DNA from: Octopus vulgaris
Lineage: Eukaryota
Length of the DNA: 64,000 nucleotides
NCBI GenBank assembly: GCA_951406725.2
Contig: OX597826.1
Span: 34,534,001-34,598,000, forward strand
Direction: 5' to 3'
Below the pieces are notes generated by a model. That model was given only the letters and a program-made list of their open reading frames with translations, was not told the DNA's origin and did not search any database. Below, one piece after another: positions 1 through 64,000 of the stretch. How positions within the stretch are numbered: position 1 is the stretch's first letter; every line of letters begins with the position of its first letter. The position numbers and the translations under genes are program-made.

Positions 1-1492
1 CGCTAGAAATAAGAGCTAAAGTGCTCTAATCCTTCAATCAATGCACATAATTCTATACGTACATACTGGTAGCGTCAGTAAACTGCCGAATGTAGCAGCC
101 GTGATAACCGTGAACCGTCAACATATACAGATATATGCAAAACCGCTTCATGATTAATCTTCGCACGGATACCCATATAAACCTCTTATACATTTGTGGA
201 CATAACTTTCTAAGTTGCATGCAAATCCTAAGAAATATCCACTTGTCAGAATCATTCATTAAAAATTAAGTCACTGTTTTCTTTCGGTTATTGAATTGAA
301 AATTATTTTTCTCGGCATTTAGTTCAGTCATGAATCACTTGCATGCTCGCCAATTAAAGTCTATGATTTAATAAACGAACAGTGTCATTTAAAAACAGAG
401 AAATCAGAACCAGTGAAATGTTATCAGTGAGCGAAATATAGATTCCGATGTTTTGACGAACTGTCTAAACCGTATCATATCAAGAAATGTTAACTTCAGA
501 GCACAAGATTCAAACACTGTGTACTAACTTGTAAATGGCGTTTATGGGTCATATGGAAACCTGAACCGTTTGATAGATTACTTTCTTCTCACTGAGCACC
601 TCTGTATAATCATGGTAAAATTACCAGAGAAAGAATTAACATGCCGAAGTGCTGCTGTAGTACATATTCCTGGCAGTTAAGAGAAAATATTAGAGTAAAA
701 TGAATTAGTCTTTCCACTACAATATGATATGCACTATATAACCTATATTAACACGAACAGAAGAACTGTAAAATTTATAATACAATGCTATTTCGATTAG
801 GCGTTTAATTCTATTATAATTAAACTAACAAAATAAAACAAATCTTCTATACACACACACTCACATATACTAACACACACACACATATTGTTTCGTACTC
901 CACGCGCTCGTTTCAAACTCCCCACTTCGTATGAATATCACCATAATATTATTCCTCCTCCTCATCATCATCATCGTCATCCTTCTTCTTCAAGTATTTG
1001 TGGTACATGAATGGCTTATATAAAAAGGTAACCAAGTTCTTGAACTATATGCATGTTCAGAACGTTCTAAGGAATTTGACCATCATAACACGAAAGAATA
1101 AACAGCAAAATAATTCTTTAAATAATATAAAAAAACATATATATAGGAAAATAAAATGATTAGAAATGAAAAATTCTCATAAATGTTAAGAAACTAGATT
1201 GTAATAAAACAGAAAAAGAATTATTTTCAGTTGAAGACAATTGAAATTACATGACTGAAGTAGAAAGTCTGCGTAATGTAAGAAAATGCTAGAAGCCTGT
1301 TTAATGAATTGATTTAGTTTGAAAGAAATAATTTCGCCTTTACTCCTTGAATCAGTATGATAATTAAAATGACAGAAAACTATAACAATGTTTATTTAAT
1401 TTTCCCTACATTGCAGTAAATGATTTGCATTGAATAATTTGAAACTAAATGAAGAGAATGAAGATTTGTACACACATACATACATCCATGCA

Positions 1493-1659
1493 CCCATCCA
1501 TTCATCGATCGATCCATCCACCCATCCATCCATCCATCCATCCATCCATCCATCCATCCATCCATTCATACATACATTCATACGTACACACACATACCTA
1601 AATGCATGCATACATGCATACATATATACATAAATACATAGATATACATATATACATAG

Positions 1660-1705
<46 letters not shown>

Positions 1706-1860
1706 GTACGTACGTGTGTGTAGATATAAATGTACCTGCACAAACAGTAACAATCACATAGTTAAGGGGATGATGTGCGGGAGTGTGAGCACGAATATAC
1801 ATGTGTGTTTGTGTTTGTATGTGTATGTGTGTGTCTGTGTGTGTATATGTGTGTGTAAAT
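1493..1860. repeat. Compound microsatellite (CCAT)n/(CATA)n/(TA)n/(TG)n
   Basis: Directly visible short tandem repeats. Representative of dozens of TA/CA/GA tracts in the window. Confidence 0.95.
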
Positions 1861-2443
1861 ATAATATTTAACACACACGCGCACACGCGTACTCACTTTA
1901 TATAATTAAAAGATATAGCTGGATCAAGAGAGCGTCTAGAATCACAGTCATAATGTCGCGGTGGTGTTGGAGGACATCAATAGTAACAAGAATTTTTTAA
2001 AATTAATTTCAGTTGAGGCATTGGTAGCAGCGGGTATATATGCCGACCCTTTTCTAATATATTTCTTTGAATTCAATGTAAACATCACCATTACAACAGC
2101 AGTTCATCTTACCTATGGAAGCTCGTACTTTAATTGAGTGTGGTTCCTAGTATGAACTGAGCATGTAACAATGGCACTGACATGCATAGATATATTCATG
2201 CTTTCGCACAGGAACACACACATGCAACTTTAAAAATGTATATGTGTACGTACACACACACAAACGCACACACACATAAACACACACTTTTGTATGTATA
2301 TATTTATATATAGATATCTTCATATATGTATATATATTTCCTTTACTAGTTTCAGCCAGGGAGCAGCGGCCATACTAGAGTATCGCAAATGCTGGATTTC
2401 AGCCATGTGTATATATATATAAGTATACAAACCTTTATACATG

Positions 2444-2491
<48 letters not shown>

Positions 2492-4544
2492 TGTGTGTGT
2501 ATGTGTGTGTGCATAAATATATATACGTATATATATATATATATGCATGAATATACATGTATATAGATCTACTCAGATAAATAAAGAGATAAGTGTAGCT
2601 TTTTACATTCGGGTGTGGTCTCAGCCTTACACTTGAACATAAGAATAACAATGTAAATACTAATATTTTTAAAACATACTGGAATAAAGTGAATCCGCTC
2701 AGTCTCTTAACATGTTCGAAATAGCCGTAGAGTAACCTTAGATTTTCTACATCGTCTTGTGTTATAAAACAAAACTACTGTGGACAGTTGCCATTCTTTT
2801 ACTGAAACAGTATGTTTTAGTATAAAATTGGAATGCCTTTGATCGTCGATTAGCTTTTTTACATAACAGCTTTGCGGTAGTTGCATTCAACAACCCTGAT
2901 TGATCTGCCAGTTGTTTTGCATCTGTCGTTACAACTGCGGCCAGGAAGCTACGATGTCTCATTTGCACTAACGCAGGCCATCTCAGGAGTTTCTGTCTGC
3001 AGGATAGGAAGATAAAAGAAAGAACAAATCTGTTGCACTGCCTATGCCATTGAAACGACGATGACGACGACCAATACAACAACAACGACAACAAGAACAA
3101 ATAAACCAGCAAAGAGTAACGTGCGATGACAACTGCAGCAGGAACAGCAAATGTAACAACTGCAAATGCAACACCTGCAGAAACGCAAAAGACAGAAACA
3201 GCAACCTCAATACTAACAACAGCAGCATTATTAACAATAGAAACAGTGGCACCGCCCAATTAAGCAACAGAAGCGCCAAAGGCAACGACAACAACTAAAA
3301 AACAACAACATCAACATCGGAAATAGAATCCCAAAATCCCAACACCTCATCACAAAATATATACCCGTCTCCACTACCATCTCCCGAAATATGAGCGATA
3401 AGGATGACAATGGTTATTCCCGTTTAAAAGAAAAGAGGAAAACAGAGAGTAAAAATTCTCAGTAGATATGAAGGGACTTGAAGAGAATACAATACCCTAT
3501 CTAATCACCATCATCATTTTAGCAGTATCAACAATGCAAACGCCCACAGATTAAGGTTAGGTGTTCAAACCCTGCAGAGATCAAGTTTACGTTTCATCTG
3601 TTCGATAATATAAAGTACCAATCGAGTGTTGATTTTCTCAACTCTTTCGCTCCTCAACAATTGCTGCTACTGCTGCTGCTGCTGCTACTGTTGTTGTTAC
3701 TGCTGTTGCAGTTCTTTTATTGACGAAAATATTGTTAACGACGTAGCGGTGGTCCATAATGAAAGCCAAGAGTCATACCGCGACATTTTGAGTTCAAATT
3801 CCCCTGTGGTTAACTTAGCTTCACCTCTCATGAAACCAGGAACTATTCAATCAGCTGTATACACACAAACGCAAAGCATTGTTAACATCGTGCCAATATT
3901 TGTAAATCATTATTCCACGAATAGCAAATGTATTTCAACATAATCACTCAACCTGATCAACATAGCTACCAAATATCCGGCAAAAACCTGCCTTTAATCT
4001 CTTGCTGCCATTAAAACGTGAACCTCATCTTTTAAGTTCTAAGTCTTAGGGCAGCAAGCCCTAATGTAAAACCAGATGGCCTTGGCTGGAAAAGCTGATC
4101 AAAGGCTCCGTTTTCTGCGATTACTCTTGTGTCAGAGATGTGCTGATGCGGAACATACAGGACTAACTCGGCAACAACAAATACAACAACAACAACAACA
4201 ACAACGACACCTATGTTCACAGATTTGGAAATTGTTTGAAAACCATTTGCTCTTTCAGTCTCCTCCTGTATGCGTGGTGTGTGCGTGTAAGCGTAAGTGT
4301 GTGTGTGCGTGTAAGTGAATGTGTGTTTCTGTGTGTAGTCAACAATATGAAAATATCAATATGCGCATATTCATGCTTGTGTGTTTCGGCGTGTGTGTGA
4401 GTATGAATAATTGCGTTCGAAAGTGTTCATGCTTAACACCAAATGCTAAAACATGCTTTTGTTTTTGGTCTATCTATTTGAGATGTGAACATGCAAGTTA
4501 ATGTATTTTTGTGTCTATGAATATGTGTTTGAAGCTATAGTTGA

Positions 4545-6095
<1,551 letters not shown>

Positions 6096-6584
6096 CGTGT
6101 AAGTGCAATGGAATGTAATATAGACCCTAAAACCGGTAAGCTATGCAACCAGCGAAAGTTATTAAATGTATTAAAGATCTTTACGTGGTTGAGTATGTAT
6201 TATTGGACTTTAGTAGATGGAGAGAAGATATTATTTTTAATATAAAACTGATCAAATTGCTTAGACCAAAGGTTATTCCTTAGTGCAAAAAAGTGGAAGT
6301 AAAATGTTATAGAATAAAAAAGCTGTCGACATTATTTAGCAGTTTTAGGTGAGCAGTTACAATTAGCGCAACGGCAGAAGTTAACGAATGTCGCACTAGT
6401 TTTATGACAATCAATAAACAGCATGCTTTTGGAAGTGTGTTCAAGATTAAAGGATGTATTTCTATGCAGATGTATTTCTAAAAGATGACAGCCCTGTTAC
6501 TTTGTTGTTACTTCCAATCTGTCTCTCATACTCACTGTATGTATGCATTTATGTATATACGTACGTATATGTATATGTAAATCA

Positions 6585-6616
<32 letters not shown>

Positions 6617-6653
6617 TGATTTCGAAAATAGTAGAAGTGAAAACACACATATC

Positions 6654-6692
<39 letters not shown>

Positions 6693-6774
6693 GTATATGA
6701 AAATATGTTGTCTATTGACTTTGTATACATGCTAGGCCACTGGCAGTGAAATTTCTAAAAATATTTGCTACCCT

Positions 6775-6840
<66 letters not shown>

Positions 6841-6859
6841 GTATTTGTATCTTTGTTCG

Positions 6860-7000
6860 TAACATAGTAATTTGACTCAAGAGACTGATAGGATAGGTAC
6901 CAGGCTTACCAGAATTACTAAGGTCGAAATTATTCGACTAAAAGTTCTTCAAAGCGTTGCCCCAGCAAGGCCAGAGTCTAATGACTGAAACAAGTAAAAA
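6860..7000 (+). mobile_element. SINE family B, 3' fragment (degenerate)
   Basis: aagagactgataggataggtac...cgactaaa...ccagcaaggcc...tgactgaaacaagtaaaa matches 12830-12950. Confidence 0.75.
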
Positions 7001-8512
7001 ACACGATATGTGCTCGCGCGCGCGTGTGTGTGTGAGTCTGTCTTTGTGTGTATGTGTGTGTCTGTGCATATGTGCTACATATCTTAAATTATGCCTAGTT
7101 CAGCTAGTGTTGCTAACCTAAATTTATGAGCAACATAAATACATCTATTGCCTTAACTAAAATTAAATGCTGAATCGAAATTTAGTTTTATTTATCTTCT
7201 TCGCGACTTACAAACACTGCTTCCTCCTGAAGCATTTATTTCCAAGAGGATATCAGTGAAGAAAATAATATGTCTGTTGAAGGAAATTATAGAATGTCGT
7301 CGATTGATGCAAGATGGCTGTTAGCCAAGTTGTCTCCCCTCTTTGCTTCATTCCATGTAGACTTAATACTTCTCTCTTCTCTTTTTTTCCTGCTCTCGCT
7401 TTCGTTTATAATTATATTTCATGCATTAAGAAGTTAGTTGTGAGATTAACCTCACTGATATCCCAGATTTCAATACCATCGCTGTTTTGATACCTGTAAG
7501 GCACTGAATCAACATTAGGAAAGGGTTTGTTAAAGTATTGAAGGGGAGAATGAGAAAGTTGAAGATACAAATACAGATTCGAAAAGAGCGAATGAACAAC
7601 AGAGAGAGAGAGAGAGAGAGAGAGAATGAGAGAGAAAAACAGAGAGGGAGAGAGAGTAAGGAAAGATGAAGAGGAGATGGTAAGATAGGGGGAGGATGTA
7701 AGAAGGAAGATTGGATGAAAGTGTTTCTCCTTAAGCGGATAACGGGCGTTTCTGATTGGATGGATATCAAAAAAGATAACATTGGAAGGAAATGGTTGAA
7801 ATTTCTGGCAACCAGATTAACTTTTAACCGAATTCCTTATTGTGGTGCCGACAATGGAAGTTAAAGATTTAAGATATGGTTACACGCAAAAAGAAAAATA
7901 AATAAATAAGTAAATAAATAAATAAATATGTGAATTAATCCAGCATAGCACATGGAGAATGTTAAATACTGAGTTTGTTTTCAAAAGCTCTTCCTAGGTT
8001 CATAATAATTCTTCAGAATATAAACCCTCTTCATGTTGGCAACAGTAAAGAAAGACAGAGAGGTGTAGGCAATTTGTCGGCGTTATTTGCACATGCTTAT
8101 CTAGTTATTCCTACAATGAAATTATCCTCAATCGTCTTGTCGTTCATCTGTAGAGAAAGCAAATATTTTCAAATAATCCCCTGATTTTATTTAAGCAGCC
8201 ATATTGTTCATATTACATCATCTCTGGCTTGAGAATTATTTCGCTGAAAAATAAGTAGATTCCTGAGACTGTAGAACACTGGAGTAAGTTCAGTGAAGAC
8301 AGGACTGAATATCGAACTTCTTGGTAGAGAGTTCAAATCTGCGAATGAAAATATTGCAATCGTATATTAATTGAGTTTGGTGTGTGGTTCTAACCACTAC
8401 TCCAACATAAGTATCACTAAACGATAAGCATCAATATTGTTCAGTATTTGTTGCATAAAACACCTTCAATCTCAGTTAATGATTATTTCTCTGTTTATAG
8501 ATTTGAAAATAT

Positions 8513-8822
8513 GGCGGTGAGCTGGCAGAAACGTTAGCACGCCGGGCGAAATGCGTAGACGTATTTCGTCTGCCGTTACGTTCTGAGTTCAAATTCCGCC
8601 GAGGTCGACTTTGCCTTCTTTCGGCGTCGATAAATTAAGTACCAGTTACGCACTGGGGTCGATGTAATCGATTTAATCCCTTTGTCTGTCCTTGTTCGTC
8701 CCTTCTATGTTTAGCCCCTTGTGGGTAATAAAGAAACAGGTATTTCGTCTGCCGCTACGTTCTGCGTTCAAATTCCACCGAGGTCGACTTTGCCTTTCAT
8801 CCTTTCAGGGTCGATTAAATAA
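8513..8822 (+). mobile_element. SINE family A (tRNA-like head, Meta/MESC-like central domain) plus partial tandem copy
   Basis: ggcggtgagctggcagaaacgttagcacg...gagttcaaattcc (B box)...gaggtcgactttgcc...aagtaccag...gtgggtaataaagaaa. Near-identical to 19009-19227 and 51220-51449. Partial second copy at 8740-8822. Confidence 0.9.
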
Positions 8823-8825
8823 TCT

Positions 8826-9159
8826 TGACATTTCCAATTTTTTACAGGTGTCCAAAAACAGATGTGCGAGATGTTTGGAGTTCTGATGAGAGTTTTCAAA
8901 CCTTTGTTCTCGAATTTTGTTCAACCAAAGCATTTAATCTATCATGCCGAATAACTGGTTTTGGCCTACCCCTTGGTTTATTTTCAACTCTATTATCCCC
9001 TGAACGAGAGCTTTGAAACCATCTTTGAACAGTTCTGATGTCAACAAAAACATTACCAAAGGTCCTCTTGATATTCCGTAGAGCTTCTTCGGCAGAGTGA
9101 CCCAGTTTGTACTCATACGAGAAAATCACTCAGCATAGTATGGCTGTTATCATTTTCAT
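8826..9159 (-). pseudogene. Mariner transposase N-terminal HTH fragment
   Basis: YEYKLGHSAEEALRNIKRTFG...TVQRWF...ENKPRGRP...LNALVEQN matches the Mos1/Hsmar1-type DNA-binding domain. Contains a stop and frameshift, and ends at the SINE. Confidence 0.85.
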
Positions 9160-9477
9160 AAGGTCTGTGGGTACGAATTTTTATACCAATATTGTTAGGA
9201 AAGAAAAAAAGAGTCAAGATTAAATGCAAGGTATACACAATTGAGTTTTTAAATTGAAATAAGTAATTAAAACTGCGACATTTCATGTAAAACAACTTAA
9301 TAGTAGTTATTCCGAAAAACGTACTCACCGTTTGACGATACTATGATACATTGACTTCATTTACTCAGGTGTATGACCCTATAATATGAATGGATCTATC
9401 CAGAGATTTTCTTTCCTTTCTACACATCGTAACTGTACGTCGAATTCTGAAAACAATAGTGTGCCTTGAGGCAATAA

Positions 9478-9637
9478 CGCCTGATGGCCGATATTGGTGT
9501 GTTTGCGTCCCCGTGACCTAGCGGTTCTGCAAAAGAGACCGATAGAATAAGTAGTAGACTCACAAAAAATAAGTCTTGCGGTCGATTTGTTCGACTAAAA
9601 GTGGTGCTCCAGCATGGCCACAATCAAATAACTGAAT
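9478..9637 (+). mobile_element. SINE family B, 3' half
   Basis: ggtgtgtttgcgtccccgtgacctagcggttctgcaaaagagaccgatagaataagta...ggtgctccagcatggcc. Confidence 0.85.
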
Positions 9638-10911
9638 ATAATACCTTCTAAATCAAGTTGAAAATCGAGAATTTCGAACAGAAATATTAGTCAATACGAT
9701 ATACCTAGTACTTGATGAGCAGTTTTGATTGTAGGCACTGAAGAGCTAAAATGTGAAGCTGAAGATGGCGGGATTTGAACGCAGACCATAAAGAGCCTGA
9801 ACGGATACTGAAATTACTGTTTTGCAGCGCTCTAACGCTTCTGTCTGCCCATTGTCATTTAAACATACATTAAATAAGACATCGTTGACTGGCCACTTTA
9901 TTGAAAACGTATTTCCTCTTAATGAAATTGTTTAATGCTTTTAACTACTTGCAGTGCGCAAGTGTTTCCATTCAGAATTATCTTTACATGTGTTATATGT
10001 TGTTCAATCATGTATCCCTGGGTGATAATGGTACACTAGATACCTGATATTATTCTATTCAGTGCCTCACTGCGATATTATTTAACACCAGCTATAAATC
10101 ATAACATTTCTCTAAATATCATAGGAAAGATACGTTTGAGCGGAAGGTTTGTTTCTGTCTAGAATGAAATCATAATTGTATAGCAAACGTGCCGACACTT
10201 ATCACAAAGTTTGTTTGATGTTAACGTTTGTCGATCGGTATTAATGTCAAATATTAAGCACGGCTTTGAAGTAACATGTCTTATGCTTCTCAGTCAATTG
10301 ACAGATTGACCAAACGGTAATAAACCGGAAATATGCACTACTGACAGAGAACTGCTATGTCATTGGTTCCCTGTCCTTCTCTTTTAAGTAATGTTTTTTT
10401 TTAATTGCTAGGAAATTTAGAGTAAATAAAAAAAAATAGTCCACTTTGTGCATCAGGTAAAAATGGTTTGAAGCCTATTTACATATGTTGGTTATAAATA
10501 TAAATAATTTAAACTAGAGATTGCGTAAACTTATAGGCTGCAATTTATGCATGCAACGTTAGATAGAATACCTCGAGGTATGTGCTTCGAATCAATGCGT
10601 TCTGAGTTCAAAGCACGCAAATATCATCATTGTCTTTCATTCACTCAGAGTCGTTAAAAAATACCGGACAGGAGTAATGGTTTCCTTGAGGGGTTCGATA
10701 AACGCATTTCAGCTTTGGATGAAATGCATTGTGATATCTATTCCCACATCTTGTACTCTGGCAATACACACACACATACACACAAACAACCCACACACCC
10801 TCAAATATATATGTATGCATAAGTATTATATTTATACTTACATATATACACATACATACACACAGATACATATACATGTGTATGCATATGTATTATATTT
10901 ACACATACATA

Positions 10912-11072
10912 GACGTAGAAGTGGCTGTGTGATAAATAGCTTGCTTCAGAATCACATGGTTCCGGGTTCAGTCTCGCTGCGTCGCACTTTAGAGAAGTAC
11001 CTTCTACTATAACCTCGGGCCGACCAAAGCCTTGTGAGTTGATATGGTAGATAGAACTGAAAGAAACCCGTC

Positions 11073-11073
<1 letters not shown>
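10912..11073 (+). mobile_element. SINE family B, 5' half (tRNA-derived head); its TA tract hosts the 360-bp array
   Basis: gtggctgtgtgataa...ggttcagtc...ctactataacctcgggccgaccaaagccttgtgagt...gaaagaaacccgtcg(TA)n, homologous to 12563-12726. Confidence 0.85.
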
Positions 11074-11112
<39 letters not shown>

Positions 11113-11273
11113 AGGGACTAAAGCCATCTGAATATGGCTAGGGACAGGGCAGGGTGGTGGGGGTGTTACTGTTGCATTTAGCCCCAGGCGAACATCGACG
11201 TCACCAGAAAGGCTCGACACCGTCACGGTGCCCTTAACCTGCAAAGGGAGGTAATTCCCCGATGAAGCGGAAA

Positions 11274-11323
11274 CCACACACGGACCATGGTTTCAAGGTG
11301 TATTGCCTATCGTCGGCGTGTGG
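11274..11323 (-). ncRNA. Type I hammerhead ribozyme, variant core (copy 1)
   Basis: Minus strand reads CCACACG-CCGACGA-U-AGG-CAAUACA-CCU-U-GAAAC-CAUG-GUC/CGUGUGUGG. Stem I CACACG:CGUGUG, stem II AGG:CCU, palindromic stem III ACCAUGGU. Predicted GUC cleavage between 11283 and 11282. U4 is replaced by C. Confidence 0.75.
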
Positions 11324-11633
11324 TAGGCTTCCGCTTCCTCGACGAACTCTCACTCTGCAGGATATTCATATATAGATTTTCAAGCAAAATACATTTGCTG
11401 ATTTCGAAAATCTGTTCGAAAGCAATAATAATTCTCTAAAAGAGATATAGACAGTAACTGCTCGATAACATAAGGGACTAAAGCCATCTGAATATGGCTA
11501 GGGACAGGGCAGGGTGGTGGGGGTGTTACTGTTGCATTTAGCCCCAGGCGAACATCGACGTCACCAGAAAGTCGCGACACCGTCACGGTGCCCTTAACCT
11601 GCAAAGGGAGGTAATTCCCCGATGAAGCGGAAA

Positions 11634-11683
11634 CCACACACGGACCATGGTTTCAAGGTGTATTGCCTATCGTCGGCGTGTGG
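11634..11683 (-). ncRNA. Type I hammerhead ribozyme, variant core (copy 2)
   Basis: Identical to copy 1, 360 bp away. Predicted cleavage between 11643 and 11642. Confidence 0.75.
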
Positions 11684-11865
11684 TAGGCTTCCGCTTCCTC
11701 GACGAACTCTCACTCTGCAGGATATTCATATATAGATTTTCAAGCAAAATACATTTGCTGATTTCGAAAATCTGTTCGAAAGCAATAATAATTCTCTAAA
11801 AGAGATATAGACAGTAACTGCTCGATAACATAAGGGACTAAAGCCATCTGAATATGGCTAGGGAC

Positions 11866-11900
11866 AGGCAATACACCTTGAAACCATGGTCCGTGTGTGG
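11866..11900 (+). ncRNA. Truncated hammerhead (copy 3), core 5' half removed by the inversion junction
   Basis: AGGCAATACACCTTGAAACCATGGTC/CGTGTGTGG is present. CCGACGA and the 5' strand of stem I are absent. Confidence 0.65.
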
Positions 11901-12210
11901 TTTCCGCTTCATCGGGGAATTACCTCCCTTTGCAGGTTAAGGGCACCGTGACGGTGTCGAGCCTTTCTGGTGACGTCGATGTTCGCCTGGGGCTAAATGC
12001 AACAGTAACACCCCCACCACCCTGCCCTGTCCCTAGCCATATTCAGATGGCTTTAGTCCCTTATGTTATCGAGCAGTTACTGTCTATATCTCTTTTAGAG
12101 AATTATTATTGCTTTCGAACAGATTTTCGAAATCAGCAAATGTATTTTGCTTGAAAATCTATATATGAATATCCTGCAGAGTGAGAGTTCGTCGAGGAAG
12201 CGGAAGCCTA

Positions 12211-12260
12211 CCACACGCCGACAATAGGCAATACACCTTGAAACCATGGTCCGTGTGTGG
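12211..12260 (+). ncRNA. Type I hammerhead (copy 4) with G8A substitution, probably impaired
   Basis: CCACACG-CCGACAA-TAGGCAATACACCTT-GAAAC-CATG-GTC/CGTGTGTGG. Predicted site after 12251. Confidence 0.65.
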
Positions 12261-12471
12261 TTCCCGCTTCATCGGGGAATTACCTCCCTTTGCATGATAA
12301 GGACACCGTGACGGTGTCGAGCCTTTCTGGTGACGTCGATGTTCGCCTGGGGCTAAATGCAACAGTAACACCCCCACCACCCTGCCCTGTCCCTAGCCAT
12401 ATTCAGATGGCTTTAGTCCCTTATGTTATCGAGCAGTTACTGTCTATATCTCTTTTAGAGAATTATTATTG

Positions 12472-12556
<85 letters not shown>

Positions 12557-12562
12557 TATATA

Positions 12563-12952
12563 GGCGTAGGAGTGGCTGTGTGGTAAGTAGGTTGCTAACC
12601 AACAACATGGTTCTGGGTTCAGTCCGACTGCGTGGCATCTTGGGCAAGTGACTTCTGCTATAGCCCCGGGCCGACCAATGCCTTGTGAGTAGATTTGGTA
12701 GACGGAAACTGAAAGAAGCCTGTCGTATATATGTATATATATATATGTGTATGTGTGTGTGTTTGTCCCCCTAGCATTGCCTGACAACCGATGCTGGTGT
12801 GTTTACGTCCCCGTCACTTAGCGGTTCGGCAAAAGAGACCGATAGAATAAGTACTGGGCTTACAAAGAATAAGTCCCGGGGTCGATTTGCTCGACTAAAG
12901 GCGGAGCTCCAGCATGGCCGCAGTCAAATGACTGAAACAAGTAAAAGAGAAA
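12563..12952 (+). mobile_element. SINE family B, full length
   Basis: A box (tggctgtgtggtaag), B-box-like ggttcagtccc, CORE-like cttgggcaagtg, internal TA/TG tract, tail tgactgaaacaagtaaaagag. Confidence 0.9.
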
Positions 12953-12967
12953 GAGAAAAGTGAATCT

Positions 12968-13177
12968 GTATGTGTGTGTTGACTGTGTTAGTCACCCGCC
13001 TCACCATCGCTTGAGGGCCGATATATGTGTGTTTGCGTCCCTGTGACTTAGCGGTTCCGCAAAAGACCGATAGAATAAGTAGTAGACTTACAAAAAATAA
13101 GCCCTGGGGTCAATTTGTTCGACTAAAGGCGGTGCTGCCGCATGGCCAAAATCGAATAACTGGAATAAATAAAAGAA
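12968..13177 (+). mobile_element. SINE family B, older 3' half
   Basis: Homologous to 12750-12950. May be the displaced 3' half of the 10912 copy. Confidence 0.8.
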
Positions 13178-14013
13178 TATATACATACGAACGCGCACGC
13201 ACACACACACACATACACTCACACGCACGCACATACACGCACACACACACACTCACACATACACTCACACGCACGCACATACACGCGCACACACACATAA
13301 ACACATGGGCTGGAAGGTCCTCTGAATAGATGTAGTAATTTTGGCGTCAAGGATGGGCAAATAGACAGTCATCGCTGGTCATCATTTATCTCCTATTCTC
13401 TCAGCTGATAGCTCCTAGCACCACACCCTGGTACCTTACTTCAGTTGGAAGGCTAAATCAAATGAGGGGCTGGTATTACCACTGCAAATGTAAACGGAAG
13501 ATACCAGATAATGCTTCTCAAGGAACCCTCGGCTAGGGAGGAGGAGCGTGGTCGGGTCAAGCCCCTACTGATCGGGGCCAAGGTGTATCCCAGAGAGAGG
13601 CATACAGTTATGGATAGCAGCTCTAAGTGGAGCTGCCGAGTTAACTTGCCGCACTTGCCAGCATATAATACGCACCTCTAGTTTACAAGCCATTGCTATT
13701 AAGTTAAACTATCGTATGTCCAAATTTGGTCAATTCCGTTTTTCTTTTCAATATTTATTTTTGCTTGTAGTTGTCAGTTCTTTTGATATCTCCAGCTGCT
13801 TCAGATGTCAAAATATGAAAATTGTGAAAGTGTAGTACAACAGTTTTGCTAATGCAAAAAAAAAATTAAAATGGAATGGTGAAACTATTTTCTGTTTTCT
13901 GAAAAAGCAACGTTTTGGACTTACGACACTTTTGCATAATAGCAACGAAGTATATTTTGTGAGAAAATACTCCGCGCTATAAGCTACATATATACACACA
14001 CACACATGTATAA

Positions 14014-14046
<33 letters not shown>

Positions 14047-14053
14047 AGTGGGT

Positions 14054-14094
<41 letters not shown>

Positions 14095-14529
14095 ATGTGT
14101 AATAATAATAATTTCTTAAGCAACGTTAATGATGAGATCCAGGTTGCAAAATTGATTCAACAAAACATGTTGAAAGGAGTCCCACTCATAAGGGACAGTA
14201 GCAGAACCATTTTGCAAGATAAAGATTACTACCAAATCCATCTTGTCGTTACTTAACAAATTATTTTCATCATCTCAACTAACACTGCGGAACTTCTGAA
14301 GTAGACCCAACGGAAATATACCAAGACTGAGGATGACACAAGGTAGCCGAAACTGTGCCAGTGCTCTCTACTCAACACTACAACACACTAGTCGACATAT
14401 ACCCATTAGTCCCCAAACTATTAAATATATATACATATATATATATATAGCTAATCCAAACATGAAAACACAAAGAGAAAACACAACAACGCGAGGGCGT
14501 GGAACAAGTATAGTGTTATTGGACGATCA

Positions 14530-14581
<52 letters not shown>

Positions 14582-17313
14582 GTGAGTTGTGTGTTTGCGT
14601 ATAAAGATATCGCCGAAAACGTACAAATTGGCACGAAATTGCCGATAAATCAATGCAAAGAAAAATACCTGGTGGTTTCCACTACACCCGAATTGCAAAC
14701 AGACACTCCCTTTTCAGTCAGTTTCGTCATCAAATGTTCAGTGAACCAGTGATTGCTCTGTTGGAACGCTTCAATCAACGACGCTATTGTTCATGAATGC
14801 ATGATGATATAAAGAATAAGAATTTAAAACAAACACAAAACTGTATGCGTCGTTAGGCTCTTAGCAGTTTTACTAGACATCAGTAAAAACAACAAAGAAA
14901 AGATAAGAGCAAATATAAAAACTATGACAGCAATAACAACAACAATAATAGTCAAACATTAAATTGCAGCGATAACGCAATCTGGTGTTTGGTTGTAATT
15001 ATAACGAAATTGATTATTTCGCTGCTAACATTCCTTTCTAATTGATCACCTCCCCCACTAACCTCTAAACAATATATAAATCAAGATCTGGCACCATTAG
15101 CGACTACGTCTCATCAACGGGCCAAGTGAAGAGGTCTCTATGCAGTAGTGAGAAATGCTAGTAATAGCAGCGGATTCCGTTCAATGGAAACACGCACACT
15201 CAACATTATGTCATGGACGCGTATGGTTTGTTAGCATGCTAGGTGCTTTCCTGAATGATGCTTCGGGGGCCCATGAAGCCACGAACAGATTAAGAAGCCC
15301 TGTCAATCCCTTTACTTTTGAATGCTCATGTGGAATATCTATGATGTGACAGGTGGAAAGGATGAAGGTCACAGCAGCATTCAGACAATGTTCATTGACG
15401 TCTAGGGAGAGTAAGTACATCAAAATTGAAGTGTATTTTATTCTCAAGGACAAAATGTGCGGCAAGCCAGGGCAGGATCGAAACAACTGATTTCGAAACA
15501 TGAGCTGAACATCCTACCCACTTGACCATGCACCTTCAGGAATCACATCATGCAGTTAAAAAAAAACAAAAACAGTGCGTTTGATAGACCGTTTGTGTCT
15601 CCTGTATACACAAGAAAAGATGGAATGGTCACACACCAAATACTAATGTTAAGAGGTCAGCTCAAGCAAGCTAGGCCTTCAGTGAAATACTAACGGCAAT
15701 GTCTTATTAAAGCTCAATTTCACACAACCTACAAGAAGTTGCAAATCTTGGAAATTAACCCTATGGTCTTTCAAATAGGGAATAGCCCATTGGTGAGTCA
15801 ATTCTTTAATACACATATCAACAGAATGGCCATGCATAGAACGCTTCCATTATACTCCATCTGGTTCGTGGCTTTCAGGAGTTAAACAAAACCAGTATCA
15901 CACCCATCAGCGCGGTCTTCACAAATTGTAACAAAATTTTCCTCATATCCTACATTATTCTCTTGAAAGACGAAAATAAAAAGACTTTTGGTCATGAAAA
16001 TGTAGTTTATATTTACAGGGTACAGTCGGGATGGCCACGCCTGGAATTTCTTTCAATTAAATAGAAATGTCCTATCAAATTACAAATGTATGCAGTAATA
16101 TTGACAGCATGAGTAATAAGAATATATTTTCATTTGAATGTCTTCAGACGTTAAACGGAAATATAACTAAAAGAGGAAACAAAAAAATGACGGCTGCGAC
16201 AAAAGCATACGGCAAGAAATTTGCATGGAATGTTTATGGGATTAAATTGAACCCTGTATTGACTACTACTTTATTGTATGAACACTGAAACACAAAGATG
16301 GCCTCGACGGAATTTGAAACTACATTATAAAAAGCTGGAACAAAAACCGCAAAACGCTGTTACGATTCCATCAATTTAAAGCCATCACCATAGTGGTGAT
16401 AATGCAATAAAAATAAGAATAACAATACTAAGATAGTCAACGGCAACAACAATAAAAGCAACTAAAAGCAACTAAAACTAAATAACAACAACAACGGTTA
16501 TAAAAAACGGAACACGTTGTTTTCACCAATCTGCCATTGAAATAGTTGTGTGTTGTCTCCAGGGACATTTTCATACTGTTTGGCAGATTAGTATAGAATG
16601 ATTAGTGAGTAATCGTTTTAAGAATATTCCGTATGATGAGAGGGGAGTGTTACTCGAAAAAGAAAGAAATATATTGTATAATGAAATAGTTGAGTGAAAG
16701 GCGTACATATTGTTTTGTATGTGTGTGTGTGTGTTCGTGTGTGTGTGTATGTGTGTGTGGGCGCGGACGAGAAATAGCTTTTGTATTCTAGCAATACGCA
16801 GAATGTTTCGCTTTAATCAACTCATCAGCTACGAAGAACACAATTAGAGGTTTGGAGTTCAACCCCATTATTATATTATAATATTTCAGTTCTTTGGGAA
16901 AAGTGCCAGGCTTCATTCCTAAAATGTCTTTGAGAAAATATAAGCTAATATTGATTGTTCCATTGCGAAGACCAGAAGCGCACAATCAATTATAAGAGCA
17001 AGTTTTATTGCATCATGGCGCTCTCATCAGTGTATCAACTACATCCCGCTTTATGGAAAAATTCCATTGTCTTCATGTCTTCATGCCAGCTTTGGTATTT
17101 AATGAACTCGCAACGAACGCATGTATAACATCAGTACATGCTAATAGTTTAGTTATTCTCTGCGTTATTATTTTCCATGCATGAGTGTGTGTGATTAAAT
17201 GGATACGTGTAAGTGTCCCTGTTTGAATGGTTGTATAAATATGTGTACATGAGCATATCTGAAGGCATGTGTGTATATCTGAGTATGTGTGTGTGAGAGA
17301 GTGAGAGAGAGAG

Positions 17314-17366
<53 letters not shown>

Positions 17367-18355
17367 ACACACACACACACACACACACAGAGAAAGAAAG
17401 ACAGAAGGAGAGTTTGTGTTACAGTAGTGTGTATTGGAAGTACGATATATAAACATGCAGAAATTTGAATTCTATAGCACATTGTGAACAAATTCCTGTT
17501 CATTCAGATAGATAGATGGATGGAAAAATAGACAGATAGATAGATAAGTAAAGAGATACATATAGAGATAGATACATAGATAGACAGACAGACAGAAAAA
17601 TAGGTAGATAGATACCTATTTACCAACCTACCTCCATACGTACGTACCTCCCTACCTACCTACCAAACATCCTACATACGCATATACATACAATTACACA
17701 TACATACATACATACATACATACATACATGCAGCGTAAGCGCATAAGCACGGATGTACGCCAGTAAAGTTCTAAAAATATTTTTCACGTCGTCTCTATTA
17801 TAGTTTTTGGGAAGAAATCCAAGCGGAGAATCACCAATGTGCTCCTCTCATATACAAGCACACACGCACGCACGCACGCGCGCGCATGAGAAAGTGATCG
17901 TGAGCGTATATCATATGATTGCAAGCACATCGATACAGCCAGCAACGTATGTAGTTTAGATACGTCAGCACTCTCAAATATTGCCAAATACACGGAGCCA
18001 TCTTCAGTCCGGAAAAAGAGGACTTGTCACATACTTAGTGAGCAACTAGAATTCTTCAATGTACATACAATGTTATAGACTAACACATACCACCACACAC
18101 ACAAACACACATGCATACACATGCGCGCGCACACACACAAACATTTACACACATGCACGTATGCATTTATAAGTATATACACAAGTAAATATATATTTGT
18201 GTATGTACATATACATACACACACACCCATATATAGATAGCTATAGATCTGTATATATATGTATATATATTGAGATGGCTATATATATATATATATATAT
18301 TTGTCTGCATATATATATATATAGACATGTCTATATATATACACATATATATATA

Positions 18356-18753
18356 CTAGCAGTATCGCCCGGCGTTGCTCGGGTTTGTAAGGGAAATAAC
18401 TATATAAGCATTTTTAGAGAGTTATAGCAAAAAAATAGCAAAAAAATGCATTAAAAATAGAATAAAAAATGATGGTAATTTTTTTTTAAATCGTTGACTC
18501 ATCGTAGACATTTTTAGAGAGTTACGTCCCTTATATAATAGCGAAAAAATGCATTAAAATGGAAAAAATGATGGTAATTTTTTTTTTTAAATCGTAGACT
18601 CATCGTAGACGCGCGCTAATACCCAGAAGGGCTCGATATTAATCACGACTATAAGATACCCGGTTTGGGTTAAACTGCACCGCAAAATGTGGGAGTAGTT
18701 AGGAATCTAAATCGTAGGAGACAGACACACAACTTCACTTTTATATATAAAGA
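18356..18753 (-). mobile_element. Non-autonomous Helitron
   Basis: Minus strand starts A|TC (TCTTTATATATAAAAG), ends with hairpin CCCGAGCAACGCCGGG then CTAG|T. Internal ~100-bp tandem duplication at 18410-18610. Confidence 0.85.
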
Positions 18754-19008
18754 TATAATTATTCCCTAAACACTTTGCACTTTACTGCTGGATTCTTTGG
18801 CTTAGCGTTATTACAATACTTAAATTTGAACATGCGTGTCTCGAAACATCGAATCAATAGTTTTTAGGATAATTTTGTTCCAAACTGTGGAAAAAATAAT
18901 TAACCTTGACCATAACAGGTTTGTAAATACAATAGTTCTTATTTAAAGACAGATTAAAAACACGTATATTTTATGCATATATATATCAAGGCACACGTAC
19001 GTGCGTGT

Positions 19009-19227
19009 GCAGAAACGTTAGCACGCTGGGCGAAATGTTTAGCGGTATTCCATCTGCCGCTACGTTCTGAGTTCAAATTCCGCCGAGGTCGACTTTGCTT
19101 TTCATCCTTTCGGGGTCGATTAAATAAGTACCAGTTACGCACTGGGGTCGATATAATCGACTTAATCCGTTTGTCTCTCCTTGTTTGTCCTCTCTGTGTT
19201 TAGCCCCTTGTGGGTAGTAAAGAAATA
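19009..19227 (+). mobile_element. SINE family A
   Basis: Near-identical to 8522-8737 and 51231-51449. Confidence 0.9.
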
Positions 19228-19621
19228 GGTTGTTACTTTTGAACGGAAGCCACACATTTTAGAAACGGTGTTGAAGTGTATATCGACAATATCAATTGCA
19301 GTGATTTACAGGTTATTTGTAGTAGCAAACTTTCAAGCAACCCCGATATCTGTGGTGTTTATTTGAATTCAGAATTTGACGATCGGAATAAAATACAGAA
19401 TAATTTTATATAATAATTGGCAGAACTAATTTATGTCAAACTCTGTGTAGATGTATATAGAGGCGTGTGTGTGTGTGTGCGGCTATGTGTGTGTTTTACT
19501 TGGGTGCGGTCTATTATATATATGTATGTGCATGTGTGTGTTTGTGTGTGCGTCTACGTGTATTTTAGACTGAGTTTTAAAGTATGAAACCTAATCATTA
19601 CCTATCACCGAGTGCCGTCTG

Positions 19622-19741
19622 ACTACTACTACCACTACTACTGCTACTACTGCTGCTGCTGCTGCTACTACTACTACTACCACTGCTGCTGCTGCTGCTG
19701 CTACTACTACTACAACTACTACTACTACCACTACTACTACT
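19622..19741. repeat. (CTA)n/(CTG)n microsatellite
   Basis: Directly visible. Confidence 0.95.
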
Positions 19742-19973
19742 AAGATTTTTAGTACAAATCACCTGGAGCATTACAACAATACGCTTAAATAATCTTGCAT
19801 ATTTTAAAGCGAATCCCAAATAATTTATCTTTGCAAATTGCTTTCTTCGCCACTTTTCTTATTCTCTCCTTCTCATCATGTGTCCATATCTACATATTTG
19901 CGGGTAGTAATACGTCTTATCTTAAATTTGTGTTACGGAAATTGATAATGAAAACAAGGATTTTATTACAGGA

Positions 19974-20342
19974 CTAGCAGTATCGTCCGGCGTTGCTCGT
20001 GTTTGTAAGGGAAATAACTATAAAGCAGTTTTAGAGAGTTATAGCCAAAAATGGAAAAAAAATGATGGTAAATTTTTTCTAGTTAAAAAGGTCGAGTTGC
20101 GTCCCCTAGACAGTCTGTGGTTTGTGTTTCTGATTCTCGACCCCATGTCGAATTTATCGATTTTTTTCAGAACTGGGGGAACTTTTCAAAATTTTCGCTG
20201 CGTTAGTTTTGAATTATGGCATTGGGCTATGTGTGTGTCAAGTTTCATCAGAATCGGTTGAAAGCCGTGGTCAGGGTGAGGGTACAAGCAAACAGACACA
20301 CAGAAACACGCACAGACAAACTGCCGTTTATATATAGAGAGA
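19974..20342 (-). mobile_element. Non-autonomous Helitron
   Basis: A|TC start, same 3' end as the 18356 element (ctagcagtatcgtccggcgttgctc...gtaagggaaataac), different 5' portion. Confidence 0.85.
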
Positions 20343-21246
20343 TATACTTACATACATACATACACACACACATATATATATATATATAGATATATATCTG
20401 TATATATATGTATATATATTGACATGGCTATATATATATATATATGGTGGACGCATTTACTCACACATGTGTGCATGTGCCAAGGAAGAATGGACGTATT
20501 GTATATGCATATTCTCGTCGATGTGTGTGCGTGCGTGTTTGTGACTGTGTGTTTGTGTGTTTATACGTGTGTGCATGTGTGTGTGTGTGCATATGCGTGT
20601 GTATCAGTGAAAATACGTTTCAGTCTATTAAAGAGCAAGAGAGAGAGAATGGAAGAAAGTAAGAGCAAAAAGAAAGAAAATGACAGAATGACAGAATGAG
20701 TGGAAAGAGAGAGAGAGAGAGAGAGGGAGAGGATGGGAGAGAGAGAGAATGAGAGTGGGCAGAGATGTGTGCGTTAAGAATTTGTGACAGCTGCCTAGAT
20801 TCTAGGTCCAGTGTGTGAGAAACTGTTGGCAGGTGATGTGCCTTAAAGAGATAGTTTGAGATTATAAAAAGTGAGAGCAAACCTTCGTTGTACGATGAAT
20901 GTTTTAAGACAATTGCAAGGCGCCTCTGCTGCAAATATGTCAGAAGAATCATTAAATAATTATATAGAATATTACTGCGTTGTGTATCATAGACATAAGT
21001 GCATCGATATGGTTGAAGTTTGACATGCGGTATGATAGGACTGATATCGGTGTTGATTACGACGTACAACTGGGGGGAAGGTGTATCTATATGTGTCTGT
21101 ACGCGTGCGCCTCCGTGCGTGTGTATGTGTGTGTGCGCCTCCGTGCGTGTGTATGTGTGTATGTGGGCGTGTGTGTGTCTGCGTATAGACATGCATATAT
21201 CTATAGCCACATCTAAATATATGTGTAAACGTACGCGTACATGAAT

Positions 21247-21284
<38 letters not shown>

Positions 21285-23570
21285 TCAAACACTCAGATAC
21301 ATACATGCACACATATATATGCATATATACATGAGGAAAAAGTGAGTGAGAAGGCGCGGAATATAGAAGAAAAGACATGATGAGGCTCACAAAAAGAACG
21401 CGAATCAGTAACACAAATTGTTCTAAATCCGACTCTAATATTATTCGCAGCCAAAATCATCGTCGTCATTGACATCAACGGTGGTCACAGAATTAACCCC
21501 CTACACCACCACCTTCATCATCATTATCCACATCAGAAACATCACTTTTTTCGTTATTCTCGTCCTCACATGATAGTTGCTATCAAGCTATGAATGCTAG
21601 TTAACTGCATTTTTGAATTAGCTGTTTAATATGCATGGCCCTAGTGCATAGCTGGTATTTATTTGAAAGAACCACACCAAGATATGCAATATTGAATAGA
21701 AAATACTGAATTCTTTTTCAGTTATAAAGTTGCAGAAATCAGTTTAACATAACATTCACGATACCGAATAGAAACTCAAGATTAGTAACACAACAGAGTT
21801 ACTCTAACCGACCGCCATACTTCATAGAAATCATTGCCTCTGTGTCATTTTGCAGCTTGAAATATGAAACAGCGATTTACGTGCTGTAAACTGTATGTTA
21901 CTGCTTGGAAATGACGAAAAACGATATTACCCCGAATAGAATACCTTTCGTTAAAGGCAGGCCTAGCTTGTGGGGATAAATCACAAAAAAATATTTGGAT
22001 AACTTTAAGAATATTTCCAAAGTTAGTTGAATCTTGTCGTGGTTCTTCAAAATATAGAGAATTATCGTACTGCCTTCATTCTCTTACATAATTTTTGTTC
22101 TATTTATTCCAAAAGAAAACTGCGCCATATTTAACTCTATTTAAGCTACTGCTATTTCGGTTAGTGTTTGTTTTGTTTTTCCGTGCTGCTTCCTATCAAT
22201 ATTTTTTGCTTTTTTTTTTTTATATTTCTCGCTCGAAGCCTTAGTCTCTTTCTTTCTTTTAGAAACTAGCTTCTGCATTTTCTGACACGCCATGTACTTC
22301 TCTGAATCCTTCTCTTTTGTAAGCTGCCACATTCTGATGTCTGCTTGTCACGCACACAGAAGCACATATGCATGACCAGTTTTATAGTATTTGATTGAAC
22401 TATTTCTAAATTTCAAGAATGCTAAAATATAACATGGTAATTCCAATAATGTTTTCAAAGTCGCAATATTATGTCTCTCTTGAGAGAAATATACAGAGCA
22501 GTGAGAAAGCTATAAACGGTCTGACTTTACGATGAATGAACGATTTGGTCCCATGGTGTCTCACATCAGAACAAGGTGTTTGGGAATATCTATCTCACAG
22601 CTTGCGTCCTTCGTTTATAGACATTTGTCTAAACAGAAGGTTAGGCTATACTATCATGACAATTTCTACCTAATTACCATTCCGCATTGTATATTCGTTC
22701 TCTCGTAACACTATTCCAATTGCACTACACTTCCCTTTGAAGATATGCATATGAGACAAGTGATATGAACTCAGACATCACTTTTACACGACTGTTAAAC
22801 ATCTTGTCTGATTTCCCCCACTTGCATTTTCTTATAGTTCTGACATTCAAATATTTCTTCTTCGCTGTACTTGTTGCGGATTTGAGTCTTAGCGTGAATA
22901 TAAGAAGCTAACACTAATGAATGAAAAGAAAAAATTCTTCCATATTCCATGCTGTGAAGGATAATTAATTACACATTAATAATAGCGGCTTCAATGAGCT
23001 TCCAAAATATCCGTGCATTATCTAAGTATTGTCGTGCACTATATTATCAATGGTCACGTACTTCTGAAAGGTTGTAGCGCGAAAACGGAAGAAAAATAGC
23101 TGCAAGCATCTACAGATATTTACCAGAAGTATGCACTACACTTCACAGCGAAAACATTGGACAACGTGTAAGAATCTAGTTTACACAAAAATAATAATAT
23201 ACGGAAAGTAACGAAATAACATCATGTGATTCCCATACATTACTTAGTGGCATCAATGCATAAAATTTAAGTATGTAATAATGCTCCAACAATGACGTTG
23301 GTGTTGATGTATGACCATGGGTCCGTTTAGATTCAGTGGATATATGTGTTCCAGCCGTGTCTGACCATCATGTATTCGGGTTAGATAAAGCAATATCTAC
23401 AAAGTGCAGTATTAAACATCACACTCTGTTAAGCTCACATACACCCACACATGTATATACATGAGTATACATGTGTATGATTGTATATATATAGATATAT
23501 ATATATATATATATATACACACGCATATGTATGTATACATATACGTATGTATGTATGCGTATATACATGT

Positions 23571-23612
<42 letters not shown>

Positions 23613-24210
23613 GCGTGTATATATATATACACGTATATGTATGCATACATATACGTATGTATACACATGTATACACACACACACACACGCGCGTATATAT
23701 ATATATATAATAATTCACGTCTATAAGAGATGATTTCTCGGGAAGTTTAGTGCAGTTTATGACGTTAAAACAGATAGTTTAAACAGCATTTTCAAAGTAG
23801 TGACTTCCAAATTAATATTCCTCACAAAAATTGCTCCCGTCACTAATAGCTAAGTTATGCACAGCCTGCTAACTTTTTTGCGATATCACTGTCTGTTTAA
23901 AGTGTTTTAAACTATATTATATCACTAGATTTTGGCCTGGCATTCTTTGATTGACTATCTATTCCTGATCATGCGAAAATATGCTGAAGTCTCATGATAC
24001 TTCTCTTCCATCAGTGTGTGCCGACGAAATTTTTTTAAAATATAATATCTTTGCTATTTAGCTCTATACATCTACACGCCATGGCTTCTCAGGGCTGGTG
24101 CTTATGTCTTTTAAACAACACACCCAACTAAAGTTGGATGTACTCATTGGATATATACACACACAAACACACACATATATATCTTACCTGAAACCGAGGA
24201 AAGAAGTGTT

Positions 24211-24287
<77 letters not shown>

Positions 24288-24432
24288 GTGAAGACGCGTG
24301 GCCCAGTGGGTAGGCTTGCAGCACTCATGATCAGGGGGAATGTTGACCTGCTCAGTAAACCAGCGGGTCAAGGACATCATTAAAACGCTTAAACGATGCC
24401 AAGTGCAGTAAACCCGATAGTGTGCAGGTATC

Positions 24433-24521
<89 letters not shown>

Positions 24522-24604
24522 CAATGTAGGATAGTATTACTCACAGGACTATGTATACACATACATACATATTTTTATATTATGCACCTCCAGAAGTATA
24601 TACA

Positions 24605-24822
24605 TACGAGGAGGTGCTGGAAAGATCCTGGCTTTGGGTGAACGAAAATACAGAAGAATCAGTTAATTATGATTTTATTAACCATATTCACTTCTCAGAT
24701 TCACACACTTATTATTGCGTGCCTTCAGTTTTTCTAAATCCTGTAAAGAAATCGGAAGGTTGAGCTTCTAATCAGGCCTTTCGCGTATCCTTAAAGCCAC
24801 GAATCGTTTCAGCACCCACCGC
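24605..24822. mobile_element. Mariner-type MITE (degenerate)
   Basis: Imperfect TIRs tacgaggaggtgctggaaagatcctggcttt / aaagccacgaatcgtttcagcacccacc. Left end TA-CGAGG is typical of mariner. Confidence 0.7.
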
Positions 24823-26214
24823 CTACACGTTCCTTTACTGCATGCTATACAACGATAGGAAACCGTGTTTGGTTACATCTTGTTTGAGTGTGGAGGAAAT
24901 TTCGTGGCATTTTACAAGCCTATCTTTACTGCTGCCTTCCTTCAGGTGTTGTTTAACACGACAGTAGCTTGTTTATTACCGCAAATCTAAGATTTCTACA
25001 GAGTAATCACAGAGAGAGAGACAGAGGGAGAGTGTGCGTGTGTGTGAATGTGTGCGCGCGTGCGCGTGTGTGTCAGAGAGAGAGTCGGAAGAGCGCGTTA
25101 TATGGGTGGCACATTTTATCATCCCGAAAGAGTGACGGGCAAAGATGGCTTCAGCCTGACGAAATTGGAATTCAAATTCTCTATGTCAAACTAATGATTG
25201 TGACAGTTCTCTATCTTTGGGTATATCGAATAAGACATTTGCATGACAAAGAGAAACGCAGCTAATAAATACTGACATATTTACATACATCCATACACAC
25301 ACAAACACACACACAGAGTCATATACTCATTGATATTACGCACATGGACATATATTCTACTATTTGCCAGCTATATATATTTTTTAGAATATCATGAAAT
25401 CTATGTTACAGAATGTAAGCACACATTAAACGTATGCATATATTCTATATTTATGCGCATATTCATGCTTGGATGTATGCATTTATGTATGTAGACATAA
25501 CCATAGGCTGGTGCTGGAAGGAAGGCAATAGCAGATGCGCTCTTCTTTAAAGGAAATAGCAGGACACCTACCGAAGTACGTGTCCATCGTTCACGCCCCA
25601 TAAATCTTTGCGTATGTCTCTTTCCTTGTGTTTCTATGAGCTTGTGTGATTGTGTATTTATTAGCTGTGTGCTCAAGAGAAAGTGGTCACATATTTATTC
25701 TTCTGGTGTATGGTTGTGAATGTCACGTGTTAAACTATTTGTTTATATGCATATATGCGTGCGTGTGTGTGTGTGTGTGTGTCTGTGCGTGGGTGTGCGA
25801 GTGGTCGGTATTCGCTTTAATAATTCTTTTTAATAATTCGTGAATTAAGATGTATTAAGGAGAGAACAATCAGGTGGGTACTGTTAGCAATGCCCTCCTT
25901 ATCTTCTCTCTCCTCGCATTTTCCTTTGTGCTTCTCTGTCCTCCCGACCATATTTGGCATCGTCTTTATCGGTGATCACCCTCATTATCACAATCCACGT
26001 CGTCATCATCATCACCACCACCATCATCATCAATATCAACAACCCCATATTTCTTCATTACTAATAAACAAGTGTGATTGTGACGATGAGATGGCATTGA
26101 TGATAATACTGACCACGAAGTAGATAGCTATTGTATAAAGATGCTAATAATAATAATAATAATAATAAATTAATTAAGTAATTAATTAATTAAACTATAA
26201 TGATGTTACGACAA

Positions 26215-26378
26215 TATGGCAAAATAGATCCACAGCCAACAAAGTGTAAAGACGTGGTATGACCAAACTTCAGAAGGAGTTACTGAGAATGAAGATGGCA
26301 AAAATTTTGTGTGATGTCAATTTTTCAGTGTGACTGATCATACATCGGAAACCTGACATTGTTGTGGTAAAAGAAAAC
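26215..26378 (+). pseudogene. R4/Dong-like non-LTR retrotransposon, REL endonuclease fragment
   Basis: Translates KTWYDQTSEGVTENEDGK...ILCDVN...HRKPDIVVVKE with frameshifts. Lies just downstream of (AAT)n. Confidence 0.7.
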
Positions 26379-26399
26379 GTAAAAAAGTAGTAGTAGCAA

Positions 26400-26458
<59 letters not shown>

Positions 26459-26588
26459 AACGTTGCTGTTGGTGATGCAGCAGCACCAACATTAGCATCA
26501 CAAAATCAATTTTTGTCTATCATAATTTGATATAATTTCATCAGAAATATTTCATAAACTCATAAAATATTGAAAGTAAATGATAAGA

Positions 26589-26627
<39 letters not shown>

Positions 26628-27241
26628 AGAGATAAAGAGATAAAATAAATTAATTTTCAAAGACAGCCAAAGTAAACTAATATGTAATTTTTGGTAACTT
26701 TTAGTTATCGGGAAGAAAAGCAACGGAAAATAACGCAATGAAATAAAACTGAAATAACGAAAGATATTGAAGTTATAAAACCCAAAATGTTTCCAATTAA
26801 AAATGGCAAATCCATGAATAATTCTAAACTGACCACATTCACATTTGGCAACTTTGTCAAGCGGCTTATGTTCAGGTGACTCTATATTTCTAAAGAAGTA
26901 ATCCTTTCAATCTATGTCATTAGAGAAGCTACAAAGAATCATTAAAAGACAAATAAAGGTATTAGGAATCAGTCTAAAACAGCTTATAAAATTGTTGAGA
27001 TGCCTATATTTTAGCTTTAACAAAACCTTAAATAATGAATGTATTTCTCTCTTTATCTTCTTCATAGTTTGTGTACTTATGTTTAAGTATGTGTTTGTGT
27101 ATATGCATATATAGCGTACGTCTGTATGTATGTATACAAGGTGTCTCAAAAATATATACAGGAAATGATCATTGAAAAACAAATTTGCTAAAAACAAAAG
27201 TGCTTATTAAAAAAAATTCATTTCCGAAATCTAGATTGAGA

Positions 27242-27355
<114 letters not shown>

Positions 27356-27356
27356 T

Positions 27357-27406
<50 letters not shown>

Positions 27407-27576
27407 TGTATATGGACAGCGAAAGCTGATTACGTCATTTTATCCCAAATTAAAAATATTTTAATATTTTGCGTTTCTATAATCATTTTTGCTTTTATTC
27501 ATTCTCGAACTTGATGGGCATATAACAACCAGCCATCCGACACAAAAAAATCTCTAGTGAAACTTCTTTATCAATA

Positions 27577-27619
27577 TACCTGAAGTGACCCAGAGTGATG
27601 GCTCGAAACATATGCTGTA
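27577..27619 (+). ncRNA. Degenerate Penelope-type hammerhead remnant
   Basis: TAC-CTGAAGT-GACCCA-gagtga-TGGCTC-GAAAC-ATAT-GCT-GTA. Three substitutions from a canonical type I fold. Followed by AATAAA. Confidence 0.5.
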
Positions 27620-28221
27620 CCTAATAAAAGTATAATACGGAATCCACCTCCTACTTTTAATACTACACACACATCTATATATATATATATATATGCCAAC
27701 GCTGCTCTTGACCATTATTTTTGATATTGATCTTGTATACCTCTGTGTCTGTGCGTTCGATCACGCCGTTGCCATCGTGGTTGCTGTTGTTGTTGTTCGT
27801 GTTCTGATTGTTGCAGCTGTTAGTAAAGTTAACGTGTGTGTGTTCGTGTGTGTATATGGGTTTGTATACTATGTGGTTTGGCACAGTTACAAACAACTTC
27901 CGAATCGGTCGTTGACTTCCTATGTGCTTGGTCTATGAAATAGATATCTTCTTCAGAACTGTTGATTAGCAAAATTGTAAGGTTTGCTTCTGAGGCGGAT
28001 TTAGGAAAGGTGGGTAGGGAAAAGGGCCACAAATGTAGGAAATAATGCAAGATAGGTTTTAAGTACTGGGAGTGAACAGAGGAGAATAAACATTAGAAAG
28101 ACGAAGTACTACTGTAGTAGTATCACGAAACTGAATGTTAATTTTTGTGGGTTGGTGTAATTCAGCACGATAAGACAGTTTATGAATTGCAGCACCCACC
28201 TTATACACACACACACACACA

Positions 28222-28265
<44 letters not shown>

Positions 28266-28268
28266 TAA

Positions 28269-28588
28269 AGGCGCGTGGCTCAGTTGTAAGGCATTCGGCT
28301 CGCGATCGTAAGATCGTGAGTTCAATTCCCAGCGACGCGTTGTATCCTTGAGCAAAAGACTTTATTTCACGTTGCTCCAGTTCACTCTACTGGCAAAAAT
28401 GAGCAGTACCTCTATTTCAAAGACCCAGCATGGTCACACTCTGTGTTACGCTGGATCTCCCTGAGAACTACGTTAAGAGTACGCGTGTCTGCGGAGTGCT
28501 CAGCCACTTGCACTTTAATTTCACTCGCAAGCCGTTCCGTTCATCGGATTGAGTGGAGCCCTCGTCGACGTTACCGACGGAGTGCTAG
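28269..28588 (+). mobile_element. SINE family C (tRNA head), tail variant 1
   Basis: aggcgcgtggctcagttgtaagg...gagttcaattccc...cttgagcaaaagactttatttcacgttgctccagttcactc. Tail ends ccgacggagtgc. Confidence 0.85.
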
Positions 28589-28590
28589 TT

Positions 28591-28648
<58 letters not shown>

Positions 28649-29194
28649 ATAACAAAATAATAAATAAAACATATGCATATATACATACATATATGTACAT
28701 ATCTACATCTATATGTATATATACATTCATATATGGGCGCAGGACGCCAAAATAAGGAACGTCGAACACAATAAGAAACGAAAACATAAAATCAAAACCA
28801 AGGAAACGGACATTTTTTTAAACAACGAAAAACCTGAGTAAAACACATACAACACAAGGAAAATTTCCCTTCTTCAGCCGCCTCTGTTTCGTCTACTCCG
28901 TGTTTCGAAGGTAAAGGTGAGACATGACTTCTTTGAAACAGTCCTTCCCGCAAAGCAAATTAAATAAAATTTGAAATTTTTACCGGAGGGGTAAAAGTGG
29001 TGACAAAAACAGGACAGTAAAGACAATACAAATAAAAACAGTTAAAGACAGGACAAGGAGAATAACAGTAACACAAACATTAAAGGCTGTTAAGCCTGAA
29101 CGAAAGAAAAATTATTTTGAACGCTTTGAAAACGGCTTGAGAGGGACAGAGAAAGTTCTGTGTACAGAAGAATTCCACCCTAAGTGTTTTAAAA

Positions 29195-29375
29195 TAAAAC
29201 GGTGCAAGCGAGAGGTGGTGGTGGGTAATAGTGTGGGCCGCGTTCAGTGGTTTAGGTGTTGGTCCAATTGTTAAGGTTGATAGCATACTGAACAGTGTGG
29301 GCTATCTACACTTAGTAAATGAAAATGTGCTGCCATATTTAAATAATCAGATGTTACCGGGATCTGTTTTCTCAA
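29195..29375 (+). pseudogene. Tc1-family transposase catalytic-domain fragment
   Basis: VIVWAAFSGLGVGPIVKVDSILNSVGYLHLVNENVLP matches the Tc1 motif VMVWG.FS..G.GPL..I.G.M.S..Y..IL...LLP. Confidence 0.75.
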
Positions 29376-31257
29376 CTGTAATGAAAATTCTACAATATTT
29401 TTCATCTTCTCTCTAAACAGAAAAGAATATTTTTAAGGTGTGTATGAGACAACTTTGTTATGCTTATAAGCATTTTGGGAGCATTCGAGATCAGTTATTT
29501 ATAATCCACATTTCGTTACGGTCAAAATTATATATTTGAGTGAAGCAACACCACTTGTCAGCTTGTGTTCTTTTAATCGATATCGCAAATATGAAAACTG
29601 CATTCGATCTATGCTGGATCTAAGCCCAAAACATATAACAGCGTGAATACTGCAACATCTCTTTCTAGTACTTAAACTACGCCTACGTGAATTATTCCGT
29701 TAAGAATTTCAAGCACCGAATTAACAGAATCGTTCATTTGTCCTAGTTTTTATGGAGTTCATCTACTACTGACGTCAACATTGGTATTCATGCTTTTGAT
29801 ATCTATAGAATAACGTGTACTAGTTCAAAAAATAATTTATAGAGTAGCGAACAATGACGTTCCAAAATTACATTCGGTACTTTTCGTTTCTTTATATCCT
29901 ATATCTAGTGCAGATCGGGTGAACTTCTCTGTACTTTTACTATATTCAAAATAGAAGAATTACTTTCAATGAATAATAAGCACTGCAGTTTCTCTTAAAC
30001 GACAATGATGAAACTGCAGAAGGAGATAGATCAAACCCGAATGATTAATAAATAAAAAATATTGCTTTCCAAAATAAACATATGAGGCCATATTTTGAAG
30101 ATGCGTATAATTGTTTATTTTGCATTCGTGCTTGAAAAGTGTTTTATGGAAATAGTAGACTCCAGTACAACTCAATCCCAAGCGAATCTGAACTCAGAGC
30201 AGAATTTAATTGAGCTGAATTAATACCTCATGTCAGATTCGCCAGTGCCATTGTTAATTCCGATGGTCACATCCCACTACTATTAAGAAAACCGCAATAT
30301 CAGTATGGCTTGAACGACGAGTAATTATATTATTCTTGATTGAATCATCTGCAGGTAGGTGTTTGATATGTTTTACAAAGTAATGTATATGCAACAGTTT
30401 TCGTCTTCCATAAAGCAAATATATGACTTTTGTAACACCTGGAACCATGAAATTAAATTCTGAATGCATTTTGTTTGCGGTTAGCTGTCAGAGAATAGAG
30501 TTCTTTGACCGATTTCTTTAACCTTCTAAAAAAAATAAAATATTTAATTCATGTATATCGAAATCGCTTTCCAGAAATGTGTGTATGCCGCAATATCTTA
30601 GACACTAATTCATAATGAATTTTGTGATTTGTCAAAGAAATCCATGCATTTTCTCAATATATTGATGCACATTAAACTGGTACTGCAGTGACAAATTTAA
30701 TTAAATGATTTTGCAGAAACTGTTTTCGACACTTCACAATTCTAATATTCCACTCAGAGAAAGGTTCACGTAATCTTTTATCTCTCCAAGGTCGATAAGA
30801 TAGTTTCAGGTTATAAACTGAACTACATATCTTCATCCTTCTTACAAGAAAACTGTGCTGTGCTTAAAAATGCAACTCCTTCACCAAAATCAATATTTTC
30901 ATACAATTGATACCTAAATTCTGATTAGCTCTACTAAATCTAAATTATCATTAGTTTGGTCCTTGTCGTTGATAAAACATTGTTTATTAAACCAGAAAGA
31001 TTAGAGATGGAGGCTAAAGAAATCAATATTAATTAACATGATAATCTGTTGCCAAGTTACGTAGGGGGAACTGGTAATTCATTTCGTATTAGTTGAGGTA
31101 TAAGATTGCTAGACATTATTGCCTAATGTTTCCTTTATCTTCTGCGGCTTATCAAACTACTGCAAACCATTTAGATTGTGGAATTTCCAATAACACAAAG
31201 GAACCTTTTCAATTCCGTATTTCGCCGTGAATTCTAGTAGCATGTAGTTAACGCTGT

Positions 31258-31423
<166 letters not shown>

Positions 31424-33569
31424 ATTTCTTTCCTCGTCGTGTTTTCTACAGTCTCATACGAGTTCCTACTCCACCCCAAATTACACATTCCTGTTCTGTG
31501 GCATGTGTTTTATTGTGTTTTGGAATGTAGAATAGTCTTTGGCTATTCTAGGCTTCCTTCAATGCAAAAGCATTTCCTCTTTATGTGCGTTTGTGTTCTC
31601 TGGCTATGATTTTTTTTGTTATTTGAAAGATATTGCCATAGTCCTACAGAAGATACGCTACAATAATTTTCTAGTTTCGTAGGACTTCTCCTTGCATGTT
31701 TTTGTATTATCTATTATTAAACTGTGTTAAATTTGTGTTGGTTCATTCTAAATACACTTACCTTGACTTTCTGCTTGGTCTTCTTACGGCATTTATTATG
31801 AAGCTGAAAATGTATCAGAAAGTATTTATCAGAAAGATAATCAGTATATTGTAAATTGTCACCATATGTTTTACATTCAGTTCTGTTTTATTCAAATATT
31901 TATATATTAATTCTTTCCCAACCTCCTTTTCATTTTCACCATGTATTCTGTGAAGATAGATTATACGCAAATAATTCATTTATTTTTACTAAGATTCGTT
32001 TCTAACTAACATGATCACTGGTCTTATTTTATTTACTCCTCTTTAAGTTTTCCTTGATGCATTTCTTTAATCAGAATTACATTTCAATTACTCTATTAAG
32101 TCTGTGTACGTAGTGTAGCAATATTTCTTGTTACTTATCAGCGTACAACTTGATGTTGTCTACATACAAAAAGCTTAATATTATCCTCCCTTAGCATTTA
32201 TATCCGAGTCTTGTCTAGTTTGACATGTTAGCCAATTCTTTTAGCAGCAGACTGATTCGGATTGCCCTATACTGAGCGTGGCCCTTTGCGTGTTGGGTAA
32301 ACGCAGTTAATCTGTAACTTTAGCTACGTTCAATTTGTTGTGGATCAACGTTTTTAATAATCATAACATGAACGGGCTAGCAGGTAGACGTAAGCATGAA
32401 AAGTATTTCACAGAAAATTGAAATGAATGACAAAAATCAAGCGGAGCAGAGATAGATATAGAAAAATGGTCGAGAGAAAGAATAGCAGAGATAAGGAAAG
32501 GTAACCTGATGCTAGGAGAAAAAGTTAAATGTAGAGATGCGAAAACCAAATGAACGAGAAAACTTTGATAGAATAAAAGAAAATTATAGTGCAGTAAAGA
32601 ACTAAATTAGAAACGATAAATGTATCCATGTAGTGATTGGTGCATGTATGTGTATGTGTGTGAATGTAAGTCTGTGTGCATGTGCATGTGGTTGTGTGTG
32701 TGTGCATGTGGGAGTGTATTTTAAATTTAGATGTTTTATTAGTTTTCGATAATTATATGGTAACTTCACTTCCACAAAAAAAAAATTTGTGTTAATACAT
32801 AGCAACAAATGAAAATGTCTAAAGAATAAGAAGAATGCAAAACAGCTGGAGTTTGAGAGTAACATAATGCTGTGACGGCCATAGAAAAAGACAGAAAAGT
32901 TTGAATTTTAAATAATACTTGGAACTGTAGGATAATGCATCAATGTTTGTATCCGTTCCTTTGGGAAAGCATGATGGAATTGTTATAAAATTTCTGAGTA
33001 TTGTAAATCCCAGGTGGAATGGTAAAACATCACAGTGGAGGAAAGATAAACTAATCTGAGTGGGAATTTTGAATAATATTTGCAGAACCGCACCAGATTA
33101 ACAGATGGATGGTTGGACCAGGAAAAAAAGTTAAAAGAACCAGATATGTTGCTTTTGATATGGACTGAATTGGTATTGTAAAAAACGTCTGAAAAATTAA
33201 AAAAAATCGTGGAATGTATTAAGTCAGTTATTAAAATACGTAAAACCATGTTATTCCATAAAGAGTTTAGCAGAGATTATAGAATGACAGACATAGAAAA
33301 ATAAGACAGAAGAAAAATCAAAGTCATGTAAGCAGTTGAAGATGGATGAAGGATAAATTTGTAAATTTCTGCAAAAGTAAAAAACTTTGAAAGTAGGTAC
33401 CTGGCAAGAACAAGCTAATTAAAACCCCTGTAATGTTTGGATGGCATTCATATAGTTGTTTTTAGCTAAACTATTGTCCTGAAAACCTACAGCAGCAACA
33501 GCAGCGGCAACAACAACATCAACTGCTACAACTACTATTACTACTAAAACTACTACTTATACTAAATCA

Positions 33570-34500
33570 ATTATGAGAAGTGATAAAGGTAGAGTGAGAT
33601 AAAAAGAATGCTAGAATTCTTGGAGAAGTGCTGGAGAGGTGCTACTGAGTCACAAGAATTTAGACTGTAGCACAAATTCAAAGGTTTCCCCACGAGAATA
33701 GAATGATAACAAGTTCATGACAGGACTTCAGAATATGAGGACGACGGTGGATAGCGGCAAAAATCAGCTCGTAGTGTATAAGTTCAATTGATTTTGGTGG
33801 CAAGATATATTTAGATGACAGAACTGCGGTTTTCAGGAAAATAAATGAAACTAGAAGTAGTACAAAAGTACATCAGACAAATATTCAAAGAATGACAGAG
33901 TTCACATTAGAATATGCTTATTCAAGCACACGTACTCACGGACATAGGAATTTGAACGACAACCAAAGAAATATTGTTTGAATACGAATACAAGGGACAT
34001 AAACCATCACGAGAAATAGCACCAATAGATTTTTAAACGTAAAGAAGAAACTCCGCGAGTATGAAGATCTAGAAGCGTTGATAATCAGAAAGGTAAAAAT
34101 TAAATAATATACGCCAGTGTGAGTTAATAAAACGAAACAAGTAAATGTTTTACAAAGGCACACATATAAGACTTTCATTTATACAGAACAAAAAGTAAAT
34201 AGAGCTAATTAGAACTCATAATGAACAAAGCTACAGCTCTCATTCCAAATACAGTGTGCTCATAAATATTGAAATCCTAGCAGACTGCAAGGCCACCGTG
34301 TAACTATATTTGAATATTTATATAAACACAGAGAGTTTGAAATATATGGCTTAAAAATGTGTCATATAAGAAGGAAAAGAGTACCACTCATTATAGGGAC
34401 ATTGCTGATAAAATCAAACAAGACTCTTGAAAAATATGCTCACATAACAGGAACTCCAAATGTATCAAACCTACTTTTGTTCTTATGACATCCTAAGAAA
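33570..34500 (+). pseudogene. Possible highly decayed REL-type non-LTR element
   Basis: Purine-rich coding-like skew. Only short motifs are recognisable (KKLREYEDL, VPLIIGTL). Confidence 0.3.
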
Positions 34501-34746
34501 TATAACGTCAACACGAAAATATTAGAATCAAAGTCACATATACTACGAAAGAAAATGAACAAGAAACTTTCAACGAAGTCTGGATTTTCAGTATTTTGAC
34601 TCTTTTCCATGAAATATATGATTCCTATTTATAAATAACACTCACGGTAAAACATCTTACTTGCTATTTTTGAGGTCTCTGGGTAAGACTTGGGCAATCT
34701 CATTTAAGACAAAATAACAGAAAGCATAACAAGAACGACGACAGTG

Positions 34747-34748
<2 letters not shown>

Positions 34749-34778
<30 letters not shown>

Positions 34779-34897
34779 AAGAAGAAGAAGAAGAAGAAGA
34801 AGAAGAAGAAGAAGAAGAAGAAGAAGAAGAAGAAGAAGAAGAAGAAGAAGAAGAAGAAGAAGAAGAAGAAGAAGAAGAAGAAGAAGAAGAAGAAGAA
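34749..34897. repeat. Perfect (GAA)n tract, ~49 units
   Basis: Directly visible. Confidence 0.98.
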
Positions 34898-35281
34898 TGT
34901 AATAATAAAACATTACAATGCATTATATATATATAATTCGACATGTATTTACTATAAGGTTACTTTTCGTCTCTTTGTATTTTCCGTCTGAAAAACTACT
35001 TTAGAGACATCGAAATAACAAATGGAATTTAAAATTCACTTTCTTAAAACTGTGATAGAAATACTTTCCTTCCATTTGCTTTTTTAAGCTCCTTAATTTT
35101 CTGATCTGGTATAAACTTCCATTTTACTTTTGCAGATCGTTTACACATAACAACTATGGTTTTAGTTTTGTTTTGCTCTTAAGAGAAGTCCGCTCACTGC
35201 CGCACACTCACATAGGCGAGTCTTTATATATAAGTAAGCATGTATGTATATGGATATATATATATATGGATATATATATAT

Positions 35282-35335
<54 letters not shown>

Positions 35336-35919
35336 AAAGAGTGGTAGATGTATGTAGGGATATGTGTGGTTATGTATGTAGGGATATGTGTGTGTAAATA
35401 CAATTCTTTCAGCTTCAAAATGTTTGTTTTGTTTTTATATGGCTCATAGTAAATGCATGTATTTAGTATGTATTTCGTGTGAAATTCAATCTGTTTGCTT
35501 CATAGCTAATAGTAAATGTGAAGAGATTGGCACCACTTTGTATATAATAAATAAAAATACATACAATCCTACACACAGACCCACAAACACACACAGACAC
35601 ACAGACACACACACACATACACACACACACATATATAGAATTTAGTAACAAAACTACTACAAAATGAACATTCGCATAGACATACACATGTATAACTCTG
35701 GTATGAATGATTTATAGTTTGTTTTCCTTCTACCTTTCCGTCACAATTGATCTTTGTTTGGGACGCTGAAGTGATTGAATACAAAAGTGTTTATTTCTCT
35801 ACAAACATTGTATATTAAGTATGACTGCGCAAGTCGATATCCTAAAACAAAGACCATATTTAAATCAAGATTTCCGGTTAAAATATAGGTCTGCATATTA
35901 TTGTCAATCCTTTCTACTA

Positions 35920-36130
35920 CAGGTGCATAACTTGTAATTTTTGTGAAGGGGAGGGCGGGGTTACTAGTCAATGATATCGACCTCAGTACGCAACTGTTAT
36001 TTCTTTCATAACATCCATATTGGATGATAGGCATGGTTGGCGTTGGTACAATGATTAACTCTGTTTATTAATATTTACATTCTTTACACGTATTCAAACG
36101 TTTCCTGGGCCATGTTTCAGTAGAGGCCAA
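35920..36130 (-). pseudogene. Possible Helitron PIF1-helicase remnant
   Basis: VLRSISLTSNPALPFT resembles the VLIPRI.L.PSD..LPF motif. The rest is decayed. Confidence 0.35.
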
Positions 36131-36294
36131 ACAAGTGCGAACTACACACTGATTAAATTTATACTCAAGAATAACTGTAAAGAGCTTAGAATACACAATT
36201 CGTCGCAATCCACGACGCCATAGAAATAGTTGCGATGAAATCAGAGTTATCAGATATATGTAGCTGAATAACTATAGATTTTATAACGCAATAT

Positions 36295-36347
<53 letters not shown>

Positions 36348-36828
36348 AGCGTGTGTGTGTGTGTTTAAAATTTTGCTACTTATTTATGGACTCCGAAAGG
36401 GCGACAAATAAAGTCGACCGCTGCGGGATTTGAACTTTGAGCATAAAGACGGACGAATAGCCGTTAAGACATTGATATACACATACATTAGTATATATTA
36501 TTTTATCCTGTAAAATTCTAAATTGACTTATTAAATATATTTACAAGTTAAATGCTCTATATGTGTTGCAATAGACTGCAACAGCTGAAATGGCTAAAAG
36601 ACATGTGTAAGGGTAACAGAAGAGAATATCAGGGCTATTTCAAATATTCAATTGCTTTCAATAATTCGTATGTAACACTTATAGTAACAACCAAACACAT
36701 ACAACTCTATAATCCTGATACAGCCATGCAGGAGAGAATCATAACAATGTCAAGTGTTAAAACAATTCTCAATAATGTAATCATTACATCTTTCCGGATT
36801 ACAATATGCTCATAAAATTATTTACCAA

Positions 36829-37343
36829 CTAGCGGGACCCGTGAAAATTCCATGGAATTGAAAAACTTAGGAGTACCTATTTGAGAAAAACAGGATGATC
36901 TGTATTTTTATAGCTTTCATATTTTAACTTCCTTTAAATATTCTTGCGTTCGTCTACATTCATTTCCTCATGTCTCCCTCCATGTCTTTTACCTATTTTC
37001 ATTGTATTTTCTCCCTGCTCCTCTCTGAACCGTGCTCTATATCTTCGCTTCCTTTCTCGGGCTCCTTGCAACCGTGTTTCTTGTGAATCTAGAGTTGAGG
37101 CTAAGTTAACCTTTATAAAGAAATATCAAGTTTTAAATCAGCCGACGATAAATAATTACACTTATGCATATGCGATGGTCGCTATAAAAATTTAGTTCAA
37201 TAACAAAAAATACTTTTCACTCTCAACACACAACCACCACCACCACCAACGCTATCTTCTCCTCTCTCTCACTCTTTCTCTCTCTCTCTCACTCACTCTT
37301 TCTCTCTCTCTCTCACTCACTCTTTCTCTCTCTCTCTCTCTCA

Positions 37344-37395
<52 letters not shown>

Positions 37396-37741
37396 ATATA
37401 ACTGCTTCTTCTGTTCATCTCTCTCTACCTACCTTTCCTTTCAGCTAATTTCTAACTTCGAAATAATTACTCCTTCCCCACTCCACCGCACATCGTTAAC
37501 ACTTCTCCTTCCCGCTATTTCTTTCGGCGTCTTTTTCTCTTGTTCTTCGCCTCAACACTCAACTAACCACGTGGCCATTTGGCCTAAGTGGTTTAATATT
37601 AACCACCTTTCTCTACTTGTTTCTCTCTTCTCTCTTCACTTCCCCTCTATCTCTCATTCTTACTTTACTTCTTATTCCACATCTACCTCTCTATCTAACT
37701 AATGTATAACGAGCAATTGAACTCGCAGATTATGATATAGA
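36829..37741 (-). mobile_element. Non-autonomous Helitron with internal (GA)n
   Basis: A|TC start (TCTATATCATAATCTG), subterminal hairpin CCATG-gaatttt-CACGG and CTAG|T end on the minus strand. Confidence 0.6.
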
Positions 37742-37907
37742 TATCTTTATACAATATATGATATAACGTAAGAATTGATGAAACATATTGAAATAATTTC
37801 ATACACATTCCTCAGTCAAATAGGTGGCGCTCAAGCATGGCCCTATTCAAATGACTGTAACAAGTAAAAAGAGTATAAAATAGTATATATGTATGTGTAC
37901 CTACGCG

Positions 37908-37957
<50 letters not shown>

Positions 37958-37975
37958 TATAAAAAGAAACATCTT

Positions 37976-38212
37976 TTCAAAATGAACTATTAAAGTTACA
38001 CCATCTAGAAAATTACATATAATAGAAATATAAAAAATAAAATAACAATAATATACCAATGGTTAAGTAAATTGCAAAATAATAAAAAAAACGTATATAT
38101 TTATTAATATTTTACAATTTACTTAATCATTGGTATATTATTGTTATTTTATTTTTAATATTTCTATTATATGTAATTTTCTATATTGTGTAATTTAATT
38201 GTTCATTTTGAA
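37976..38212. repeat. AT-rich imperfect palindrome (~237 bp)
   Basis: ttcaaaatgaac...tagaaaattacatataatagaaata...ataacaataatataccaatg versus cattggtatattattgttat...tatttctattatatgtaattttcta...gttcattttgaa. Confidence 0.9.
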
Positions 38213-38238
38213 TTGATAAAGGCGTTCTTTTCATAGTG

Positions 38239-38580
38239 AAGGCGCATGGCTCAGTGGTTAGAGCGTCGAGCTTACGATCGTGAGGTTGTGAGCTCGAATC
38301 CCTGACCGAGGCTGCGTGTTGTGTTCTTGAGCAAGGCACTTTATTTCACGTTGCTCCAGTTCACTCAGCTGTAGAAATGAGTTGCGACGTCACTGGTGCC
38401 AAGCTGTATCGACCTTTGTCTTTCCCTTGGATAACACTGGTGGCGTGGAGAGGGGAGGCTGGTATGCATGGGCGACTGCTGGTCTTCCATAAACAACCTT
38501 GCCCGGACTTGTGTCTAGGAGGGTACTTTCTAGGTGCAATCCCATGGTCATTCATGACCGAAGGGGGTCTTTATCTTTTT
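38239..38580 (+). mobile_element. SINE family C, tail variant 2
   Basis: tRNA head tggctcagtggttagagcg...ctcgaatccc. Body shared with 28269. Tail catgaccgaagggggtcttt. Confidence 0.88.
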
Positions 38581-38672
38581 TATATATATATATTATATTT
38601 TGTGAAATATGATTTAGTTTTTCTGAATTGAATTTTTCTCTATAAGTTAGGAATAATATCCACTCAAATAAT

Positions 38673-38707
<35 letters not shown>

Positions 38708-39241
38708 CTATATATGAACAAAGCACTCACACACACAATCACATGTGAATATATACAATTTTGTATATATGAATGTATATGAATAGCATCCATTAAAATA
38801 TTGGAAATTTATCACAACATAAACAACCAAACAAAGACAATGTGCAATGTTAACCAAATCTTTTTGTTATTATATTTTCTGGAATTTAATAGATTGTTGC
38901 TGTCGTCGGTGGGAATGCAGTGCACCACCGAGTGGTCCACTGAATATCTGCGATTAAGATCGTTAAGAAGAAAATAATCAATAACTTAACTATATAAATA
39001 ACAAGCTACCCGCATTTCCATAATGTTATTTTTTTAAATAATTCATTATAAAATTAAGATCAGATATAACGTACAACTTAATTGGTTCTATATTTTTCTT
39101 AAATATATTCATCAATTTACCTGGAATCTGGAGCAAAAGAAAATATATTAATTTATATGATACTAAGTACTCTTTTGTCCAACAGCTAGCATTAAATGGG
39201 TATATCGATATATCAGCTATCTATCTATCTATATATCTATA

Positions 39242-39294
<53 letters not shown>

Positions 39295-39337
39295 GTCTGT
39301 CTGTATGTCTGTTTATTTCTCTCTCTCTCTCTCTCTT

Positions 39338-39370
<33 letters not shown>

Positions 39371-39380
39371 GTGTGTGTGT

Positions 39381-39662
39381 GGAGGCGCAATGGTCCAGTG
39401 GTTAGGGCACCGGACTCGCGGTATCGATTCCCAGACCGGGCGTTGTGAGGGTTTATTGAGCGAAAACCCCTACAGCTCCACGATACTCCGGCAGTGGGGG
39501 TTATCCCTACTGTACTCTTTCAACACAACTTTCTCTCACTCTTTCTTCTGTTGGCCTGCTCGCTTAGCCAGCGGGGTGGTGTCACTGAAGGCTGAAGCAA
39601 TGCGAAGCACATTGTGACCAGCGATGTGTAGCAACATCTGATGGCCTGGTCGGTCACGTGAT

Positions 39663-39670
<8 letters not shown>
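39381..39670 (+). mobile_element. SINE family D (tRNA head), tail variant 1
   Basis: ggaggcgcaatggtccagtggttagggc...tcgattcccagaccgggcgttgtg. Ends ggtcggtcacgtgatcacgtgat. Confidence 0.85.
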
Positions 39671-39695
<25 letters not shown>

Positions 39696-40056
39696 ATTCG
39701 AAAAAGCCCGCCTTTTACATTGATGTATGAGGGGTGAACAGTTCCATATGCTACGATGGAGACGACGGTTGTCTATCTGGTACTTTGATTTTCTTCATTC
39801 ATGATATATCTTGAGTTCCCTTCACTGAAGAGCAAGGGACGCGGATACTGCGTTAATGGTGATTTTACAACTTTTTAAAACAATAGGGAAGAAATCTTTT
39901 CACGTTGGCTGCATTGAATTTGGTTTTAGAATTTGAAATATGTCACGCACAGGTTTTAGGCATAAGTAAATTGTTAACTAAGGCAAAGTTCGTTTATGCC
40001 TAAACACAAAGCTTGGCGCTGATACTGTTGTAATATGTGTGTGTTGTGCGTGTGTA

Positions 40057-40173
<117 letters not shown>

Positions 40174-40439
40174 GACTGATTCTTGTGTTTAATTTTATCG
40201 GTCATCAGTGTTTGATAAATGTTACTTGATAACAATTGGCTTGTCTATGTTTCCGTAACTTAGTGATTCGGTGAAAGAAACCGATAGAATAGGTACAAGC
40301 TCTTTTGAAAAGTAATTACTCGTGCTTCGTCCAAGTAAAACCTTCACGTCAGTGTCAAACATGGTTCCTCTGGAATGAATAAAACAATTAAAGGTAAACT
40401 ATCCGTTTGTGCATGTGTGCGTGTGCGAGTGTGTGTGTA

Positions 40440-40545
<106 letters not shown>

Positions 40546-41112
40546 ATATATATATATAATTAATCTGCCATCCAATAACTTATCGATGTGCTGATGGTTA
40601 TGTCACGATGATGTGAGTAAAAGGATAAGAGGCGAAGGTAATATTTGGAATTGCTTGTGTTTTCAAGTGAAACTGAAGCCACTGATCGAGTGAGGATCTT
40701 CTACCTGTTTCATACAGCCTATCGATCGTCAGCAGATTGAAATGAATGTTATTTAACTACACAAATGAAGAATCATGTATGAAGCGCAGAAAAGTTTTCT
40801 CAGATGTTTTCCCCATTTTCTAATCCTCCTTTCTCCTATTATTCTGCTTTTTAAAAAAAAAAAGCTCTTCTCCACGTAAGTAATTTGTAATTCTTTGACA
40901 GCCACCCTCTATCACTAATGTAATTAGTGACATTTAAAGGTGCTTCTCTTTCATTTCCTTTATCGGTGACGACAATGATGATAATGATGATAATGCTGGT
41001 AACACTGATGATGATGTTAATATTGATGATGAAGAGGAGCATACTGGTTGATGATGTTTTGTTTTTCCAACTCGGTCACACTGTAGTCAATAGCTACATT
41101 AGTAATATTTCA

Positions 41113-41360
<248 letters not shown>

Positions 41361-41529
41361 GAAGATTAGAAATAAAGCAAAAAACAACACTAAAACAATA
41401 AGCTTCTTACCAAACTTAATGCATCTCATTAACAATGCCTTCCATATTTCCTTTCGAAGTATACCACGTTTTTGTTTTTGTTTTTTTGGCCAGCGTAAAA
41501 TTAAGCAATAATAATATTTATCCTTTATA

Positions 41530-41720
41530 GTGAAGGCACAAAGCCTGAAATTTTGGGTGAGGGGACGAGTCGATTACATCGAATTCACTGCTCAACTAGT
41601 ACTTATGTTTTCGACCGGTGAAAGGCAAAGTCGACCTCGGCGGATTTCGAACTAAGACATACGAAATGCCTCTAAGCATTTCACCTGACGTGCTAATGAT
41701 TCATGCCAGCTCTCCGCCTT
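41530..41720 (-). mobile_element. SINE family A-related copy (degenerate)
   Basis: gaaaggcaaagtcgacctcggcggatttcgaact...gtgctaatgattcatgccagctctccgcc is the reverse complement of the family A head. Confidence 0.8.
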
Positions 41721-42113
41721 CAAACTGTTTGGAATAATATAGGTGTAGCTTCCTCTGCATATATGCTGAGTACTTCTTTTCGTTCGGTCACTCGCTCGCA
41801 CATAAATATTTGGTGACCTCAAGAGTCGCCATGATTTACCGCTAAATCCACTAGATTTTTTTATTCTCTTTCTGTATATTTCCTCGTGTTCGCTTCTGCT
41901 GAAGAGCATAGACTCAAAACGTAGAATGATTTGTCACCTTCCTGAGCGTCAAACTAATACGCATGCTTGTTGTTTATACACCTATTTTTTCTGTAAATTT
42001 CAGCTATATATGTATATATATATATATATATATATAAAAATGAGATAGGGGTTGAAAATTCAACCCACCATGGGATAACATATATCCAATATACTGCTAG
42101 AGAGGTACCCAAC

Positions 42114-42179
<66 letters not shown>

Positions 42180-42180
42180 C

Positions 42181-42320
42181 AACGAGCTTCTTTCACTTTC
42201 CGCAACCAAATCCACTCACGAGTCTATAGTAGAAAGACACTTGCCCAAGGTGCCATGAGGTGGGACTGAAACAAGAATCATGTGGTTGGGAAGCAAGCTT
42301 CTTTCCACACAGTCACTCCT
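42181..42320 (-). mobile_element. SINE family B, 5' half
   Basis: ctatagtagaaagacacttgcccaaggtgcc...tgggactgaa...ccacacagtcactcct. Confidence 0.8.
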
Positions 42321-42354
42321 AATTATATACATATGTATATATATGTATATATAT

Positions 42355-43004
<650 letters not shown>

Positions 43005-43050
43005 ATATATATATATACACACGCACACACACACATATATATATATATGA

Positions 43051-43362
43051 TGGGATCCTCTTCGGTCACGACTGACCATGTTATTGCACATAGAATGTTA
43101 CCCTCCGAGGTACATGTCCGGTAGATTGTTTATGGAAGACCACCAGTCACCCATGCATACCGGCCTCTCCTTTCCACACCACTCATATTATCCAAGCGAA
43201 ATGCAAAGGCTTGGCACCAGTGGTGTCGCGGCTCATTTCTACATGTGACTTAACTGGAGCAACGTGAAATAAAATATATTGCTCTAGAACACAACACGCA
43301 ACAAGGTCGGGGAATCGAACTCACAAACTCACGATCGCTCTAACCACCGTGCCATGCGCCTT
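43051..43362 (-). mobile_element. SINE family C, tail variant 2
   Basis: Diverged reverse complement of 38239-38580. Confidence 0.85.
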
Positions 43363-43375
43363 CACTATATATATA

Positions 43376-43415
<40 letters not shown>

Positions 43416-43614
43416 AGGACATTATTATTCATAAAAATAATAACAGTCGTGGCCGGAAGCGTAAAATACTTATAAGCAAAATTAATAAATACACATAAAA
43501 TAGGAAATTCATTTATAAGAGGATATTAATAAGCAACTGCTTTCCTAAAGATAGAGAATCAAAACTCCGGAACCACTTATCGAATATATATATGTTATAT
43601 ATATGCTATACATA

Positions 43615-43691
<77 letters not shown>

Positions 43692-43716
43692 TTATATATA
43701 CATATATACATATATG

Positions 43717-43774
<58 letters not shown>

Positions 43775-43948
43775 TGTATGTATGTGCATCTATATTTACT
43801 AGGAAAGGATGATGATTTGCATTCATTTCCGATTTACCCCTGTAAAAGTTAATATATATTTTAATGAAAAGTATTTAATAACTAATTTAATATATATTAC
43901 GCTTACATATATGTATTGATAGGAAAAAATCTCAGATTCATTTGTGTA

Positions 43949-44763
43949 TATATGGGTTGCGATGGATAATTTATCACCAGTTTATATTTTTAGTTTTGCG
44001 GTTGAGTATCCTTTTTTTCTTTTTTTGATTTTGTCCACTACACAGTAAAGTAGGATCCGTTAGGCACCGTATGTGACAAAAAAACAGAACCATAACGCAA
44101 TTCACTTTGCCAGATATTAGGAAACGACTTGTTGTACCGCTTGGCATTCGGGCCGGAAGCTTCAATACGAACATTTTAGAGAGTTTGGATATCAATCTGA
44201 GGTCAGTGCATGTACCGAGAATGATAACAATCAAACATCCAGTTAATATCGTGGTGTTTGGAGTGATCATTAGTGATGGTAGCGTTATGTCTCTGTTCAT
44301 CTTCCCACACGGAGTTAGACTCAACATGGGGGCCTACTTCAAGTGCCTGGAGGAGGAAGTGTTGCCCTGGGTCAAGAGGTTGGCTGCTGGAAGACCCTAT
44401 ATCTGGTAACATGGCTCTGCACCATGCCACAAAACCAGGAGATACTGGACTGTAATCCCCTTGATTATTATGTGCCGGGTGCATTTGAGAGAGAAACAAA
44501 CAACAATTCTTGTAACATCAAAGATGAGGTGAATGATTAAGGCAGCATTCACCAGCTTCAACAAGGAAACTGGCTAGAAGAGTTACAGAAAATTCCGAAT
44601 TCGTGTGGAGGCTGTGGTTGAAGCCAATAGCGATTTTATTGAACAAATTTAGTTTTTCAAGATACTTTTATGTAATTTAGGTAAATATATTAGCTAAAAT
44701 GAGATGTCAGTGTTATTCTCACTTTTAAGTAATTTAGACGACAATATATCGCTGCACACTGTA
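43949..44763 (+). mobile_element. Internally deleted Tc1/mariner-superfamily element (maT/DD37D-like)
   Basis: KHPVNIVVFGVIISDG...YFKCLEEEVLPWV...PYIW*HGSAPCH and DCNPLDYYV transposase motifs. Degenerate TIRs, right end ...ctgcacactgta. Confidence 0.8.
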
Positions 44764-44786
44764 AATAAATAAATAAATAAATATAT

Positions 44787-44857
<71 letters not shown>

Positions 44858-44887
44858 ATGTATGCATGTATCTATGTATGTATGCAC

Positions 44888-44920
<33 letters not shown>

Positions 44921-46164
44921 GGGAGAGAGTAATTGCTTGATAGCTGGAAAAAGATAGAATCAGATAGTTACATAGATCCGTGTGTGAGTGTTTATGGGGG
45001 TATATATGTTGCCCCTCACATTTTGCAATTGTCTTTAATAAACGACTTTAAAGGGGAATAAATAAATATAATGAAATATATCCTGGCTTACTAAACCATA
45101 TATCAATTGACCTAACCAAATACCAAGTAAAGTATCAACAATATTTGACTATAACATACCTGGTGGTCAACTGGATCAACCCCATTTTTGTCTGTAGTCA
45201 TCTGTCTCGAAACTAGACGTGTTAGCGTTTCTACAGACCCGTTTTTACAGTTCAGACCCTTTTTTTACTGTTTCAGGGTCTACGTAATAATTGATTAAAA
45301 AAAATTATAAGCTGCTTAGATAAGAACTTGTAACAATCTTACACCTTTTGAAGATATTAGCCAGTGAATAGAAAATGAATTATTAAATGAATAAATGAAA
45401 TATTTGAAGCTAGCTCTCCCATCCAGCATCAAATTTACTCCCAAAAGTTGTAAGACCGCTGCACTGAAACACAAGTTATTTAAAAGGAAATGTATCGACT
45501 TCTTTTCTGGCGACGTTCTTTTTCTGTCAACTGAACTGTCTCTTACTCCATTTGCTGCCTAAGTTTACCATAGGCACGTGGAGCCTTAATTACATTGTTA
45601 GGCAAGAAATCATCGCACAACTGATATTGCTGGTGGTTCGAATTGCAGGTGCAGTCCTTCTAACGTGCTTTCAAAGAGACAAAACAAGGAATGAGTAGGG
45701 GACAGAGACAAATGTATGCGGACAATGGAAATATATATATATATATATATATAGGTAAACGTCACTAATGTGAGAAGAGTACAAAATGGTACCAGCATCG
45801 CTAGAAATAAGAGCCAAGACGACTTATTAGCCACAAAAAAGCACTATATAGATAAATTGACGAATGAAACAGAGCTTCCTATTAAAGTGAGACAAAGCAG
45901 CAGATATACCCATTTCACGGGATTTCGAATTCGGATGTTTAGCATGTCAATTCTCGTTTGTGGATCTTACTACGACTAGAGTTAAGCTCAACTCACTTCG
46001 TCAACTTATAAAAAACCCGTTGAAAGCATGTGCTATTTCAAAACGGCAGAAGCATATACTACAAATAATATAGGTGGCTTATTACCAATTAAAATCTTTA
46101 CATTACCTTTAGACTTTAATTGCTAATAAGCTACCTCCATTATATATATATATATATATATATA

Positions 46165-46242
<78 letters not shown>

Positions 46243-46667
46243 ACCAGAGAGAGTAATCCATGACAATATCATATAAATGCTTTTAGTGTTCTTTACATAT
46301 TTTTCGCCATTACATCATTTGATGACGTGCGTTTATTTTATTCAATAACGAAACAGTGAGTGTGTGTAGCTGCATATATTATAAGTAGGTATACACTTTC
46401 ATGTTAGATAGACATATGTTTAGATTCACTCTACTAATAGACGTTGTGGTTAAGCGACAGGAATTCTCTTCTTCAGAAACCAAAGAAAAATTGTAAAAGT
46501 AAGCGTCTGTGATGATCTGGCTATACCTACAGAAGCCATTTGCGAATCGAGCCCTTATCGTATGTGAGCAATTAATCCATAAACACACCTGCGTACATCT
46601 ATATACACGCACACACGCCAGACTATATGTATCGATGTATGTATATATGTTTGTATATGTATGTATA

Positions 46668-46726
<59 letters not shown>

Positions 46727-47512
46727 TTCGATTATATATATATCTTGAAATTATAAAAATATTAGCAAAACTGAGAAAATGCCTCTGTAAAAACAAGCTT
46801 ATCTATTCCACTATTTTTCCTTTGCCGCACTATTGTTGAATCTTAATGAATTCACTTTGATTCCTCCCAGAGTTCTATGTATACTTCTATGGATTATTTC
46901 CGCCTATTTTCCTTCAACGCCATTATACCATTTTCATTATTTTACATAAAATCAATAATGCTTGGATTCACAAATCACAGCGTTCATTTACAAATAAAAC
47001 TCTCTCGCCCACTCACTAATCTAAAACTTTCTCTTCTCTACTGCTCTCTCATCCTATCCATCCATCCATCCATCCATCCATCCATCCAACCATCCATCCA
47101 GCTAGCTAGCTTGCAAGTTATCTGCCTGTTTGTCTGTCAGTATATCTATCTGTTAGTCTGTGTATCTATTTAGCTACCACTCTCTCTATATATGTGTGTG
47201 TGTATGTGTGCGTGAGTATACGTTGCGCATATATGCAGGCACACACGAATACACACAAATACACATACACAAACAAATACCTACACAAATATATACATAC
47301 TGTTTCTTGCCTGATAGGTAGATGATGGCGTCATTTCTACATTTCAACATATGAATTTTTATTCTTTATAAATGAAGATTGAATTTATTTCCTTTACTAA
47401 TGTTTATTTTTATATTTATTCGGATTTTATTTATTAAACTTAGTTTCGAAAGGTACTTATGTTATATATACTCAGAAAATGAAAATCCTTAGGTCGTGTG
47501 TATGCATATTTC

Positions 47513-47928
47513 GGATCTTTTCGGTTTGAACGGCAGTTTTTAAAAATCATTTCCACGTAACTAAACACTTTTAAACTTCATATACTGGTAGAATGTGTTT
47601 ATAAAATATCTTTTTCTCTTGGCTTTATTGAGAAATTTCTATAGTTTGTAAGATATTTGTTGGTTTTTTTTTCTTCAATTTCTGCAATTTCAACCAATCA
47701 CGGACGTCTATTGAGGCGAAAACATTCTGTGCCGTATGAATATGTGCCTCGTTTAAGAAAAAGATTAGGTTTATTTACATTCCCATAACCCAAACCCTAA
47801 CCCTAACCCTAACTAACCCTAACCCTAAAACAGATTGAAATGCAATAGATCGATACTAGGGTCATAATTATGGGTGACAATTTCATATTACATCGCTAGA
47901 AAAACTGCCGTTCAAACCAAAAAGAGCC
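47513..47928. mobile_element. MITE with 29-bp TIRs and 8-bp TSD (Merlin-like), internal (CCCTAA)n
   Basis: TIR GGATCTTTTCGGTTTGAACGGCAGTTTTT (2 mismatches to the right TIR). TSD CATATTTC at 47505-47512 and 47929-47936. Confidence 0.88.
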
Positions 47929-48374
47929 CATATTTCTGTCTCTATGCTCCGCTGCAGAACAGTATAACAGTCGATCATAAGAAGTCCCATAAAAAACAGA
48001 GGCTTTTCTTTGGGGAAAAGCGGATAGTCTCTTCTTTAATAAAACTCCATTTTGAAGGGAAATTATTCATCAAGGGCTCCCTAACAATTTTGTTGCTGTT
48101 GAACTTCGCATCTTCTTGAGTTACTTCAGTAACGAAAGACAGGGCTAAGCGGAGACAGAATTTTCGATCTCAGTACTTTACAGGTAATTTCTTAATCGAT
48201 CTAGGCAACATGAAAACCAGATATGCATGTCTACTTACCTGAACTCATAGCACATACAACTGGAACACATAGGATGTATCGTATAGGATGCACATATATG
48301 TGTGAGCGCGTCAATGTGTACATTAATACGAGCAAATATATATGTATGTATGTATGTATCTATCTATCAATTTT

Positions 48375-48740
48375 TATATGGTGGACGCACCTGAGAGATC
48401 TAGAGACAAACACTTTCCTCTCTGGTCAATCTCTCATCAACTTCTTTAAGTATCACTTGAAGAGGAAGGAGACAGTAGAGAGGGATGTTTTGTCTAGAGA
48501 ACGTTTCAAAACAAGATGGGTGAATGTAGCAAGGAAGGCACGTGTGAATGACAGAGCCAGCTTGAGCATAATCCGATGAACCAAAAGAAAGGAAAAAAGA
48601 GAGCCACTTACTGTAATGTGTTTTTTTCTGCATGACACTCTTGCCCAAGGTTCCCGTAGTCTTTTCCGTAGGCTTTTCTTTCCACGGATATACCTAATCT
48701 GTTTTCCCTTTTTACATTGAAATTTTTGTGAATCACGATT
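48375..48740 (+). pseudogene. 3' end of an L1/Tx1-like non-LTR retrotransposon (5'-truncated)
   Basis: WWTHLRDLETNTFLSGQSLINFFKYHLKRK..VER.VL....F..RW resembles the Tx1-like ORF2 C-terminus. Starts abruptly after a microsatellite. Confidence 0.55.
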
Positions 48741-49278
48741 CCTATTGTTCGGCCCCAGTTTTTTTTTTTCGCGATTTGTTTTTGATCAGAATTCGACCCA
48801 CTTTTTTTCTTCTCTTCTTCTTCCCTAAAAGGAAAACTCTGCTTTGTATTTTCTCCCCTTTCTGTGGATAATTTGTGAGCAATTTGTCATGAGTACAGTT
48901 GACAGTAGTTTCCTTGTTCTCTAGCATTCACCTTGCATCACTTCTCTCTTTCTGTCTGTCTGTCTCTCTTTCCTTCTCTCTCTTTCTCTCTTCCTCTCGC
49001 TCCTCCACTTTCTGTATGAAGAATGCGATGACACTGTCTTGATAAGGTAGATATAGTGAAAGTTTTTCACATTGGCTGTGCATACAAACACGAATAGAGA
49101 GAAAGGGAGAGAGAGGGAGGGAGTGTGTGTGTGTGTGTGTGTGAGGGAGAATCTGTGTGAGAGAGAGGAAGAGAGAGAGACATGCTGGTTAAATACAGGA
49201 CTTCTGTCACAGATTAAAATATGAAAGACAAAATCTATACTTCTATATCACCAAACGATTCCCACACAAGGGCAAGCG

Positions 49279-49310
<32 letters not shown>

Positions 49311-49858
49311 CTACCCAAATCAAATTATTTACAGTGCTACAGAATGTAGAGCTACTAAAAGTAGTTAAGATATCCATCATGTCTTACTCAACTCCATTTC
49401 AAAGCCTGACTCCTTACCGTAGATGTTTCTTTTGTATTGTAGGAAGAACACGAGCCGAAACTCTTCTTAAAAGATGGCACAAAGCAATCGAAAATACTCA
49501 AGCCATCCTCAAGTTACTCCCATAGTCGCGTGTATTAAATACACACGGTCTAATTACAGAGCGAGTCTAAACCCATGTTTATCAATCGTACACATTTGAA
49601 CTTCCAAATTTAGCCGCATACATACATTGAAAACCGTCTCGGTCCTTAGATTATTTTGCCAATTACGCACACAAACGCTCACATAAATACACAAATATAC
49701 ATGTATGTGTATGTATGTATGTATACATATGTGTGTGTATGTGTGTGTATGTATGTGTGTGTGTATGTGTCTGTGTGTGTGTGTATGCATGCAAGCTTTG
49801 CTCGTGTTCTCTGTTTGATTCCTACTTTCACTAACTGTCAACTATGCACATGTGAAGA

Positions 49859-50055
49859 AGCAATTAAACCTTGCACTTAGCACGAAAACAATTAAAGTTT
49901 ATTATAGCTGTTGAACTGAATATAATTGGTTTCAAACTATCTGCATATATTGTTTACTCGTTCTGTGGTTATTTTTCCAGTAACACAGCAATTAAACCTT
50001 GCACTTAGCACGAAAACAATTAAAGTTTATTATAGCTGTTGAACTGAATATAATT
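49859..50055 (+). repeat. 69-bp exact direct repeat (49859-49927 and 49987-50055)
   Basis: agcaattaaaccttgcacttagcacgaaaacaattaaagtttattatagctgttgaactgaatataatt occurs twice, offset 128 bp. Confidence 0.95.
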
Positions 50056-50718
50056 TTCAAAACACCTCCTCAATACAACAGAATCTCTTGATAAATTTTA
50101 TTGAGAAAGATAGCAGAGAAGTGGGAAGGGTAATAGCTTATTTAATTCGCAATTCAGATTGGCTATTTAGAGGATTAATTTGAAGGTAGCCGAGTGAGAA
50201 AAATAATATTTAATAGATGTATTTGAACTAAATGGGTGACTGACAAGTTAACTTAATTGAATTAAAAATAGGAACGTACATACATGCATATGTGTATGTG
50301 TGACATAGAATTCGCTTTCTTCGTTTGGCATTGATATATAATTGAAAACGGTATACGTTGAAATATTTATTTTGCCTGTGAAATTATATGTAGTCACAAA
50401 CGACTTTTTGTTTAAAATATTCCCATCATGGATGGGAAAACTGCAATCGATTGACAAACAAGAAAGAGCAGTCATGTCTTTCTTAAATTAGACCTTGTAC
50501 GTTTAAGAAACGACAGATTTTATAACGTGAACCCGATAATTTGTTCTATCTCGGGAAAAAGATAGAATGCTCTTCGTTTGTATGGCTTTCCATATAATAA
50601 CGTCCACTGAAAATGAGCTGATCGGATATTAATCAACAATGCAACATCAAATTTTGGGAAAATACAGAGGCATGTATACATGCATACATACATATATACA
50701 TACATATATATACATACG

Positions 50719-50784
<66 letters not shown>

Positions 50785-51174
50785 TAAATACATACATACA
50801 TACATATATAAATACACACATATATATTCTTTTACTTGTCTTACATTGGCGGTGTTGACAGAAAGAAGATTAAAGAAGGAATCTGTCAACACCTCAAATG
50901 TAAAACGTCTTCCCTGAAGATGGAAATTGGTATCATCCGATGAAGGAAAGAATTTACAATCAATATTTTGGACCACAATTCCCCCAGAAACAGCTGTTGG
51001 ACTCATAAAACTCTTATTCAATTCCTATAATTCCTTGAATCATTTCTATTCTGTGTAAACCGGACCTTTTTATATGTAAACATATGTACAAATTTTGGTT
51101 TAAATCAGTTTGATAATATCCGTATATCGACTTGCCTAACTTGCTTGTCCTTACATTTACTCCTTTATAAGTAT

Positions 51175-51217
<43 letters not shown>

Positions 51218-51219
51218 AA

Positions 51220-51449
51220 GGCGGCGAGCTGGCAGAATCGTCAGCACGCCGGGCGAAATGCGTAGCCGTATTTCGTCTGCCGTTACGTTCTGTGTTCAAA
51301 TTCCGCCGAGGTCGACTTTGCCTTTCATCCTTTCGGGGTCGATAAATTAAGTACCAGTTACGCCCTGGGGTCGATATAATCGACCTAATCCGTTTGTCTG
51401 TCCTTGTTTGTCCCCTCTGTGTTTAGCCCCTTGTGGGTAGTAAAGAAAT
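51220..51449 (+). mobile_element. SINE family A, full length
   Basis: ggcggcgagctggcagaatcgtcagcacgccgggcg...gtgggtagtaaagaaa, inserted in (TA)n. Confidence 0.92.
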
Positions 51450-51524
51450 ATATATATATATATATATAAACATATATTGTTGTATTTCGGAATGGTCATT
51501 TTGCCAGTTTATATACCAGTTTAT

Positions 51525-51617
<93 letters not shown>

Positions 51618-51628
51618 ATTCATATTAT

Positions 51629-51672
<44 letters not shown>

Positions 51673-52636
51673 GCGATTACATACATAGATGACTGTGTGT
51701 TATTTTGCAGCATTAATATTCGCTTTTAACCGACGTGTAGATGGTGTTAAATGCTATTTAACATTTTCCTTGTTATCTAAAAATCATTCATGGCGATGCA
51801 TTCATAATTTCTTTGAGCTGAAAGGATTTAAACTCAAATGACCTGTTAAATTTGAAATAACAAATCGTCAGATATTGTATTTCGGTAACAGTCGCACACA
51901 TGTGGTCGCACATCTTAGGTACAACCGTTCCATAAATATTTCAACATTTGTAATTAACTAGTAATGTTTGTAAGCTGTTACGAAATGCTAGCACTATGAT
52001 TATTATTAATCTGGAGATTGGGTGGAAAACATTATGACTAGTTATGCTAATTGATTATCGGAAAATATAAATTTGACTGCTTTTACGATATCAATGTTAA
52101 AAGCCATCCTAAAGTATAATGCTAAACATTTGTTACATTGATTGAACTTGATGGAAAGCAGAATAATGTTTAAATTGGATTGTGCAAAATGTATAATTTC
52201 ACAAGTATATTATATTCTACATACATTATCTCGCGTTACTACCATTCATATTCTGTTTAGCACTACTCACAATGGAGTACAGATCTTACCATTTTTCGGG
52301 TTAATACGTGAGTTTGAAGACGTTTCATTCTTCGTTTCAATTATCACTAGATTCTTCCTTTGGTATTTAAAACCGATTTTCGTTATTAAAGTACATATGA
52401 TCTGTTTAACATTTATCTCAGATCTTCTGCAATACTAATAAATATAGCAATCTGCCAAGTAAGTATATAGCATTTTTTTTATATGATAGTACGAAGGTTT
52501 GCCGTACGCCATTCAACCTACTGTAGCAAGCATGTCGTATAGACGAATATTTACTTCTTTTCAAAGTTATAACATTGTTATTGTTAACATTTGGTTCACG
52601 TATTCATTAAACTTACCATCAACATCATCATCATCA

Positions 52637-52707
<71 letters not shown>

Positions 52708-53885
52708 TCCTTGTATCACAAGTTTTGTTGGAGGTACATGGTAGCGGACTTGCTAGCTGCAGCCTGCGGTACCATACTATCTATTCTTTACAGCTCTCTA
52801 ATAATCTCCGGGTTATTCTAGCTGTGCCAAGAAGGTAAATCTTTTGTAACAGTTCTAGGGGGCACTCTATTCCAATTTCCTTTATATTCCCCTTGATACC
52901 TTCTGATACTGTTCCCATGAATCCAACCATAATTGGCACAATCTTCACCTTCTTCATTTTCCATAGCCAGGCTATTTCGAACAGAAGCGGATTGCATTTA
53001 TCTATCTTCGCCTTCCTTCTTGACTATTCGTGGTCAAAGAGGCATGCAACATCAACTATATAGCACATGTAGTGCATCGTATCCACCACTACCACTAGGT
53101 CCGTTCTCTTATGCTCTAGCACCTAATCTGTTTGGATGTGGAAATCTCAGATGATTTTGTTAGTCTCCATCTCCACCACTCATTGCGGTTTGTGCATGTG
53201 CCACGTCTTGCCTCTCTAGCCCCCACTTTTTAGTCTACAATGTAGCACTTTCGCCACCTGATCGTGTCGCCACAACATGTAGTGGTTTTGGGACAAGTCT
53301 AGGGAATTCGTTCGTGATATGGGCAATTGCTTATTCCTAAGATTGATCCTACTGGCTGCGTGGAATTACTTGTGTAGTCCCTTGTTGTGCAATTCTTCTT
53401 CATGTCCTTTTTTGCATTTCCTTTGTTTTTCATTTTTTCTCTGCTTTCAATACTCACTCGTTCCTAACTCTAACTAGCAAGGCTTCCTTACTTTGGGCTA
53501 GGTATCGTACTAAGCTCCCGAGTTCGAGAAACATGTTGACTTCTTCACTTATCAGTCCTATTCCTCCATTTGCTTTCTTCGTGTGTAAAGCGATCAATGT
53601 CCACACGTGGATGATGGGTACCATTCATCGTTAGAAGCTTTCTCGAGTTCCGGTCCATCTCCAATAGTTCCAGTTCAGGACTCCAGCGCCACGTGGAACT
53701 ACTGCGACTGCGCGCGAGTTTATAGCCGAAATTATGTTTCTGGCATTTAGCTTTTGAAGCCAATATTTTTCTCACTCACTGCAGGTACTCACTCTCACTT
53801 TTTGTCTTTTCCTTCATGTCATTTTACTTAATTTCCATCTGCCTCAAGTAATCCCACGTATTCATATTTTTTCTCGTTCTTCGCC
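52708..53885 (-). pseudogene. R4/Dong-like non-LTR retrotransposon 3' portion
   Basis: MDRNSRKLLTMNGTHHPRVDIDR, WRHDQVA and IVPIMVGFMGTVSE motifs occur in the expected order. The 3' end abuts the (TAA)n tract at 52638-52707. Confidence 0.8.
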
Positions 53886-53907
53886 TCTACCTTCAGTTGA
53901 CCACGAA

Positions 53908-54223
53908 ATTCACATTATTATCTTGTCTGATAGTTAACATATGTGGGTGAATTTAATAGGTTAAACTCCGAATTTGATACACAAATAAAATTAATCACCT
54001 CTCTCTACTTCTTCCTCTCTTCTTTCTTCACTCCCCCCTCTCGCTCTCGCTCTCACATACTCACTCCCCCGTCACTCACTCCACTTTAACCTCTCTAACT
54101 AATAAGGGGCGAATGGACAAGTAGATTATTATGTAGATAATTTTATTTGTGTATCAAATTTGGAGTTTAACCTATTAAATTCACCCACATACGTTAACTA
54201 TCAGACAAGATAATAATGTGAAT
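53908..54223. repeat. 86-bp inverted repeat (2 mismatches) around a 144-bp spacer
   Basis: Arms at 53908-53993 and 54138-54223. Confidence 0.93.
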
Positions 54224-54460
54224 ATTGTCTTATCGAACAAATGCCTGAAAATCCACAAATATCCGTACATGTTTTATAATTACACACAAGAATAATAGAG
54301 TGAATAAGTTCTTTGATAGATCGATTTACAAAATTTATGTATATTATAGCATGATATGGCAATATTGATGAGGCCTGATTCAAATGAAGCGATTATAGAT
54401 TTATGTATTTGATGAATTTCAAAGGCTTGCTCATTATTGTAGATAAATAGATAGAGGGAT

Positions 54461-54554
<94 letters not shown>

Positions 54555-55462
54555 GGTCTATATGTATGTAAGTATGTATGTATGTATGTATGTTTGTATG
54601 TATGTATGTATATCTATCTACCTATATGTGTGTCTATCTATCTTTCTTTCTATTTATAAACATATATAGAATTGCACACTCATACACCCACATACATGTA
54701 TGAAACAATGAAACAACCTCTACAAGACGACAAGGCGTGATAGAAACTGTAGGAAATTCCTCTCGAGCCTTACCATTCAGCCTTTGCAAAACGTGACTGC
54801 ATATTTTATAGCATATTTCTAAACGGAATGATTGAATAAATGAAAGATTGATCACGGCTGTAATACCTTTTATCATTCATCTACTGTATTATCACTATCA
54901 TGTATAAAAATACCAACACAACTAAACCAATCAAATAAAATATCTCCACTTATAAGGAATTCAAGTGCACATCAGTGATTATAATATAAAACGTTACGGG
55001 TTATAATGAAATCCTACATAACTCAAACGTTATACGGTGGTAATTAAACACAAAGGAATTATTTGTAGTAAGCTGTGATGTAACACTTTTCAAATTCAGT
55101 TCGCTAGAATTGTCCAACAATGAAACAACATAACGTACTTTTTAAGCATAGCATAGGAAAGCATTCCATGGTATCCATGAAAATAGTAATGAACTGTGAT
55201 AGAATTAAGACCATATGAGAATGTAAATTTTACGAACACTAGAATTTTCATAACTTGCGTTTCTTAGAATCAATCTTATCATTCAGTAGACTGATATTCC
55301 CCAAATAAAGAATCTGTTATCTTAAAGAACACTTCCTTGTTTGTCTTAACACTGAATTATTTGGATGGAACATTCGAAATTTATGTCTATCGTCATCAGT
55401 AAATAATTATGGCAAATGCATTATTTCACTAGTTTTAGTTAATGAGTCAGATGTAACATTTA

Positions 55463-55839
55463 CAGGGCCGGATTAAAACCTATCGAGGCCCTAAGCACTT
55501 AACAGATTTTTTTGCCCCCATAAAAGAATATGTAATTCAAAATATAAACAATAACAAACCATAAAATAATTTTTTTTCTTTTTCAAAACGAAACAAAATA
55601 GTAGGAAGGAAAATAATGTTTATTTTTGTATACTTCTTTGATCAGATCCCCAAAATTAATCTTAGTTAACACATCTGCATCTATACTTAATAGCGATAAA
55701 GACATCCCGAATATTAAATTAGCCAGTTTAAAGTGATTTTTTTCTGTGTTGTAAACCATTCGCCATTTCTGTGGTACTTTCTCCTTCCCTTGATGCCCCA
55801 AGCACGTGCTTATTTTGCTTAATGGTTAATCCAGTGCTG
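55463..55839 (-). mobile_element. hAT deletion derivative retaining the dimerisation-domain fragment
   Basis: TIRs CAGGGCCGGATTAA / TTAATCCAGTGCTG. 8-bp TSD AACATTTA / AACCTTTA. Translation LSLLSIDADVLTKINFGDLIKE resembles the hAT C-terminus. Confidence 0.85.
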
Positions 55840-57258
55840 AACCTTTATGTGGTGACTAGGCTTGGTTGCTCAGTCAAATCTCCTTCAAATATATCTCTAT
55901 CGTCTTAGTATTTTACATGCATTATTGCTAAAACAAACCCCGAAAATAAGAGCTGGTCACCGCTGGAATGCCTTTAAATCACATATGTAAACTTAGGGAT
56001 ATTAATTTTAAAAATCAACCCCTAAAAATATTATTAATTTCTCATATTGGTTAAATATGATATATATCAGACTTTAGATTGAGTCGTCCAAAGGGGAAAC
56101 ATTTAAAAGACGATTTACGTTATACATACATTATCACACACTGTAAGCATCAGGTGTTTTTGTAAAGTAATTGAATGGTGAATTCGAATCTTAACATTTA
56201 CTGTGAGTTTATTAAATTCAATAAGTGAATCAGTGTTAATGGGAGGTATTCAAACAAGGAAACGTAGGGGCCATGTGTAATCTAATATTAAAAAGTACTC
56301 AATGAATATATGTTGCCGAAATAAGTATTGCGAAATTCGATGAAGAGAAAAATCTGATGCGATCGCACACTACTGCCTTACAAGTTGGCATTAAGAATAT
56401 AGTTGTAGTTATAATAGAGAATATGGAACGGTAATGTGTAGAATGTCTATGACTTCAGATCTTTGCGACTTGATAACTGGCGCTAGAATGGAAACAGTAT
56501 CGGAAAATTTGAATTACTTCAGTGTGAAATGAAACACTTTCGTTTGAAACAAACATTTAACGCTGTAATGATCAAACAAGAATAAAAGTAAGTTTATGGT
56601 CGATTTAATACTTTATTATCGTAACTATACATGACGTGAAGATCGTAAGAGAAAGAGAAAAAAAGAGGAATAGCACAAGGGGGAAATGAGAACTGGGAAA
56701 AGGGTATAGAGAATGAGTGAGAGAGAGAGGGAGAGGAAAGCGTGAGTGAGACAAAAGGAGGAAAGCAAGAGTAGAAACAACGAGAAAGAAGGATCATACC
56801 GGATTTGGGAAGTGTTTCTGAGATTGCATTTATAAATACGAGAGATGCAGGACATAAAATTCTAATGCCCTTCAAATCCACGTTCTGATATGATCTTAAT
56901 TCCTTTACATTTTATTATGCAATTTTTTATGGGCACATTAGAGGAAGTTATGTCTTGCTATGTTTAAAACATATATTCCTCGTATGTTGCTTCATTGTTG
57001 AGCAATAATAGCATGTTGGGTTTATAGAAAATTAATGAAAACAAGTTGAACAAAACAGCAAAGAGAAACCAACCAAATTTTGTCTAATTACAACTACATA
57101 AATCTGAATTGGAAAGGGCTCCATTAAATTTACTGAAACTTTATATTCTAAAGTCTTTGATCTGCCTTCCACTGAACGGTTCTTAATTAAATTCATATGA
57201 TTTATATTTAGGGTTCAAATTTATAAACCACAATCAAGCTAGGCCTGACCAAATACCC

Positions 57259-57310
<52 letters not shown>

Positions 57311-57355
57311 TTGTAGCGATTAAAAAGCTGCCTAAACGTACTTACTCTTCTTTTT

Positions 57356-57398
<43 letters not shown>

Positions 57399-57699
57399 GA
57401 ATGCACAAGGTATTTCTTTCCGTAGATATAGTGTTCTAAGTAATTATATTGAGAGGCATACTAATGAGGCAACATTGTGTATAAATGATGAACCTTGTAG
57501 AAGGCTACATGTATTTTTTATTTACAAGTTACATTTTATTGTTAATCTCAGTTGTTGCAGATACATTGAGCATCAAAACTAAGTACACCATAGTTTAACT
57601 TGCACACACCTCAGTATAAATGCGGATCCCTCATACATCGGGTGTGCGAGGTTTATCAGTCGTATTTATATGATTTGCTAAATTTTGAAGATTACAACC

Positions 57700-58320
57700 A
57701 ATGATACTAGCTGCATCCATTATATCATTTGCATGAGTTGTGTCCTCAGCACATTGTTCTATAACAATGAGACCGGATTAATGTAATCCAGACAGGAGTA
57801 GAATTTCAACGCCTTCCATCTGCAAAACCTGTGAATGATTCCGAGCTTCAAAAGGTGAGATCGTATCACCAATTAAGAAATTCTGACCCACGCGCATATA
57901 TCTGAAATTTTCATAACACTGCAGCAACGATGCCCCTGTCCGCAGGACCACGTACACCACATATCATAATGGAAGATCCCAAAAGTTGTTTCAGATAGAG
58001 AATTGGCTTACGGCAAAAGAGCAAACGCAAGGTCCTAACTTACTTTCAAAGATATTTGCGAGAGCGACGTGAATTGTTTTTATATGAGAGTTGAAAAGTG
58101 CATTTGGGACGCGTTTCTGATGATTTCCATCTTGGTAGACAGGAAATAGAAAATGTTTTTCAAACGACAAGACGGGATGCTGTTGATTACTCATGAAGAA
58201 AAGCATATTCTAACAAAACGCCTACAACACAGCAGCTGGGTGTACCACTTACATATGGATCTCGGCAGTTACAGCAAAAGCTATTTTGCTGATAAGACGA
58301 AACTGACACTACGAATGCCT
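57700..58320 (+). pseudogene. Decayed coding-like sequence, possibly Helitron Rep region
   Basis: Fragments STLFYNNETGL and HNTAATM...DPKSCFR loosely echo Helitron N-terminal motifs. Many stops. Confidence 0.3.
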
Positions 58321-60311
58321 CTTCTTTTCCTATATCATATATATGTGCGCGTGTGTGTGTGTGTGTATAATATATATATATGTATGCATGTGTGTGTGTA
58401 TCATTTATTTTCCTTAATTTCATGGCCTTTGTATTGTCGGATTTATTGATTATTTATCATGTCTTCTTAACACAGTACATTTTTAAATGATTTTTATCTT
58501 GAAATATTTATCATTGTTTCAATCAGTTATTATTTAACTCTACGCATTTTAATTCAGATCCAAGTTTAAGAACTATTGATTGATTAGCTATTAATACATT
58601 TTGTACCTAGATATTTACGTCTCTAGTCTTATACACACTTTAATTACCTTATAAAATCACACCCCGAAAATACACTGAAGAATGAATATTTACTAGCTTT
58701 TCGTTTTGTCAAATTCTCTTTCGGTTCATGTGAGTCAGGGAACCAATCACGGAACAGCTACAGGACAATTGCACTTTCGACTTAATTTGGTACAGATTTC
58801 AATTAATTTACTAAGTTACAATTAATTTCATTCTGATTTTAATCAACTTCACATACTCAATATTCATAAAGATTTATTAATCAGTAGACTTACTGTAGTA
58901 AGCCTCGTTACAACTACTCTTTTGAATTAATGAGGTATGGATTTCAATTAATTTGGTTTGAATTGCCATTAATACAGTACCTTTTAATTAATTTAATTCT
59001 GATTCTTATAGAGATAGCAAACTCTTATAGAAATACTAATCCGTATACCTAACGTATTGTGGGATATAAACTTAGTTTTAATACTGATATTTAAGCGATT
59101 AGTTTCGAGTTGAAGTTCAGAATCAATAATGCTACTGTGTTTTTCGTTCTTGTTTTTGCACTACTGTTTACTGATTCACAGTTAATAAGTGGTCGAACGT
59201 TTTTTTATTTAAATAATATATTATACACATACCATCCCTAATGATGGTAAAATCATTTATCTTAATCGAATGTACTGAAAATTACTATGGAATAAAGGGA
59301 AACCATACGCGATGTATTCGTAGCCATTGCAAATATACTGGAATATCACTTAATTTGACGTCTTTTTACAGACTGATTTTACTGGATCTGGCGCTGCATT
59401 GAATCCTCGGAGGTATATGAACGCTCGTCCCTTAACAACAGTTACAATGTATTCATTATATATGTTTGTGTGTAAGTGTGTATTTATGTATATGCATTTT
59501 ATGTGCAATTATTCATTAATTGCCATTTCTCCCAGTCCATTCTGATCTGCAAAGTTACTATCTATTTCTCCTCACTTCCGATCTTTGAAGTGAAAACAAC
59601 TCGAAAGAAAAATTAAGTTAGCTTATCATTTAACCGGCGAAATTTCTCTTCTTAGAAAGTTAACTCAATTTGACAACATCGAAATATAAAGGATTTCATT
59701 AATAACAAAATTGCCACTCGGATTCACCTTTTCCCACCTCAGAATGAAGTTTGCTTTATTGCTAAGGTATATTTAAAACTTTGCAACTTGACTTGCAAAC
59801 AAGATATTCCCATTGCATATCATCCAATCTCTTATAGATTAAATATAATTCTTCATTCAATTTTCTGCTTGTTTATTCTTCATCCTTATCGTTGTAATAC
59901 CTATCATCATTGTAATACCTATTAGTTCGCATGTTAATGGTCGTCAGGTGGTATAGTGTAATGTCGATTAGGTTCACAGACCGATAAACAAAAGGCAGCA
60001 TAGAAACGGTTATGGTGTTATATTAATTGTAAAAAACTGCTACTTTGGGGTGTAGAATGTCGAAGGAGAATGAGTCAATCAGCCAGAATAGCATTTAAAT
60101 TCACGGATAGAAATTAACATTTATGGGATTCGATAATAATCATATGAAGTCTTTTGCAAGAAACTCTACTGGCAAATACAGTTTTTTTTTCATTACCCGT
60201 CCTTGTCCTTCTCCTCCTCCGTTTGTTATCCAGTTGCTTTTTTCCTCCCTTTCCCGCTGTCTATTAAACTTTTCGTATCCACACATTTATATGTGCAAAC
60301 ACACGCACACT

Positions 60312-60434
60312 CAGAAGGCTTTGGTCGGCCCGAGGCTATAGTAGAAGACACTGGCCCATGTTGCCATACAGTGGGAGTGAACTCGAGTACATGCGGTTGG
60401 TAAGCAAGCTACTTACAACACAGCCATTCCTGCG

Positions 60435-60435
<1 letters not shown>
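60312..60435 (-). mobile_element. SINE family B, 5' half
   Basis: aaggctttggtcggcccgaggctatagtagaagacac...acacagccattcctgcgc. Confidence 0.85.
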
Positions 60436-60494
<59 letters not shown>

Positions 60495-60885
60495 GCATGT
60501 ATGTATGTAATTATATTTGTATATATATATGCGCGAGTCGTCTAAGTCTAAGAGACAAGAATCCGGGAAAAGATGCACTCGTATGTATGTATGTATGTAT
60601 GTATGTATGTACGTATGCATGTATTACGTACGTATGTATATATGTATGTATGTATGTACGTATGCATGACTATATGTATGCATACACTCACACATGCACA
60701 CAGATTATGTGATGTAGCTGTCATTTCCAGCCAACTGCCCGCCAACACATACTTCCATCTGCCTCCTGCTATTTCTGTCACACAACATGAAATAGATGAT
60801 TCGATTAAAATAGGCAATTGCGGAAGATTTCTGTTTCATGACTGCCAGTGTCGCTGGTAACAGTGCTGGTAAAAGAAGTAGTGAC

Positions 60886-60925
<40 letters not shown>

Positions 60926-60926
60926 A

Positions 60927-60991
<65 letters not shown>

Positions 60992-61026
60992 ATAGTAGTA
61001 GTAGTAATAGTAGTAGTAGCAGCAGC

Positions 61027-61066
<40 letters not shown>

Positions 61067-61208
61067 ATAGTAGTAGTAGCAGCATCAGTAGTAGTTGTAG
61101 TAAACTAGAAGTAGTAGTAGCAGCAGCAGCATTGCCTGTAGTGTTATTGAGTGAAATAGTGGTGGTAGTAGTAAATGTTAGCGATGGTGGTGGTAGTAAT
61201 AATGCTCT

Positions 61209-61242
<34 letters not shown>
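60886..61242. repeat. (AGT)n microsatellite complex
   Basis: Directly visible. Source of the poly-S/V/L ORFs. Confidence 0.97.
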
Positions 61243-61243
<1 letters not shown>

Positions 61244-62190
61244 ACGCAGACGTTATTGGTCGTGGTGATGTTAGTTGTGGTAATGGCGCTAATGTTGCTA
61301 ATGTTGGCAATGTCCTTGGGTAATAAATTTTCAACTTGTAGAAGCTGCCGTTTGAGTAGTACGGGTGGTACGGATGGTTCGATGGTATTGGTGGAAGTGG
61401 TTGCGATCATATGCGTTATGTTTGTAGTAGTTGTATTGTGAATGGTCAGTTGGCAGCGCTGTTGTCCGTTAATAGTGTTGTTGTTGCTTTTGATGGCGTC
61501 GGTATAATCTGAGACGTCGTGTAATATTATCGATAATGGCAGTTGTTGTCACTGTGGTACTATTGTTGGTTTTTGCAATCCTAATGGTCGTTGGGATGTA
61601 GTTGCGATCACGGTAGTGGTGTTTTCTAAGATAGTGATGGCGTTCGTGGTGGGTGGTGTTTGTGTTTGTTGTAGTGTTCGAAGTCATGGAAGTCGACGTT
61701 GACAGCAGTGTTAGACGTTGATGTGTTAGATTAAGGAACGGATAACAATGCTGGTTATGGGCATGCGTGGATATGTGTGTATCAGTCTATGTATTTGTAT
61801 GTCTGTGTATGCGTAGGAGTCCTCCTGTCAATGTAGTTGCGAGTATTTTCGATGAGAGATAATTGACGTATATCCAAATACTGGGGTTGAGGTAATTAAC
61901 ATCTCCTTCGGTCAAAAACTGCAGGGCCAAAATTGGAAACCAATATAAGTCATTTCACTATCGGTGCAAGCATGACTGCGTGTAAAAATTTCGTTTTGAA
62001 ACAAAGTAATTTTGGTTTAGTTCCAACCGAATGTGCAGTAACTTGAGCAAATGTCTTCTATTATAGCCCTTGGCTGACAAATGCCTTGTGGGTAAATTTG
62101 TAAGTTGTAACCTCAGCTAACAAAGAGTTGAAGCTTGTAAAAATATTTTCTCAACCCAGCTTTACTTGTGGCTGAACAGCAGCAACAGTG

Positions 62191-62552
62191 GAGGCGCAAT
62201 GGACCAATGGTTAGGGCAGTGGACTCGCGGTCGGAGGATCGCAGTTTCGATTCCCAGACCGGGCGTTGTGTGTTTATTGAGCGAAAACACCTAAAGCTCC
62301 ACGAGGCTCCGGCAAGGAGGGGTGGCGACCCCTGATGTACTCTTTCGCTCCAACTTTCTCTCACTCTTTCTTCCTGTTTCTTGTCCCCGACTTCCTACGC
62401 AACCGCTGAGCCTGGATGCGCAATCATCCATCCGTCGATGCTCTCGGTGTCAGGGGCTGACCTGTTTTCTCTTCTGCGGGTATTACGAATAGCAAACGAC
62501 CACGTTTCGGATTTCTCCCATCTTGCGAGCTCTGGGACGAAGACCGTTCGCT
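62191..62552 (+). mobile_element. SINE family D, tail variant 2
   Basis: Same head and body as 39381 up to ctttctctcactctttcttc, then a different tail ending ctgggacgaagaccgttcgct. Confidence 0.85.
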
Positions 62553-64000
62553 CAACAGCAATAACAGCAACAAGAACGACTGTTGCAGTAGCAGTAGTAA
62601 CAGTAGTACTAGGAGTGGGACAGATATGAATATTAAGAAAGTAAACACATTGTTGAATTTAGTTCCCTTGAAAAAAGTTTCGTGTATCCATTAACAATGA
62701 AAGGGTTATCTCGCTTGGCACTTTTAACCACAGTTAACCACAGCTGTAATGTAAACTATTCCAATAGTTGTGAGTGTTTCTTACGCAAAATGTATTAAGA
62801 CAAACTTAACAAAGTGACGATAAGTTTATAAAATCATTGAAATAAAATTGAGCAGGATGTGTGCGAAAGATAAATGCGAGCAGTGGGGTGGTGGCTGAAG
62901 AAACCTAACTTCTATTATTAAAAGGGTGATATCACTCAGAATTGGACAATAAACAAGGAGGAGGAATGAATTGGAGAGATTTTGGAAAAATTGGCGATAA
63001 TCAACACGAAGCCGAAATTTATAGAGGAATACACGTGGGAAATTAATGGCTTATAGGATTGATTCAATAATGTTTTCTATTTAAACAATAGCACAAATGC
63101 TAGTTGTTCAGAGTATTCACTCGGTAGGCTATTGGTCAAGTTCTTCGAAATGGTCAGAAATTGGAACTAGAAATAACTCGATTTGCTCATGTTTATTGAA
63201 GATTGGTAAAACATTTGCTCAACTTCGCTGCAATAAAGTAGAAAATGGCTAATACAATATGATAATGTTTACCAGATTTTTTTCTCCATAGCCTTGGCAA
63301 TTCATTGCATTATTTTAACTTATTTTGCTTAACGTTGTAAAGCAATAACAAAGTAGTTTAAAATTATATACAAAGTAAAGAAAAAGCACATTGAGACTTT
63401 AAGAAAAACATGTTATTAACTCGAATATAAGTGAAGAAATCACAAACACATTTATTCATGTTTTTTGTGAATAGGCCAACACGTGCCAATATTGAATATG
63501 ATTTAGTAAATATAAGAAAATATGATTTTGTAAATATGAAAAAATAGACTCTATTATATAAGAGAAAGAAATTGAGAATGAGCAGTAGCAGGGGAAAAGG
63601 GACGTTGGAGGGTGGGTGACAGTGGAGACTGAAAAAAAGAAAATGCGGGAAGGTGTGAGAAAGAAGAAAAAGTATGCAAGTGACAGTGAATTAATATAAA
63701 ATAATATAGACTTTTAATATTATTGGCAGAATTTTGCATCTTTTCAGTTTGTAGTCGATCGAATCAACCCAAATCTATGATGTTATAGGACTGGCCAGAT
63801 GTGAAGTTCGATTTGCTTTTGTTTAATACTCTATCGCCCTTACTGCTGGTTTCTTTCCTTCCAACTACAACATTATAAGAACAATTGAGTTTTTTTGTTT
63901 TTTTTTTGAAGATGATGAAGAATTTTAAACTTGCTTATCCAGCATTTGTCCCAATTATGTGCGCTCTGAGTTCAAATCCCGCTGAATACCTATTTCTTTA

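What the first reader, a model, noticed from the sequence alone, without database searches (positions are those of the whole stretch)
11105..12473. Putative cephalopod retrozyme: 360-nt tandem unit with one type I hammerhead per monomer
Seen: a near-identical 360-bp non-coding unit repeated about 3.8 times inside (TA)n. Each unit contains CACACG-CCGACGA-U-AGG(CAAUACA)CCU-U-GAAAC(CAUG)GUC/CGUGUG. Known: metazoan non-LTR retrozymes (newt satellite 2, Schistosoma Sm-alpha, cricket and cnidarian repeats) are tandem units of a few hundred nt with type I hammerheads that self-process into monomers and circles. Inference: this is such an element, recently inserted, that would yield a 360-nt linear or circular RNA. 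I do not recall a described octopus family, but cannot confirm novelty.
Basis: partly seen in the sequence, partly recalled or inferred. Interest (0 to 1): 0.93.

Follow-up and report, generated by a model that had tools for sequence, protein, structure and literature searches.

The report
Hammerhead retrozyme with Penelope insertion scars
This is one of hundreds of near-identical, protein-free jumping repeats whose 360-base unit carries a predicted self-cutting RNA motif with an unusual core letter; its back-to-back arms and two fixed ends match the scar of Penelope-type retrotransposons, which likely copy it, probably from a small RNA circle, though cutting and circles are untested.

Summary
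The repeat and the hammerhead motif are real, but the layout is not a 3.8-copy tandem. It is two head-to-head arms (2.1 units on minus, 1.7 on plus) with three whole motifs and one cut one. The genome holds 1,214 exact cores of this family (control 0), all with C in place of the canonical U4. Older sister subfamilies keep U4 and show covarying helices, so the ribozyme is real in the lineage and U4C is derived. Of 59 insertions, 39 are two-armed; in 37 of these one arm ends at unit position ~178 and the other at ~222. That is the two-start-site "tail" published as unique to Penelope-like elements (PLEs), and two young autonomous PLEs here show it too. Neither shares sequence with the unit, so the helper is unidentified. 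Units within an insertion are mostly identical, which fits a unit-length circular template, but this copy is mosaic. No RNA data were available. Verdict: a variant of the known non-LTR retrozymes, with direct genomic evidence for PLE mobilisation. The scan noted another (487-nt) retrozyme with PLE-type insertion elsewhere in this genome.

The parts
11105..12473 (.). Whole insertion: two head-to-head arms of a 360-bp unit
11105..11868 (-). Left arm, 2.1 units, hammerhead sense on minus; outer (3') end at unit position 178 ('short' end), counting from the base after the cut site
   Evidence: L001
11866..12473 (+). Right arm, 1.7 units, hammerhead sense on plus; outer (3') end at unit position ~222 ('long' end)
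11866..11868 (.). 3-nt overlap joining the 5'-truncated ends of the two arms
11277..11322 (-). Type I hammerhead motif 1 (core CCGACGA: U4C; U.U at base of helix II; 2-bp helix III with palindromic loop); predicted cut 11283|11282
   Evidence: sequence; covariation in sister subfamilies
11637..11682 (-). Type I hammerhead motif 2, same sequence; predicted cut 11643|11642
11283..11642 (-). Predicted 360-nt monomer RNA between the two cut sites; strongly self-paired (-124 kcal/mol, z -5.5)
   Evidence: release of the monomer is inferred
11866..11897 (+). 5'-truncated hammerhead (lacks helix I 5' strand and the 5' core)
12212..12257 (+). Hammerhead motif 3 with G8A at 12223 (C3.A8 mismatch, likely inactive)
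12430..12473 (+). 44-nt 'tail' (unit positions 179-222) present at the outer end of this arm only; the Penelope-type two-start-site signature
   Evidence: for the published signature
11074..11104 (.). (TA)n target, left flank
12474..12546 (.). (TA)n target, right flank

Best explanation
It is a young copy of a high-copy, protein-free tandem repeat carrying a type I hammerhead motif (a non-LTR retrozyme) that was likely pasted in by the reverse transcriptase-endonuclease of a Penelope-like element, probably copying a unit-length RNA circle predicted to form by self-cleavage. Steps: (1) inferred: a tandem array is transcribed (no promoter found). (2) Inferred: neighbouring hammerheads pair through their 8-nt palindromes into a double hammerhead and cut after GUC, giving 360-nt monomers that a host ligase would close; U4C probably slows this. 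(3) Shown in DNA, mechanism inferred from published PLE biochemistry: the PLE protein nicks both strands of AT-rich/(TA)n DNA and starts reverse transcription at two fixed internal sites, unit positions 178 and ~222, one per strand. (4) Shown in DNA: each copy runs backwards for up to 15 units, through the cut site, and stops at variable points. (5) Shown in DNA: the two 5'-truncated copies are joined head-to-head with 0-8 nt of overlap or a short insert. My odds: PLE mobilisation about 0.9; hammerhead of this subfamily still cleaves about 0.6; circle is the usual template about 0.55.
For: Hammerhead: across 15 hand-picked rows from related subfamilies helix I is paired in 90 of 90 cells, 5 of 6 pairs with changes on both sides; the 3-8 core pair is C-G 9, U-G 4, U-A 2; loop 3 stays self-complementary in 26 of 27 cells; slid controls give 34-44% paired against 84%. 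The two young subfamilies differ in the core only at the free position 7. A 78%-identical sister has a fully canonical core (L159). The double-hammerhead fold is 10 kcal/mol better than two single ones. The axolotl HHR_Amex2 has the same U.U and 2-bp helix III and cleaves best as a dimer (PMC7229834). PLE mobilisation: 97 of 98 arms end at 166-180 or 217-224 (1 ran off the fetched stretch); 37 of 39 two-arm insertions have one of each; all 39 are head-to-head. The same ends occur in sisters down to about 70% identity. Two RT start sites, cleavage and extension of both strands, and the tail as a PLE-only signature are in PMC11167929; inverted 5'-truncated copy, tail and (TA)n bias in PMC8557442. 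Two young autonomous RT+GIY-YIG PLEs here show two ends about 40 nt apart. 13-bp duplications flank the two-arm insertions L010 and L050. Unit-length template: units differ 0.25% within an arm and 0.34% between arms, against 0.8-1.1% between loci of one subfamily; 14 rare variants sit in every unit of their locus, 13 of them in both arms. 80 of 98 arms exceed one unit and only 3 of 98 5' ends lie near the cut site.
Against: No RNA or read data: transcription, cleavage and circles are untested. U4C is fixed (1,214 exact cores; 1 family member among 45 CTGA hits) and 'considerably decreases activity in vitro' (PMC3088659 passage). The single-hammerhead fold is 9 kcal/mol above the minimum and the double fold 7 above it. 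In the one PLE tested in vitro, hammerhead cleavage was dispensable and uncut RNA was the main template. 8 of 9 Xenopus retrozyme dimers did not cleave in vitro (bioRxiv 2026.07.22.740005). Some arrays are mosaic (7 rare variants in only some units), including this one, whose outer right unit has a different family haplotype: one monomer circle cannot give that. No autonomous partner shares sequence with the unit. Covariation counts are not corrected for relatedness. The 59 loci were picked by similarity or by holding a core, so arm lengths are biased upward.
Confidence: 0.7

Rival explanations
1. Same PLE-mobilised non-autonomous repeat, but the hammerhead of the youngest subfamily is crippled or dispensable; templates are uncut multimeric transcripts of existing arrays and no circle is needed.
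For: U4C lowers activity; cleavage dispensable for a PLE in vitro; mosaic arrays L001, L031, L034, L085; hammerhead fold is not the minimum-energy fold; Naiad PLEs spread without canonical hammerheads.
Against: Variants fixed in every unit of both arms need a one-unit bottleneck at some point. The branch that brought U4C also restored the Watson-Crick C3-G8 pair and kept the palindrome. A U4C viroid stays infectious.
Confidence: 0.22
2. The unit is only the pseudo-LTR or 3' fragment of a longer coding PLE not yet found.
For: Xenopus retrozymes match PLE pLTRs (24 of 57 families match known TEs, 21 of the 22 TEs being PLEs). Only two PLE families were examined at full length, of 6,136 GIY-YIG candidates (150 scored).
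Against: All 59 young-family insertions are pure tandem units, up to 15 in a row. Four widely spaced sister hits were host duplications or inversions without a PLE frame between the motifs. A family profile hit 3 of 62 PLE loci, away from the PLE ends.
Confidence: 0.04
3. Mobilised by a LINE with twin priming, or amplified at DNA level (satellite expansion, rolling DNA circle), or a fold-back assembly artefact.
For: LINE twin priming also gives inversions with microhomology (recalled). No reads could be laid on the junction.
Against: None of these predicts two fixed ends 44 nt apart, one per arm, in 37 of 39 cases; junctions differ at every locus; inner ends do not stop at the second start site; no poly(A) ends; target duplications at L010 and L050; the same layout occurs in coding PLEs.
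Confidence: 0.04

Closest known systems
Metazoan non-LTR retrozymes (Cervera and de la Pena 2020, PMC7229834; read parts 2-4 of 6, supplement not readable)
   Same: Dispersed tandem units of a few hundred bp (mussel 350-390, axolotl 330/350), one type I hammerhead per unit, GC under 50%, no ORF or LTR, target duplications over 4 bp. Axolotl HHR_Amex2 shares the U.U helix II base and the 2-bp helix III with tetraloop.
   Different: Core has fixed U4C. Head-to-head arms with a fixed 44-nt end stagger are not described in the parts read; there PLEs are only named as a strong candidate helper. Cleavage and circles were shown there, not here.
Vertebrate non-LTR retrozymes as PLE derivatives (Li, Clavereau, Pollet, bioRxiv 10.64898/2026.07.22.740005; read parts 1-3 of 5 and a word search)
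   Same: Proposes PLE origin and mobilisation of tandem type I hammerhead repeats.
   Different: Its evidence is co-occurrence and pLTR homology; 'tail', 'target site' and 'mollusc' do not occur in its text. Here the evidence is insertion anatomy, and no pLTR homology to a coding PLE was found. Its search models were canonical and minimal type I.
[quoted passage not shown] 2021, PMC8557442, passages; Frangieh et al. 2024, PMC11167929, parts 1-2 of 4)
   Same: Partial tandems, inverted 5'-truncated copy, 30-40 bp tail at one end from two RT start sites, (TA)n or AT-rich targets; non-autonomous Chlamys elements form multicopy head-to-tail insertions.
   Different: No protein; tail is 44 nt; hammerhead is a full type I motif, not a minimal one; non-autonomous Chlamys usually share the 3' end with their helper, which was not found here.
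Natural U4C hammerhead variant of a viroid (as cited in Perreault et al. 2011, PMC3088659; one passage and section 8)
   Same: Same core change, lower activity in vitro but enough in vivo.
   Different: Here it is fixed in over 1,200 genomic copies of an animal repeat and combined with U10.1.U11.1 and a weak helix III.

Membership tests
Non-LTR retrozyme | Dispersed tandem units of 150-450 bp in many copies | tested here: met
   360-bp unit; 677 candidates, 40 scored; 1,214 exact cores
Non-LTR retrozyme | One type I hammerhead fold per unit with covarying helices | tested here: met
   Rfam models do not detect it
Non-LTR retrozyme | Canonical core C3 U4 G5 A6 N7 G8 A9 | tested here: not met
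   U4C in this subfamily; met in sister subfamilies (1,505 U4-type cores). A known natural variant, so it lowers 'active ribozyme', not descent from the family
Non-LTR retrozyme | No ORF, no LTR, GC under 50% | tested here: met
   GC 47%; the longest frame across the unit has no Pfam match; no tRNA gene. PBS/PPT not searched
Non-LTR retrozyme | Target duplication longer than 4 bp when visible | tested here: met
   13 bp at L010 and L050, overlapping element ends by a few bases; not visible in (TA)n, including this window
Non-LTR retrozyme | Self-cleavage, and linear plus circular monomer RNA in vivo | not testable with these tools
   no RNA data; folding only
PLE-mobilised element | Two 3' ends some 30-45 nt apart (tail) | tested here: met
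   97 of 98 arms; 37 of 39 pairs one of each
PLE-mobilised element | Inverted 5'-truncated copy and partial tandems; (TA)n or AT-rich target | tested here: met
   39 of 59 loci; flanks
PLE-mobilised element | Young autonomous PLE in the same genome | tested here: met
   781-aa and 775-aa RT+GIY-YIG families with many intact frames
PLE-mobilised element | 3'-end or pLTR sequence shared with an autonomous PLE | tested here: inconclusive
   none with the two full-length families (best E 0.22; tail shuffles 184/500 and 448/500) or in 62 PLE loci; most PLE families not examined
Autonomous PLE | RT + GIY-YIG open frame | tested here: not met

The most novel reading that the evidence does not exclude
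These insertions are direct footprints of a Penelope protein dimer rolling round a 360-nt ribozyme-made RNA circle from two fixed start sites, one per target strand, showing that PLEs are the enzymes that spread animal retrozymes in trans with no shared terminal sequence; and the currently dominant lineage won by detuning its hammerhead (U4C) so that circles last longer.
Probability: 0.3. Interest if true: 0.75.

Novelty: new variant of a known kind. Interest (0 to 1): 0.52.

Why it matters
Which enzyme spreads animal retrozymes is left open in the founding paper (PLEs named as candidates) and argued by homology in a 2026 preprint. Here the PLE-only two-start signature is written on a protein-free hammerhead repeat in 37 of 39 two-arm insertions, with intact young PLEs in the same genome. 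That gives a ready test: 360-nt RNA plus purified PLE protein should prime at positions 178 and 222. The one-long-one-short rule also constrains how PLEs make their unexplained inverted ends. The ladder of subfamilies is a natural series of core variants (C3-G8, U3.G8, U3-A8, then U4C) for asking how much cleavage a retrozyme needs. Searches for canonical cores would miss the youngest family.

Tried and rejected
Rfam: no hammerhead. A 46-bp tail match near a PLE in L148 looked like the helper's end but is an older sister repeat lying 600 bp beyond the PLE. Sister hammerheads spaced 1.4-3.6 kb apart were not pLTRs of a coding element. No sequence match between the unit and two young PLEs. A plus-strand hammerhead-like reading of the left arm was dropped: it is the complement of helix I and has no usable stem I (sequence). 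Linear monomer as template: 5' ends are not enriched at the cut site, 3 of 98 against about 2 expected. Classic twin priming: inner ends do not cluster at the second start site. A-to-I editing trace: A>G 7 against T>C 4 among 28 recurrent variants, p 0.24. No Pol III A or B box on the sense strand (recalled consensus). No tRNA head. Literature: 'retrozyme + octopus', 'hammerhead ribozyme + octopus', 'retrozyme + inverted + Penelope + tail', 'cephalopod/ribozyme/tandem repeat/Penelope' and 'hammerhead + U4C' listed no paper on this family, judged from listings. An octopus repeat annotation (PMC13282606, word search of text and its one held supplement) has no 'hammerhead' or 'retrozyme'; nor do passages of PMC10294476. 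Repbase, Dfam and the supplement of PMC7229834 could not be seen and may list the family.

Full report
Observation. The window holds a 360-bp unit between two (TA)n runs. Tandem Repeats Finder sees only 2.1 copies, 11105-11868. Read in the hammerhead sense, both arms point outwards from a central junction with a 3-nt overlap. The left arm has two whole motifs with the quoted cut sites. The right arm has one 5'-cut motif and one whole motif with G8A. Rfam finds no hammerhead, at gathering score or at E up to 10. Unit positions below count from the base after the predicted cut.

Copy number and age. A search of the own genome (2.8 Gb) gave 677 candidates; the 40 scored gave 190 matches, the 150 listed at 95-100% identity. 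A core pattern hit 1,355 times against 6 for the control; the exact 35-letter core hit 1,214 times against 0. By hand, the first 100 places fall in 31 clusters over 162 Mb, which suggests about 350-550 insertions (estimate). Two young subfamilies differ in the core only at position 7, the free position, and by 3.1% overall.

Is the hammerhead real? The motif has the published layout of metazoan type I hammerheads: 6-bp helix I, 4-position helix II, short helix III with palindromic loop (PMC4209133, parts 1-2 of 4 read). It departs in two places: U.U at the base of helix II, known to be tolerated (PMC3088659 section 8; axolotl HHR_Amex2), and C at position 4. Only 1 of 45 hits with canonical CTGA and this helix III belongs to the family. 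Sister subfamilies were found through a conserved tail motif (2,205 hits, control 0) and a U4-type core pattern (1,505 hits, control 0); they are about 65-95% identical. On 15 hand-picked rows helix I is paired in 90 of 90 cells with double changes in 5 of 6 pairs, the 3-8 pair is C-G, U-G or U-A in 15 of 15, loop 3 is self-complementary in 26 of 27 cells, and slid controls fall to 34-44% paired from 84%. The distal helix I is weaker (72%), helix II 80%. The counts are not corrected for relatedness. A tree of 37 rows (92 candidates thinned for near-identity; 20 overlapping loci and the PLE loci left out; midpoint root) is a ladder, with the CCGA clade at the tip (100/98) and U3-U4 forms as its nearest relatives. 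So U4C is derived and arose on the branch that also restored C3-G8. U4C is reported to lower activity considerably in vitro yet to allow viroid infectivity (passage). Folding puts the single-hammerhead fold 9 kcal/mol above the minimum; in a dimer the double hammerhead is 10 kcal/mol better than two single ones and 7 above the minimum. The monomer is strongly self-paired (z -5.5). Cleavage itself is untested.

Insertion anatomy. Of 70 young-family stretches fetched, 11 overlapped the same insertion and were dropped. Of the 59 left (39 from the best matches, 20 from the first places), 39 have two arms, all head-to-head, and 20 have one. Of 98 arms, 49 end at 166-180, 48 at 217-224 and 1 ran off the stretch. 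In 37 of 39 pairs one arm is short and one long; the exceptions are L034 (both short) and L095 (cut off). By hand, 37 of 38 under independent ends has a chance near 1e-10. Inner ends are scattered; junctions overlap by 1-8 nt in 22, are blunt in 10 and hold an insert in 7. Most flanks are (TA)n; L010 and L050 lie in non-repetitive AT-rich DNA with 13-bp duplications. This is the published PLE signature: inverted 5'-truncated copy, 30-40 bp tail, (TA)n bias (PMC8557442 passages). Its biochemical cause is known for one PLE: the protein cuts and extends both strands and starts at two adjacent internal sites that bound the tail, called unique to PLEs (PMC11167929).

The helper. A GIY-YIG search (150 of 6,136 candidates scored) and a protein search (150 of 9,534) showed two young coding PLE families, 781 and 775 aa, with RT and GIY-YIG matches (the RT matches are just under Pfam's cut-off, and the second family was scanned as a 574-aa piece). 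Both show two 3' ends about 40 nt apart: one of each in both inverted copies of the first, and in 6 of 10 of the second, where an internal TA run blurs the ends. Neither shares sequence with the unit. A family profile hit 3 of 62 PLE loci: in L148 and L141 separate repeats some 600 bp from the PLE; L119 lies about 1.3 kb from the PLE match and was not inspected further. The helper class is inferred; the helper family is not identified.

The template. Units differ by 0.25% within an arm and 0.34% between the arms of one insertion, against 0.8-1.1% between loci of one subfamily. Of 121 rare variants at sites covered three or more times in a locus, 14 are in all units, 100 in one and 7 in some; 10 of the 14 come from three related loci. 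Variants in every unit of both arms need a one-unit bottleneck, which a monomer circle provides most simply. 80 of 98 arms exceed one unit (sample biased to long arms) and 5' ends do not pile up at the cut site, so a linear monomer is not the template. Against a strict circle model, some arrays are mosaic. This window is one: its outer right unit carries family variants at 46 and 52 that the other units lack, next to the G8A core. A multimeric template, a template switch or later conversion is needed here. In vitro, hammerhead cleavage was dispensable for a PLE, and 8 of 9 Xenopus retrozyme dimers did not cleave.

Comparison and novelty. It works like, and by descent belongs with, the non-LTR retrozymes of PMC7229834, with one defining feature (canonical U4) not met in this subfamily and the RNA features untested. 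That paper names PLEs as candidate helpers; the 2026 preprint argues it by co-occurrence and pLTR homology in vertebrates and has no 'tail' or 'target site' in its text. Five paper searches and an octopus repeat annotation showed no description of this family; Repbase, Dfam and one supplement could not be seen. An earlier scan note describes a different, 487-nt hammerhead repeat with PLE-type insertion in this genome (unchecked); a sequence look-up found no note on this unit. Verdict: new variant of a known kind, interest 0.52.

Noticed in passing
window 10912-11074, 12565-12726, 60309-60434: The (TA)n target lies between two copies (80% identical) of a ~163-bp dispersed repeat; SINE-like by recall only.
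   Followed up: partly
window 11105-12473: A transcript through both arms would fold into a ~567-bp, 98% hairpin: a possible double-stranded RNA substrate. No editing bias was detectable among inherited variants.
   Followed up: partly
L142:1581-3017 and 2939-5281: The young 781-aa PLE has an overlapping upstream frame of 479 aa without a Pfam family over cut-off.
   Followed up: partly
L142 ~6160-6205: The 781-aa PLE carries a hammerhead-like motif with U3/A8 core and a CAUG palindrome at the start of its 80-bp terminal repeat, 70-110 nt before its two 3' ends; read by eye.
   Followed up: no
L205-L216: Second very young PLE family, 4,270-bp unit, 775-aa frame; all 150 scored hits were 100% identical over 200 aa.
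   Followed up: partly
L051-L080: Older, decayed relatives with canonical CTGA cores, C.A or A.A at the base of helix II and three different helix I sequences; L078/L079 hold an unrelated hammerhead-like repeat with a longer helix II.
   Followed up: partly
L085:1376-3257: One variant recurs in alternate units (1 and 3 of 5), as a dimeric template would give.
   Followed up: no
L018, L148, L152: Retrozyme copies and 775-aa PLE copies often abut across one (TA)n run; shared target choice or nested insertion.
   Followed up: no

Follow-up and report, generated by a model that had tools for sequence, protein, structure and literature searches.

Paired inverted insertions of a 360-bp retrozyme-like repeat in Octopus vulgaris and a probable Penelope-type route of two-ended priming

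The inverted insertion and its hammerhead-like motifs

We analyzed a 64,000-nucleotide stretch of Octopus vulgaris DNA (the window; contig OX597826.1 of assembly GCA_951406725.2, positions 34,534,001 to 34,598,000) in which two opposed arms, both built from tandem copies of one 360-bp unit, lie between two (TA)n tracts (Table 1). The unit at 11110-11469 served as the reference, and unit coordinates are numbered from 11110. The whole insertion is composed of this unit, and an open reading frame for reverse transcriptase (RT) plus GIY-YIG is absent from it. An earlier note on this DNA had described the layout from the letters, and its description was borne out in each respect. The hammerhead-like motif is carried by the minus strand of the left arm and the plus strand of the right, pointing both sense strands outward to the TA tracts; the arms meet in an exact 3-nt overlap (AGG) at which unit 39 abuts unit 199; each arm is longer than one unit and includes predicted cut sites; and the outer ends lie away from those sites, at unit 356 on the left and unit 312 on the right, compared to a predicted cut at unit 174. 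The left end, which has no tail, corresponds to site A of the family described below, and the right end to site B. The outer ends and flanks of the two arms are unlike each other and the junction, running from unit 39 to 199, is non-palindromic. Taken on its own, a 3-nt junction overlap is weak evidence, with 5% expected by chance. The 5' half of a SINE-like repeat, presumably of an octopus type, precedes the insertion at window 10901-11073 with its 3' half absent, and a second SINE-like copy, 80% alike, begins at 12552 directly past the right TA tract.

Table 1. Features of the inverted insertion (window coordinates)
Feature	Position	Strand	Remark
Left (TA)n target tract	11074..11104	none	
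Left arm (A arm)	11105..11868	-	764 bp, 2.1 units; sense strand leftward
Type I hammerhead-like motif, CCGACGA core (U4C)	11277..11322	-	predicted cut after 11283
Second motif copy in left arm	11637..11682	-	predicted cut after 11643
Inversion junction	11866..11868	none	AGG microhomology, unit 39/unit 199
Right arm (B arm)	11866..12473	+	608 bp, 1.7 units; sense strand rightward
Motif broken within stem II at the junction	11866..11897	+	predicted cut site after 11891 kept
Motif with G8 changed to A (CCGACAA)	12212..12257	+	predicted cut after 12251
44-nt tail between sites A and B	12430..12473	+	at the B arm end only
Right (TA)n target tract	12474..12546	none	

The motif comprises stem I (CCACACG/CGTGTG) and the core CCGACGA...GAAAC CATG GTC in the outward-pointing strand of both arms, and all four predicted cut sites fall at unit 174. 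A Rfam scan at the gathering and E-value thresholds returned no ribozyme family here, only TA-driven noise, and the motif was called by pattern plus homology with an older sister family in the same genome, being collinear with the CUGAUGA hammerhead of that family. The alignment of the two had 90% of its cells paired and two two-sided changes, which was not above the shuffle control. The motif departs from a standard hammerhead in its U4C core and in an A-U pair replacing G10.1-C11.1, and the minimum free energy fold is a rod, not a hammerhead. Animal type I motifs typically have a short palindromic helix III like that of the motif here (PMC4209133). HDV-like and twister readings were dropped by eye, their required pairings being missing. 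Neither of the two motifs in the right arm is intact (0/2), one being truncated by the junction and the other, with its G8 to A change, likely inactive. Pattern matches of the hammerhead-like kind were also observed outside the insertion, on the minus strand at window 16828 and 40732. Another hammerhead-like repeat with a CCGACGA core recurs in the flanks of loci L223, L233 and L239, which shows that the U4C variant occurs beyond the 360-bp family.

A young family with two fixed outer ends

The insertion belongs to a non-coding 360-base repeat present in hundreds of young copies. A genome-wide search with the whole unit (2.8 Gb, 227 contigs) gave 677 first-look candidates, 40 of which were scored, and the whole-unit matches among those listed were 97-100% identical. 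We fetched 139 stretches that together held 141 insertions, 39 of them found by the whole-unit search and 109 (seven shared) by exact end patterns, the latter sampling contigs C1, C2 and part of C3. The parsing gave 108 two-armed and 31 one-armed insertions and two that were parsed as three pieces, counts that include known miscounts (L117 wrongly classed as one-armed, L126 wrongly as having an odd end). The sense strands pointed outward in all 108 two-armed insertions and in the opposite direction in none, and arrays reached about 11 units per arm. Nested insertions in TA tracts were observed at L042, L071 and L145. The sister family, which is older and more abundant (L217:7076-7317, L221-L239 and L210:1953-2149), is about 61% like the unit and 80% like the 44-nt tail and has the same B end; its hammerhead lies near the 5' end, and many of its copies begin just before it.

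The earlier note had expected that scattered, circularly permuted ends would support a circular template and that fixed ends would argue against it. Two fixed sites were found instead. In the 39 insertions from the whole-unit search, a set unselected for its ends, 64 of 67 outer ends fell at unit 354-356 (site A) or unit 312-316 (site B), 44 nt apart, the intervening segment being equivalent to the 'tail' of Penelope elements. Exact-pattern counts over the genome gave 522 A ends and 213 B ends next to TA, and zero for the reversed-pattern controls. The argument for a circle from permuted ends falls with this result; the circle itself survives, since a Penelope RT begins internally at defined sites (PMC11167929) and fixed ends are thus compatible with a circular template. 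The two sites were also strictly paired. Both ends could be classed in 98 two-armed copies, of which 97 were A+B, one was AA and none was BB, and the tail was borne by exactly one arm in 97 of the 98; the other 10 of the 108 had an odd end or ran off a fetched stretch, the latter being excluded from the pair counts. The unselected set agreed (A+B in 23 of 24, p 1.5e-6 compared to independent choice). One-armed copies ended at A in 21 cases and at B in 10, suggesting that either site is able to act alone. All four copies of the 357C haplotype (4/4) carried T at unit 357 of the A end, indicating that the first bases there, likely the first two, derive from the target and that copying starts near unit 358.

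Pure TA on both sides was lacking at 17 two-armed sites, and in 8 of these target duplications of 12-13 bp surrounded the whole pair of arms. TA tracts flanked both sides of 88 of 105 two-armed copies, a count partly selected by the TA-bearing search patterns, with TA flanks present in the unselected set too. The view that two cDNAs had been joined by microhomology gained support from the family, in which 25 of 83 insert-free junctions overlapped by at least 3 nt, compared to 5% expected; short inserts were present at 11 of 94 junctions. Abutment of the L1 type, in which the inner end of one arm lies beside the start of the other, occurred within 10 nt in 13 of 94 cases, with 10.6 expected, and was absent at the studied locus (unit 39 versus 312, and 199 versus 356).

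The inner stops of the two arms correlated (rho 0.68, n=77) and coincided within 1 nt in 7 of 77 copies, where 0.6 was expected; L060, L103 and L158, which have three-piece junctions, were excluded from the stop statistics. Relative to the first cut site, both arms stopped before it in 22 copies and beyond it in 42, and 13 copies were discordant. This site was passed by 107 of 174 arms with no pile-up of stops, and the stop rate per 30 nt was 0.12-0.18 in the two bins before the first cut and 0.03-0.06 just after. Run-off at the hammerhead cut was rejected as the source of the inner ends, with unit 166-174 containing 4 of 106 late stops compared to an expected 2.65. The 11 of 149 late arms that stopped at unit 296-306 (scan-corrected p 0.57) gave no support to a fixed start of transcription or a stall there. 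Stops of A arms were enriched just before site B, with 12 of 67 at unit 296-315 (scan-corrected p 0.03), compared to 4 of 62 for B arms (A versus B, p 0.06; all arms pooled, p 0.3). Neither arm was contained in the other in 35 of 97 copies, the studied locus among them. The longer-reaching arm was the tail-less one in 50 copies and the tailed one in 20, an excess to which the 44-nt head start contributes.

Haplotype comparison relied on 26 marker sites outside CpG. At these sites the two arms of a copy had identical outer units in 70 of 84 cases, compared to 7.7% among random loci, and both arms shared 13 of the 110 variants private to a locus. Adjacent units were marker-identical in 160 of 179 pairs, although more than 10 haplotypes exist, and 12 private variants occupied every covering unit, figures that represent part of the family. 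Uncleaved multimers from uniform parent arrays predict the same uniformity as circles. A marker change along the arm was found in 13 of 94 multi-unit arms, and arrays whose units switch haplotype along one arm were observed at L048, L054 and L083. The outer unit of the studied right arm carries 122T,128T, known from five other loci, and its inner unit carries 122C,128A, known from three others and carried also by the left arm. In the same-tail register the two arms differ at 8 of 564 sites, two linked family markers included, and in the register with B one unit downstream at only 1 of 204. Given the 8 differences, same-tail copying of the same molecule holds at this locus only if a switch, an offset or later conversion is allowed. 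Reading of a single monomer circle with no switch does not account for the studied copy; a mixed multimer, a switch of template or subsequent gene conversion does. The earlier suggestion that RT went around a circle more than once is unsupported at this locus, the outer haplotype of the right arm differing from that of its inner unit and of the left arm. That circles served as template somewhere in the 360-bp family we rate at slightly less than an even chance.

A probable route of insertion and its alternatives

We propose, with a probability of roughly 0.68, that a Penelope-like RT/endonuclease inserted the retrozyme by extending both ends of the cut TA tract, one from each site. The earlier note had held that both target ends primed internally on the RNA, and the polarity (108 of 108), the 12-13-bp duplications, the haplotypes and the stops make this likely; priming was likely at fixed Penelope-type start sites and not by chance annealing. 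The enzyme, probably a dimer, would bind the tail of a multi-unit or circular RNA, and both (TA)n strands would be nicked 12-13 nt apart. Priming would take place near unit 358 (A) for one 3' end and at unit 312-316 (B) for its partner, with no need for pairing. Both RTs would then copy towards the 5' end of the RNA, mostly on the same molecule and reading through the hammerhead sites, and the two cDNA ends would join via 0-8 nt of microhomology. For the studied locus, a start of the B arm one unit farther downstream, on a mixed multimer, is likely, or else a template switch.

Several steps of this route have been described in vitro for Penelope (PMC11167929): the anole protein nicks and extends both strands, its RT initiates internally at two sites, one at either boundary of the tail, with homology not required, and the protein, a predicted dimer, functions without ribozyme cleavage, uncleaved RNA being its main substrate. 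No difference between the strands in start site was observed there, so the strict A+B pairing is left unexplained by that work. A more specific version of the two-ended route, in which the enzyme dimer sits on the tail of one circle and cuts (TA)n with a 12-13-nt stagger, with a leading RT from A and a trailing RT from B, both rolling, is tentative and in our estimation doubtful. If it were true, two-ended priming would be the normal Penelope insertion route, and the scars would provide direct evidence from the genome that Penelope machinery copies the retrozyme circles of animals.

The arms might instead arise by self-priming, a cDNA (or antisense RNA) being copied into a hairpin that the endonuclease resolves at site A, which we consider unlikely. 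Later deletions at the centre of the palindrome would then make the arms unequal, and long palindromes tend to lose their centres. Published work proposes self-priming for the head-to-head repeats of Penelope (PMC3846280) and endonuclease resolution for the tail (PMC8557442). Fold-back of this kind accounts for the private variants in both arms, and a shared haplotype and matched stops (7 of 77 coinciding) are predicted by it as well as by two-ended priming. However, neither arm lies inside the other in 35 of 97 copies, a pattern that a central deletion could mimic, and if the tailed arm were the one copied, the opposite result or an equal reach would be expected, yet the tail-less arm reaches further (50 versus 20); the fold-back reading is weakened by these containment and reach counts. 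The two studied arms also differ in register at two linked family markers, 21 one-armed copies begin at A, and both ends of the tail are RT starts in vitro (PMC11167929).

It is quite improbable that reverse transcription rolling on one monomeric circle, after priming at chance internal positions, made all the units of the insertion. The identity of adjacent units (160 of 179), the 12 private variants in every covering unit and the passage of 107 of 174 arms beyond the first cut site with no pile-up agree with rolling, as do the A-arm stops before site B (12 of 67, p 0.03; pooled p 0.3) and the retrozyme circles documented in other animals (PMC7229834). Against it, the start sites are fixed and not permuted, the studied right arm switches haplotype along with 13 of 94 multi-unit arms showing a marker change, and uncleaved multimers from uniform arrays give equal uniformity, uncleaved RNA being the main substrate (PMC11167929). 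Two separate insertions in one TA tract, or later recombination, would suit the nested insertions in TA tracts (L042, L071, L145) and the difference of the studied arms at two linked markers; this we regard as very unlikely, given a reversed polarity in 0 of 108 copies, the strict A+B pairing, the absence of TA between the arms, the shared haplotypes and the one duplication flanking the whole pair. An assembly artefact by fold-back is unlikely in the extreme. The junction at 11866-11868 was unbridged among the 32 of 1,915 pieces listed from the contigs of four public runs, which would suit an artefact, although contigs can prove that a sequence exists but not that it is missing, and the insertion may be peculiar to the individual that was assembled. 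The non-palindromic junction, the unlike outer ends and flanks, the 8 differences between the arms and a layout common to 108 loci, some with target duplications, speak against an artefact. Independent runs, moreover, contain loose ends at both of the fixed sites (11780-11781 in runs X3 and X6; 11824-11825 in X2, X3 and X6), flanked by TA-like sequence, and other same-polarity joints (X1 and X6).

As for Penelope-like enzymes, which the preferred two-ended route would involve, a GIY-YIG search gave 148 matches, 16 of them within a 781-aa open frame. A young Penelope-like family with this frame intact and with TA targets was observed at L200-L215. The frame contains RT and GIY-YIG domains and a Neptune-type Cys linker, and it is overlapped by an upstream frame of up to 479 aa with no Pfam match; the element has 456-bp terminal repeats and a 38-nt tail. 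It has two 3' ends (A and B) of its own, 38 nt apart, and its inverted copies were A+B in 2 of 2. BLAST revealed no similarity of the 781-aa element to the 360-bp unit and a pattern search no hammerhead in it, and the elements in the 50 GIY-YIG loci examined had no similarity to the unit. L217 was considered as an autonomous parent and rejected, its 61% match being a separate sister-family insertion past a TA tract; both 61% matches in the GIY-YIG loci are separate insertions of this family. A second RT plus GIY-YIG family (L217:3320-6477), 46% identical to the 781-aa protein, is flanked by inverted terminal repeats, and copies of it adjoin the insertions at L042 and L071. We also observed one chimera among the 141 insertions (L122:518-1010; contig C2, about 87,784,270-87,784,760). 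It consists of a retrozyme B arm followed by an inverted arm, which passes from retrozyme sequence into 273 nt of the terminal repeat of the 781-aa element, the element part being 98.5% identical and stopping at the A site of that element. The chimera may be a template switch or a nested insertion, and is possibly a lead to the mobiliser, and a lead only.

Comparison with retrozymes, Penelope elements and L1

The 360-bp family resembles the metazoan non-LTR retrozymes (PMC7229834, Cervera and de la Pena 2020), which are likewise non-coding tandem units, of about 170-400 nt, and likewise form dispersed short arrays with larger target duplications. Its tandem non-coding unit falls within the about 150-450 bp of non-LTR retrozymes, and its copies are dispersed and mobile with target duplications. 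Metazoan retrozymes are described with a type I hammerhead per unit, and the motif here is a hammerhead-like U4C variant with predicted cleavage. Retrozymes, their circles and their proposed mobilisation by Penelope elements have been published (PMC7229834; bioRxiv 10.64898/2026.07.22.740005). The link drawn by Li, Clavereau and Pollet 2026 (bioRxiv 10.64898/2026.07.22.740005) is co-occurrence plus pLTR phylogeny, and as far as these sources describe it, the role of Penelope in moving animal retrozymes has so far rested on co-occurrence and phylogeny. Unlike this published evidence, the Penelope link in the 360-bp family is the insertion scar itself. The word 'inverted' is absent from the text of PMC7229834.

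Endonuclease-positive Penelope insertions are described as having partial tandems, an inverted 5'-truncated copy and (TA)n targets (PMC8557442 Fig. 2; PMC3846280), together with a tail that is a 30-40-bp extension, often at one end only and optional (PMC8557442). The formation of such inverted insertions with a one-sided tail is described as undefined (PMC8557442). The 360-bp family has in common with them the partial tandems, the inverted truncated copy, the one-sided tail, the (TA)n targets and two RT starts bounding the tail, and it shows the (TA)n target bias of Neptune and Naiad. It differs in a tail of 44 nt, compared to the 30-40 described, which is optional in the Penelope descriptions and is found here on exactly one arm in 97 of 98 copies. 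Unlike Penelope-like elements it is without an ORF, and unlike the described Penelope insertion units about three quarters of its copies are inverted. Its duplications measure 12-13 bp, compared to 8-10 bp in the descriptions of rotifer Penelope-like elements. The young family yields countable rules, namely one arm per start site, a 12-13-nt stagger, arms mostly of one haplotype and matched stops. These rules favour two-ended priming over the published self-priming and are testable in the existing in vitro system.

Twin priming of L1 was reportedly described by Ostertag and Kazazian in 2001. It is also mentioned in bioRxiv 10.1101/2024.12.14.628481. A literature search, older Penelope reviews and supplements aside, found no paper on a strict one-of-each A+B pairing and no application of twin priming to Penelope elements or retrozymes. 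As in L1 twin priming, two target ends would be extended on one RNA, and the family shows one target duplication, outward-pointing sense strands and junction microhomology. Unlike in L1, both primings are internal at fixed sites, poly(A) is absent, the arms overlap in sequence, and abutment of an inner end with the start of the opposite arm is no commoner than chance allows (13 of 94, 10.6 expected). Retrozymes, inversions and tails are known, and the A+B pairing is the observation that the 360-bp family adds to them.
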